A stretch of 63,274 nucleotides of DNA, filler included, from Dirinaria sp. TL-2023a (GCA_051941275.1; 10 parts of 10 records of this genome joined end to end with filler, not necessarily neighbours in it); one strand, 5' to 3'. Shown: positions 1 through 63,274, counted from the first letter of the whole stretch. Numbers and translations: made by a program. The notes: generated from the sequence alone by a model not told the origin.

Positions 1-51
1 CCCCCTTCAACCGTTTCCAACGCACTAACCCGCCCTCCCAAATCCTCACAG

Positions 52-461
52 CAAACGATGGGGCACTCTAAACCGCGTCAACCGCGTCCCCTACTACCAG
101 CGCATGTACCAGCGGGAGGATGGTCTCCGGCTGTGGTGGAAGGTATATCCATCCCATTCCCTCCCCCCCACCTCCAGAGGGCCAACCCATCAAATCAGCC
201 AAATCTCTAAACCGATCCTGATCAAATCGATATTATCTAGCATCCAAGGAGTAAATATTTCCTGTACCCGTATTTCGTGATGACGTTTGGAAGTTTTGCT
301 AGTAAGTCTCTCTCTTCATTCCCTACGATTTTATTTATTTATTTTTTCGGTGGGGGAAAGGTGATGGTGGTGGTATTTTGGACCTTTGGTTCTAACGATG
401 GTGTACAGTGTCGCAGTATATGATGGTGCGCCTGTTATTCGGGCATAAAACGCTGTGGTGA
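52..461 (+). CDS. COX7: Cytochrome c oxidase subunit VII, 5'-partial; exons 52-142, 241-301, 409-461
   Basis: Manual splicing gives ...KRWGTLNRVNRVPYYQRMYQREDGLRLWWK|HPRSKYFLYPYFVMTFGSFA|MSQYMMVRLLFGHKTLW*, matching the Cox7 LWW.HPRS..YLYP pattern. GT..AG introns; first exon lies off the contig. Not in the ORF track. Confidence 0.88.
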
Positions 462-1137
462 CCGGATTCGAAAGGTGGGAAAAGGAAAAGGGGGGATTAT
501 TGGGGGGGGAAGATAAAGGGCGAAGGTAGCAGAAAAGAGAGAGAGAGAAATGGAAGAGGGTCAGGGGAGTAGTAGTCAGTTGCTTGGGGCAGCAGGAAGG
601 AGCCCCCATTGTAAGACTACGATGAATTTACATCACTAGCCACGATCGAAAAATCAATTTTGATTTTTTTTTTTTGCGGTGACGGTTTTTGGGAGGATGT
701 GAGGGAGAGAATTGGTGGCCTACGAGACGAGACTGCTGTTTCGAGAAGGTTTTGACTTGAGATTCGATGTATTGGGCATTCGAGCTACAGAAACCGCCTC
801 GAATGACAGCGCAATGCTCTTTCTCTTACTTGACTGTAGTAGTGAAGGATGAAGAATCCCCTCGGACGTTGAAGAGGGTGCAATAATATTTTCCAAACGT
901 CGAAATTTAAACTTCTCACTTGAAAGCTGCTGAGCTATATAAAAAATACAGGATACATACTACTACAAATACAAAGATGCTCGCCAACATCAATCACGAT
1001 CAGGTACCCTTTTTCCTACTCTTTATGACTCCCTATGCAGGTCCCCAATATGCGGTCCCAGCAGAATGCATGACATGAAAACGCCCAAATCAATTCGCTC
1101 CAAACAACAGGAAACCCCAAAACGCGCCCGAAAACTC

Positions 1138-3444
1138 CTAAAGGCTTTCAAAGACCGGCTCCTTCTTCGGTCTCCCCCGTTTCCTCTTGGGAATCGGCTC
1201 CAGAACCCAGCCTTTCCAGCCTTTCTTTGCAGGCAGCTTCTTTTTCTGAACTCCTTTCTTGTCCTCTTTCTTGCTCTCTTTCTTGCCTTCTTCTTTCTTG
1301 TCCTCTTTCTTGTCCCCTCCCTTCTTAGCCTTCACCTCGAATGTCTGAACCTCGTCGACTTCCTTCATAATTATGTCGTCCAGGTCTACAGGGCCAAGCA
1401 GCCCCTTGCCCCTCTTTCTCAGAACTTTCTCTTCTTCCGGCCTTATGAATCGATGTACAGTTCTGTGGTCCATGACCCGCTCATCGTCTTCTTTGCCGGC
1501 TTTCTCCGACTTGGGCCATTGGTAGCCGTACAGCATGCTGTGTCGCTCACAGCGGGGACACTCCTTACGTGTCTGGTAGCCGTTAGGCTGCACCCAAGTG
1601 CCAGCGCAGGTCCGACAATCAACCCAGCGGGAATACTTCTCACCGAGCAGCATGGGTGTGCGGATGTAATCACCTGGAGTGCGTGTACGAGATGGTGGCT
1701 TTGTACTGGGTGGGAGCTCAATGGTAGGAAGAACCGCTTGACTAGGAAGCGCTGGTTTTTGAAAGATGTTGTCGGAGGATAATTCGCCCAAGGCAACCGT
1801 TGTGTTCGAGTCGTCCAAGGTCGCGGGATATTGTGATTCAGAAGCGTCGCTTACAGAAGACTCAACCTTCACTGGTTTGCTGTTGGGTTCAAACACGTTA
1901 TCTGAGGAGTCTAGCGACGTCGCTGGAGTAGAGGATAGTGGAACGCTATCATCGCGGAGGGAGCTGCCACTGCTGGTTGAGACGGAGGAGTGATGCTCTC
2001 TTGAATCCAAGACTGGAGCCGTCAGACGAGGATTACTAGGAGTGCTCGGCACTTCGGGGACATCGATAACCAGGAGTGTTTCCCCTGTAGAGGCAGGAGC
2101 CTCAACTGGTGAAGCGATAGGAGTGTCTACCTCCTGTCTACCTGCGGACTCCGCGGCGTCTATAAGGTCAGCAGCTTCTTGTGTAACTGAGCGCTTCTTG
2201 AAATTCTTAGCCTTCGCAAAAGCTGCTTTGACACTGGCGACTAGGCTGTCTTCTTCCTCGATATTGGCCGAACCAGGAGAGGGACTTGGCGAGGACGAAT
2301 GTTGCGCCACCTGAGGCAGAGAATGTACAGGATTAACCGGCACTAGCTCGTTACGCAATCTAGATGGTTTCTTTCGTCGTTGCTTGGACCCGACGGCATG
2401 ATCGACTTCATGATCCGTACTAGGCTGAGATCCTTGCGCACTGACCCTTTGCTTCTTTCTCGGAGGGCCATCTCCAGTCTCTGGAGTCGCTGAAATGGAG
2501 CTCAAATCCGAGTTCGAAGCACGCCTCTTGGATGATCGAAGGCCGTAGTTGGCCGGTGGCGCCAAACCAGAATCTGCAGGAGTTGCAGTGCCAGTCGCAG
2601 ATGGATTCTGCTCTCGTGCGGGCCAGCCATTCCGCCCTCCTTTCTCGCATGTCAAGCAGAGGCATTCACAATTGCCTTCGCCAAAGTAGTTGTCTCCATA
2701 GGTGACTGTAATTTCATCGCCGACCTCGATGTCGCGTACGGCCACAACCTCCATGCCGTCCGAGCCACGCGTGACTAACCGGGCATTGGCATTGCAGTCA
2801 TGGTTCGCAAATCGGGCGGGGCCGAGAAAAATTGAGGGTGTCTTCCTACGGCTTGACATGACAATGCTGAAGTCTCGCCGGGTTAGGTCTAGATCTTTCT
2901 CTTCCTCCGGCGTGATGGCTACTAGGCTGCCGCAAAGATACTTGATCATATCGCCCCTTTTGATGAACTGCCGAGCAGTGGTTGCGGCTTCATTGGTGAC
3001 AATGGTGTAGCGATTGGTCGTCGATACTTCGAAAGGACAGTCCGGCATCCATATGTTGATGTATTTGCGCAGGTGCCTTCTAAAATCCTCCTTTTCTCGG
3101 TCGGTCTTAAGGCTGTCGTGGAATTTACGCAAACCAGGGAGATTGAGCAAAGAACTCTCCGCTTTGATCGGATCCTTTGCCACAATGACCTCGTGTAGTA
3201 ATATATGGGTGATATCGTCTTGATTGATGCCGCGTGTCAGGTTGTATTTTGATCTGTTCTTCCGTATCGTGGTCCAAAAGTAAACCTTGAGAGCGCAAGT
3301 CAGTGGGCTTTCCTCTAGCCTGGGAAATATCATTGTACACACGTGGTCGACAAGCGCATCGGTGAGAATATCGTCATACCCAGCCAGCTGAGTTAACGTC
3401 AAGCGCTCTCTTTTCGGAACCACTTCCTCCTGCTTGTGCTTCAT
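1138..3444 (-). CDS. set9: Histone H4-K20 methyltransferase Set9 (Suv4-20 family); in-frame 57-nt intron 3286-3342
   Basis: LTLxQLxxYDDILTDALVD N-terminus, SET motifs GPARFANHDC and EITVTYGDNYFG, post-SET CECLCLTC, C-terminal CRTC..CPRC module and Lys-rich tail. Likely ATG at 3444. Confidence 0.95.
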   Translation of the reverse strand: MKHKQEEVVPKRERLTLTQLAGYDDILTDALVDHVCTMIFPRLEESPLTCALKVYFWTTIRKNRSKYNLTRGINQDDITHILLHEVIVAKDPIKAESSLLNLPGLRKFHDSLKTDREKEDFRRHLRKYINIWMPDCPFEVSTTNRYTIVTNEAATTARQFIKRGDMIKYLCGSLVAITPEEEKDLDLTRRDFSIVMSSRRKTPSIFLGPARFANHDCNANARLVTRGSDGMEVVAVRDIEVGDEITVTYGDNYFGEGNCECLCLTCEKGGRNGWPAREQNPSATGTATPADSGLAPPANYGLRSSKRRASNSDLSSISATPETGDGPPRKKQRVSAQGSQPSTDHEVDHAVGSKQRRKKPSRLRNELVPVNPVHSLPQVAQHSSSPSPSPGSANIEEEDSLVASVKAAFAKAKNFKKRSVTQEAADLIDAAESAGRQEVDTPIASPVEAPASTGETLLVIDVPEVPSTPSNPRLTAPVLDSREHHSSVSTSSGSSLRDDSVPLSSTPATSLDSSDNVFEPNSKPVKVESSVSDASESQYPATLDDSNTTVALGELSSDNIFQKPALPSQAVLPTIELPPSTKPPSRTRTPGDYIRTPMLLGEKYSRWVDCRTCAGTWVQPNGYQTRKECPRCERHSMLYGYQWPKSEKAGKEDDERVMDHRTVHRFIRPEEEKVLRKRGKGLLGPVDLDDIIMKEVDEVQTFEVKAKKGGDKKEDKKEEGKKESKKEDKKGVQKKKLPAKKGWKGWVLEPIPKRKRGRPKKEPVFESL

Positions 3445-4016
3445 TGTGACTACTTTATGGTAGAGGTACGTAAGGAAGTGTGGGTACGGAGAGAAAGAGA
3501 GATCGATGTTCAGCTGAGAAGAGGATTTGTAGGAAGGGAGGTGGAAAACATGGCATGCAAGGAACCAGTCATATGTCGACAATAATAGAAAAACGCGAGT
3601 GAATGAATTTACACGGGCGCGGAACAAGTGAAGGCACGAGTCGCACAAGGCTATCGTCCATGTTACAGGACGGTTCCCGCAATAATAATAATAAGAAAAG
3701 GCGACTCGTCATGGCGAGGCATGCCCTTTTGCGTTGATGGATGTCCAGCTCTCGGTCAGCCAAAGCGTCATGATCCAGGGGCGAAGCCCAAATCGGCACC
3801 ACCGAACTCCCACCGAGCGAGCGAGCCTACCGAGCCTACCACTGCGAGCACCACCGCGAGCACCACAACCACCGCCTGCCGCAGCGCTGATCTCCCGCAA
3901 CACAGTCTTGGCACTGCCTCAGCGTCGTCTAGATCTAAGACTTTTCAATCAGGACTCCTGCAAACTGCAAAAGCAATTAACTCGGACATCTCCGTGCATC
4001 CTGGCATGCTGCGACG

Positions 4017-4644
4017 ATGATCCAGCTCAAGGTAAGGCCATTTGAATCATCTACGACAGTTCAAACCCATCTAACCCATGGATTCCAGACGATGCTGAAT
4101 TGCATCGACAACTCCGGAGCCCTCATCGTCGAATGCGTAGCCAATCTTCGCATGAAGAGGCATGGCCGAGTCGGTACGACGACCTTCTTGGACTATACGA
4201 CTTTGACAAACGTTTGCTAATGAAGTAATCTAGGTGACCGCATTATTGTAGTCGTCCAGAAAGCTCGCCCCATCCACGACCACTTGCCGGGGAGGCGCAG
4301 CTCTGGAGGAGTCGCAGCAGCGAACATGGTCAGGCGAGGTGACATCAGGCATGCGGTTATTGTGCGGACGTGCAAGAAAACGCAGAGGGAAGATGGCAGC
4401 GTTGTGAAGTTCGATGACAATGCTTGCGTCCTCATTGGAAAGACCGGGGAGCCCCTGGGGACTAGGATCAACGGTCAGTACGCAGATTTGCTTCAGATCT
4501 AGTCACATGCGATATCGAGCTTGTTGTGGCATTTACATCGCCGTTGGAGTCCAAAAGCTAATCCAGGAATCAGGCGTTGTGGGAGGTGAGCTCCGAAATA
4601 AGCAGTGGTCCAAGATCCTTTCACTAGCACCAACGCATGTATAA
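4017..4644 (+). CDS. MRPL38: Mitochondrial ribosomal protein uL14m; exons 4017-4031, 4089-4173, 4234-4473, 4574-4644
   Basis: MIQLK|TMLNCIDNSGA...GDRIIVVVQKAR...AVIVRT...DGSVVKFDDNACVLI...PLGTRING|VVGGELR...KILSLAP is the L14 signature; canonical introns. Confidence 0.95.
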
Positions 4645-4816
4645 TATTTTCAAACATATCTTGGGGGTTCAGGTAAAGATGTAGTTGAATTATGTAATTT
4701 CAAGCCCTGTCAACGCCTCGTATATCCCTTGCAACTTGCGATTTAAGATCGCCACAGTCAAATACCAGGCCATCCACCAACTCCACGCTTTGGTCATCGG
4801 TGCAATTGAATGCACG

Positions 4817-5573
4817 CTATTTGAAGATGTTACCGCAACTGCAGCAGACGTAGAAGAGTCGCTGCGTATGTATTAGCAAAACCTCCTCGCCGCAAACGGG
4901 AAGTAGATGAGCATACCATTCCGGTCTCCGCCGACCGCTGCTGCGACTGGAAAAACACCGCTTCGGTCTCCTTGCAATGTGGGCACTGCTTATTCGACCT
5001 CGGCAGCTGTGATGAAAGGTGCATCAGCAAAAGGTTCATAGAACATTGTTTGTGACTCCCGTTCCAGCAACGGCTGCGCCAAGCCGTTTTTCACACCCTT
5101 GAAGCACCTGCTCCTCCTCCAAATCTCCCTCCTCCAAACCCCGCTCCTCCTCATCTTCGCTCTCTACATAGAACATGAAACCCTCAACGCTCATCTCATC
5201 ACAAAAGGAACAACGTATAGGCAGGTGACAAAGGGCACAAAACCCGGGGATACCGACCGTAGGATCTGAACCCACGTCCTGCGTGACACCCGCCGTTTCC
5301 CCTATACTGGTATCTAGATTGTTCCTGTAGACGCAGGACGAAGATGCTTTCTCGCTATACTGGCAGGTCGAGCAGGCAAACATGAGTTGGTGCGTTTGGC
5401 GGTCTTCTTTCGGGTAGAGCATATTGGAGCTGTCACACATTAGCGGGATGGATTCGTTAGGGCCAACAGTTGAAAAGCAAAGGGACTCACCATTCATTGC
5501 AGAACTTGAATTTGATCTGTTCTCGTGTTGGCTTGTCCAGGGCCTCGTTCATTTCAGGCGGTGAGGCAGACAT
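4817..5573 (-). CDS. RPB9: RNA polymerase II subunit Rpb9; exons 5573-5491, 5429-5258, 5006-4917, 4861-4817
   Basis: FKFCNEC|SNMLYPKED...CSTC...DVGSDPT|LPRSNKQCPHC..EAVFFQSQQRSAETGM|RLFYVCCSCGNIFK*: two Zn ribbons and the DPTLPR motif. Confidence 0.95.
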
Positions 5574-6255
5574 GGCCGTTTGTAAGGTTTAAGGTGATGA
5601 GAAGTATGTAGATGATGAGAAGAATGTTACGGGGATGATTCTTCCGAGATCCAAAGCTTTCGGTACTTAAGGTAAGCTTGCAGCTTTAATTTACGTTTGA
5701 TGAGTCACGTAGAGGTAGGTAAGGTATGATCCTTACCTTAGTAAGTGAGGTAAGATGGAGGAACGATGGGGAGAAACAAAGCTAAGGCAGCAGGTGCAGC
5801 TGTCCGCCTTACGCTAAGCTTTGGCGGCATTAGCGCGGGGCTCGATAGGTTCCTTCCGCAACGGCCACGATTGAAGATGCAGCCCGGCGTGGCACGAGGG
5901 AGGTGGGGACTTCGTATTTACTTCCTTGACTTTACAATCTGAAGGGCGGCGACCGAAAGCAGAGTCGGGTGTCCATAACAAACCCACTTGCAACACCTTC
6001 GAACACGAGTACGAGAAGATCCTTCCAAAGCCAAGAGCGCCAGACAGAAACCCCCCATAGAAAGGCGTGCATTACCTTAGGAATCCTCCCCTCTCCCATC
6101 TTGTGACACCACACCCTGCATCTACTTGCCCTTGGAGAACATCTCGCAATCCCGCTTTTTTTTTTTTTTGCGCCGCCAAGATACCGACAAACGCCGCAGC
6201 CTGGAACAGCTCTCATTGCTAAAGAAAAGTACAAAAGCAACCAATCTTCTTCGCC

Positions 6256-6271
6256 ATGGTAAGCTCTCTTC
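6256..6271 (+). other. Probable start of a gene (ATG immediately followed by an intron donor), truncated by the contig end
   Basis: TCGCC-ATG|GTAAGC: good start context plus consensus 5' splice site; divergent from RPB9. Confidence 0.45.
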
Positions 6272-6371
6272 NNNNNNNNNNNNNNNNNNNNNNNNNNNNN
6301 NNNNNNNNNNNNNNNTTAATTAATTAANNNNNNNNNNNNNNNNNNNNNNNNNNNNNNNNNNNNNNNNNNNN
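6272..6371. other. Artificial contig spacer
   Basis: N44-TTAATTAATTAA-N44 (stops in all six frames). Confidence 0.99.
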
Positions 6372-8929
6372 GTTTAATAGAGCCATTCACGCTCACGCGC
6401 TGCCGCTTGAGATGTTTACACAGAGCCGTGAAGAGACGCAGTCCGACCTCCTGGTTGAACACGTCCAGCATCGTTTTATCGGTGCTTCCGACCAGCATCT
6501 TCGTGTGCCCGGACACGATCTCGACGATCTGCTTCGCCGTCTCGCTCGGTCCGATATCCATCACTTCCGTACCACCGCCACCAGCACCACCACCGTTCAC
6601 GTCCGGCGGATTGAAGTCTTCCGGCTTCTGGGTGGTCGCGCACACGTACTCGACTTCGGTCATCAGCACTTCGATCCCCTTGTTCAAGCCGGCGGCTACA
6701 CGCTCGTCGAGCATCTGTTCGAACCGCTTCTTCTCTTTGACGGCGGGCGAGAGGAAGTCGGATCGGTCGGTGAGGTGGGTGGCGATCAGTTCCTGTTCGT
6801 AGAAGACGTCGAGCATTTGCTGGATCAGATCGCCGACATTGACCAGCTCGAGAAAGGTGACGAGCGGTGTAGCGCCGCGAGGCTGGCCAGCGTGATTATC
6901 ATCATTATCGCTGCTTCGAGGGTTGTAGTTTGACAGATGCTCCACAGCCTGGTCGAACCCTGCTTTGATATGCCGGCTGCCTAGGTACTGCAGGAGGAGA
7001 ACGAAGATAAGCTCGCATTGTTTGCGCGCGTCTTCGCCGAAGTGGCCTTCGACCTTTACGAAAGTAGCTGCGCGCTCGATGCTCGATTTCGCAGAATGCA
7101 CCAGGTTGAGTGCTACTTCGATACTGAACAATGAGCGAATGCCTTCCAGGCGAGACTTCATGATGGCGGCTTTAGCGGCTAGCTCGGTCGTTGGCGGTTC
7201 TGGAACCGGGGACGAGGATCGTGGAACCGTCAAGGCGTTGGCGGTCAACGGATTGGGGCTGGGGGACCTGGTCGGATTCTGTGATGAAGAACGTTGTACT
7301 TCCAAGTTCTCACCGTTCACCAGGGCTTTGGCCGTCGCAGGCTTGTTCCCAAACGGGGAAGACATGGGGAAAGTCGGGAGAACGTTGACAGGCATCATCA
7401 CCATCTTCTTGAACGATGTTAGAAAATCCCGTTTGTCCGCTTGCCGGTTGACATTGGACATATACATCGATTGCATTGTAGCATCTTGTTCAGACAGCTG
7501 TCTTTCCCAATCCCCGACCTCTGTTTCGCATTTGCGCTTGAACGAAGTCATTTCCTCTACAAGATAGAGGTCAATATGAGGCTCGAATGCGTCGAATATT
7601 ACTTCTTCAACGACGCTGTCAAACGAGTCATCGGAGTTGATGCTTGGCTGCAATGATCTAGTAAAGTTGCGCGCCTGCGCGTATGTTGTAGAGACAGCTT
7701 TCAAGTACTCCTCCACGCTCATACGATGAGCTTCATCAAACAGAGTCGTTAGATACTCCGCGATAACCTCTTTCCCAACTCTGCGAAGTAGAGGGATTGT
7801 AGCATTGACTGTAGCTGGGAAAACTCTGTCAATGATTGTGACATTCTCATTAAACGCCGTGGCAACATTGTTGAAGAAGCGATACGAGTTGTCCATAGAA
7901 AAGCTTCCAGTATTCAGGCATCCGAGTGGATTGCCCATGCTCAACCTCTCTTTGATCATGTTTGACCTTGAGATGAACATATCGACGCCCTTTACACACC
8001 CATTGAGACTTGCAAGCACATGTGCATATTTACGCATCTTACCCTCAACGTCTCCATCGATCAGGCCATGCTCGAACTCCCGCGCCACGGCGGTCTCAAA
8101 CGCTTCTTCTAGTGCTTTCAACTTGGCTTCCCTCGACAACCACCCTTGAGAGATATCGCTTCTCGAAAATCTGCTCATATTGGACAGCATTTGGGCTTGC
8201 TGATCAGGATCTCGATAGATCCGGAAAACACTGGCATCGGTATGGCTTTTGCTCTGGACAGCATTGCTATATAAGGGAGCCAAAGCCCCATGGATCTTTC
8301 CGTATTCTTGTCTTGCACGCCCTCGAATAGAGTGTATTCTGGAGAAGACCGTCAATCGCGATGCCGGGTCGGAGGCATTATGAGCTGACGGCGGCTCCTG
8401 AGGGCTTGTAGGCGACAATGCGGTGGTGTCGAATCCCTCGCTCAGACTTCCATTGCGGCGATGGGACTTTGACAAGTTTTGGTTTTTGCCCGCTTCGAAT
8501 ATCACGGTACTCTTTTCCCTGGCCACATCATTTGCAATGTTGACCCCTATACCGACCCTTTTACTCTCTACCAGGGGCACAGCGCCAGCAGTCTGCTCGA
8601 CAGTCCCTACTGTTCCTTTCCGAGCTTCAACCTCGTTCCAGCAGCCCATCAATCGAAGTCGTTGTACCCATCTCGTATCATCGTATACCATCTCCCGCAT
8701 GCGCTTGGAGACTCGCGCAAATCGAATTAGGTCTGAGACATCGAGGTAATCGAGGATCATTGAGAGAATCTCTAGCGCCTCTCAGCTCTAGCACTGAATC
8801 CACGGTATCATATCACGCACCTGCTGGTAGGAACGGCTTCGATATTACAATCGAGGCCTCTCTCAATGCCGCGAAGCGGTCTTGTTTGGGCATTGTGCCT
8901 TTAATCTGCGCTGCCTTGAGGCCCGACAT
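6372..8929 (-). CDS. RCY1: Recyclin-1 (F-box plus Sec10-like helical domain), 3'-truncated; intron 8772-8820
   Basis: F-box LPA|EILSMILDYLDVSDLIRFARVSKRM, then Rcy1-type motifs ADKRDFLTSFKK, IRSLFSIEVAL, FLELVNVGDLIQQMLDVFY, KKRFEQMLDERVAAGL. Confidence 0.92.
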
Positions 8930-9549
8930 AGCTTGACCTTCTGCTCCGAGAGGGACCTTCGAACAGGTCTATTGACGAGCATGGACAAGCTAATAAACGA
9001 GGGCAGGCTGTCTCCAATACTAAAGATTACTTCTACATTGTGGATTGTTTAGGTAAGGTAGAGGCAAGAACAATGGGAGGGTCTGATGAGGGTTAAGCTA
9101 GTAAAGAAACTGACTGGTGAACTTTTCACACTGCCGAACCGGTGTTCCAACCAAAGCAGTAGGTTCGAGCATCATAAGGTGGTCATAGTTGTATGTGGTA
9201 TCGATTTTCAAATTATTCTTCTTTTTTTAAAAAAAAAAAAAAAACGATTGTGGCTCAAAGGTGCATCAAGGTGGTGAATTTTAGTATCACGAGGCTCAGG
9301 GATCTCACGAATAGCAGCGATACACATTGGGGGTGGGTTACTGGTTAGGGCGAACGATTGGGATGATGAAGCATTATCTAGGATTTTAATCCTTCCTTTA
9401 TATTTCCTTTTTCACTGGGCCAGAATCTTTGTGATTCCACCCAATGTGCGCCAAAAGCCAACCGCCAGAATTCTAAGAAATCTTGCGTTTCTGGACTGAT
9501 ACTATTACCCTTTACTCATCCATCCATTAACCACTTTCTTGAAACTATG

Positions 9550-11162
9550 TTATCCTGCTTGATCGTCGTCCTGGTCGTAATCGTCGCGATCGCGCATATT
9601 GCCTCTGGGTCCGTCCTTCCGAATAGGAATCTTGATACCCTGCGTAGCAAAGCATTTGCTCAACGCAGTACTCTCAATCACGCCTGGGAACTTCTTTGCA
9701 CTGTAGACTTGAAATACATCAGAGAACGTGGAAGCAAGGACGGGTGCGGATCCGTTGTTCAGAGCAGTGGTGGAGTTCGGCTGGCCGACATTGACAAAAT
9801 TCATCTTTAAGCTAGAGATGGCTGCATTAGTAGGGACGAAAACCAACAAAGGTATGGAGGGAAATCGTCATGGCTGCGTCCAACATATACTGACAGCTGC
9901 AATACAGAGCAAGGAAAGGGGAGAAACAGCTACCCAGTAGAACTGAACGCGCACATACCGGAATGAGCCTTCAGTTCTGACACTCAAGTCCTGCAGAATG
10001 AACCAGACGCCCATTTGCGAATCGGGATCTGTCAATTTAAAGGCACTGACACACAGGCTGCCGATCAAATTGCGAGTGAACATGCCCGTCGCTTGCTGGC
10101 CTGTTTGAGGTTGCATTTGGTCTGGCGTGAGCAGAGGACCTTGCTGTTGGGAATGTCCATAGTATGCCATTGGATTCGCTGCAGCGGGAGCATAATACGG
10201 CTGAGGCTGCGATTGGGAAGGATACTGCGGCTGTGGCTGATACTGCTGGTGAGAGGGTTGATACTGCGATTGAGGCGGCGCTATCGGCTGCGGTGGACGC
10301 CAGGTATGGTACAACGGCGTCGTATAGCCATAGGCACCTCCGTTGGTCGACTGCGCTGTGTTCTGTTGGGCAGGAAGCTGGTTTTGATGGTGCCAGCCTG
10401 CACTTTGCATGCTTAGAGGGTTGGCGGAATTAGGAGCTGAAGAAACGCCATTGGTCTGGTACGGCGGAGTGGGCGGCCTCGGGGGATAGGATGATGATGT
10501 CGCAGCAGAGATTGACGGCGAGGTCGCCGAATGTCGGACCAGATTGACCTCCCGTTTACCGTCCGCGGACCAGAGATCTACGGTCAGGACAAAGAAAGCG
10601 GTGTCTACCTCGCTATATTCATATTGCCGTCAGTACTGGGAAACTTACGATCGGCGTCGATCTCTCGAAGATTGCGCCAAATGCACGGGTCACGAACCTA
10701 ATGTCGATTTGCTCTCGTGTAGTAGCGTCCCGAACGATCAATCTTATGCACGGAGGCGGTGTGATAGGCCGTCTGTCCTGTCAGTTGCCAAGTCTGTGTG
10801 AGCTCAACAATCCCAGATCTCATGCCAATCATGCAACGAACCTTGTCTCCGAAACCGCACATGCGAGCGCGAATTGGCTGCTGGACCACTTCAAGACTGG
10901 CACCGAAATTGGGTCAGGTGACTTTTTCACATGAGCGAATCTAGAAGCTATGCTCTCACCTATAGTGTTTGCCATTCTCCACGCAGCCCACGGGACTGAG
11001 CTCCTCTGGAGACTGCGGCAGCCTTGGCAGCACCGTATGGGAAGTTGAAGACGGCGTTGGGTACGAAGGGCCCCCGTTGACGTTTCGATCCACGGGCATC
11101 GTAGGGTCCATGGAAATGGGAGGTTGGATAGGAGGCGGACGTTCTTGATGGGCCATGTACAT
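9550..11162 (-). CDS. velB: Velvet complex subunit VelB (multi-exon; split velvet domain with Q/P/Y-rich insertion)
   Basis: [100 protein letters not shown] disordered insertion inside the velvet domain is typical of VelB. Confidence 0.93.
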
Positions 11163-11490
11163 GTTGTATTTATTGTAGGGTTGGAATCAAAAACGGGAGA
11201 AAGAGCTGATGGAGGTGAAGTGCAGCAGCAGTCGATGAAAGAAGAAAGATGTGAAGATGGGGCAGGAGGGAACAAGGGTAATCCAATCCGAGGATGGAAG
11301 AGTATGGAGACGCAGGTAAGTAGTGGTAAGGTAGGTAAGGTACCTAAGATAGGTACCTTGTAAGATACCTTACCTTAATATTAAAGTACCTGTTAATTAT
11401 CGAGGGGAAATTTTTGGCGCTGGAGGCGTTTGCTGGGAATTGTCGAGGCCGCGCTTGCAAGTGTGACGAAGGGTTGTGGTTGGGGCGGTG

Positions 11491-11529
11491 GAGTGGACTG
11501 AGAGTGGACTGAGTGGACTGAGTGGACTC
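11491..11529. repeat. Short tandem repeat (GAGTGGACT) x~4 upstream of velB
   Basis: gagtggactgagagtggactgagtggactgagtggactc seen directly. Confidence 0.8.
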
Positions 11530-11972
11530 GGTGGGCTCAGTACTCGGTAGTGGAGTGGGTGTGTGGAGTGGGTGTGTAAGGTATCTATCTCTCTAGTGTG
11601 GAGAAAAGAAAGAGCGATTAGGTATCTACCTGGATTTTTTGTCGTCAACGGCTGCGGGCCCAACAGTAAAGTACTACTGTAATATTATGTATGTACCTTA
11701 CCTATGCCTTTATAAGATAAACTGTCTAAGTGCTAAGAAAGTGGGTGAGATAAGGCAAGGTGGAATGTTGATCTCTAAAAATTTTCTCTTTTCCTTTTTC
11801 TGTTTCTGGCAAGTCTACAGTCGATGAAAATGGTTGAGGGCAGGTTGAGGGCAGGTCGATGGACAGAGCAGGTGTGGGTAAGTCGGTGGGCCAGTTGATC
11901 GCGAGGTTGGTTGGGCTTTGAGGGGACTTTGGGACTGGGGGACTTTTGGCATGTTGCGCCGTTGCGGTGATT

Positions 11973-12011
11973 TTTGCTTTGCTTTGCTTTGCTTTGCTCT
12001 GCTTTGCTCTG
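11973..12011. repeat. (TTTGC)n pentanucleotide microsatellite
   Basis: Seen directly; a similar tract lies at 32210-32242. Confidence 0.85.
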
Positions 12012-12632
12012 CGAGACTGCGTTGCACAGAGCTTAGTTGGAGCTTTTTTGGCTTCGAGATCTGCAATTGCGCGGCTGATTGGCCAGACCTGCGGGGCGAG
12101 GGGCGGTGGTGGGCAGCTGGTGGCTCCTGGCGGCCTCTGGTGGCCTCTGGTGTGCCTGTGGTGGCACTCAAGGAGTCAAGGAGAAGCAAGTGGTCGAACC
12201 CGACAGTCTGGTAACTTTCTCAAGTCGCTCCCAAGGCCTGTGCCCCGGGCACCACCCGTGACTGGGTATCAAGCGGGCAAACCAACACAACCCAAACCCT
12301 GGTCCCCCGGCGATGATGACGGGATTGAAGATTCTTCAGCAAATGGATTCATGGAAGCCGCCCTGATTACTGGTCCAAGGAATCCAAGGGCTGTCAACAA
12401 TTCATGCACGACCCGCTGAGCTGGTGCCGGATCCATCGCGCCGTGATTCGTTCGAGATTGCACATCTCACCCATGCGCCCTTGGATGCAACCCAGAGTGT
12501 GCCATGATGCCATCCACGCTTAAGGTACCAGTTAGGCTGGCCGGATCGCTGGCTGGCTGACCCTGGGTAAGGTACTGTACATGTATGTACTGCACGTCTA
12601 ATGTGTATGTAGAGAGGGGAGGGGGGAAAGGG

Positions 12633-12732
12633 NNNNNNNNNNNNNNNNNNNNNNNNNNNNNNNNNNNNNNNNNNNNTTAATTAATTAANNNNNNNNNNNN
12701 NNNNNNNNNNNNNNNNNNNNNNNNNNNNNNNN
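12633..12732. other. Artificial contig spacer
   Basis: N44-TTAATTAATTAA-N44. Confidence 0.99.
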
Positions 12733-13342
12733 CGTAGCGGGAGCCTAAAAATATGTCCGTCCCGAGATCGACTTCGCTTTCAGTCAGCAAAACTCGGGGT
12801 TGCGTTAGGGTTCGATAGGGCGATGCAACTTCCTCCGGTTCATGGACGAGCACCGTAAGCTACAGTAAGGTAAAGTAGGTGTATCTCCTGGGAACTTCAA
12901 TGCGTATCTTCGGTGCCGATGCTGGGAAGCCATGTCGGTCGGAAAGCTAGAAATAGGGCACGAGTATGTAGAGGGCGGCAGATCCGAGATAGAACTTGCA
13001 TGCTTGCACCGGGTTGTGGGCATGTCTTCCGTTCTGCCCTCGATGATCAGATACCGTGATGGTTGGGTGCAGTGACTGCACAGAGCAGGTATTCCCAGGC
13101 CTCTGCTCGCGGATGAGGTCGTTCCAAATACTCTTTGCAGAGATCATTAATGTCTAGCAAGACACCCTGTCAAGCAAGTCTTTTCCTTTCCTTTCCCACC
13201 CAGGACGAGCCAAGCTCTTAATGCTTTCCCACCCCGAGTCATGTTTCGTACCCATTCCATGCACGCCTCACAACGCCTTGCTCTCCATACCGACCGTGTA
13301 TCGCTTGTATCGCTTACGAATCGCGCCATCGTGGACCACTAT

Positions 13343-14553
13343 TCACCCCTCCCACCGGGTCGTAATCGGCCCCTGCACTTCCGGCCCATCATTCCATTGC
13401 AACTCCAGCTCATCCTCGCCTTTGCCCATGATCAATTGCTTGATATTCAACCGTACACTCTTCACGATGTTAAAGGTATATCCCTTCTTCCGAACCTCTT
13501 TGACCTCGCTCATGTCCCCAAGATCGCTGTCCCGGTTATGCGGCCCCGCCGCTTTATGACTGTCGATGATCTGGGGGAACACGGATAAGCATCGGAAGTC
13601 GGGATCCTTTCGGCACATGTGGTCCAGGCTGAGGTCGAAGGGCGCGTAGCCCTCCCGAGTGGTTTGACGGAGGAGCATTTTCTGAGCGCCGCGGAAAGAG
13701 AGCGCGTAGGCATAAACGCAGAGCCCGCCGCCGCAACGGAAAACGATGCGAGTGGAGTTCGCATACGAGGTCATATTGGGTTTTCCGCCGAAGTTGGCGC
13801 GGTGGTTTCGGGGAGGGACGGCGGGGTCATTGTCGATGACGAAGGCTTGGCTGTCATTGTCTTGTCGCCGAATGCCGCAATGGCCAAGCCAGAGCAGGTC
13901 CCAGTCATCGCCGTACGGGGAATGTGGCTTCTCGGTCGCGGTTTTGGTGGACAAAGCCCGGCTGCCAGCGGCAAAGAGCTCCAATTGCGATTTGAAGGAG
14001 ATGTCCCAGTCCGCGTCGTCCTCGAAGAGTAGGGCTGTGGAAATACGACTTCGGACCACGGTCTGGGCGAAGTTGAGATGAGCTCGCCAGGAGCCGACAC
14101 TCCGATCGCGCGATGCTTTTTTGTTGGGGAGGCCATTGAGACTGGAGAGAGATTTGTTGGGAACTGTGGCGCCATCCACTCCCGGGATGACGGAGAAGGT
14201 GAAGTTAGTGAGCGAGGATGTGAGGAGGAAGGAGTCGAGCTTGTCGGGGCGCTCTGGAAGGTTAAGGATGTAGACTTGTTGGAACTGGCAGAGTCAGGTA
14301 AGCCATTGGTGTTGGCTCAAGTAGGGATAGGGGTCAAACTTACACCTAGAGTGGAGTTGTGGATCGAGGGAAAGCTGGGTGAGATAGGTGTGGCCGGATC
14401 AGCGGCTGTATGGAATGGGTTGGGGGAGGAAGACAAAACGAATTGGGCGTGGTTGCGAGTGTAGTACAGAGTGAGCAGGGAACCGATGATGACGGTGGAT
14501 ATGAGCAGAAGTCGACGGGCTTTCCATATCGATGTGGCATCGTTGGCGAGCAT
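13343..14553 (-). CDS. Glycosyltransferase family 25-like type II membrane protein; intron 14285-14343
   Basis: N-terminal TM anchor (RRLLLISTVIIGSLLTLYY), HNSTLG|FQQVYILNLPERPDKLD, GSWRAHLN, ALLFEDDADWD, SPYGDDWDLLWLGHC, YAYALS. Confidence 0.85.
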
Positions 14554-16731
14554 GTTGAGCGACCACAGCGGGCGTAAGGAAGGAGAGACAGAGATCAAAG
14601 GAAGTGGGTTGAGGTTGAGGGGAGGGGAGGGGGATGTTGTAGGAAAGAATGGATACTAGATGAAACGAATCCACCGAGGAGAATTGAGGTAATGCATTGG
14701 TACTACTGTAGAGGAAGGACAAGATCAGCTGATAAAAAGGAGCACCTGTTGATGAGGAGGGTATGGTGGTGTGTGTGTTGTGTGAGAGCGTGTATGGGGT
14801 GGATGGAAAAGGTCAGGTACAGTAAGATAAGATACTTGTATGTGAGTGAGTACGAGTACGAGTATCTTACGACTGCCAAGGTTGCAAGAATGACGTGAGC
14901 CACCGGCGCTGACTTCCTCAAGATACCAAGATAACAAGATACCGAGATACCGAGATATCTTACCTTACCTACCTCACGTACCTCACTTTTGATTCGCCGT
15001 ATTAAAAATTGGCAGTGTTTTACCTTTTCCATGTGAAGATGTGAATTTGTCCCTGGTTCAATTGCCCGGCTCCTGAGCTCGTTCTCGTGTTGCCGCCACT
15101 CATTATCATTGTTGGTTGGTCCTCATCGCAGGACGGGATCTGACTGGAAGCTGGACACACCAAGCGGCATTGATAATATCGCAATCATCCAATCCCCAGC
15201 CCGCTTTGGCATGCGTGCGCCTGCAAGCCGCGCGAAATGATCAATCGAAGGAAATCCCGATCAGGAAAATCACCCCAGCAATTCGCTTGCGAGTGGCCGT
15301 GCGGACTGATAGATGATACGTCGTGATGATAAAACCAAAGAGCTTGTCCTCACCCTTACTTACCTCGCACAGATGGTGTAGCCCCGATCTCTCCTCTCTT
15401 CCATCGTACTGACCTGACCATATTGTTGCATCCTCTGCTTGCAGCCATAACGCTGCAAGCCGTCTCACTGTGCCCCGGCCCCAGCACCTCGATCGACAAA
15501 CCCCCCAGCGAACAGGCTTGCGGGCATGCACACCATCGATGTGCGCTAATAGGCTGTGAGTATCATTCGAGTCGCATAAGCACAAGGATGATGATTCCCC
15601 ATGAAAGTCTGGGGTGGGGGGAAACCAGCATAAGATAAGAACATCTTTTGCGACCGCCACTAGCCCCGCCAGAAAGGGGGCCCCCGAAGAATTGCGACCG
15701 TGGGCTGCTAGACGGCTAGGCGCCTGCATGCTGCATTTTTAGCCATGGGAAAAGGATGTGAGAATGGGATGAAGCGCTCAACTTCTGCCACAATGTGGTC
15801 GAGCAAGCAATCATAGTAAAGAGATCAAACGAAGAACGGGGACGGGAGAAGTTGGTTTAAGAATAGTTCGACCTCAGTGCCACATTCCTGGGGGAACGGT
15901 CGGCCTATCACTGATGCGGGTGATGCGGCGCTGTGTGGCACATTGCATGTAGCTCTGACAGCAAGTCGCCTTGGCCGCATCATTTTAGTGAGGGATGGGA
16001 GCAACAAGGTGCCTTAGGGTGCCAACACCGAGTATTATTCCTCCTCCTCAGGAATAATAATTTTTGCTCAAGGTACAGATACCTCATCACTCTACTACCA
16101 CGGCTGCCTACAGTAGGTACACACGTGCTAGCGTTACGGTAGTTACTACTTCACAGACGACTGCGGTCAGTCTTTAGCGAGCAAAGCCGCACCACTATGA
16201 TCTCCCGGGCGACTGACTGCTGATCGCACCAGTGACATCGACCGCGCTAGCCACGATTTATCGCGTCGTCATCTGTAGCAAGTAGGTACGAAGTACTTTG
16301 AATTTAAATTAAAAAAAAAAAAAAAAAAAAATTTAATTAAAAGAACATTATTCTCTCTTATAAATGATATTGTGGTCCCTTTTGGCCTATGTAAATCTTG
16401 ACGGTCGATCTTCTCTCTGTTCAGCGCCTCCTGGAGGCCACCAAAATGTCCTACTAGAGGGTTTCCGTCCCCCTGCAACGCCTCTATTGCAGCCCTCCCA
16501 AATTAGACAGTCTCGGAGCACTATTGGATTTTACTCGCACGAAAGCCTTCCAGAGGCTCTCGTTCCCCATACCGGCTCATTATTAAAGCTGTGGGTAGCC
16601 AAGCCATTGCGTCTTTCAAACTGGCGCTGTTGGACTAGTCGCGAGTAATTAATACAAAGTGGCTATGTTAATTGAGACTTCAGGTAGCTGGACATCACTG
16701 ACCTTCGGATTCAATAGTACAAAGACCAGAG

Positions 16732-17841
16732 TCACGAGTAGGGCCGAACCTGCTCCTCACTCCATTCCCAGAATTTCCTCGCATGGCCATTGCCACCCTC
16801 GGTCTCTGGCTTGATTGCATCTAACAAACCTTCGCGGATAGGGTGTGGTCGGCCCCATGGAACCACTAGAGTGGTGGTTGCCCACGAGTCAGTCGACATG
16901 CATCAAGCACAAACGGCAATGGCAGACAACTGACCCCATTTTCCAGTGTCCTTGATTGTAATGGTAGGCGAAAGACCAGTGTACAACTCGGTGTAAGCAC
17001 CAAAAACAGGGGGGAACAACGCAAGTGCGCTGAGTGCAGCCTTGAAAATCCATCCGCCGTCGCGGTATAGATCGGAGCGAAGATGGCCCGGATTGCAGGG
17101 GACGCTGATCACCCCGTCGGCCTCGTATCGCTTGGCAAACTCAACCCCGTGAAGCCAGTTGCCAGCTTTGGTCACGCCATATCTCTACAGGGGCGACAGC
17201 AAGGGCCAGTAGCTCAGGTAATTAGTGGTGATGCCATGTGACTTTTCGCCGGTCTCTGTTCCTAGCGAACAGACCCAGACCACGCGGACGGTATTGGCTG
17301 GCTCAGAACCGGCCTTGGCAGTGGCCACAAGGATGGGCGTGAGGAGTTGTGTGAAGAGGAAGGGTCCCATGACGTTGACGCCGAAGTGCCACTCGTAGCC
17401 TTGAGCAGTCTTGGTGGAGCCGTCATTCTGCAGCGCTTGGACGGCGGCGTTGTTGAAGAGCACATGGAGCTTGCTCTCTCGCGCAGTGAAGCGCTCGACG
17501 GCGGGCTTGATGGTGGTCAAGTCGGCGAGGTCGAGATAGAGGAAGGTCAGAGAGCCCTTGGACTGCGGCCACGCCTGTTGAATATCGGCAATGGCGTGCT
17601 TGGCTTTGTCCTGCGAGCGGGCCGCCATGTAGACGCTGGCATTCTTGGAGTAGAGGATCTGCGCGACCTCCTTGCCGACGCCGGTGTTGGAGCCGGTGAC
17701 GATGTAAACTTTTCCCGTCAGGTCAGGCACGTCCTGCTCGGTGAAGGCGGGCTTGGGAGGGTACATCTGGGTCCAAATGCTGGACCATGGCAGCCTCGGC
17801 GGTTTAGCAGGACGTTGCGGTGGTATGGCTGTGGTACTCAT
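16732..17841 (-). pseudogene. Short-chain dehydrogenase/reductase (retinol-DH/WWOX-like) with one in-frame TAG at 17187-17185; 3' intron near 16866-16933
   Basis: IVTGSNTGVGKE Rossmann motif, LFNNAA, ...LSPL*RYGVTKAGN (YxxxK follows the stop in the same frame), NPGHLRSDL, spliced end VPWGR...KFWEWSEEQVRPYS*. Confidence 0.75.
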
Positions 17842-18984
17842 ACTAAGATATTTCCTAGGTAATCGCCAGTGTAAATAGATGGGCGGAGTCAGATTGAAGG
17901 CTGGAAAAGGGGGAGTGAGACAGTACATAAAGACTGGAGGATTCAGATCTTAGTCGTCGTCCTGTTTGTTGCGGGGCTTGACTCCTCACGCGCGTACTGC
18001 CTTGCAAAACGCTCGTACTCTAAGTATGCTTCTTCCTAAGCTCGAAACAGATTTAGGGAGGCGGTTGAAATCATACCTCGGCGCGTTTGTCATGCCGTGG
18101 CCATCATGAGGTGGGCGGTTTCATTGGTGCAAGAATGACACTGGTGAAGTCACATCTGAAGTAATCTGCCACTAGCAGAAGCCATCTATCTTCTGCAAGA
18201 TAGAAGTGAAGGACATCAGTGCAATGACCTAGATGCTGAACATAGTAAGATTACCTTCTCTACACTACATTAGGTAGAGTGTAGGTACGGAGTTGGTAGG
18301 GAGCAAATGCTGAGCGCATAATTATTGGGTCAAGTAAATCGAGATCTCTACCTCGGTAAAATCATTCAAACGGCCCGGCCCGGCCCGACACTACTTTCCT
18401 CAGACCCTGGAACAACCCTAAGTATCATAATGTATTTGACAGGAAGAGTTGTGGCAATACTTGTCGACGCGAACTAGAATTAAGATACGTAGGAAGGAAG
18501 AGCCGTCGCTTTTGCTTCGCAAGCAATTGCTTCGCAACTTGGTAACATTCTACTAGTATTCGGACTAGGAATCCGACACGATCTTGTTAAAAAGGCAAAC
18601 GGAAAATCAAAAGAAACCGCGAAATCAAATTAATGTCTAAAGCAAGCTAAGCTAAGCACGATTTGTCCTTCGTGGAATTTGTTTTTGATACTATGTATAA
18701 GCTAGCAAGAGAACCCTGCTTCGCTAAACAAACCCATGATCGCGATCGACCTTATGCTTTTCATCGTCAAGAACCCGTTGCCCACGGATCGCTAGAAAAC
18801 AAATCGTCAGTCGAATTGCTAAACGAAGGGAAAAGAGAAGAGAGAGGGGGAGAGAGGAGAGCACATACAACCCACACACATGGTTCCATCAGCGCAGAAA
18901 CACCGCCACGAATGCATCTTGTGCCACCAAATTCGCCCACAAACGACCGCAACCATCGGCGTTGATGGCATTTAGTGTTAGGGG

Positions 18985-19084
18985 NNNNNNNNNNNNNNNN
19001 NNNNNNNNNNNNNNNNNNNNNNNNNNNNTTAATTAATTAANNNNNNNNNNNNNNNNNNNNNNNNNNNNNNNNNNNNNNNNNNNN
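18985..19084. other. Artificial contig spacer
   Basis: N44-TTAATTAATTAA-N44. Confidence 0.99.
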
Positions 19085-21618
19085 AACCGAGGCAGCACTC
19101 TTTAAGTTTTTAACTTCCAGGTCAAATCCAGCACCCACAAACCACTCACTCACAAAGAGATTTTACCTAATCCCCGAGAGAAAGAACCTTACCCAGCAAA
19201 GAATCGGTTAATGAAAGTAGCCCGATATTCGAGACCCGCCGTATTCCGACCAAGCAAACCTCGCATCACGCATCTTGCCCGGCATCCCAGGCTCATATCC
19301 TAAGCCTAAGGTGTCTTTCCTTATGACTGAGTCAGCCGACATCGCTTCTTTGAGATGCTAACAGACACTAAAGAACAGGGACTCTGATTTAGAGTCCGTA
19401 TCAACGATCTTGAAGAACCAGATGCGCAGGATCTAAGGGAGTGTGTAAAAGACGTAAAAGGACACAGGTGGAAAAGATAATGTGAGGAACCTGGAGAGAA
19501 GTCGCGGAGTTGTCCAGTGTGTCTAGATACGCGTAGCTAGAAGTGTAGAACCCAGAAGATCAAGGGAGTGTTTCGTAAAGCGTAACTCGATATTACTATT
19601 TGGTTAGTACTAAGGTGCCCCGTTGGCGCACCTCTGCCTTCCGGGACAAAGGGTTTTCTAACTTTTGAAAAAAAGAACATATCGCAGGTTTTCAAAGTTA
19701 AATTACCAATCCTGAAATGTGTGGAGTTGATGTGGCTCTGAGGAGAAAAAGCAAATTACACAGAAAATCACAAATGACGTAGATCGAGTACAAAATAAAA
19801 TGCAATAGATGGCAGGGTTTTGACCTTACATTTGTGAGATAAGTAATCCATGCAAAATGAGGTCTGTCTTAAGCCATTCATAAGAGGGCCACAAGAAGAA
19901 AGAATTCACCATCGCAACTCAACTGCCTAAATCTTTATCAGCAGTTCACAGCTCCAAGGTACCAAGATCTTCGAACCCTTCATTCGCTTTTAAAGTGAGT
20001 CTCAAATAGTGTGTGCGCGCTGTGTGTCCTTAGTTTTTATTCTTTCGATATGTCACATAGTAAGTCTTAGCTTAGAGATTCTGGCGCTCTCCGCCCCAAA
20101 CACCCGGGCCCCCAAAAAAACTTTTTTGAGGCTTTAATTCGGGAGCACCCCATTTTTGGAGGAGAGAAAATGTAGGGGACTTGGCGTGAACCAGATATAT
20201 ACAAGAGGGAATTTACCTCCCTTGCCTTATGCGTGGATGTGCTTGGTAGTCGAATGACTCTTCGATCGGTCTCAAGCGTCATTTGCCTGGGAATGCCAAG
20301 CTCAAGGAGATATTCGTCTTGAAATGATGCTCCGAAAGACAAGGCTGAAGAGAATATTGACGAGTACGATAACGTGATTCTCTTTCAAAGAATCGAATTC
20401 GAAGGCAAGAAGGAGCGAGCAAACACACGAATACCGTATCAACGATGTCCTGTGTCTTTTCCACAAGTCTCAATCTGCTTTTCTTCACTGCACCGTTCCT
20501 CTTTGCATGCTACTCCTTTTATTCTGCTGGAGGAGCTACATTGATATCGTTGAGGGAGCCATCTTATAATCCTGTCTGTGTATCGAATGCCTAAGAGAGA
20601 GCTACACTAGGGAGTGATCATGTTAATAGTAGAGAAGGAGCGGACATAGAATAATTTGATTCCTTGCGGACGTTGGAAAACCTAGATTGGAGGGCGCTGT
20701 TAGCGGTGAAATCAGCGAGCGGAGGTTATAAAAGTCGTATCTAGCTTCTAAGCTTAATACCAATGTCGACGAAGTGGTGCGGGTACTCTGCTTTAGACTT
20801 TGCACTTTCAATGCGGACCAGTCACTGTAAGAGCGAACTCTCCCGGAGCCGGCAGTGTCTCTATGCTTTTCTCCGCCGCCTTTCGCTCCGAGAGTAAAGA
20901 GGGTTATCGTAGTCGATTAGGGTGGAATGCTTAGCCGCGCCCTCAGCCCTATCACTTTCGTGATCCGAGTCAAGATTTGATCGTCGACGCCTTCAGCGTC
21001 TTAGGAGATTAAAGTGGAGATGGGTGTTTAATTCGGTGTGTTCGAGAGCCCGATGTACGAGAATAATTGTCGGCGCTTTCGTGCTTCCACATTACCTGGG
21101 GACGATGATTTGAAAAGACCTTTGCACGCAAATGAAATGCCGGGTCGCCGAGGATGGCTCTATATATATTCGTCTTCTCAAGCCTCCGCGAAAGCAGTTC
21201 AAGTCGAATACATGTTTGATCTGTTTTTGATAATGATTGAACAAAGAGAAGATACAAACACTTTGTGGCAATTGGAAAATCCCGGATTTCCAAGTCTTGG
21301 CAAGAAGCTCTCCGCTTCTGCAAGGTACGGTTTCTTCGAGTAACCGCCACGCATTATTCAGGATTTGAGCCTCTTGTCGGCTTCAGCGCAGGCTTCATTA
21401 CATAGGGATATCCTTGCGACGCTTAAGGAAGCTCCGAGCATTTATGGGAGCCAAGCGTTTGCGTCAGCAGCGCCGCGCGGGCTCCAATAACTGCAATAAT
21501 CACCGTCTCAGCTCCTTCCGACCTTCCGCGATCCTACATCTACGGATGTCACTTTAAGAATCGTCAGCCCCCCGCCGAAGATCTTTCTTGGAATCGCGAA
21601 GCCGTGATTTCCATCGAT

Positions 21619-24369
21619 ATGGACAAGCCCTCCAAGCGTATCTCCTCCCTCTTCTCCCTCAGTTCCGTCAACAGCAACACTTCATCAAAAAGCGGCAGTA
21701 GCAGCAATGTAGGCTCCATGGCCCCGCCTCCGAAGAAGCCATCTCGAGATGCAAGCCCAGCAAGACAGCCGCAGCTGTATTCAGATATACGTGCTTATGC
21801 TTCGACTCCCAACCTCAGGAACTTTTCAACACCTACTCACTTCTCGCCCGCGATGACGCCATCTTTCGATCCTGTCCGCCCATCAACTCCAAATGACGCT
21901 GGTTCTACGTTACCGCCGCTCGAGACGCTCAAGCCGCTCCCGAATCGGCTCGAGTCCCCCGGGTCAAGTAGGCCAGGCAGTAGGGCCAGTAGCAGAGGTG
22001 CCAGCAGGCCGGCCTCGCCTCCAAGGTTTCGACCGTTGACACCTACACACGAATCAAAGCAGTTGACGAAGCGAAAGAGTTGGCTACCAGGACGTTCCCG
22101 GCCAGGTACAAGAGATGGTGAAGGTGCGTTTAGTATGCCACAAGCATGGATTGTCACCACGGTTCCACAAGAGAAGAGCGTATACGATCCTACGCTTCTG
22201 GCAACATTCCAAAAGGTAGGTTAGGAAGGGCTGCTGAAGACTCTGCTTGTAGTAACGCACTAACCTTTCTAGGTGCCGGAGCTATGGGATGAAAGCGGCG
22301 ATACATATATTTACCTTCATGGCCGAGACCATGCTCGAGGGCCCTCTTTTAAGATTGGTTCTGCTGCCTACTCATCTTCCCGAAAGTTATCTACTTTGGC
22401 TTATGGTGGTGTTCCAAAGCAACACTTGCACAGTTTATCGGAGGATGGACATGATCGCAACACGGACTTCAAAGACCGGATGCAAAACATGTCCCTGAGC
22501 CCGATCGTGCAGTCTCCAAGGTCGGCCCGGCCAGGATCATCTAGGGCGAGCTCCTATGGGTCTCGAAATATAAGTGACTCCTTCGATCAGCCAAAGCTCG
22601 ATATCCACTTATCCCTTCCGCAACCTTTGCAAGCGGATATGTCAGTTGCCGACTCTCGTCTCACGACCGAAGATGTTGAAACATTACTTGCCGTACGAAA
22701 CGTCTTTGCATTTCTTACGGACCGGCCATTGGTGGCAACCAACAAATACCCTTCTGTATTCGCTATCTTCCTGAGGATTGCCGATATTCTGCAGCGATAT
22801 GAATTTAGCAATTTGGATGGCTCAACGCTTGGAGAAGAAGTCGAGACTAACTTTAAAAGCGTCATCGAAGAGTTCAGGCTTGCAGATGTGAGAGTAAGCC
22901 GAGAAAAGACCATCGAAGCCGTCGTACTTGGCGAGAGAATGCGTTCATGGGAACTATACAATGAAGGCTTCGTGCATCTCGTAGGGAAATATGATGAAGT
23001 TATCGGACTGAAGAGCAACAAATATCATTTGGTCACTGAACTTACACGCAAACGGATGGAACGTGCTACATTGGATCTTGCCACGCGATTGAGCAACGTT
23101 CGTACCAGACTCGAGACTTTCGACTTCCCATCACTATTTGCGGGAAGTGCAAATTCGAAAACGAGTGACGACAGTAAGCTCATCCGCTTCAAAGCGTGGA
23201 AAGCCTCATTTGTTGCTATGCGAAGGCACGTCATCAGCCTTTATAAGCAACGTTACGGTGCGTGGCCACCGAGCGCCAGATCAAAAAAGAACAATTTTGA
23301 GGAAAGCGGATTGAACCGAGTGCTACTCCTCGAGCTCTACCAAGATTTCTCAGACCTCTATGACACATTGGTAGATCGCTCATCAATCACGTCTCGCTCC
23401 ATGGAAGTGCCTTCACACGACACCCTCGACTCTGCAGATCCGGAAGAACCTACACCGCGGGCCCTTCGTAGACTTATGAGCGAGTATGATCGCAGTACGC
23501 CCCCGGTCCAGCCCCCTGTACCCTATGACACTCCCCTCCTCCCGTCTCTTGCATCCACACGACGAGACTTCAGCACTCTTAACCCAAAGAAGCAGAAAAA
23601 GGAAAGCATGAAGAAGCTCCGCGACGATGAGATCAACCAATGTCTGATGCAGTCTTACAACCGCGAGTCCATCAAAGCGACACCGTTCCTCCAAGCCTTC
23701 ATGGCCTTTGAACGACGTGCCGCTCACGGGAAATCCATCGAAGAGATGGCCGAGCTACGCAATGGCCAGTGGATCTTCATGTACGCCGTACTGCAGTCTC
23801 TACCCCTCATCGTCATCGACGCGCCCGGCATCCGCTGGACCAAAGGCGTGGAGTATTTCCTCTGCGAGGTTCCCAAAGGCGCCATACCATGGAGCAAAGA
23901 AGCGCACAAGGCCACCAAAAACTGGTACGGCATCGCCGGCGGGACGGGCCTGGTGAGCCTGCCCAGCGACGTCGTCGAGCACAGCGTCGAGGGTATCTAC
24001 CGCCGCAGCCACTGCTGGGAGGTAGCGCAGAAATGGGGCTCCGGGGGCGGCGGCGACGGCGTCAACAACACCGAGCAGTACGACTTCGGAGCCAGCCCCA
24101 CCTCGCAGCCGTCGATGCCGTATTATGAAAACGACTTGGGAGATCTCCCGGCCCCACCGCCCTTGCTGCCCGGCAGCGGCCCGGCTTCAAGGTCCAGCTC
24201 GCCGGGAGCACGGAGTAACAGGGACTCGATGAATATCGGGCTCGAGGCCCTGCCGTTGCCGGCCGGCGTGGCGCCTAATGGGTCCAGGCCGTCGTCGATG
24301 TATGATCCTACCAAAAGTTTCGATGCGATCCTTGGGCCGAGTACGCCGAAGGGGAAAAAGAAACGGTGA
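21619..24369 (+). CDS. Conserved fungal protein of unknown function (DUF8004-like); intron 22216-22272
   Basis: Ser/Pro-rich exon 1 spliced (AAG|GTAGGT..CTAAC..TAG|) to a 698-codon exon with PELWDESGDT...GPSFKI, RNVFAFL, YNEGFVHLVG, YKQRYGAWPP, RNGQWIFMYAVLQ. Confidence 0.8.
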
Positions 24370-25273
24370 TGAAATTCTGTATTCGAATAAAGCATGTATT
24401 CAGACTAGGAAATAATTCTCTCTCTCCAGATCCTTTTTTTTAAAAAGTTGGCTAGGCTTGGAAAGATTTTTTCAGTGGACTTTTTTTTTTTTTTTTGTGT
24501 ATATACGTACTATTGCGATCTTTAAACCATGGATAAAGTAGAGAGAGACAGGCATTAGTCACCTTAGTCTACTACTACTTTAAAAAAAAAAAAGGGTTTT
24601 TTGTTTATTATCACCAAATCTTTAATAAGAACTCCCCGACGACGGATACAAAGTATCTGAGATCATTCATTCTCTAATTCGCCAGCCAGCCGGCTGTCCA
24701 CCCCAACCCTTTCTTTTTTTTTTTTTTTTTTTTTTTTGCGTACGCTTTCCTCAAAACTAGTCTCACTCGATATAGGTTTCTCATCCACGCCATACCATAC
24801 CATACCATACACACTTTCCTTCCCCGACCCTTAGAGAGAGAGTATCTCTCTCTTTTTTTTTTTTTTTCCCCAGAATTCAGGTGGTAACGCCAGTGGCGGT
24901 AGAAGCAGATTTTCAATCTAGAACAGTCAAATAAAATATGATGTATTATATTATCAAGAGAAAGACGAGATAGCGCTGGAGGAAGCAGGAAGCGGGGGAG
25001 AGGGAATGAGGAAGAATAAGGAATGGGTTTGAAAGAAGGAAGAGAAGAAAAAAGAGGGGGGGCGGGTGGCTTGGTTGGAGGGAAAAACGGTATGATGCGG
25101 CTTCTTCCTTCTTCGTACCTTACCTTATCTTATGGTGCGAGGTACTCGTACTATATACATATCTTACCTAAGGTAAGGGACCTTGGTTCTGGACCGCATT
25201 CGGTCTCAATTCCATCAGGTGCAGGTAAGGAAGGTAGCTAGAAGGGTAGGTAGGTCGTCGGAGAGGTACAGTG

Positions 25274-25304
<31 letters not shown>

Positions 25305-25335
25305 CATCATCATCATCAGCATGGCAGCACGCGCT

Positions 25336-25435
25336 NNNNNNNNNNNNNNNNNNNNNNNNNNNNNNNNNNNNNNNNNNNNTTAATTAATTAANNNNNNNNN
25401 NNNNNNNNNNNNNNNNNNNNNNNNNNNNNNNNNNN
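25336..25435. other. Artificial contig spacer
   Basis: N44-TTAATTAATTAA-N44. Confidence 0.99.
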
Positions 25436-25807
25436 TTTTTATTTTTGGGGATGGGAGGAGGGATTGGGTGGGAATTATTTGATATAGTCGGGATTTTAAT
25501 TGATTATGTGGAGAGATGAAGAAATGTTTACGGTTGGAGAAATGTTTATGGGAGTTTGAAGAGATGGAGTGACAGCATTGATCTTCTGTGGATATGACTG
25601 GGGAGGAAAAAACTTGGGGATGCACTGCATTTATATAGTACCCAGTGGCCACTGAAGCGCTGCTTGAGAAAATTTCTCACCTCAACAAGTAACATTTTGA
25701 GTAGGTTATTCTGGTTGAGCAAGTATTCCGCTCATGTGATCACATATATTATTCCCACAAGAGGAAATGCGCTTGAGGGGGGTTACCATGGTTGAGTGAG
25801 GTAATTC

Positions 25808-28800
25808 TCATTCAATCCGCTCAATCTGAGGCCCCATGGCAGTGCATTTTTCCACAAAGGCCGACGCTACCTGGAGATTCTCCGCGCCACTGAGAGATTT
25901 GACGATCATAGCTTCGCTCTTCTCCGTGACCAGCCTTCTCAATGCACCGATCAGGAACCCCGAGACCAGCTCGACCGACCAGCTGTCGGGGATAAGCTCC
26001 AGGACTTGCCGGACGTCGTACCAGGCCCCAAACCGCTCAAGGAGCTCACTAGTCCTCTCGAGCCGGTCGCTGAAGTCTTCTATGCGCAAGAATTCCGTCA
26101 GCAAGTAGTCGAATAGCGTGACTTGCTCATCTCTTGACTGTCCGTCAGCCAACGTGACGGCACCGGTCATTGGATGGAAAATGCTCGCGCCACCAAGCAA
26201 GCAGTAGTTGACTGCCGTGTGAAAGTCACCGAGACCGTGAACAAGTAGCCTTATGGCTTGCCGGTGTCTTCCTTGACGTCCATCGAGGATGATGGATTCG
26301 GGCACCAGGTCTTCTTCAAAAGGCTCAATCCGCTCGAGTATTGATTGAACATCGTAGGTAAAGTCCGACCCATGGCTTCCACCAAGGAGCTCGAGCAACC
26401 GTAGCCGCTCGCGCCACCACGATTGAGGCACAGCATTTTCCACGACAAATTGTCGGTATGTAGGCTTAGGTGGACGAAGAGCCCGGTATGACTTGTACGA
26501 CTGTAAGAGAATTGACCGGGCCTCTTCTGACGATCTCAACACAGCAAGAACGCTATCGAGATAATATGAGATGAGATCATTAGCGTACTGATAGCTCTTC
26601 TTGCCAAAGACCAGATGCTCAAGGTAAACTTTTACAGCTTCTGGAGCCTTCTGCCGCAGCAGCTGAACAATATTGCCAGGCTCTGTCTTGACTTTTCGAT
26701 GGTCATCAGTGAAAACTTGGACGCCGAGAGACGGATGGCGTCTTGCAAGCCAAACACCATATTCGTCGACCAGATGCGGATCACGGCTCCTGACGAGGTA
26801 TTTTCGTATTTCGTTCTCACCATCAACAAATTCGCCACCGTCATCCCTCGCGCCTTCAACGATCCGCACCCATGTCTCCAGAACTCTTCTGTACATCTTC
26901 CGTTGCTGATAAAGTCTGCTAAGAACGTACAGTCGATGGTAGGTTTCTAACAGCGATACTGCTCGATCAAGGCAATCAACTCCCGAGTCCACTACAGAAT
27001 AGAGCTCGGCCCTGATCGATGGCGTTCTTGCTGGATGAGGCCTGTCCAAGTATAAAAGTACATTCAATAATGCGGCATCTACCGTTTTGAAGACTTCGAC
27101 TTCGTCTGCGATACTCCCAAAACCTTTGCGCTGACGCCATGCTTGCAAGTATCGCTTGGTTATGCCTGCGATTTCAGGCTGATCGAGGGGATTCTTATTT
27201 TTCAGCGCACGCTCTGGCTCACTCGTGTTTCTTGTCCAAGGGCGGGACTGGAGAGTCTCGATCAAACCAGCGTGTATCCATAAACCCTTGGGTCCTTCAA
27301 ATACATTGGTGCGAAGAAGAGAAAACGTAGTGACTATGAGTCGAGGGTCTACAGCCCCCTCCATGAGTAGGCCCTCGGTAATCCGCTTGTCGGCGCTTTG
27401 GATACCGGCCAAGTCCCACGAACGTGATACTAAATCGTTGAACAAAATTAAACTGACCTTTTGGCGGAGGTACTCCAGGCTGAGAAAATCGGTCTCCGTT
27501 GATGCTTCCTGACCTCGGATACCATTTATTAAGGTGATGAGCTGACTTCTGTCGATGTAAGTCTTCTTGTCCAGTGCCCTCTGGAGAACCTTTTCCACCG
27601 CAGCGTCCATTTTCAGGACCAAGGGATTTCGGACAGCCCACCAAACTGTACTACCAGACCAGACCACAATACGGCTCGCTCGGGCTCCCAGACGACGTCC
27701 AAAGTCAACTTCCTGCTCGTTCCGTTTCGACTCCCATTCTTCAATATTTGATTCGCGTGGCTCTATTGTAAGGCTCTCATTGGTGTTCTTGTTTGATAAA
27801 GGGAGACGCCGCGCACGAAGCTTTGAGCCAACCTCCAGAAACTGAACTTCGGTCTTTGTATAAACATCCCTTATGCCCACAGTACCCCTTTTGCTTAAGT
27901 TTGCGTTCTCATGACTCGCATTCTGCGGAACAGCCAGCCATTCCTTCTCTTGACCGTCGACATCCCACCTTTGCACCTCGATGATGCTGGTCTCCCCTTG
28001 ATCTTCCGATCGCCTCACCGTTGCAAGCACGAACCCCTCCGGCTCTTGGCCACTCGATCCTGGAATTGATTCAATATCTATCCTTTTGCCGTCCACAACG
28101 ACAGCACCTGGGTACTGAGAAAACTCAAGTGTACCGCGGACCACGTCCCCATCGAGGTTAACAAATATCCCCACGCCAGGCTCTGACGGTGCAGTACCTG
28201 TAGTTAGCAGAAATTCACTCCCAGTTGGAGAGCAGACATGGGGTGCCAAGGGGACCACAGCTCGACTCAGCGTTGGCGCCGGCTCTTTCGGTGTCAGTGG
28301 CAGCTCGGGAGTCGTTGGTAGTGGCTTTTCCGTGTTCGAAGGTCTGCGCCTCAGGCTGTCGGATGCGGATATAGATCGATTATGTGATGAAGATCCAGTC
28401 TGCACTTCTGCACTTACAGGAGGCTCCAAAGTTTCAACGCCCCCTCGTTCCTGGCTACGGGACTGTGGGCTCCCTTGTCGGCGGCCCAAGCCTCCAACCA
28501 AAGCCCCAAGGCTTGACTGCCTTCCATGTCCCCTTCCATCTACGCTAGCATCTCTAGATAGAGGTCGTAGTGACGAACTCCTCTCTGGAAATGAAATATC
28601 TTCCACTTGGCCTCCGCTGGCATTATCGTTGAGGGAGGAGATCGGGAACAGGTTTATTTTTTGCTGATTCTCCACATCGAGCAATGCGTAAGAGTGCGAA
28701 TCTGCCACACAGGCGAATTGATTACGCCGAGCAGATACGAGGCAATTGGCATATTCAATGTTCCGGATGAATTGAACACTTTCACTGATTCGGACAAGTC

Positions 28801-29293
28801 GAACCCGTTTTTGCTGGCAAATCATGAGGACAACCCCTTCTCCTGCGACTTCTTCGCCCGCATTTAGATCGGTACCTCCCACCCAGCTACAATTGGACAC
28901 AACAGCATTCCGAAGCGCAGGGCTCAGCTCCGGCAAGCTGTGGAAGCTCAAAGTGCCATTACACAGTAAGCAAGCTTTTCCGACGCTCGGTAGAAGTAAG
29001 ATCTGTTGGACACCATGTTTGGATTGAGATTCATTATTTGGAGTCGAAGTAGGTTGGAGTCTAGAGGCGAAGATGAAGCTCGGGTCCTGGGATATATCGT
29101 CCGCTTCTGAAGGAAGCGCTACGAAGTGAAGCACTTCTCCGGCTGAAGTACCGACATATAGATTATTTTCCCAAAGGTCCACACATGTAATTATTGTTTC
29201 ATCGTCATCACCTTCGGATAATGGTACTTGGTCCACCAGTCGCCGTAACACGTAAGAGCCTGTCGAAGAAGATGTAGGCGGCGTAGAACTCAT
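25808..29293 (-). CDS. VPS3: Vps3/TGFBRAP1-like (Vps39 family) CORVET tethering subunit, CNH domain plus helical repeats; intronless
   Basis: ITCVDLWENNLYVGTSAGEVLHF (CNH start), GVGIFVNLDGDVVRGTLEF, YLEHLVF, ILDGRQGRHRQAIRLLVHGLGDF, VLELIPDSWSV. Confidence 0.82.
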   Translation of the reverse strand: MSSTPPTSSSTGSYVLRRLVDQVPLSEGDDDETIITCVDLWENNLYVGTSAGEVLHFVALPSEADDISQDPSFIFASRLQPTSTPNNESQSKHGVQQILLLPSVGKACLLCNGTLSFHSLPELSPALRNAVVSNCSWVGGTDLNAGEEVAGEGVVLMICQQKRVRLVRISESVQFIRNIEYANCLVSARRNQFACVADSHSYALLDVENQQKINLFPISSLNDNASGGQVEDISFPERSSSLRPLSRDASVDGRGHGRQSSLGALVGGLGRRQGSPQSRSQERGGVETLEPPVSAEVQTGSSSHNRSISASDSLRRRPSNTEKPLPTTPELPLTPKEPAPTLSRAVVPLAPHVCSPTGSEFLLTTGTAPSEPGVGIFVNLDGDVVRGTLEFSQYPGAVVVDGKRIDIESIPGSSGQEPEGFVLATVRRSEDQGETSIIEVQRWDVDGQEKEWLAVPQNASHENANLSKRGTVGIRDVYTKTEVQFLEVGSKLRARRLPLSNKNTNESLTIEPRESNIEEWESKRNEQEVDFGRRLGARASRIVVWSGSTVWWAVRNPLVLKMDAAVEKVLQRALDKKTYIDRSQLITLINGIRGQEASTETDFLSLEYLRQKVSLILFNDLVSRSWDLAGIQSADKRITEGLLMEGAVDPRLIVTTFSLLRTNVFEGPKGLWIHAGLIETLQSRPWTRNTSEPERALKNKNPLDQPEIAGITKRYLQAWRQRKGFGSIADEVEVFKTVDAALLNVLLYLDRPHPARTPSIRAELYSVVDSGVDCLDRAVSLLETYHRLYVLSRLYQQRKMYRRVLETWVRIVEGARDDGGEFVDGENEIRKYLVRSRDPHLVDEYGVWLARRHPSLGVQVFTDDHRKVKTEPGNIVQLLRQKAPEAVKVYLEHLVFGKKSYQYANDLISYYLDSVLAVLRSSEEARSILLQSYKSYRALRPPKPTYRQFVVENAVPQSWWRERLRLLELLGGSHGSDFTYDVQSILERIEPFEEDLVPESIILDGRQGRHRQAIRLLVHGLGDFHTAVNYCLLGGASIFHPMTGAVTLADGQSRDEQVTLFDYLLTEFLRIEDFSDRLERTSELLERFGAWYDVRQVLELIPDSWSVELVSGFLIGALRRLVTEKSEAMIVKSLSGAENLQVASAFVEKCTAMGPQIERIE

Positions 29294-29875
29294 CACAACA
29301 ACCGCCAGGGAGGTCGTGAAAGCGCTTCGACATTTAGAGGCTCATGCAATGATTCAGTCCTGTTGACGAAGTCTCTAAGTTTTTCTCGAATTACTGAATG
29401 TATATAGCACCTATGGCTTTAATGGTAAGGCCATGTAATGCACTAGGTACCTTACTTACTTCGGTAAAGGGACGTAGTTTGAGTGCCAAGGATCTTCGGA
29501 TACTTATGCACGCGCTAGGCAGGTAATGCCAAGTGATAAGATTAAGAAGCATAGTATCTTGAGTGATGGAATAGTCCATCTTATCTTTGTTACTGAAAGA
29601 CACATTTAGTGATGTAGTCTCAAGTCTGGCTCGAGTCCAGCTCAACACCGTCATTTCAACATTAATTTCGAGACTATCTTATTCATAACAGAAGCTCTCT
29701 CCGTCTGCTTCATCCGCTAGATTTCAGGCATGAGTAATGTATGCATAAGGCGAGACAATCATCAACATCAAACTCTCAGGGGACTCGATCGCATCCTGGA
29801 CCACGCCGGTGACCTCGAAGCTCATATCCATTCCCATACAGCTATCCATTCCCGCACCACCCCGCCTCCCCAGCA

Positions 29876-31324
29876 ATGGCGTCTTCGTCAGATAATCCCG
29901 CAAGATTCATTCCCATGCTAGAGCACCCTCACCATTCGAACCCGCAATCTCCGCGGCAGCCGCCGAATTCAATTGAAACGACATCAATCGCTTCCAAACG
30001 AGCTCTCTCCACGTCCTACGAGCCCATAACCCCGCCCTCCGACGACAATGATCCCATCCCGCGGCAGCCGCACCAGAATTCCCACCGCTCCTCGACGACA
30101 GACATCGAAAACGGCTCCCCAACGGCCAACTACAACTCGGCCACGGACCCATACGACCTGTCGTCGCGGCTCAAGACCGCGTCGGAACTGGACCTGATCC
30201 GGGCGAAGACGTCGCGCAAACGGGACGGGTACGGGGCGATCACGACGAACAAGGCGGCGACGAAGGCGAAGCGGCTGCAAAACTTCTACGAGGCGCAGAA
30301 CGAGAACATCGCGCGCTGGCTGAAGCCCGTGGACGAGCACGTGCGGGACGCGAGGCGCGAGGAAGGCGAGAACCACCTGAAGTACAAGATCGCGGTGCAC
30401 GGGTCGTTCGCGGCGAACCTGGTGCTGGCGGCGCTGCAGATCTACGGCGCCGTCTCCTCGGGCTCGCTGTCGCTGTTCACCACCATGGCCGACGCCATCT
30501 TCGACCCTCTCTCCAATGTCACTTTGATCATCTGCAACCGCGCGGTGCGGAAAGTCGACGCGCGCCGCTTCCCGAGCGGCAAAGCCCGCATCGAGACGGC
30601 GGGGAATATCGTGTTCTGCTTCATGATGACCGCGGTCTCGTTCCTGATCATCGTGCTCAGCATCATGGAACTGACAGGCGGGAACTACACCGCATGGACA
30701 TGCGCCACGACCACCAAAACAAACGAACCAACGCGCACCCCGAAACCGACCAAACCCTTCCACCTCATCTCGAGCATCGTCGTCGGCATCGCTTTAGTAA
30801 CCAAAATCGCCCTCTTCGCCTACTGCTGGGCCCTGCGCAACCTGTACTCGCAGATCCGGATCCTGTGGGAGGACCACCGGAACGACTCGCTGATCAACGG
30901 GATCGGGCTAGCGACCAGCATCCTCGGCGCGCACATCGCATGGTGGATCGATCCCATGGGGGCGATCCTGCTCTCGCTCCTCATCTCCGCCCTCTGGCTG
31001 CGCACGGCGTATACACAGTTCCTCCTGCTCATAGGCGTCTCGGCATCCACCAGCCTGCAGCAGTGGATCACGTACATCTGCCTCACGCACAACCGCGCCG
31101 TGATCAAAGGCATCGATACGGTGCGGGCGTACTACAGCGGGCCCCGGGTCGTGGTCGAGGTGGATGTCGTCATGGACGAGAATCGGAGGATGGGCGAGTG
31201 CCACGATGTCGCGGAGGGCTTGCAGGAGGTGCTCGAGCGGCTGCCGGACGTGGAGCGCGCGTATGTTCATGTGGATTGGGAGGTGGGGCATAAACCGGAG
31301 CATTCGGTTAAGAAGGAGTTGTGA
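29876..31324 (+). CDS. Cation diffusion facilitator, Mn-CDF/MTP8-11-like; intronless
   Basis: SGSLSLFTTMADAIFD (TM2 DxxxD), FPSGKARIE, WEDHRND (TM5 DxxxD), WWIDPMGA, IDTVRAY..G, HDVAEGLQ..LE.LPDVERAYVHVD. Confidence 0.92.
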   Translation: MASSSDNPARFIPMLEHPHHSNPQSPRQPPNSIETTSIASKRALSTSYEPITPPSDDNDPIPRQPHQNSHRSSTTDIENGSPTANYNSATDPYDLSSRLKTASELDLIRAKTSRKRDGYGAITTNKAATKAKRLQNFYEAQNENIARWLKPVDEHVRDARREEGENHLKYKIAVHGSFAANLVLAALQIYGAVSSGSLSLFTTMADAIFDPLSNVTLIICNRAVRKVDARRFPSGKARIETAGNIVFCFMMTAVSFLIIVLSIMELTGGNYTAWTCATTTKTNEPTRTPKPTKPFHLISSIVVGIALVTKIALFAYCWALRNLYSQIRILWEDHRNDSLINGIGLATSILGAHIAWWIDPMGAILLSLLISALWLRTAYTQFLLLIGVSASTSLQQWITYICLTHNRAVIKGIDTVRAYYSGPRVVVEVDVVMDENRRMGECHDVAEGLQEVLERLPDVERAYVHVDWEVGHKPEHSVKKEL

Positions 31325-31680
31325 ATTCCTCTTTCTTTCTTTTTTTTTTTTTTTTAGCCTCTTTCCTTTCGAGGTTGGGATTTCGATTTCATGTAGGGTA
31401 TTGAATAGAGGGGGCATGCGTCACATCATACTTACCTTAATGAAGTCACGAACAAGTAAACCTATTCCCGCCCGCAGCCCGCCCGCCGCCCGGGCAAAAA
31501 GCGAAAGCAAAAGCGAAAGCGAAACCGAGACATATATGCACCAATCTGAAATTTACCACGAAAAGGAAAAGACCCATCGGAGATTTTTTTTTTTTTTGTT
31601 CCTTGAAAAAATTTCTTTTCCATTGTTTTTTTGATCGTTTTTCGTCTCTTATGTGACGTATATATAATGTAGGTATATAT

Positions 31681-31780
31681 NNNNNNNNNNNNNNNNNNNN
31701 NNNNNNNNNNNNNNNNNNNNNNNNTTAATTAATTAANNNNNNNNNNNNNNNNNNNNNNNNNNNNNNNNNNNNNNNNNNNN
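31681..31780. other. Artificial contig spacer
   Basis: N44-TTAATTAATTAA-N44. Confidence 0.99.
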
Positions 31781-32246
31781 GTTCGAGAGGGGGAGAAATA
31801 TATGATTTTGAAAAATATAAAGTTTTCTTTTCTATGGATAGAGGAATAAAGCTACTCTGGATGTTTTTTCGCTAATACTAGATGCATGCATGCATGAATG
31901 CCCCGTCGAGGAAGAACGGAAGGACGGATTCTAGGTAAAGGCTAAGAATAATGTGATATAATGCCTTCCCAACCCCTTGCCCCAGGAAAGAGAAAAAAGG
32001 GGAGGGGAAAGCCAGTTATAAGGGTTACCTATCCCGTTCTTTTCTGCACGCCCGCCCCCCCCCAAAAAAGAATGAATACAAGCCCGCAAAAAACCCGCTT
32101 TTTGTACACACCGGACAGACAGAACACCCTAGTATGTACAACCCAAGTTCCCCCCATTACACACACGGGGGGTTGGTGGGGGAGCGGGCGCGCAAAAGAA
32201 AAAAGTCCCGCTTTGCTTTTGCTTTGCTTTGCTTTTGCTTTGATAC

Positions 32247-35200
32247 TCATCTCAGCCTCCTCCGGACGCGGTGCTCCTCGCCTTTCTTCTTCTTTTTCTT
32301 GCTCCGGCTTTTATCCGGCGGCGCCTCAACCGGCACGTCTTTGAGTTCCCAGTCGATATGCCGAAGCATGAAGGCGTCCACGTGGCCCGTTTCTTCTTCT
32401 CCTTCTTCTTGATGATCCTCCACAGCGCCGCTGCTATCGCCAAGGCCGGCAGTTTCCGCCGCGAGGCCCGATGTTGCGGCGTCGAGGGTCGTCGTTCGCT
32501 CCACTGTGTTCTCGATGGCAGAAGAAGCAGTAGTAGTAGCGGTGGCAGGAAGCTGCGGCGGTTTTTCACCGGCGGGCGTTTGAGGGCCTGGGGTCTTGGG
32601 AGTCAGGCCGCGGTTGCTGCCGTCGGCTTTCTCGTCGAAATCCGCGGCATCGGTCTGGATCATCTCCTTTTCGGCGATTTTCGCCGCCTGCACGTCTTCC
32701 TTGTCTTCGACCTGTTCAAAGACCTTGCCTATGCTTCGGCCGCCGCCCAGGACGCGGTCCAGGGCTGCGTCGGTCTCGATGTCGCCGTCATCCACGGCGT
32801 CGGCGGCGCTGTCGTCCGCTGCTGCTTGGAAGTGGTCGGTATTGAAATTCCCCTCTTGGATGACGACTTCATCGAGCCTGGTCTTTTGCCGAGCTCGACG
32901 CATGATATTGACTTCGACCGTGGACTCGCTGACGAGCCGATAAATGTGCACGTCCCGAGTCTGGCCTATCCGGTGACTGCGATCTTGGCATTGCTTGTCC
33001 ATGGCTGGATTCCAGTCCGAATCGTAGAAGATCACAGAGTCCGCCCCTGTGAGATTGATTCCAAGGCCCCCAGATCGCGTGGAGAGGATAAATACCGATA
33101 TACGCTCATCATTGTTGAATCGCTCGGTTAAGATCTGCCGCTGTTCGATCTTGGTGCCGCCATCGAGTCGCAGATAACGGTGACCATGGATATTGAGGAA
33201 CTGTTCAAGCACATCGAGGACTTTCGTCATCTGCGTAAAAACAAGGGCACGATGGCCACCAGCTTGGAGCTTGCGAAGCAATGCATCCAGACGTTGCAGT
33301 TTGCCACAATCATATTGCAGCAGACGTTTATCTGGAAAGGCGATAGAAAGACGCATACGGGCCTCATGGCAAGGGTCTGTGGTTGAGGATTGTGGGCTAG
33401 GTCTGAGAGCAGTAACTATATTCGGTGGGACTGCCAAGGTAAGTATATCAGGAGCGACAACTTTGGGCGTCACGCATGCGAACTTGGAGACTGTAGTTTT
33501 GACGACCTCTGAGCGTCTCGGCAGTGTTAAGATCATATCGGCCAGAACAGATGACTCAGCAAGGGCACGCTCCGAGAGCTCCGCTTTCCTCAGCGATGGC
33601 GGCGGTAACGGATAAGTATCCAGTCCCAAGTTCAACCGTGACACGAGGCTTTGGCTATATAGCGGCCGTCGCTGACTGCGGAGCATAGTGTGGTATGATG
33701 CGTGACGGAGATCCTCAAACCTAGAGCGCTTTGCAACGTTCTCCAAGTTGGCCAGTGCGCCGCTCACGCTTGTACCATCGAATTGTAGATTCTGATTAAT
33801 GCGACCCCACTGCTGAGCATATAGTTGCCGAAAGGCCCCCAAAGCGCCGAGGCGCTGCTTTTGGATGGTATCCAGTGCCGAAAGCGGTTCATTAGCGCCA
33901 GGAAGCAAATTTATGAAACCCAAGTCGACGAGCTTGCTTGGCTCTTCCTTAAGCAGACGCCGCCTCACAAGAAGCTCCTTGATCTCGTAGTCCGCAACAG
34001 CTGACTTGCGCATGGCGAAAGACGTCACAATCTGACGAGTCTCGAAGAGATCAGGGTGGCAGCAGACCTTTCGCAGCTGCATTATGCAATTCATCATTGA
34101 AAGATGATTGCCAGAAGCATAGATCGCCTTGGTTTCAGCGCGGTTTAAGAATCCCTGATAAAGCTCTCGCTGACGCTTGGATAACCTGCAATAAACGACA
34201 TGCTCGTACTTGCCGGGCATTTGCTTTTCAACATCAGCCTTCAGTCGACGGAGAAGATAAGGTCTCAGGGTGTGGTGCAGTTGCTTGACAATCGCTTTGC
34301 CCTCCTCGTCCATTGTTTCTTTGCCATGCTCGAGGATCTGTTCTACAGGCTTGCGGAACCATTCTGAGAATTGTTGCAGATCAGCGAATCCTCCAATACC
34401 GCTCTCTGATCCATCTGTCGGCATGAGGAAGAATAGCAACGACCACAGCTCGGTGAGATTATTCTGCAGAGGAGTTCCTGTAAGCAGCAAGCGTGCGCGG
34501 GTTTTGAAATTCAGGAGTGTTTGCCAGCGCTGAGACCGGAAATTCTTGATGTTGTGAGCCTCATCAAGAACCATATAATGCCAATTCCGTTTCCTGAAGA
34601 TCTGATTATCTTGAACCACTAGCGCGTACGAGGTGATCCAGACATTCCATTTGTCATCGTTCATCCAGCCTTCCCGCTTTCTCCTCCTCTCCTCTATGGA
34701 ACCGTAGTAGGTGAGAACTTTGAAGCCGGGGAGGAACTTCTTGAATTCCATCTCCCAATTGAGCATCACACTCGTAGGCACGACGATCAGGTGTGGGCCC
34801 CATGCTTCATGAACTACCGCTAGGTGTGCCAACAGCGCTATAGTCTGAATAGTTTTTCCAAGCCCCATCTCATCTGCCAAGATACCATTGGTCTTGTCGC
34901 CGTAGAGTTTCGCAAGCCAGTCCAGGCCAACGTGCTGGTATTCTCTGAGCGTGCCGCGCAGCAGAGAAGGCACTGGCGTCTTCAAGGCTGTATTTGATAC
35001 AGGAGTGGTAGGTAAAGAGTCTCTATGGTTGTCTAAATTTGTATTAATGTTCATCAAGTCTTTGAGCGAAGGGCGTCGATCACCCGATGTTGCCTCAGCT
35101 AGCTGCGTAGACTGATGAGCACTCGCTGGCCTCTCAAGCGGAGTTGATAAATCGAAGCCATCCTTGAGCGCCTCCTTTCGAAACTCTAGTAGAGGTTCTT

Positions 35201-37367
35201 CACTGTTGCTTGCTGATGGCGTCTGGACTTGCGTGGCGTCAGGCAACGATGATATGTCCTGTGGAGCCCGCTTCTCAGTTTCGGTGCTCTCCACATCGAC
35301 TTTCGGATCGCCTAAGCTCGATTCATCGACGTGTGCATCTTCCGGCTGGTATTCCGCCTTTGCAAAGAATCCTAGCAAACCTTCCTCGCCTGCTTCTGAC
35401 GCCTCGCTTTCTTCCCCTTCACCGGAATCATCCTCGCCTTCGTCGCTGTCGCCCATATCATCATCCATGTTGGTGCTTGCGTCACTGTCATCCATCAATG
35501 CATCGTCGATCTCATCCTCTAGACTAACGCTTGCGAGGTTTTCGGGTGCGTAAGCTGGAGGCGGTAGAGGTTGGGGTAGCTGCATTTGTGCTGAAGAAGC
35601 TTTCGCGTTCATTGAGCACCCACCCGGCTCCACATAGACAGATCTGTGTTCCTCGTCGTCATCCGACTTTGAAACTGATTTGCTCCTTCGATCTGGCACT
35701 CCAGCATACTTTTGGCGGAGCTCATCCACGGTCAATCCTTCATCGTCATCTGGAGCATTGACTATCGAGCCACCTTCACTGTCTGATTGGCTCGAACTCA
35801 TGAATTCGCTTTCAGCCTCGGATGCTTCGCTAGCGCTATGGTCGCTTTCTGATTGGGATGCGGCGCCTTCTCTTCGCTTGTGCAGCATTCTCGTGGATCT
35901 AGCTAGGACTTTATTCAGCTCTTGTCTGCCAAGGCGTTGCTGTTCTTCGTGCCATCGATCGCGGCGCCTAGCGTCCACCTCCAATGTCGCCTTCTCCCAT
36001 ACCAACCTAAGCGAGCCGCAAACCGTCCGTCTGTAGTATGTCTCACAAGCGTCCCTTAATTCATTTTCAACATCTTCCCTGGACTTCTGAGGACCTCGTC
36101 CAAACCGGAGTTCTCGCTCTTCCCATTTAGCGAGCGCAAGGTTTGCAAAGTGTTTCGCATTCCGCTTGTGCTTAGCGCGCTCTTGTCCCACCAATTTATG
36201 AAAATTGACGATCGCAGCGAGCATATAGTCTTGTCGGGCATACTGCTGAGGTGGCTCATCCTGCCGGTCCGGTATGTAGCGGGAGGATTGCCCTTCACTA
36301 AGTAGACCACCAGGCCGCCCAGCGTTTATTATGCGCCGTCTCAGCTCAGCTTCGCTCCTGGCGTCCTCGTCCGTTAGACGCAATACGTTATCACCAGTGA
36401 TCGACTGGCCTTGATTCATCCATTGCTCAAAGGATGCGAATCGGCGAGACGGAGGGATATTCTCGGGGTGTTGGACAGGAACTGAAGGAGGCCGGACTCT
36501 GAGATTTAAGCGTTGAGGTTTCTGGCGAGTATTTGGACTCAGGTCGGCCTCCTGCGCTTCGTCCTGTCCTGAGCCACCACTATCTTCATCGTCGTCTGTG
36601 TGCCATACATGAGTTGCCATAGGCAGTCTTTTGGCGTCAGGGGGTCGGATATCATTTGCTCGAGCTTTTCTCCTTGTTTGATGTGGATTTAGTGTGTTGG
36701 CAGATTGAGTGGCTGAGGTAGGCGCTGTCTTTTTTTTATGGGATCTTTTGGGTGGGACGGTAACAGCGGTTTGTTGCTTCGGTAACACTCCGTTTGAATG
36801 GGTTGATTTGCCAGGTAATTTGGCCACCGATGTCGACGGCGGGTGACTCGAAGCATGAGGGTCCTTGGCGGTGCCAGGGGATTTGGTGGGAGAAGGGTTT
36901 GATGATACGGATTTGTAGTTTGACGCGCCACCGTATTTGCTCTTTGCGACGGGTGGACCTTGAATCCTTGCCCGCGTCTGCCTTTTCTCGGCTTGAGGTT
37001 GCAACTCAAGCGGCACGAGATTGGTCCTCGAAGATTTTCTGCGGCCGTCTTCGACGAATGATGTCGGTCCTTCCACAGTGACCTTCTTCCACGGAGGTGA
37101 TATAGGTCTCGGGGTTGAGGATTGCCGCGTTGCACGGTCTGCGAGCTTCCGTCTCTTGGATGGGGGTCCATTGCTGTCATTCTCGCCATCTTGTCGCTCA
37201 ACCGGACTCCTCTGTGCTGGAATACCATTAGATAGGTTGGATTCGAATTTCTTCGCCGATTCAGCATCGGAGGTTGTGGGATTGGCGGGTTCGTCTGTGT
37301 GACCATTGTGAAGAGGGTGTTGGGTGTGTTCGGCGGGGTGGTGATTTGGACGCGGCTCGTCGTGCAT
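32247..37367 (-). CDS. SWR1: SWR1 chromatin-remodelling ATPase (H2A.Z deposition)
   Basis: 1706-aa ORF: HSA-like region, LRGTLREYQ, GILADEMGLGKTIQ, LDEAHNIKNFRSQRWQ, long insertion splitting the ATPase, IAFPDKRLLQYDCGKLQ, QCQDRSHRIGQTRDVHIYRL. Confidence 0.97.
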   Translation of the reverse strand: MHDEPRPNHHPAEHTQHPLHNGHTDEPANPTTSDAESAKKFESNLSNGIPAQRSPVERQDGENDSNGPPSKRRKLADRATRQSSTPRPISPPWKKVTVEGPTSFVEDGRRKSSRTNLVPLELQPQAEKRQTRARIQGPPVAKSKYGGASNYKSVSSNPSPTKSPGTAKDPHASSHPPSTSVAKLPGKSTHSNGVLPKQQTAVTVPPKRSHKKKTAPTSATQSANTLNPHQTRRKARANDIRPPDAKRLPMATHVWHTDDDEDSGGSGQDEAQEADLSPNTRQKPQRLNLRVRPPSVPVQHPENIPPSRRFASFEQWMNQGQSITGDNVLRLTDEDARSEAELRRRIINAGRPGGLLSEGQSSRYIPDRQDEPPQQYARQDYMLAAIVNFHKLVGQERAKHKRNAKHFANLALAKWEERELRFGRGPQKSREDVENELRDACETYYRRTVCGSLRLVWEKATLEVDARRRDRWHEEQQRLGRQELNKVLARSTRMLHKRREGAASQSESDHSASEASEAESEFMSSSQSDSEGGSIVNAPDDDEGLTVDELRQKYAGVPDRRSKSVSKSDDDEEHRSVYVEPGGCSMNAKASSAQMQLPQPLPPPAYAPENLASVSLEDEIDDALMDDSDASTNMDDDMGDSDEGEDDSGEGEESEASEAGEEGLLGFFAKAEYQPEDAHVDESSLGDPKVDVESTETEKRAPQDISSLPDATQVQTPSASNSEEPLLEFRKEALKDGFDLSTPLERPASAHQSTQLAEATSGDRRPSLKDLMNINTNLDNHRDSLPTTPVSNTALKTPVPSLLRGTLREYQHVGLDWLAKLYGDKTNGILADEMGLGKTIQTIALLAHLAVVHEAWGPHLIVVPTSVMLNWEMEFKKFLPGFKVLTYYGSIEERRRKREGWMNDDKWNVWITSYALVVQDNQIFRKRNWHYMVLDEAHNIKNFRSQRWQTLLNFKTRARLLLTGTPLQNNLTELWSLLFFLMPTDGSESGIGGFADLQQFSEWFRKPVEQILEHGKETMDEEGKAIVKQLHHTLRPYLLRRLKADVEKQMPGKYEHVVYCRLSKRQRELYQGFLNRAETKAIYASGNHLSMMNCIMQLRKVCCHPDLFETRQIVTSFAMRKSAVADYEIKELLVRRRLLKEEPSKLVDLGFINLLPGANEPLSALDTIQKQRLGALGAFRQLYAQQWGRINQNLQFDGTSVSGALANLENVAKRSRFEDLRHASYHTMLRSQRRPLYSQSLVSRLNLGLDTYPLPPPSLRKAELSERALAESSVLADMILTLPRRSEVVKTTVSKFACVTPKVVAPDILTLAVPPNIVTALRPSPQSSTTDPCHEARMRLSIAFPDKRLLQYDCGKLQRLDALLRKLQAGGHRALVFTQMTKVLDVLEQFLNIHGHRYLRLDGGTKIEQRQILTERFNNDERISVFILSTRSGGLGINLTGADSVIFYDSDWNPAMDKQCQDRSHRIGQTRDVHIYRLVSESTVEVNIMRRARQKTRLDEVVIQEGNFNTDHFQAAADDSAADAVDDGDIETDAALDRVLGGGRSIGKVFEQVEDKEDVQAAKIAEKEMIQTDAADFDEKADGSNRGLTPKTPGPQTPAGEKPPQLPATATTTASSAIENTVERTTTLDAATSGLAAETAGLGDSSGAVEDHQEEGEEETGHVDAFMLRHIDWELKDVPVEAPPDKSRSKKKKKKGEEHRVRRRLR

Positions 37368-37897
37368 TTGGAGTCAAAAGGAGTGCCGCAATCCCTTGAT
37401 CAGCGACCCCCGAAGAACTCGACCAAATCACGCTCAAATCGGTTGATTGTAGCATCTGCAGAGAGCTGGACCCACAAGCATCTGGCTGACGAAGTTTGAC
37501 AGAGTTATCGGATTCGTGGGGGGAATAAAATGGGAAAGAAGTTCAGAAGATGCTTAGTTGGTGAAGTAGGGGAACATCAGCCACCGGCACCCGAGAAAAA
37601 TAAAGTACTTTGGGCATTTTTGGGGCTACGACGGGGAATAATTCGACCTGGGAATTTCGGTTGTCTCGGCTGACTAATTCAGCCTCGTCATTGCCCCAAT
37701 ACGGGAGTCGTCGTACCTTAAGGCAGTAGTACCTTACTCGTAGCTACATACATAGTCCCACCTCAATATACCCCGGCAACCTACTTAATTAATGTACTTC
37801 TGCTTCAATTGATCTCTGACAGCGAAATTACCTGTGGCAGCTGATCACAGAGATCCCACTCGCATCTTTTTGTCGCGTTCTCCTTCTCGTTGGAACG

Positions 37898-38016
37898 ATG
37901 CTCTCTCGACGATTGGCAACAGTCGTCGTCCGTCCATCATCAAGTCACATCCTCCGCACCACCTCACGCACCTCCCCGCTTCGATCACAGATCCGATGCC
38001 TCAGCCAGGCCGACAT
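37898..38016 (+). CDS. N-terminus of a probable mitochondrial protein, truncated by the contig end
   Basis: MLSRRLATVVVRPSSSHILRTTSRTSPLRSQIRCLSQAD..: Arg/Ser/Thr-rich, acid-free presequence with an R-x-L-S cleavage-like site; divergent from SWR1. Not in the ORF track. Confidence 0.6.
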
Positions 38017-38116
38017 NNNNNNNNNNNNNNNNNNNNNNNNNNNNNNNNNNNNNNNNNNNNTTAATTAATTAANNNNNNNNNNNNNNNNNNNNNNNNNNNN
38101 NNNNNNNNNNNNNNNN
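38017..38116. other. Artificial contig spacer
   Basis: N44-TTAATTAATTAA-N44. Confidence 0.99.
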
Positions 38117-38969
38117 CCCCATGACCTCCCCTTCTATACCACCTATCAATTTCAAATTTCAAACCCCAAATTCCCCAAATCCAATCCACTCCATAAGAAT
38201 TCAGAACATCACATCAAATTTAAAAAAAAAAAAAAAAAAAAAGAGGTTCACATGTATAAATAAATAAGCTCCCATCATCTCTTTCTTGGACCTAACATAG
38301 GTACATCGTGTAATCACACCCTGATTTCGTTTCTTTACGCCGATTGCCGTCTTTCTTCAGCAGCCATCCCTTTTTGATCTGGAAACTTTGAATGGTACGC
38401 ATTAGCTACCTAAGGTACCCACACTGACAGCAGCAGTCAAAAAAAAAGTATTAGGAGTATATTGTAAATAAGAAGAAGGAAGGGTATATATATTGAGAGA
38501 GTCAGAGTGTGTGAAGGAAGGTGGAGCATGGGTTGGACTCTTTTTTCTTAAGAAGATATAGGTGTCTATTAATTTATTTCATCCATACCTTACTTCTTCT
38601 ATCTCGGCGATGGAAGAAAGAAGCATGATCGATGACGCTGGTACTTCCTCATAGAGATATCTATTGTGTTTAATTTAGGGGAAAGGAGAGGGGAGAAAGG
38701 GATTGTTTATTAGTATGATGCAAGTTCTTTCTCATCGTTTATTTATTTATTTGATGCTGTTTTGACTTATGTATGTAGCAAGGTAAGATTTTAGCTAGAT
38801 AGATACATTCGCGTGCTTGGCTTTTTCGTTTCGTGTAAACATTATGATGCTAAGGTGTTTAGATAAGCTGGGTTGGATTCCTGTATGCACACCTCGAGTA
38901 ACCGATAGCTGATGCTGTTGTTGTCTGTTGCTGTCCACAAAATAAAAACTTCTCCAGCTCCCACCTGCT

Positions 38970-40556
38970 CTAATGGATACTTTGGTGTCGTACATCGTAC
39001 CTTGACCCATACCCCTCCCTCAACTGGACATTAATCTTCCGCTCTGTAGTTGCGGGGATCATTTCATGCGTCAAGTCCCAGCCTGCGCGCCGGGATAATT
39101 CCGCTACTACGGTGTCGCAGTCGCCGAGGAGGTCGATGTCGAAATCGACGTGGTGACAGGGCTGGATTTGTTTTCCGGTCATGGTTAGCAGATTGTTATT
39201 GAAACGGGGAAAGGAGATGGGGGAGGATGGAGGGGGGACTAACTTCTCGAGAGATGTAGATCTGCGGTGTTTCCGCCGGGACAAAATTGATGACTTCGGA
39301 TACAGGCGCCACCTTCAGCGAGGTTCCGATCACGAGCACAAGATCGACGAGGTCTTTGTCATGGTCCACAAGCCGCTTGCCGAATTCATCTGGCAGGTCT
39401 TCGCCGAAGAAAGTTATGTCCGGCTTCATCACGCCCGCGACTGCGATGTCGTAGTCCTCTTCCTCCTCGTCCGTGCTGTCTTCGTAGTCTTCCCGCTTTC
39501 TCTTGCTCTTCTTGAAGCCGGCGAAACTCCGTTTTCGCTTGACCCCGCCCGGCATGCTCTGGCGTATGTGCCGGATGCAGCGGTCGCACCGTGCGACTCG
39601 CCCGGCTTTGAGATCGGGGTATATTTCGTGGCCGGGGACTTTGTAACTACATTCGACGCAGGACGCTGTTGCGAATGAGCCGTGGCATTGGATCAGCTTC
39701 TCCGGGACGATGCCCGCGTGACCTTCGAGGTTGTCGATGTTCTGGGTGAAATTCGTCAATAGTTTGCCTTTGTCCTGGAGAAGCCGTATGAATGCATGGG
39801 TGGGCGAGAATTTATTGGTGGAAGGGAGGATATCTTTCGCAACGGAGTAAAAGATCGAGGGGTCTTCGCGGAATAGGCTGATGTCGAAGACTTCTTGAGG
39901 ATCGCTCAGACCGAGGTGCGACAGCTGAGAGTAGAGCCCGGTGTCTTTCGATCGGAAGTCTGGGATGCCTAGGCTGGTGGAGATACCGGCACCCGTTAGT
40001 ACGATGATATTCTTTGAGTTCTTGATCAGGGAGACGGCGTCATCGATCGTGTTGTATTGCGGGAGCTTGACACGCTTCTGAAGCTCACGACAAATGCCCA
40101 GTCCCAGGAGCGGAAGGTAAGCGTCGTCTGGCTCTCCATCAAGGAATTGCGGAAACCGAATGCCGAACGCGGTGCATAGCTTTCGAGCAGTGATTCTGCC
40201 AGCTTCGTAAGTCTCTTGGAGGAATTTCTCTTGTCCGACTAAGCGCAGTTGCTTCCGGAAGGCGAGAGCTTCTTCGGGAGTGCATACATCCATTACTACA
40301 GGATGCTTTAGCTTATGAAGTCCTGAGTAGAAGGCGGCTCATAAAACCCACAGTTGTCTGGCGTATCACCCTCCAGCATGCCTTCCAGCGCATCCTCGTA
40401 CATGGACCATTGATCCTCAGCACTATCTTCATCTGAGGATGGTTCTTCTGGCTTCAGCTCCTCGGACGACTCGATATCGGAGAGCAGATCTACGATTTCG
40501 ACCGCCGGCGCTTTGAGCGGAGAGGAAGCGCTCAACGGTATGTCAGCAGTCGCCAT
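38970..40556 (-). CDS. SIR2: NAD-dependent deacetylase Sir2/Hst1 (class I sirtuin); introns 40296-40351 and 39162-39243
   Basis: [29 protein letters not shown], CxxC..Cxx[25 protein letters not shown]. Confidence 0.95.
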
Positions 40557-40873
40557 GATTGATGCTGAACATTATTATTTGACGCGTTCATGAAACTGGA
40601 GGTCGTGATCTTTCACGACCGAAGAAATTGCGCCACTGGGGTTAGTGTGTCCTCTCCGTACTCAACTCCTTCCCTCCTGTGTCCTCTCCGTACTCTTATC
40701 CTTCCCTCCTTCCCTCCTTCCCCCACTCTCGAGCCACTCTAAGCCACCGTGAAGAACCACGCGGCTTCTTCGTCCATGAATAAAATCCAGTGAATGCGTT
40801 GTTGGCGCACTGACAATGGGCCCACAACCTCTCCGAGAGGTGGAAAGCATGTTCTCCAGGACGACTGTTAAGT

Positions 40874-43800
40874 ATGTCAAGTGGGAACCGACCCGCCGAC
40901 TTCCGCATCCAATTCCAAGAACCAAACCCTCAGGCTTCGGATGACGTCGAGGCTGTTGCCAGTCACGATTGGCAAAATGATGACCACAAATCCTCGAAGC
41001 GCAAATATTCACGTCTGAGGAAAAAACCTTCCAAATTATCCGTGAGCAAGGGTTCAAGCTCCGAAAAGCCTCCCACCACCCCGAGAGGTAGTATCTATCT
41101 TGGATCCTATGGCAAAGCTGCAGAAAACCCGCGATACTCTTTGCCTGGATCTCTTGATGGCAGAAGCCTGTATGGCTCCGCAGCACCTTCTCCTAGAGCG
41201 AGTGCCAGCCATCTGCAGCTTCAGCACCTTCTGCAGGCGGTGGATGCCCAATTTGACACATATGGCTTGTCAGAATCACGAGATGGCTTCTTTGATGCAT
41301 CTTTCTATCGTCCATTCAAAAGCGACTTCCATCGTGGTAGAGCGAAGGACTCGTTGCCTCCCGCATTTCGCAGGCATCATCCTCTCTCGCTGCGTTATTT
41401 TCTGCCGCAGCAATGGCACGAGTTCAAGGGTTTTGTTCTGAGCCTCCGTAAATATAGCTCCGGTTTGAAGCTCCTCAAAACGTTTCTTGGCTTCTTTGTC
41501 GCTTACATTATATGTCTTGTTCCGGCGTCTAGAGACTGGCTCGGCCGCTATAATTATATCATGGTCGTATCTGCGATGCTCAATCACCCCGGACGGTCTG
41601 TGGGGTCACAAATCGATGGGCTCTTCTCAACAACACTGGGTACTGTCGCCGGTCTGGGTTGGGGTTCATTAGCGCTCTACGTTTCTACATCCACAGCACC
41701 AGCCCGAGCGGGCTATGGCGGCGTGTTGGCTACTTTCCTAATCCTGTTCACTGCCGCCATCGCTTGGTTGCGTTGTCTTTTCATGCGTTTCTTCCAAGCT
41801 GTCCTGTGCGCCGGCATCGCCATTTGCTATACATGCCTTGCAGATACCTCCGAAGCTGTCGGCTGGCGTAAATTATTCGACTATGGTATCCCATGGGTAC
41901 TCGGTCAACTTCTATGTCTATTAATCGCCGCTTTTGTCTTCCCCGATACGGGATCTAGGCCACTTGCGTAAGACGCTCCACATTGCATGTACGCCTTTAT
42001 AGCTGATCTCCTGCCAGTCTCGCTTTTCATGAATCTCTTGGCATCATCAGAAGGGGCCTTGACCTGCCTCATCGAGAAGACCCTCTGCTTAGGCGTGATC
42101 TCGCTTGGGCTTTTGTGAAGCTCTCAAGCGCAGTTCGTGACTTTACCATTGACCTATCGGTTTCTCGGTATCGTCCGGATGATGTTCGGTCTGTACGAAA
42201 TATTATACAGGGTGTGATCCGCGCCATCCTGTCAATCAGACCTGATGCAACATTATTCGACTATGCCACTGATAAAACCGTCAACTTACGGACCGAATCC
42301 GGAGTTTTGCCTGATGATGCAGGAGTTCCGGACGAAAATCGAGCTGCGCTAGAGCGGATCTCTTATATCCTAGCGCCTCCTACTCGCAGCGTTATTGACG
42401 CTATGCTAGACTGCGTCAACCATGTTGAGAACACCTTGCTTCGCCTTGGCGATGTCAAGAAATTCAGAAGCGGTCCTCACGATGAAAAGGCGCTTTGGCA
42501 GGCCGACGACCGCTTGCGGGTTGCGATAGATGCTTTCGATAAAGCTGATGCTCAACTGATTGATAATCAGGAGCTGTCATCTGCGTACGCAAGCCAAGAG
42601 GAGATAGTCGGTAATTTCCTGTTTGTCCATCCGCTACGCCAAACTGCCGATAAGGTACGAGCACTGGTGGAGAAGGTCCTCCGTATGCAGCAGGAAAGCA
42701 GTGCTTGGAAAGTTTGGCTTCCATCGTACCCGTTTCTTAAGTCGCTCAATAGAGTGAACGCCCAAGTTCGTCATGACCGAGGAGGCCTGACCGCAGGATT
42801 TTACTTTCGCAACAAGCAACAACTGGAGAGAATAATGGAAGATCTGCAGTATACATCATACATCCCAAGGGCTCGTTCGAAAGGGACCGGTGACACTGAG
42901 GATTCGCAAACACCGACCTCAAAGAGAAGTGACGCGGGACAGCCAGTCTCTATCGGAGATGATGACGAAGGCTCTTATAGGTTTCACTTGTGGCAATTTC
43001 TTCACAGGCTACAAGACTTTGAATCGCGGTTCGCTTTCAAAGTTGCACTTAGTACCACTATGATCTCTATTCCAGCTTGGCTACAGCAAAGTCGCGGATG
43101 GTGGAACGACTACGAGAGCTGGTGGGCCGTTGTAACAATCTGGGTGATGATGCACCCTCGAGTCGGAGGCACGTTCCAAGATCTCTGGGTGCGCAGTGCT
43201 TATGCTGCGCTCGGCGCCGTCTGGGCCGGCCTCGGATACGCTGCTGGCAAAGGAAATCCTTACGTCCTGGCGGTTTTTGCTGCATTGTACATGATACCAA
43301 CATTGCACCGATTCACGCAAAGTTCCCACCCTCGCTCTGGGTTAGTTGGATGCCTCAGCTTTACTGTCATTTCACTAGCAGCATACACCAACCACGCCGA
43401 ACCCTCCATTGTCAAGTTCGCCTGGACGCGTGGTCTAGCCTTCGTGGTAGGCGTAGTGGTCGCTCTTCTCGTGAATTGGATCCTCTGGCCCTTCGTCGCG
43501 CGGCACGAGCTCCGCAAATGTCTCGCGGGCATGATGCTGCACTCGGCAATCCTCTACCGCGGCGTCGTCGCCAAATACATCTACTACGACCAAAACTCCG
43601 CCCCGACGGCCGACGACGTCGCTCACTCGGAAATGCTCGAAGGCCGGCTCCGCGAGGGGTTCGTCCGCATCCACCAGCTGCTGGAACTGACGCGGCATGA
43701 GATCCGGCTTCGCGCCCCGTTCGACCCAGTGCCCTACAGCGCCCTCATCGATGCCTGCGAGCGCTTCTTCGAACACCTCGTCCAGGTCCGCCAGTCCAGC

Positions 43801-44199
43801 CTGTATTTCCAGCCCTTCATGCACGCCCGCGGCGAAGCCGCCACCAACGCCCTGTTCCAGCCGCGACGCGACGCCGTCGCCGTCATCCTCCTCAATCTCT
43901 ACACCCTCTCCGTCGCGTTGCGCTCTGGTCGCCCGGTCCCGCGGTATTTACCTTCTGCGGCGGCGGCGCGACAGCGCTTGCTGAACCGGATGGATGAGGT
44001 TGAAGCCGAGTTAAAGGAGGCGGAGCGGGAGGGGAGGGTGGAGAAGGTGGAGGGCAAAGGCCGGCGCTGGGCGGACGTGTATCAGTTTGCGTTTTCGTCC
44101 GCGTTGACGGACATTGTGGCGGAAATGCGCTGCTTGCAACACTTTACGAAGGAGATTTGTGGGGAGGTCGGGTTTGAGAGTATTGATGAAGTGGAATAA
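40874..44199 (+). CDS. ArAE/FUSC-family multi-pass membrane protein (Bre4/YGL140C-like); intron 41968-42017
   Basis: Two TM bundles (NHPGRSVGSQ...; WWAVVTIW.MMHPRVGG...VNWILWPFVARHELRK) each followed by a helical domain, with EIRLRAPF near the end. Confidence 0.8.
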
Positions 44200-44341
44200 A
44201 AATTTTTTCTTTTCCTTTTTAGATATTACTAGAAAGGAGGGATGTTTAGGTCTTCGCCATACATAATCTTGCTGTTACGAATCATGATTGGACATTTTGG
44301 GGTCTTACTTTTTCTTCTTTGAGGGGTGGACATATGAAGAG

Positions 44342-44441
44342 NNNNNNNNNNNNNNNNNNNNNNNNNNNNNNNNNNNNNNNNNNNNTTAATTAATTAANNN
44401 NNNNNNNNNNNNNNNNNNNNNNNNNNNNNNNNNNNNNNNNN
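44342..44441. other. Artificial contig spacer
   Basis: N44-TTAATTAATTAA-N44. Confidence 0.99.
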
Positions 44442-46484
44442 ACTGGGAGTGTGGTGGTGGTGCTCGGGTATCGAGTGGAGGGGGCTGGGTTGGTGTTGGA
44501 GATAGTGCTGGGGATGTGATGGGGATTGGTGAACTTGGCTTCGGCGTTTGAGAGCGCGAAGGCGGTGCCGTGGTTTCTTGCAGAGACGTTTGAAACGGCG
44601 CTGTAGGTATATTTGAAAAGAGGGCAGGTGGCGTTGCTGATGCTTGCGTGGACGCATCGGCTTGTGTTGTTGCTTGATCCTGGATTGAAGAAGGTGGGAA
44701 GTACTGCACATTGACAGGAGATGGGTGTGACGACTGTCGTCGTGGCTCTGTAGCCGATCCAGGTGCCGATTGTTTCGGAGTCAGACTTTGTGCTCCCTGT
44801 TCGGCGGATTGAAGAATGGAGGGTGGAGGCGACAGAGATTGGATATGCGTTGGAAATGCGTACGAAGGCTGTGGTGGTTCTGTGGCCGAGCTGGGCGTTC
44901 GTGGTCGAGGGGTCAAACTCGGTGCTCCATATTCGATGAGCGCACGGGTAGCTGGATTAGTGGCTGCATGTGAGCCTTGAGCCTGTGTCAAAGGAGCAAT
45001 GACCGAAGCTCGAGGCGTGGTCGACCCAGAACTGTGATCAACGGAAAGTCGCGATTCTAGAGTACCTGCATCAGACGCTGTTGGAGACAACACATATGCC
45101 TCTCTACTGATCCAGCTATTGTTCGGATATCGGCGTCCTCGACTATTCTGGCTCTCGGTTAGAATTTGGATCTGCAAGGCTGTTATGATACGGCGGTATT
45201 CGTCGAGCTGCTGGCTCGTGTATTCAGCCAGATCAGGGATCGTCCATTGATCGTAGAGTTGACCGTGAGTCTTTGTGTGAAAGAATACGTTATGTTCACG
45301 TATAAACCGATCGCAGAGAAAGCAAGCTGCTTTGCTGACACCGATGACGCGAGGCTTGAACGTCTCGGTGGCTGCGTGGGTATCATAGTATATGAGAAGC
45401 TGAATCTCAGCATGAACATAACACTCAACATAGGGTTTCCATGAGGCATTCGCAGATGGCGAGAAGACAGTAGATTTGACTGGCAAGTAGGACTGGATAC
45501 ATTCCAATACCATTTGTTCGAACAGGGCTCTGTGCTTACGTGTATATGCTGGGAGATCATGACATAAACCCCAGTATCGGCCGATTTTGTCGATCTGCAT
45601 GATAGTCCTGTTTTGAAAGATCTCATCGACATTGAACCCGTACGCTTTAATGGTATCCTCCATATTGCTATAACGGCCATTCATTGTCGAGATTTCATAG
45701 CTTTTTTGTATCGCGACGACGAGAAGCGCATCTTTGGCTTCCTCATCGGTGCAATCGTCAATAGCCTTGTAAGCAGCGCATAGATCGTCCAACCATGCCC
45801 AGATTTTTTCCATGTTTCCATTCCGAGCCGCTCGAGATCGATTTGCCGGTTTCAATATGGAAATTAGCTTTCCCAGGCTCTCGTACAAAGGCTCTCTGGA
45901 TCCCCCATGGAAGAACGATGGTCTTTCCCAGTACTTTGACTGAAGTCGAGCATGAATACGGCCTTCGCATAACCTTTTCACAGTTGCGAAAATACTCTCG
46001 CTACATCGGTTCCGAGAGAGCCCTGTGCTGAATATGAAAAAGTCATGGAGCGAAACATGAGGTAAAACCCACGTCTGCTGGCGCATTTCTCAAGTAAATC
46101 GAATACCTTTCTCAATTCGTCGGCAACATCCTGAGGCATGGTGTCGTTGACAGCGATGCGGACAACAAGACCCGAATGGTTGGTGAACTCTTCAATGCCT
46201 ACCGCTGAGACGAGCTTAACGCCTTCTGTTGCAGCTGCAATGAACGCGATGTCATCTGCCAAGCGTTGCTCGATGGCTAAATCAAGCTTCCTGCTCCCAT
46301 TGCATTGCCTGGGATGGTCTCGCTCCCATTCTCGCAGAGAATGAACGCTTGGAAGGGCGGGTACTCCATTGGACTTCCGTTTAAGTGCGACAACATGACG
46401 TCTGAATTCATCCTCGCCGACTCTGCGCCAAATGGAGTGCTTTCGCGAGGCGGTCTTGGTACATAAGCGTTCTTTCCCTAGCAT
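44442..46484 (-). CDS. OTT_1508-like nucleic-acid/nucleotide deaminase domain protein with P/S/T-rich tail, 3'-truncated; intron 46023-46072
   Basis: YVHAEIQLL...VIGVSKAACFLC...THGQLYDQWTIPD (HAE plus SK..CxxC Zn site); exon 1 EQRLADDIAFIAA..EG...VSAV joins in frame via C|GT..CAG|GG. Confidence 0.85.
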
Positions 46485-47193
46485 AGAGATGTTAGGCAAT
46501 GAGCGTTCGGGGTTGTGTCCCGGAGAGGGGAAAAAAAGGAAATTGCAGTTCAGTCGGACAGACTACATTGATGTCCTTGTAGGCGAGGGTGCACATTCAA
46601 AAACTCGATGAGATAGCATCACTAGAAGAATAGCAGAATCGACTCTATGACTAACAAATCGAAAATATGATGGTGTGTAGCACAACATCATCAAGGCAGC
46701 GAATAGAGAGACTCTACATGCAAGGAAAACGGAAGGGCACGGAGTTGATCAATGACATCCTAAGTAGCTTTCCTGCTGAGGGGCACCATGCATGAATCCT
46801 CGAGGTGATTAAGGTAGCCGTCTCAACTTACCTGATGGCGGGTCTCAATACGACCAAGAAGGAGCCACGAGCGTGGAAGACTGCCTTATGAGCGTACTAC
46901 GAATGTATTCAAGCATAGTGAATCCAGAATTTGAGCCCTCGAGAAGCCCTCGGAACTGTAGTGGTCATATGATAATAGGACGACGAGTCCTTTTTATAAG
47001 CCGTGTCCTTTCATTAATGGAGATAAAGAAATTCGCCCCCCACGTTCTGCCCCTCGCTACTTTATCCATCTGCGGACTACGAGACTAGATCATGCACTAA
47101 TAACCTCCGATTCTCAACATTTTCTGCCTCGGATTGCCCATACTTACCTTGCCCCGTGGAAACTATTGCGCCTCCAACACCTCGACCACAATC

Positions 47194-50100
47194 ATGGCTA
47201 CCACCACCAAGACTCGGGAGCGGAGACCCTCCACCAATGCTCCCATTTCAGAGCTTCAGGGGCCTGTAGGCCCTGACTTTACCAGGCCAAAGCACGCTCG
47301 TACATCCACCGGCTTCGGTGCTGCGGACATCAAGAACGTTGAGTCGAGTATACCGGAGGGTCAGAGAGATGCGTCAGTAAAGATCCTCCAATCCAATTGT
47401 GCTCAACTGATTTCTCTCCAGCTGGAAGAAACATGTTAGTTTGCAACAAGGTGGAGAGCGTGCACGTCGTTGACCCGCGGTACCAGTCAAAGCAAGGCTT
47501 CTCGACCAAGGAAGAGTTCGAAGTAGGCAAATTAACCAATCATTCAATTGAGCCATTGCTGACCTATGCATAGGATGAAGCCGTCCGCCATATCGAGACT
47601 ACCTTGGCCCGCTCGTTGTTCAATTGTGACGAGCTGTAAGACAAAGAGTCCCGATCTCTAAGTCCGTAACTGATCTTGGACAGGGCTGCCTATTCCGGCA
47701 CCGCGTTGGCTTTTCGGGACAGGCTCATCGTCGAATGGAACAGGACCCAGCAGAGGCAAACCTTTGCCGACCAAAAACGGGTGTACTGTGAGATAGGACG
47801 ATCCCCATACATTTCTTCACTGATTGGGCGATAGATCTCTCGTTGGAGTTTCTGATGGGCAGAGCTTTGGATAATGCCATGCTCAATGTGGGGTTGAAGG
47901 ACGTTGCAAGAGGTAGTCACCCGTCAAAAATAAGGGATCCGGATTGACGTTTCATAGATGGGCTTTCCGAGCTTGGATTCCGAATTGAAGACGTCATATC
48001 GCAGGAGCACGATGCTGCCCTCGGTAATGGCGGTCTCGGGCGGCTGGCTGCATGTTTCCTTGACAGTATGGCTACTTTAAATTACCCAGCGTGGGGGTAT
48101 GCTCTTCGCTACAGATACGGCATCTTCAAGCAGCAGATCATCGATGGGTTCCAGGTCGAGATCCCAGACTACTGGTTAGACTTCAATCCGTGGGAATTCC
48201 CTCGACATGATGTCACCGTCGAGATTCAATTCTACGGATATGTGAGGAAATATCAGTGAGCGAGCTTTCTGACGTTGCTCTTTCATCTACTGACCTCGTA
48301 GGGACGACAATGGCAAGCAGCGCGCTGCTTGGGAGGGCGGCGAGATTGTTGAAGCTACGGCATACGACGCTCCTATTCCTGGCTATAAGACGTCCACCAC
48401 AAACAATCTGCGGCTCTGGTCCAGCAAAGCTGCTTCCGGAGAATTCGATTTCCAAAAGTTCAACAATGGCGAGTACGAGAGCTCTGTAGGTGATCAGCAG
48501 CGTGCCGAGACTATATCTGCGGTCTTGTATCCCAACGACAACCTCGAACGCGGCAAAGAGCTGCGCCTGAAACAGCAATACTTCTGGTGCGCCGCGTCCC
48601 TGTACGACATCGTCCGCCGTTTCAAGAAATCACAGAAAGCCTGGTCCGCATTCCCGGACATGGTCGCCATCCAATTGAACGATACCCACCCAACCCTGGC
48701 AATTGTCGAGCTTCAGCGAATTCTCGTTGATATTGAGGGTCTGGAGTGGGACGAGGCTTGGAACATCGTCACCAACACCTTCGGCTACACCAATCATACA
48801 GTCATGCCGGAAGCCTTGGAGAAGTGGTCTGTTCCCCTGATGCAAAATCTGCTGCCTCGCCATCTTCAAATTATCTACGACATCAACATGAACTTCCTGC
48901 AAATGGTTGAGCGCCGCTTCCCCAAGGACAGAGACATGCTTTCTCGCGTCTCTGTCATTGAAGAAAGCCAGCCTAAGATGGTTCGAATGGCCTACCTCGC
49001 CACAATCGGAAGCCATAAGGTCAATGGAGTTGCGGAGCTGCATTCGGACCTTATTCGTACTACGGTCTTCAAGGACTTCGTCAGCATCTATGGTCCTGAC
49101 AAATTCACCAACGTAACGAATGGTATCACACCTCGCCGCTGGCTGCACCAGGCTAATCCTCGACTCTCTGACTTGATTGCCTCGAAGGTTAGTGGAGACG
49201 AATTCCTCACAGATCTTACTCTACTCAACAAGCTCGAAGCCTTCGCGGATGATAAGGAGTTTAAGAAAGAATGGTCCGAGATCAAATATGCCAATAAAGT
49301 CCGGCTAGCCCAACACATCGTGAACACGACTGGAGTGAAAGTCAATCCTAAGGCCCTCTTTGATATCCAAGTCAAGCGGATACATGAGTACAAGCGCCAA
49401 CAGCTCAACATTCTTGGCGTAATCCATAGATACCTTACCATCAAAGCTATGAGTGCTGAAGATCGGAAGAAACTCGCTCCCCGAGTTTCCATCTTTGGTG
49501 GAAAAGCAGCACCTGGATATTGGATGGCGAAGACGATCATTCACCTCGTGTGTAGTGTGGGCGAGGTAGTGAACAAAGACTCCGATGTTGGAGATTTGCT
49601 CAAGGTCATCTATATTGAGGATTACAATGTCAGCAAGGCGGAAATCATCACGCCTGCAAGCGATATCAGTGAGCATATCTCGACGGCGGGGACGGAAGCC
49701 AGTGGAACGAGTAACATGAAATTTGTGCTCAATGGGGGTTTGATCATTGGGACCTGCGATGGAGCGAACGTCAGTCGTCTCCATTCTATTGCGTTCCATT
49801 TCTCTTCTCTCCCTACTCATCCTCTCCACTCCTTTCCTTTCTCCCTCCTTTGCCTTGCACGGAATTAATACACAAGACCCCTACTAACCCACAGCATAGA
49901 TCGAAATAACGCGCGAGATCGGCGAATCGAACATCTTCCTCTTCGGCAACCTAGCCGAAGACGTCGAAGACCTGCGCCACGCGCACAATTATGGCGGCTC
50001 CTTCCAGCTAGACCCGGACCTGGCCAAAGTCTTCGACGCGATCAAAGGCGGCATGTTCGGCGACGCGAGCCGGTTTTCGGCCCTCTGCAACAGCATCATC

Positions 50101-50322
50101 GACCAGGGCGACTACTACCTCGTCAGCGACGACTTCAACAGCTACATCAAGACGCAGGATCTCGTGGATGAGGCGTACCGGGACCAGGAGGAGTGGGTGA
50201 GCAAGTGCATCACGAGCGTGAGCCGCATGGGGTTTTTCTCGAGCGATCGCTGCATTCAGGAGTACGCGGACATGATCTGGAATGTGGAGCCGCTCCCTCC
50301 GCCGACCACGACGACGAATTAG
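47194..50322 (+). CDS. GPH1: Glycogen phosphorylase (about 8 introns, including a 13-nt micro-exon 47422-47434)
   Basis: RERRPST N-terminus, [21 protein letters not shown]...[46 protein letters not shown]-lysine motif [10 protein letters not shown]. Confidence 0.97.
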
Positions 50323-50652
50323 AGGAAAGCATAACTAGAGGCATGATTGAAAACCATGGTCGAAGTAGAGGAGATTTGGAGCTAGAAAGAAGAAGAAGAA
50401 AAAGTTTAGAGCATTTGGAATAATTTTAATAGATCCATCCATCCATCCATCCTGTTCTCCTCCTTCCCCTTCATGGGACTTTTTTTCGTCCCGTTCAATT
50501 TCATACCCCACATACCTACCTACCTACCTTAGACCCCTCCCTCGATATTACTTAATCCATCCATAGAATCAGCCCGCTCAATCAATCTCAATCAATCATT
50601 ACACAAACCCCCCTTTCCCTCCCCCTAAACCAAAAGAAGAAGGAAAAAAAAA

Positions 50653-50752
50653 NNNNNNNNNNNNNNNNNNNNNNNNNNNNNNNNNNNNNNNNNNNNTTAA
50701 TTAATTAANNNNNNNNNNNNNNNNNNNNNNNNNNNNNNNNNNNNNNNNNNNN
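50653..50752. other. Artificial contig spacer
   Basis: N44-TTAATTAATTAA-N44. Confidence 0.99.
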
Positions 50753-51484
50753 GAAACGCGGGGTAGTTTTTTATGATTGATGTTTTCTCTGGGGGGGATA
50801 TATACTGGAATATATAAGGGGGGGCTTATTTTTTTTTTTGGAATGGAAAAAGGGGGAATTTAAAACATAAACTATGATCTGTTCTGATTCTTACCTTACG
50901 CATTGATCACAATTCACAGCCTTTACGGTGGGTCTGGTAGCATTGTCGTTATCTGTAATGCGTTTGAGGATTTCATTCGTGGTGGACGAGGAGGAAATGT
51001 GTATATATGTATGGGGTGGATATGAATCGCGTCTTTAGGATTTCGGTTAATTCCGGATTAAACGCCCTCCGCTTTGAACAGTGGAGGTTGGAACTTTGGT
51101 GGAGGATTGTATTGTCCTAATGTATGAGGGAGGAGAGTCTGCGAATGGAGATGTCAAATACCTGATGTATCGGCATACTTGTACTGAGAATTTCGAAAAA
51201 GTCAATACCAGGGGCATCGGGTTAGCTCAAGCTTCAATCATGCTTCAATCCCCCTTTCCCACAGATCTTGTCAAACCGGCGGCAATATCTTGGATGCAGC
51301 GAGTTCTTGCAATGTTATCCATTATGGCTCCCAGTTATTTTCTGAAATGGGTAGGAGGAGCGTGACGCAGAGCTACTCAAAATCCATTCTAGTGTCGTGT
51401 ATTCATGACGACTATGTACTATGGCGTGCATTTCTCAGCTTCGAATATCGTGCCTTCTTAATACCAGAGACCAAATTACATCCC

Positions 51485-51895
51485 CTATTGACGATCCGAA
51501 GACCCAGGGATGCAGCAGCATAGCCAGCCATACCAGTCACACTGCCCTTTGGGGCACCACGTCACCTGTACCTTGCTCTTCTTCTGCTGGCTTTGTGGCT
51601 TCTCACCGTTGTATGGGGTAGGATCGTTGGAGTATTGCATCTGTGACGTTCTTCTGTTAGTGCAAGTGTGCAAAGCGTCGAGGGCAAAGGTGAACCGTAC
51701 TGGAGGAGTGTTGTTGTAAACTTGGCCATTGGGTGGCATGGTAGCTTGAGGTGGGTAATAGCTGGAGAGTGTTAGCGAAATCCTCGAAAGACGTGTGATA
51801 TGAAATATCCGAGAGCCGTTGGTAATGCTGCTGCTGATGGTAATGAGGAGGAGAAAGAGGAGGACGTACGACTGCTGTGGATATTGTTGGGACAT
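51485..51895 (-). CDS. Small Q/P/Y-rich protein with Cys-rich C-terminus (CYSTM-like, ~80 aa); introns 51762-51869 and 51641-51700
   Basis: Two canonical introns (GTACGT..GCTAAC..CAG; GTACGG..ACTAAC..CAG) give MSQQYPQQSYYPPQATMPPNGQVYNNTPPMQYSNDPTPYNGEKPQSQQKKSKVQVTWCPKGQCDWYGWLCCCIPGSSDRQ*. Confidence 0.65.
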   Translation of the reverse strand: MSQQYPQQSYVLLFLLLITISSSITNGSRIFHITRLSRISLTLSSYYPPQATMPPNGQVYNNTPPVRFTFALDALHTCTNRRTSQMQYSNDPTPYNGEKPQSQQKKSKVQVTWCPKGQCDWYGWLCCCIPGSSDRQ

Positions 51896-53698
51896 CCTGA
51901 GATATAACGGCTCTGAGGTCCTCTTGCAAGATGGATTCGTAAATTTGCTTTGAGGTTGATGCTGGGAATTTGGATCAGAGTCGAAAAATCGGGATCGACT
52001 TTGAAGGTAAAGACATGCTCAAAGCGGGAGGGAGGGTCTTAGATGTGGATTCGAGCGTGAAGCTGACGCATTGTTTGGTTTCAACGGGTGTTGTACAAGT
52101 GGTGGAGACACTGCACTGAGCTGAGCCTGTCCATGTTTGATGAACATGACGATGACGGAGGCCTTATGATGCATCAACACATTGCTGACAGGGGCGATAA
52201 ACACATCTGTGCTGGCCTCCATGAGAGCTGGGGCTTCGGAGAAATCTGCCTGATGAGTGCGTCATCGACTGGGGCCGAGGCTATGCAAGGAGAAGCTGGG
52301 CCGCTTAATACGAGGTTCGATATGTGCATCTTCATTTCCACTGCGACGATGTTGTCGATCTGTTTCGCTTTCTACCTCGCTACGAGGCTGCCTGACCTCG
52401 CTTACGCAGATCAGCTTGCGCTGCCGCACAAACAATGCTCCGAAGACGAGATTAGATTACCAAGAAGAGCTAGCTGAATGCACTCTAGCGGGGCGCAGCT
52501 CGCTTACTTTACCTAATCCATTGTATGGCAGAACAAGCCAACTTCAATCGTATTTTCTCGTACTCATACCAGTCCATTCTTCTCTACTATGGCCAACTAC
52601 TACAATCCTCACGATGACCTGTTCTCCAGCAATGTGCATCTAAGAAGCTCGGCAGTATTCTTCAAATCCGCACAACTCTCAATGGGTTTTGACTCCAAGA
52701 CAACCATAGAGCGTCTGCCGTGTTTGCTGACTGTTGCTGAGCCGCTTTTCCCCATGTTTTACGCCCCACACCATCTTCTGATCCTCATCAGCTCGGACTC
52801 TCCTGATGTATTATCTCAGCACTGCCGCACTAAACGAGCCTCCCGTGCCATCTGTTTCTACTAACACGCGAACCGCAACAGCAGCCGGTGGAGCAGGTGG
52901 CCCAAACCAACACGCTCCCAACATGACGTCGGCTCGGCCCCTGAATTAAGGACTGCAAGCGGGAGACGATCTTATTGCTTGATTTAGCATCGAAATGCTT
53001 GGGGTCGATAGCCATGGACTTCTACACGGCTCACAGATCAGCCAGGTTTGGAGCCTCAGCCAGGTGAATATACATCCCCGGACTCCGCAAGATGAGCAAA
53101 CGGATCTCTTATACATTTCACGTCTATTTACGGGCTTCAGCAGTGTCGAATTGCAAATGGCCCAAGAGACAATTTGCCAGTATCGACATGGCTATGAGGC
53201 TGAAGGATGATACTTTCGGAATGCGGCCGTAGGATCATAATTCCTCGTTTTAGACCCCATCATCCGTGCCATGCGCAGGCCCCCACTTCCTTCATGGCTT
53301 CTATTCCTTCACCATGATCCTTTATTTTTCCTTCGATCTATTGCAAGGGAGTGGACTTTGGTGGTACCAATGCTTGAGCCGCCTTTGCTGAAGTTGGCGT
53401 AGATTGTGTGAAGGCCAATAAACTTAGCAGTTAACGGCATGGAATCCGTATTTGCCCTGGAATTATCCCCTGAGATTTCTCTATAGTCGGGCACAACTTC
53501 GGACATCTTGCAGAAACAGTCATAGGAAACATGGGCCTGATCAGCCTGGTATGAGATCAACAACTGTGTGACCACAAGTTCTCCATTATCGTGGCATCTG
53601 AGACTTTCACTGCCTTCATTATGTCCCTTGTTTGTTTGGCAATTTCTCGAAAGCAATTTGACACTGTCTTGCCATACGTTGGCAATGTCGAGGAAAAG

Positions 53699-53708
53699 GT
53701 ATATAAAT
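53699..53708 (+). promoter_or_regulatory. Putative TATA box of the secreted-protein gene
   Basis: GTATATAAAT about 165 bp upstream of ATG 53870. Confidence 0.45.
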
Positions 53709-53869
53709 GTCGGCAACCTTGAGCACTGGATTCGAACAATCGAAAAGTGTTCGCTAACCATCATTACCCTATCTTGATCATACAGTCATACGTTCGCTGT
53801 TTCTGAGCCTTACGTTCGCTGAACATTTAGACCTGCATTCTTAGCTACTCGACCTCAGAATATTACATC

Positions 53870-55859
53870 ATGTCATACTTAGCAATCGTGCTGGGGCTAA
53901 CCTCTATGGTTTTGGCTGGAGACGACCCCCAGCTCCTGAGCAGAAAGGGCCCAGACTATCGTTTCCCACATCTCACACCTGCCAGCGGGACTGGCGGGCT
54001 GCAAGGGGCGCCAACGGGCGCTTTTCCGACAGGAATCCCCTACCCTACCGGCCCTTTCTCAAGCATCTCAACCGGCACACCCGCCAAATCTTATAGTGCC
54101 AATGCCGCAATCCTGTCACCGATCGTTCCTGACAGCCAGGACACCACTCATCCGGACAACGTAATTCCGCAGAATCAGCATACTTTGCATTATGCGGGGA
54201 ACGGCAACCCTGGTGAGTATCAGGACCTCGATCTGGTTACATGCATCTAATCTTTGTTTCAGACTCAAGTCAACAAGGAACGCAGGCGCAGATCCAGTAT
54301 TCTTTCCAGCACCCATCAGTACCACTAGAGCATGTTGATTCGATCAACAACGTCCAGTGTCCATCGAACTCGGAGATCAGCTTCTCCTTCAGTAATTCGG
54401 ACATGTTCCAGAAAGCGATTGATTCCTGGCCTAAGCCTGGTTCGGACTTTGTCTTGATTGACGCTACTGAGGGCTGTGGAAAGTCCAACGAGCGTACTTT
54501 CTTCTACGTTGATGATTACACCACCGACAAGAGCGACCTCTCGGTGAAAGCAAAAGGGCGTATGTCATCTGGTAGTGATCCATCCATAGTCAAAGACTTC
54601 AATGTCAAGTGGCAACAGGGTAGTTCGCCTGCAGGTGCCACCTCCGTCGGCCCAACCGTCACAACAGCTCCAAATGCGGATAAGAGAGGACTATTCCACC
54701 ACCTTTCGTCCGAATTCCACAACAAGGAGACAGAGCTTGAGGGCCATCTTCCGACACTTAAGGGATCCGCATCTACAAAAATTAGTGTCAACGTGGCACC
54801 CACAGCTACCGATCCAAGCCCCTGGGGCCCTGCGAAGCAACTTGGTACAGTTGGTAAGTATCATTTGTGGTCAAGCGCTACATCTATAGAAAAGACTAAC
54901 GGCTTGCAGATGGTGTGACTCTTTTCTGCACGAACTGCGGCGCGAACGGCGGTCTGTCTATTTCGGGTTCAATCGAGGCCTCTGTGAAATCTCCTCATCT
55001 CAGAGGTGGTGCCGTTGATTTCGAAGCTTCAGCGTTCAACATCCCGATGGTTTTCGGATTCCAGGCGCAGAACGCTGCCTTAGGTCACAAAACATTCGAG
55101 TTGCCAGTCCTGCAAGTCGGTCTCGACCCATTTTCGGTGCCGGACGTTTTCACCATCGGCCCCTACTTCTCCCTGGGAGTCAACTTCGGGATCGCGCTCA
55201 GCGCATCTGGGAACCTCGAGGCGGGCGTCGTCATGACTTGGCCCGACGCGAAAGCCCATCTTGATCTGACCAACACGGACTCGGGTGCCTCGTCCAACAG
55301 CGGCTTCACACCGACCGTGCAGAAGACGTGGAACGCGTCGGACACTCAAATCGCCATCAACGGCACCCTGGGCGTGCCCATCTCCCTCGGTGTGGGGATC
55401 ATTATCGGCGACAAACTGTTCTCGCAGAACGCCAGTATCACCGACACCCCGCAAGTCGAACTCGACAGCATCTTCAACGTCCAGGGCAGCAACAACCACA
55501 AGCGGGCACATGCCCGGGAGCTCGCGGTTCGCCAGGACCCGGACCCGAAGTGCACGGCCGGCGTGCAGGAGATTGTCAAGTTCAACGATCTGGTCGGCAT
55601 CAATGTGCTGGATGTGTGGAAAACGGTGCTTGCGAGCTTCACGACGCAGGTGTTCAGCACATGCATTGAGACCGGCACGCCGACGGCGTCACACAGTACT
55701 ACTACGGCAGCCAGGAACAGTAGCGTTCCCGCTGTTGCTTCGACGGGGTTGAGAACCAGCCCTGCCCTTGCTACTGCGTACACGACTGGCGCACCGATAC
55801 ATCCTACGGGGACAGGGGCACCGATCAACCCCAGGCACTATCACTGGGCGAAAAAGTGA
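53870..55859 (+). CDS. Secreted/cell-surface beta-rich protein (DUF7029/DUF7223-like); introns ~54213-54262 and ~54854-54910
   Basis: Signal peptide MSYLAIVLGLTSMVLA, PTG repeats, LEH..V.C...FVLI...GC...ER.FF, LFCTNC, FSVPDVFTIGPYFSL, KR sites (DKR, HKR), S/T-rich tail. Confidence 0.75.
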
Positions 55860-56963
55860 ACCCTTTCTTTGTTTTTGAATTCCAGAGGTCTCCAACCTAG
55901 AAAGAAAGATAGGACGGTTTGGGGGGCATCGTTCTTTTGAAATTCGGCGTTGCTAGGAAGATGGCATCTGTATTTGTACTTGTACTCACAAAATTTCATC
56001 GCTAGACAATCTATTAAATCACCCTTTGATACGGCAGGCATGTAGTGTCTAGTATCTTCCTTCGCACTTGTGTGGTGGCGCTTTTGAATCATTCATCGAA
56101 ATACGGCTGCAGTTCAATATCAGAGATCTCCCCGTTTGTGCCTTAGCCGGTACCTGTACAGAACACACACATCGAACTATCTAAATCCATTCATCCATCC
56201 ATCCCAAAAAGAAAGAAAAAAAGAAAGTCAACCTGCCCCCTATTTCCCTTCCCCTTCCCAAGTTCCTTTGTTTCTAGTGTAACCTAGTGAAAGGTGGAAA
56301 ATTTAAAGGGGGGTTGGAAAAATTTGTTTGAGAGAGGGATTGGTTAATTGATTTAGGAGGGAGACTGAGATTATGTTTTTGTGTAGATTGTGTCAAGTGA
56401 AAATAGAAAAAAAACTTTTTTTTGGGGGTGGGGGGGGGAACCCCTAATGGAAGGAGAGAAGCGGAGTCTGTCATTATGGAATGTGTAAACAGACAAGAGA
56501 GGTTTTCAGATTTTTTTTTTACTTCTTTCTTTTGGAGGTGGAAAGCAGCAGGGGGAAGATTGCTTTTTTTTGTTTTTTTTTTAAGAGATGCGGGGTGTAA
56601 TGTCGCGGTGGGACTCGAGGCAGGAATCAGGAGTGTAGTATAGACGTTCGATTCGATTTCTTGCGATGTAAGGATTGGTGTGGATTATTGTATTTTATTT
56701 CATTTTATATTTTGAATTTTTCAAGTAGTGGAGAGGGGGAATGGAAGATGGACCAATGATTTGATTCCGTTGTGAGAGAACACAGAGATTATAGAATTTG
56801 AATTTGCCATAGAAGGGATGGTATGTATACTAGAGCGGCGGGGAAAAGAACGATAGGATCTGAGGGATTTTTGGAGTGATTAGTAGTAAGCGCTGTTGAG
56901 AAATGTTGTTAGGGGTTTAGGGGGTGGTTGTAGGGAATAGAGATTGAGCGATGGGGTGGGATG

Positions 56964-57063
56964 NNNNNNNNNNNNNNNNNNNNNNNNNNNNNNNNNNNNN
57001 NNNNNNNTTAATTAATTAANNNNNNNNNNNNNNNNNNNNNNNNNNNNNNNNNNNNNNNNNNNN
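56964..57063. other. Artificial contig spacer
   Basis: N44-TTAATTAATTAA-N44. Confidence 0.99.
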
Positions 57064-59341
57064 CCCCCCTCCCACTCCGCGCCCTCTTTCTTTTCCTCGA
57101 TCCCATCCCCAGCTCAATCTTCCGAGGCACAGCTGCATATCGCAATGGTTTCCGGAACACGATCGTAGGTCGGGCGGGCGTCGAGGCGAGTTCATCTGGT
57201 GAAAAGGACGGGAAGGTGATTCCATTCCTTGGAGGACTCGGGGCAGCAGCAGGCGTGGATGCTGAAGCTTGGACTTGAAGTGAGGATTTGGATCGGCTTT
57301 TTGGTGCTCCGGCTTCATTATTGGAGGGAAGGGGCCTGCGGTTTTGAGTTGAGGAGGAGGAGGAGGTGTGGAATGGAGGCGCGACAGGGGCGATGGACGG
57401 CTGCGCGAGGGTCGAGAGTTGATCGGGGCTTGAGGTGTCATATGCGTGAGTAGAGGTCGGCTCCCAGCTTGAGGATGCGTGGGCTAAGACGGATGATTGG
57501 TTGGAGCTTGGTTGGTAAGGCTCCGTAAAGGCGGATGAGGTATCGAAGAGTCGGGAACTTTGGCTCTTGAAGGGGTTTTCGGGCTCGTCGATGGTCCAGT
57601 CTTCGTGCGGGTCTGATGATCCGAAGACGAATTTGCGCCAGATGAGTTCTTCGTCTTCGTGCGTTGGAGTCTTTGGTTTTGGGGGAGCAGGTGGGATCGG
57701 GACTTGTTTCGAGGTCAGTTCAGGGCCTGGTGTTGGTGGTGGTGGTGGTGCTTCTTTTATCTCATGTATCTGATCGGTAGCTGGCTTGGTTGTTGCTAGT
57801 GGTGGCCAGCTATTCTGTGTTCTGTGTTTACATGTTGCATCATCTTCGACCATATACGGTTGCTCGTGACTTGAGCTTCCAAGGCTCCTAATGTCTTCCG
57901 TTGGCGAGGTATGCTGCACAAGATTCAACTTATGCGCCATTGCTTGGTTCAGAAGTAGATTGCGGCCAGAGGGAATCTCATGACTGGCGATGCTCCTTTG
58001 TTCTAATAAAGTATTTTTCTTGTCTGCAGTGAATGATCGGCTGGCCTGCCTGTCATGCACATGCAGAGTCGGTAGCTCTGGACCAGTTGAGGAATGTTCG
58101 CATGTAGCTTCACCTTCGGCAGCGCTGGATATCTCGATGGGTAAGTCTGACTTGCTCTCGAATATGAGTGGCAGTCCCGGGACGCTGGCCCAAGGCGAGT
58201 TTTCTAATCGTGGCGTACGTGTTGCCAAAGCTACTCTGTCCTTTATGTGCTTGAGTGGGCTAGCTGTTTTTATTTCTCTGGAGTCTGGATTTGAACGAGG
58301 CGTTATTATCTCACTTTCGTTCCATGGACTAAATCCTGCCCAGGAGGTCTGCAGAGACGCCGGTGTTGCTCTACCATCAGTCCACCGGTGATGCACAGCT
58401 CTTAATGATTGACCAGCATCGGCTTGAGAGAATCTACTACCGGAGAGCTTCTGCTGGCTATCGGTTGAAGCTTGTGTGGAAACTTCCCGATCAAAGAGCA
58501 TCTCGTCCGGCGTGCCACTACCGCGTTGATATTTTCTTTTCCCTGCTGCGCTTTGAAGATGTGCATAATCAGCAGGTCCTGATCGATCCGACTCCAAAGT
58601 AACACCTTCAAGGCTTGAGCTAGGCGGTCTGTAAGGGTGTTGCGGTCTGATATCCTCTAGCATCTCATCTATTCGGCGACGTTTGTTCGCTTGAATTTGC
58701 AAAGGTCCATGCTCAGCATTTGCCAACCGACGGCGCTTACCTATGAGGTTACGGTCGCTAGCCGTTGAAAATTTTATCTTTGGAGCCGTCCTTTTGGCAA
58801 GTCCGACCCAGTCACTCCTTCGGAGAAGTTCCTCTCGTGTTACTTCAAAATCACCTGCAGGTTCCACTTCATCTCGCATACGACTTAACGGTACTGGAGA
58901 ATAGTTGGAAGATCTGTTGGGGTTTGAAGGGGCGGGATGGTGTTCATATCCTACTTGCTGTGGCTGCGAAGTATGAGCTTCTGGAGCTCTAGCAGCTAAC
59001 GTATTTTGATGCCCTAGAGGCCCTTCACCCAATGGTCGCAGGATTTGACGTGGCTTGAGACTTTCTAGCCTTCGTACAGTCGGCGCCATATTCTCATAGT
59101 TGGCTAGTTTCGTCTGCGAATGGTGGTCTTTTCTTTGTACTTGGCGACTTCTCTCCCGATCTCTTGCATGATTGCGCAATGCGGCATCCTTGAATATCGA
59201 GGTGTCGAATTCGGGCGAGGAGCGAAGTACACCGGACTGCTTGCCGCGAACTTTGGCAAAATGCTTCTTCTGGGTATTCGTTAACGTTGCTTTGGCGTAG
59301 CCATTCCGTGACCTGGGCAAGGCGCCGCCAGTCCAATTCAT
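57064..59341 (-). CDS. Largely disordered protein with MNWTGG N-terminus (possible HEIP1/REDIC1 homologue), 3'-truncated
   Basis: Over 750-codon ORF; short ordered islands MNWTGG..QKKHFAKVR, REELLRRSDWVGL, IGKRRR, WRKFVFGS, IVFRKPLRY. Confidence 0.75.
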
Positions 59342-60668
59342 GGTTGGGAGTACCTAGAGTCAGCAGGATAGGAGCTTGGAAGTACAGGCTAGGCAAAGAA
59401 GATAGTGCGTGAAGTTCCGATGGAGATCTTATTGACAAGGATTCATTTCATTACTTGTGTAGCTTTAGGTCCTGTGCGGACGAGGGTAGTACCACTAGTA
59501 TAGGTTAACATGCCACGACGGGGAAAGCAGCGTAACAAACAGGTTCTTACAAAAAGAGCACAAATAGGAATGGAATGACTCTACCAAATTAGTAGGTCTA
59601 CGAGAATGGCATCTTAACAGTCTTTCTGGATACTACGAGTCTGTGAGCTTTCTAAAGCCCCAATTGCCTACTACAACCATATGACGAGCACGACTGATCC
59701 AGACTCTATAATGGACTTATCCCTTAGACCGCTTAGAGATCCATTCCAACTGTACCTTCAAAGGCCACGCCGTGATACGTGTCTCTGGCAGAACTTCCCT
59801 GCCAACATCCTTGACATCAATGATATGGCCGGGTCGTTGCAGTGCTCGACAAAGGCATCGCTCATTTCAATGGCACCGCCAAAAGCGCCTGGCCTATTGC
59901 ACTATGGTTTCAGGAAAGCCATTGGCAATGGAAGTTGCTTGACAGCCATTAGCCTCTTGAGATTAGTATCTGCTTTAGCCGTTGGCGGCATAATAAATAT
60001 ACCTAACCACTGTACATCACAAATGCCTCGCCACACACGAATGTGCGCGAAGACTACTTGTTAGTGCCAATATTGGAGGGGGTCACTTGAGAATGCGCAG
60101 GTTTTGACAGATGGGACGTTCTCGCAAAGCTGGTTCACCAAACCTATTCTGCCCAAGCTTGAAGCTAATGTTTGATTCGATTCGAGCTCAGCGCATGTTT
60201 CGTGTGCGGCACAGCAAACTGATCCTAGATTAAATCTGTCAGCCGCAGTAATGAAAGCTTCTTTACAAGACAGGCATGGAGCATGACCGGATAAATTCGA
60301 AATGGAGCGTAAGCATTGATTTGAGCCTATCGCATGTTGAAAATAAGCCTATTAGGCGCAGATTGATAGAAGAGGAAACCTTTGTATCGTTTCTTCGCTG
60401 GAAGACCAACGTGAATTAACGAGAATAATGGCCTTGATAGGGGCATACGTACAATACTCGTGTACACGCAATTGAAGTAGCAGCAACATCAGAACCATAG
60501 GACACGTCTTCCATGGCACAGTAAACCGCCCTGCTCGCTTCAGCAGACGAGCGCGCCTTTCTCGATCATGCAAGCGACAACATCTCCCGAACTCCACGCC
60601 TTGGGGATATCATATGTGGATAGCGCTGCTAAAAAGGCAGTCCAGGTACTCCGAAACTCCAAAAGGCA

Positions 60669-62064
60669 CTATTCATGAAATGCACCAGCACTATATGCAT
60701 GCTGGAGCGTCTCCGGATTCATATAACGTTCTGCTTCTTGCTGAGAAAAGAAATAGGTATCATAATTCGCCGCATTGAAATTCGGATCTGTCACTGAGTT
60801 TGATGGATCGACGTCCTCCTGGTTGAGTTCGGGGTGCCGGCTTGTCAGATCATCCAAGGAAATCTGAGTGGCACTGGTTAGCACAAACTGCCGTGTTGCA
60901 TCATTGTATGGATGCGACGGGCATCCAATGCAATTGCAAATGGATCCGCATGTACAATTGTGCATCGTGGCTGAGTTCGATCCAAGGTTGCTATCCTCTG
61001 CAGCAGATGCCGCCACACCGAGCAAGCCAGCATTATTTTGGGCCAGCAGGCCGTGAGGCGGCATATTCTGACCCGTCGGGTATTGAAATTCCGTTGCAGA
61101 AGGGTACTGCTGACCGTCTTGTCCAGACGCTGGGTGGCCGTGTTGTGGCAATGAGGACTGCACATTAGAAATTTGAGAATAGCTGTCGGCGGTGGGGATT
61201 GAGGGATCATAGGACTGATAAGAGCCTTGTAGAACAGCTGGAAAGCTACTGTATTGAGAGGTAACGGGCAGACCATCCCAGCCAAAGACGTCCATAGACT
61301 CGGAAGATGAGTAGACAGTAGCGGGTTGATGAGGAGGGCCAAGACTCGGGGTAGTAGGGGGTCTGGCAGTTAGGTCCCCATATACTATAGGGGCGTTCTC
61401 AGACATCTTGGTACTCAGTAATGCCTCTTGAGAAGCGTCTTGATACTCTGAGTGCGCCATGTCCTGCCCGACTTCTTCGCGAGGTGCCACTACACAGCCA
61501 GGAATTGGCTGTTTGTTTCCTTGCATATTCAAATTTTCTCCCTGGGCTTCGGCTGGTTTTGGGCAGCACTTTCCACCCTTTTTCTTGCCTTTGGTGCCCC
61601 TTTGGGCACCTGGAGAATGCTTTTTCATCTTTTGTTTCATTTCAAAAGGAACTGTCAGTGGAGGCCTGGTGATGTCCCGCGTGCATTCACAGCTGTCCTC
61701 TTTCGCAACGTTAGCACAAGACCGGCAGTGTAATACTGGGCCAAAAGGGTGTGGGGGAAAACTTACCATTCAGTCCCCTGGCCACCATAACCACCATCAA
61801 ATTCTCACAATCACAATTCTTTTTATCATGCGGGCATTGCGATAGGGGCCGACCAGGTGACCGCACCCTTACCATGTATCGATCCCAATGCCTGCAAAGC
61901 GTTGAGCGATGGCCGTTGACACACACCCAACTAGATCAACAGGGTCAGCATGAGGCTTCCCTAATGGGCACTTTTCCAGAAGGACACGGCGACGGTAGTC
62001 GGAAAATAAACGGGCGAGGAGGAACGTACCAAGCCCACTTCGTTCCATTTTCATCGACAGGCAT
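60669..62064 (-). CDS. Copper-fist DNA-binding transcription factor (Ace1/Cuf1/AceA/CufA-like); introns ~61931-62029 and ~61701-61765
   Basis: MPVDENGTKWAC|WVCVNGHRSTLCRHWDR.MVRVRSPGRPLSQCPH copper-fist motif; C-terminal CTCGSICNCIGCPSHPYNDAT. Confidence 0.88.
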
Positions 62065-63274
62065 GGTAGCGCAAGTCGTGCGGGACAAAGAAGCCCGTGG
62101 TTGCGCGGTATAGTAGAATAGTACAATTATCACAAGATTAGTCCGGCGTACTATGCCCGGAAGGGTGTATATAGCCACGGTAGCGAATATGTTGACAATG
62201 ATCAGATCGTAGGCTACCCTCAGATTTGTGGCCGTAGGAATAATGAAGCGCATGCGACAAAGGTTAGCGGGGGAAGCGGACAGTGGTTGAAGAAATTATT
62301 CTTCTCATGGATGATCTATCGATCGTCTTCGAGGCATCATATCGAGGACGATCGTATTTTACTCGAATAAGAGCGTTGGCGGGGCTCTGTTCTTTGGGCG
62401 ATTAGGTAAGATATCACTGCCCTGCCGAACCTGCGTTTTCAGCCTTACCAACAGTCCGCTTGCCGGATGCTGCTTAGCGATCAGTACTAGGAGAAATCCC
62501 ACATGATGCCTAATGTACCTTGGCTGCTTCCGCAGTACGGTACAGTACTCTTCCCCTATCCAAGCTCAGTGTTTTCTCCTTTGCAAAGTATCAACTACCT
62601 GAATCGCTGTCTTTTTCACCTAGTATCTTGTTCTTCCTGAGACCCTTAATAGAACATTCGAGCCTATCTCTCCACAAGATATGTACAGGCATCGACTATC
62701 TTATCTCCCAAAACGAATGAGCACAAAAATGAACAGCCTAGTTGACACGGTTTTATTTCTGACACTCAATCAAATCACTAAATTTTTACAGATATAAGTG
62801 GTCCTGTCAATGTGCAAATGTGTGATCACTGTTTATGATACGAGGCAACGTTGCTCTCATGTATGGGCGCTTCCTTCTATGCGATGTGATGTCTCATAAT
62901 TGCTGTGAAAGCTCGTGCCATTTTCTTCTATTCATTCAGTCTTGTCGTGCTCAACTCCTTGGGTTAACTATTTCACATTAAGACCATAGTATTATTTATT
63001 TTTCAGTACTTGAACATCAAATTCCTTAATCTCAAGTACCCGCTCTCAGGGGTTTTTGTTCCAACACACTCAAGTGATGCTGAGCCAAAGCCCAACATGA
63101 AACATTCAAGGAGTCACGCTACGGAAGAAGAGTTGCGCACCACAGGTTCAATCAGGTGGGAAGGGAATAATGCCCAAGGTTGTTGGCGGACCACGTGGTG
63201 TCACCCATGACAGGTAGTATTAGACTATTAGTGCAAAGCCACAGATTGCCAATCCATATCTTTGGATGCCGAGC

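Follow-up and report, generated by a model that had tools for sequence, protein, structure and literature searches.

Does the second intron of RPB9, the gene for a small subunit of RNA polymerase II (Pol II), encode an alternative end for the very protein that it interrupts? The question arises in a stretch of 63,274 nucleotides, filler included, in which 10 parts of 10 records from the genome of Dirinaria sp. TL-2023a (GCA_051941275.1) are joined end to end; this whole stretch is referred to here as the window. Dirinaria is placed in Caliciales, Lecanoromycetes, by taxonomy look-up. On the minus strand of the window, RPB9 can be read from the sequence as four exons (Table 1), and the second of its three introns continues the Rpb9 reading frame for most of its length.

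The canonical gene is well defined. Its spliced coding sequence translates into 129 amino acids. All 129 are identical in P0259, listed at NCBI as a hypothetical protein from a metagenome-assembled genome of Dirinaria sp. P0259 matches both PF02150 (E 2.4e-11) and PF01096 (E 2.8e-15), and the latter, the C-terminal TFIIS-type ribbon, was found in the canonical spliced product only. A single lichen-metagenome sample with 4 RNA runs supplied contigs that are about 95-99% similar to the window and that join 4861 to 4917, 5006 to 5258 and 5429 to 5491 exactly, confirming all three splice joints. Both the gene model and the canonical removal of intron 2 are thereby established.

Table 1 Features of RPB9 and of its second intron in the window (positions counted from the first letter of the window)
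Feature	Position	Strand	Description and evidence
RPB9 exon 1	5491..5573	(-)	ATG at 5573-5571; first CxxC of the N-terminal zinc ribbon; joint 5491/5429 in RNA contigs
RPB9 intron 1	5430..5490	(-)	61 nt, GTGAGT..CAG; RNA contigs
RPB9 exon 2	5258..5429	(-)	Remaining N-ribbon and linker, ending ...GSDPT; PF02150 E 1.5e-6; RNA contigs
RPB9 intron 2	5007..5257	(-)	251 nt, GTCGGT..CAG; spliced out in the canonical mRNA; 73-codon in-frame extension 5257-5039
Donor GTCGGT	5252..5257	(-)	Doubles as codons Val-Gly
Cys motif CALCHLPIRCSFC (CxxC-x5-CxxC)	5201..5239	(-)	Extension codons 7-19
Acidic tract	5111..5200	(-)	Codons 20-49; D/E at 15/30 residues
Extension stop TGA	5036..5038	(-)	29 nt before the acceptor; 10 nt upstream of CTGAT
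CTGAT, candidate branch point	5023..5027	(-)	A at 5024, 17 nt before the acceptor; read from sequence
RPB9 exon 3	4917..5006	(-)	LPRSNKQCPHC..., first half of the TFIIS-type C-ribbon; RNA contigs, PF01096
RPB9 intron 3	4862..4916	(-)	55 nt, GTATGC..CAG; RNA contigs
RPB9 exon 4	4817..4861	(-)	Second CxxC of the C-ribbon; stop TAG at 4819-4817; RNA contigs, PF01096

Intron 2 begins in phase 0, directly after ...GSDPT, and then stays open for 73 codons in the Rpb9 frame, encoding the peptide VGIPGFCALCHLPIRCSFCDEMSVEGFMFYVESEDEEERGLEEGDLEEEQVLQGCEKRLGAAVAGTGVTNNVL. Its cysteines fall at residues 7, 10, 16 and 19 (CALC-HLPIR-CSFC), giving the spacing CxxC-x5-CxxC. A preliminary description of this DNA had pointed to an intron of 251 nt beside neighbours of 55 and 61 nt, to the non-optimal donor GTCGGT, to 73 open codons starting at the DPT|LPR boundary with CxxC-x5-CxxC and a Glu/Asp tract, and to a stop near the branch point. 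Every one of these elements is present, the last as a TGA just upstream of a branch-point-like CTGAT, which we take to fit the fungal branch-point consensus CTRAY. Within the Cys motif, the window has His at the position where 46 of 48 distinct relatives have Gly (CxxCG), and its nearest relatives have Gln at this otherwise near-invariant residue.

By itself, an open frame of this length says little. The probability of at least 73 open codons is 0.030 under uniform codon use, a recalculation that agrees with the roughly 3% quoted earlier for uniform base use; it is 0.021 when the intron's own base composition is used, and shuffling gives 0.023 (mononucleotide) and 0.039 (dinucleotide). One antisense frame of intron 2 is also open, for 72 codons, for compositional reasons, and openness alone is weak evidence for that reason. 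It is conservation of sequence in other genomes, and not openness, that places this reading frame above chance.

Searches for other kinds of content gave little. A small RNA hosted by the intron (a snoRNA or similar) was considered and rejected: Rfam returned two chance-level matches for positions 4600-5800, both outside intron 2, and none inside it at E<=10, and the intron's RNA fold is no stabler than that of its shuffles (z-score +1.28; 183 of 200 shuffles fold at least as well). Neither blastn nor tblastn found a second copy of intron 2 within the window. For the 73-residue peptide, Pfam assigned no family (the best hit being only zf-C2H2_10, E 0.51) and gave no PF01096 match at E<=10, a protein atlas search yielded no usable match, and similarity to canonical Rpb9 was not significant (E 0.31). 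HMMER compared the peptide with 1.84 billion representatives and returned 4 matches, 3 of them the same RPB9 tail and the fourth a weak match to an acidic stretch of a 1266-residue protein. At the sensitivity of this sequence search, the peptide is without visible free-standing relatives.

Relatives of the tail are found instead at the same place in other RPB9 genes. A protein search with exon 2 plus the intron open reading frame (ORF) gave 626 matches at E<=0.001; among the 120 of these listed, 119 read DPT followed by V-[GSRC]-...C-x-x-C-G and an acidic tail, and P0032 is the single canonical spliced form. Such a query ranks tail-bearing proteins higher because it holds the tail itself. Our unbiased sample was a set of 80 metagenome loci chosen on exon 2 only: the first row of the alignment, used for confirmation, was exon 2 alone, and both patterns (TAGVTQDV and C[RS]TC..) lie in exon 2. 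The anchoring pattern placed 72 of these 80 loci, which reduce to 63 distinct ones; 2 of the 63 are without intron 2, leaving 61 distinct intron-bearing loci.

In this sample, CxxCG follows DPT in frame at 55 of 61 loci, as a full CxxC-x5/6-CxxC in 25, as CxxCG with a third Cys in 21 and as CxxCG only in 9. A degenerate CxxC occurs in 1 of the 61 and no motif in 5, one of the five being cut by a contig end. The 8 loci missed by the anchoring pattern were read separately and carry the motif in 8 of 8 cases. Across 48 distinct motif windows, the first two cysteines are present in all 48 and the Gly after the second in 46, the third Cys in 36 and the fourth in 17; loci of the Leotiomycete form stop at three Cys, and in some lineages CxxCG is all there is. 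For that reason a zinc site of four Cys cannot be a function shared by all. Of the Cys4 arrangement, only the CxxCG part comes near to being invariant.

The distribution of the motif is wide. A second protein search that included divergent forms reached 1156 proteins, and the 120 listed include many named Sordariomycetes. The acidic fraction of tails in relatives has a median of 0.30. Carriers include Lobaria, Xylographa, Gyalolechia and Pleopsidium (Lecanoromycetes), Sclerophora (Coniocybomycetes), Aspergillus terreus (Eurotiomycetes), Rhynchosporium and Hymenoscyphus (Leotiomycetes), and Colletotrichum, Fusarium, Trichoderma, Claviceps, Xylaria and others (Sordariomycetes). The preliminary description had named early stops, frameshifts and missing Cys conservation in orthologous introns as the outcome that would count against it. 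We ran this comparison and the finding withstood it: the open frame that it had expected to be conserved recurs, with CxxC(G), across Pezizomycotina classes.

The way in which these introns differ points to selection on the encoded protein. Across 24 loci, TGT and TGC are both used at each of the four Cys positions (17/7, 20/4, 15/9 and 10/14), and codon-position entropy is 1.30/1.08/1.62, with position 3 the most variable. Of 22 pairs, 18 have a tail dN/dS of 0.08-0.43 and 4 are saturated, with the proviso that alignment guided by the protein somewhat depresses dN where pairs contain gaps; for exon 2 these 22 pairs give 0-0.09. In 12 close pairs, with the two donor codons left out, we counted 102.5 differences at 394 synonymous sites and 110.5 at 1508 non-synonymous sites, a pN/pS of 0.28 (binomial P 2.8e-19, for pairs that may not be phylogenetically independent). 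Two of these 12 pairs, L045/L048 and L022/L028, go in the opposite direction, with 2 non-synonymous and 0 synonymous changes. Seven closest-pair comparisons with at least 15 differences gave pN/pS of 0.14-0.38.

This signal belongs to one frame. In 8 gap-free pairs, which may not be phylogenetically independent, pN/pS is 0.24 in the Rpb9 frame versus 1.27 and 0.91 in the other sense frames. The antisense frames of the same pairs give 1.27, 0.38 and 1.05, of which the 0.38 is an expected echo, because that frame shares its wobble positions with the Rpb9 frame. Antisense frames are often open in the related loci as well, because sense strands rich in GAG and GAA carry few antisense stops. These sequence comparisons show intron 2 to be under purifying selection in the Rpb9 frame in at least five Pezizomycotina classes, and the prediction of dN/dS below 1 across orthologues was borne out by the tail ratios and by a pN/pS of 0.24-0.28. 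As marks of coding selection on a putative retained-intron isoform, we found a phase 0 start, 73 open codons, a pN/pS of 0.28 and frame specificity.

The donor of intron 2 is GTNGGT in 48 of the 61 distinct related loci, and the second residue of the extension is G, S, R or C, that is, codon NGT. The extension thus opens with two codons (GTN NGT) that are set by the donor signal GTNNGT. Wherever the ORF is present, intron 2 is long, with a median of 202 nt (range 89-780, n=53). Within Lecanoromycete loci, 84-92% of the intron is taken up by the ORF, whose stop lies in or just before the branch-point region; read in this way, the Lecanoromycete intron 2 is essentially an ORF plus 3' splicing signals. 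Sordariomycete-type loci, where intron 1 is absent, have an intron 2 of 230-780 nt, with a spacer before the Cys motif and 14-360 nt of non-coding sequence after the stop.

Some lineages have lost the arrangement. In L023, L041/42 and L047/49 the ORF is gone, with stops after 6-19 codons; L012 combines a consensus GTGAGT donor with a degenerate motif; and L059, on a 116-kb genomic contig, is without introns 2 and 3. These losses mean that the variant is dispensable. A further locus, L031, is without intron 1 and keeps introns 2 and 3; the locus nearest to it is only 84% alike.

Translating through the intron retains one of the two Rpb9 domains. Exon 2 plus the intron matches PF02150 at E 1.5e-6 (28.4 bits against a cut-off of 25.2), and the full-length variant P0017 matches PF02150 at E 2.8e-10 and PF01096 not at all. 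Judged by the domain content of its predicted sequence, the variant is a product of the RPB9 gene and not a complete Rpb9. When a profile of the variant was compared with solved structures, its matches were confined to the N-ribbon and linker of Rpb9 chains in Pol II, and no tail of this kind occurs in any of the 13 PDB sequences that it matched. The profile sets the first CxxC opposite the first CxxC of the yeast Rpb9 C-ribbon, one residue out of register, so that the Cys knuckle would take over at the point where the C-ribbon usually begins.

AlphaFold2 models the N-ribbon with confidence (pLDDT 86-90). The knuckle reaches 68-74 in the window's own sequence and 69, with a short beta-hairpin, in P0017, and the tail is modelled as disordered (45-60); mean pLDDT is a moderate 62-63 in both models. 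The knuckle is minimal and would probably bind metal. The analogy that had been drawn with the acidic residues of A12.2 and C11 found no support, as the tail has no PF01096 match and is modelled as disordered.

In aggregate, we consider it probable that intron 2 is a selected, dual-use protein-coding intron that gives rise to an Rpb9 variant without the TFIIS-type ribbon. Removal of the intron at DPT|LPR produces the canonical 129-residue protein, with its N-ribbon, linker and TFIIS-type C-ribbon. A fraction of transcripts would keep the intron and be translated, in this genome into a variant of 158 residues, 85 from exons 1-2 and 73 from intron 2. Across the lineages, the new end would consist of the donor codons for Val and Gly/Ser/Arg/Cys, the near-invariant CxxCG, often extended to CxxC-x5-CxxC, and a variable D/E-rich tail, so that the knuckle and a disordered acidic tail would replace the C-ribbon while the N-ribbon and linker stay. 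In solved structures, it is the N-ribbon and linker that anchor Rpb9 to Pol II. Through them the variant may assemble into Pol II without the roles of the C-ribbon, and an acidic tail near the jaw and funnel could then create a second functional state of the enzyme.

Transcripts bear on this proposal in several ways. The RNA contigs of all 4 runs carry the fully spliced form with no cover inside intron 2, as contigs that drop minor variants, and neither a transcript keeping the intron nor an intronically polyadenylated one was seen among these contigs of one sample. Such contigs are silent on a minor retained form. One ORF-called protein, P0112 (Logan, 1841-nt contig), has exon 1 joined to exon 2 with intron 2 kept; other ORF-called proteins of its group show intron 1, and P0112 is only a hint of a retained transcript. 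We rejected the joining of exons 1 and 2 in ORF-called proteins as transcript evidence because some genomic loci are simply without intron 1, which is absent from Sordariomycete-type and some Leotiomycete-type genomic loci (P0101, for example, comes from a 973-kb contig). The idea that an alternative C-terminus keeps the N-ribbon and drops the C-ribbon is thus partly supported: comparative selection speaks for it, and from that selection we infer translation, while the RNA contigs hold the spliced form only.

With intron 2 kept, the mRNA would have its stop codon about 119 nt ahead of the exon 3/exon 4 junction and, by the general rule, would be a plausible target of nonsense-mediated decay. 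This raises the alternative of regulated unproductive splicing, in which retention of a weakly defined intron tunes Rpb9 dosage, the mRNA that keeps it is degraded or goes untranslated, and the peptide has no function. The distance of the stop from the last exon junction would suit such a role, as would a non-consensus donor common to most of the loci (GTNGGT in 48 of 61), RNA contigs with the spliced form only, and the loss of the variant in some lineages. Dosage control needs no specific residues, yet CxxCG is kept while its Cys codons change synonymously, and the low pN/pS (0.24-0.28) is specific to the Rpb9 frame; nor did Rfam or the RNA fold, no stabler than shuffles, reveal a structured element. 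As a full explanation we therefore regard unproductive splicing as unlikely. Dosage control and a coding variant are mutually compatible, and decay may be an additional layer.

The near-alignment of the first CxxC with that of the yeast C-ribbon, one residue off, could be taken as the trace of an ancestral exon or of a partial duplicate of exon 3, now always spliced out and either decaying slowly or hitch-hiking on splice signals. We judge such a relic very unlikely. Purifying selection acts between close relatives in several lineages (pN/pS 0.14-0.38 in the seven comparisons), the frame is still open over distances at which dS is saturated, and the similarity of the peptide to canonical Rpb9 is not significant, even though there have been several independent losses and the second CxxC is degenerate in Leotiomycete-type loci.

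A distal donor might instead join the ORF to exon 3, in which case a long Rpb9 would carry the knuckle and the acidic region between its N-ribbon and its C-ribbon. Two Colletotrichum models at NCBI, P0146 and P0149 (236-239 residues, with PF02150 and PF01096), do join ...FQLA to LPRSNKECPVC, and the sister model P0140 continues ...FQLAVSQ(stop), which fits a GTNAGY donor at that point. These Colletotrichum models are predictions, a comparable Fusarium model (P0196) leaves out the C-ribbon's first CxxC and seems mistaken, and no consistent in-phase site emerged among 21 loci checked. In the window, an in-frame long form is excluded by the sequence itself, as only 29 nt follow the stop and no phase-0 GTnnG leaves an intron of at least 45 nt. 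We give this route scarcely any credence as a general account. A chance open frame in a long, purine-rich intron, to which the window's own P of only 0.02-0.04, the 72-codon antisense frame and the want of a Pfam family or protein-atlas match might seem to point, is contradicted by the recurrence of the motif at this position in 55 of 61 distinct loci picked regardless of motif and by frame-specific selection, and is extremely improbable.

The dual-use coding intron remains our preferred account, and a bolder version of it can be put forward tentatively, as a possibility that we would not yet favour. One RPB9 gene would supply two kinds of Pol II, with the weak GTNGGT donor setting the isoform ratio, so that splicing efficiency or elongation rate would feed back on the make-up of the polymerase. 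Start-site choice, fidelity, factor binding or DNA loading might be altered by an acidic tail close to the jaws or funnel. Both the variant Pol II and the autoregulatory switch suggested in the preliminary description are hypotheses. This layer of control would predate the split of Lecanoromycetes, Eurotiomycetes, Leotiomycetes and Sordariomycetes, and could have been overlooked since each gene model settles on a single form.

Most work on Rpb9, a core subunit of Pol II, has been done in yeasts, where intron 2 is absent, and the C-ribbon of the protein is linked to the interplay with TFIIS and TFIIE and to fidelity. If the variant is made, a second kind of Pol II, so far unrecognised and without the domain tied to TFIIS/TFIIE interplay and fidelity, would exist in most filamentous ascomycetes, a group that takes in lichen fungi and industrial moulds as well as major pathogens of plants and humans. 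The intron itself offers a clean example of coding selection on an intron over what would be hundreds of millions of years. A dual use would also explain a conflict in annotation, in that public gene models disagree at RPB9: many deposited models give the intron-reading form, without PF01096, as the sole Rpb9, some fuse both forms, and one (P0143) is named after an unrelated enzyme. A literature search whose scope excluded most subscription journals found no description of a fungal RPB9 isoform, and the Rpb9 passages seen in one paper (PMC13451438) concern yeast transcription-coupled repair only. The question can be tested with existing genetics in Aspergillus, Neurospora, Fusarium or Trichoderma.

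Among known systems, the closest is canonical Rpb9/POLR2I itself (PF02150 and PF01096; chain I of 1i3q, 5x4z, 3h0g and 5flm), with which the predicted variant shares the gene, the N-ribbon and the linker up to ...GSDPT. Where the canonical protein continues into a C-ribbon of roughly 40 residues, the variant would have a 13-residue Cys motif and an acidic tail. Rpa12.2 of Pol I, Rpc11 of Pol III and the TFIIS ribbons offer a second comparison, as paralogous small subunits with two zinc modules. Those proteins carry their acidic residues at the tip of a folded ribbon of the TFIIS type, whereas in the variant such residues lie in a low-complexity tail modelled as disordered, and there is no TFIIS-type ribbon.

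Plants provide a precedent for several forms of the ninth subunit that give polymerases different properties. The plant forms are encoded by separate paralogous genes and have both ribbons; here, by contrast, one gene would give two forms by way of an intron, the second of them without the C-ribbon. That such forms serve Pol II, IV and V is reflected in the name of chain I of 7eu0, 'DNA-directed RNA polymerases II, IV and V subunit 9A'. With coding retained introns, or exitrons, RPB9 intron 2 has in common that it is phase 0, open, under coding selection and spliced out of the main mRNA. Exitrons sit inside an exon and preserve the downstream frame, whereas RPB9 intron 2 has its stop before the acceptor, so that retention would swap the C-terminus. 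Yeast rpb9 truncations without the C-terminal zinc domain, which are engineered laboratory alleles, resemble the variant in having the N-ribbon and linker without the C-ribbon; to this shared core the variant would add a CxxCG knuckle and an acidic tail.

Intron 2 of RPB9, which in the window is 251 nt long and carries the 73-codon in-frame extension, was present in nearly all RPB9 loci compared. Intron 1, however, was missing from Sordariomycete-type loci, one Lecanoromycete-like group and some Leotiomycete-type loci (metagenome loci L008-L011, L013, L022, L024, L028, L031 and L060-L080). Of RPB9’s three introns, the coding one is therefore the most stable in this comparison. Independent losses of the intron or its open reading frame took several forms. 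Locus L059, a 116-kb genomic contig, lacked introns 2 and 3, and L046 lay on a contig without any RPB9 intron, which may be a transcript. Early stops fell inside intron 2 in several loci (L023, L041/L042 and L047/L049), and L012 combined a degenerate Cys motif with a consensus GTGAGT donor.

In the window, RPB9 and a ribosomal protein L14-type gene are convergent, their 3′ ends facing each other with ~170 nt from stop to stop; an L14-type gene also adjoins RPB9 in the sequence of metagenome locus L031. Separately, the window’s nine regularly spaced pairs of N runs hold 792 N in total and look like masked or withheld stretches rather than assembly gaps.

Features located in the window.
Feature	Position	Strand	Remark
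Codon 11 of the intron ORF	5225-5227	-	His
Ribosomal protein L14-type gene	4224-4645	+	PF00238, E 1.5e-23
Paired 44-base N runs	6272-6315 and 6328-6371, plus eight more pairs		spacing ~6.3 kb

Public annotation of the RPB9 locus is mutually inconsistent among NCBI gene models (P0146, P0149, P0196 and P0143). Some models read intron 2 as the sole C-terminus, those of Colletotrichum fuse the intron ORF in frame to the C-ribbon (the TFIIS-type zinc ribbon of exons 3-4), and a Fusarium model leaves out that ribbon’s initial CxxC. A Hypoxylon entry for the protein is labelled ‘histone lysine methyltransferase Set9’.

Codon 11 of the intron ORF, His in the window and Gln in the nearest relatives (P0002 and P0003), encodes the Gly of the near-invariant CxxCG core in 46 of 48 distinct relatives; His/Gln is a change specific to this lineage, at the residue best conserved outside the cysteines. 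The ends of the ORF also vary. In four Teloschistales-type proteins (P0077, P0079, P0086 and P0112), it has no stop and enters exon 3 in a shifted frame, reading ...EPFA..SCRDRTS...KRGW; in these relatives the variant C-terminus would differ from that of the window. Xylariales/Apiospora-type tails (L060 and L061; P0129, P0143 and similar proteins) carry an extra conserved, non-acidic stretch of ~60 residues after the Cys4 motif, with the pattern ...DP.S...Y........P.F....M.....A......, pointing to a bigger extra domain in this group.
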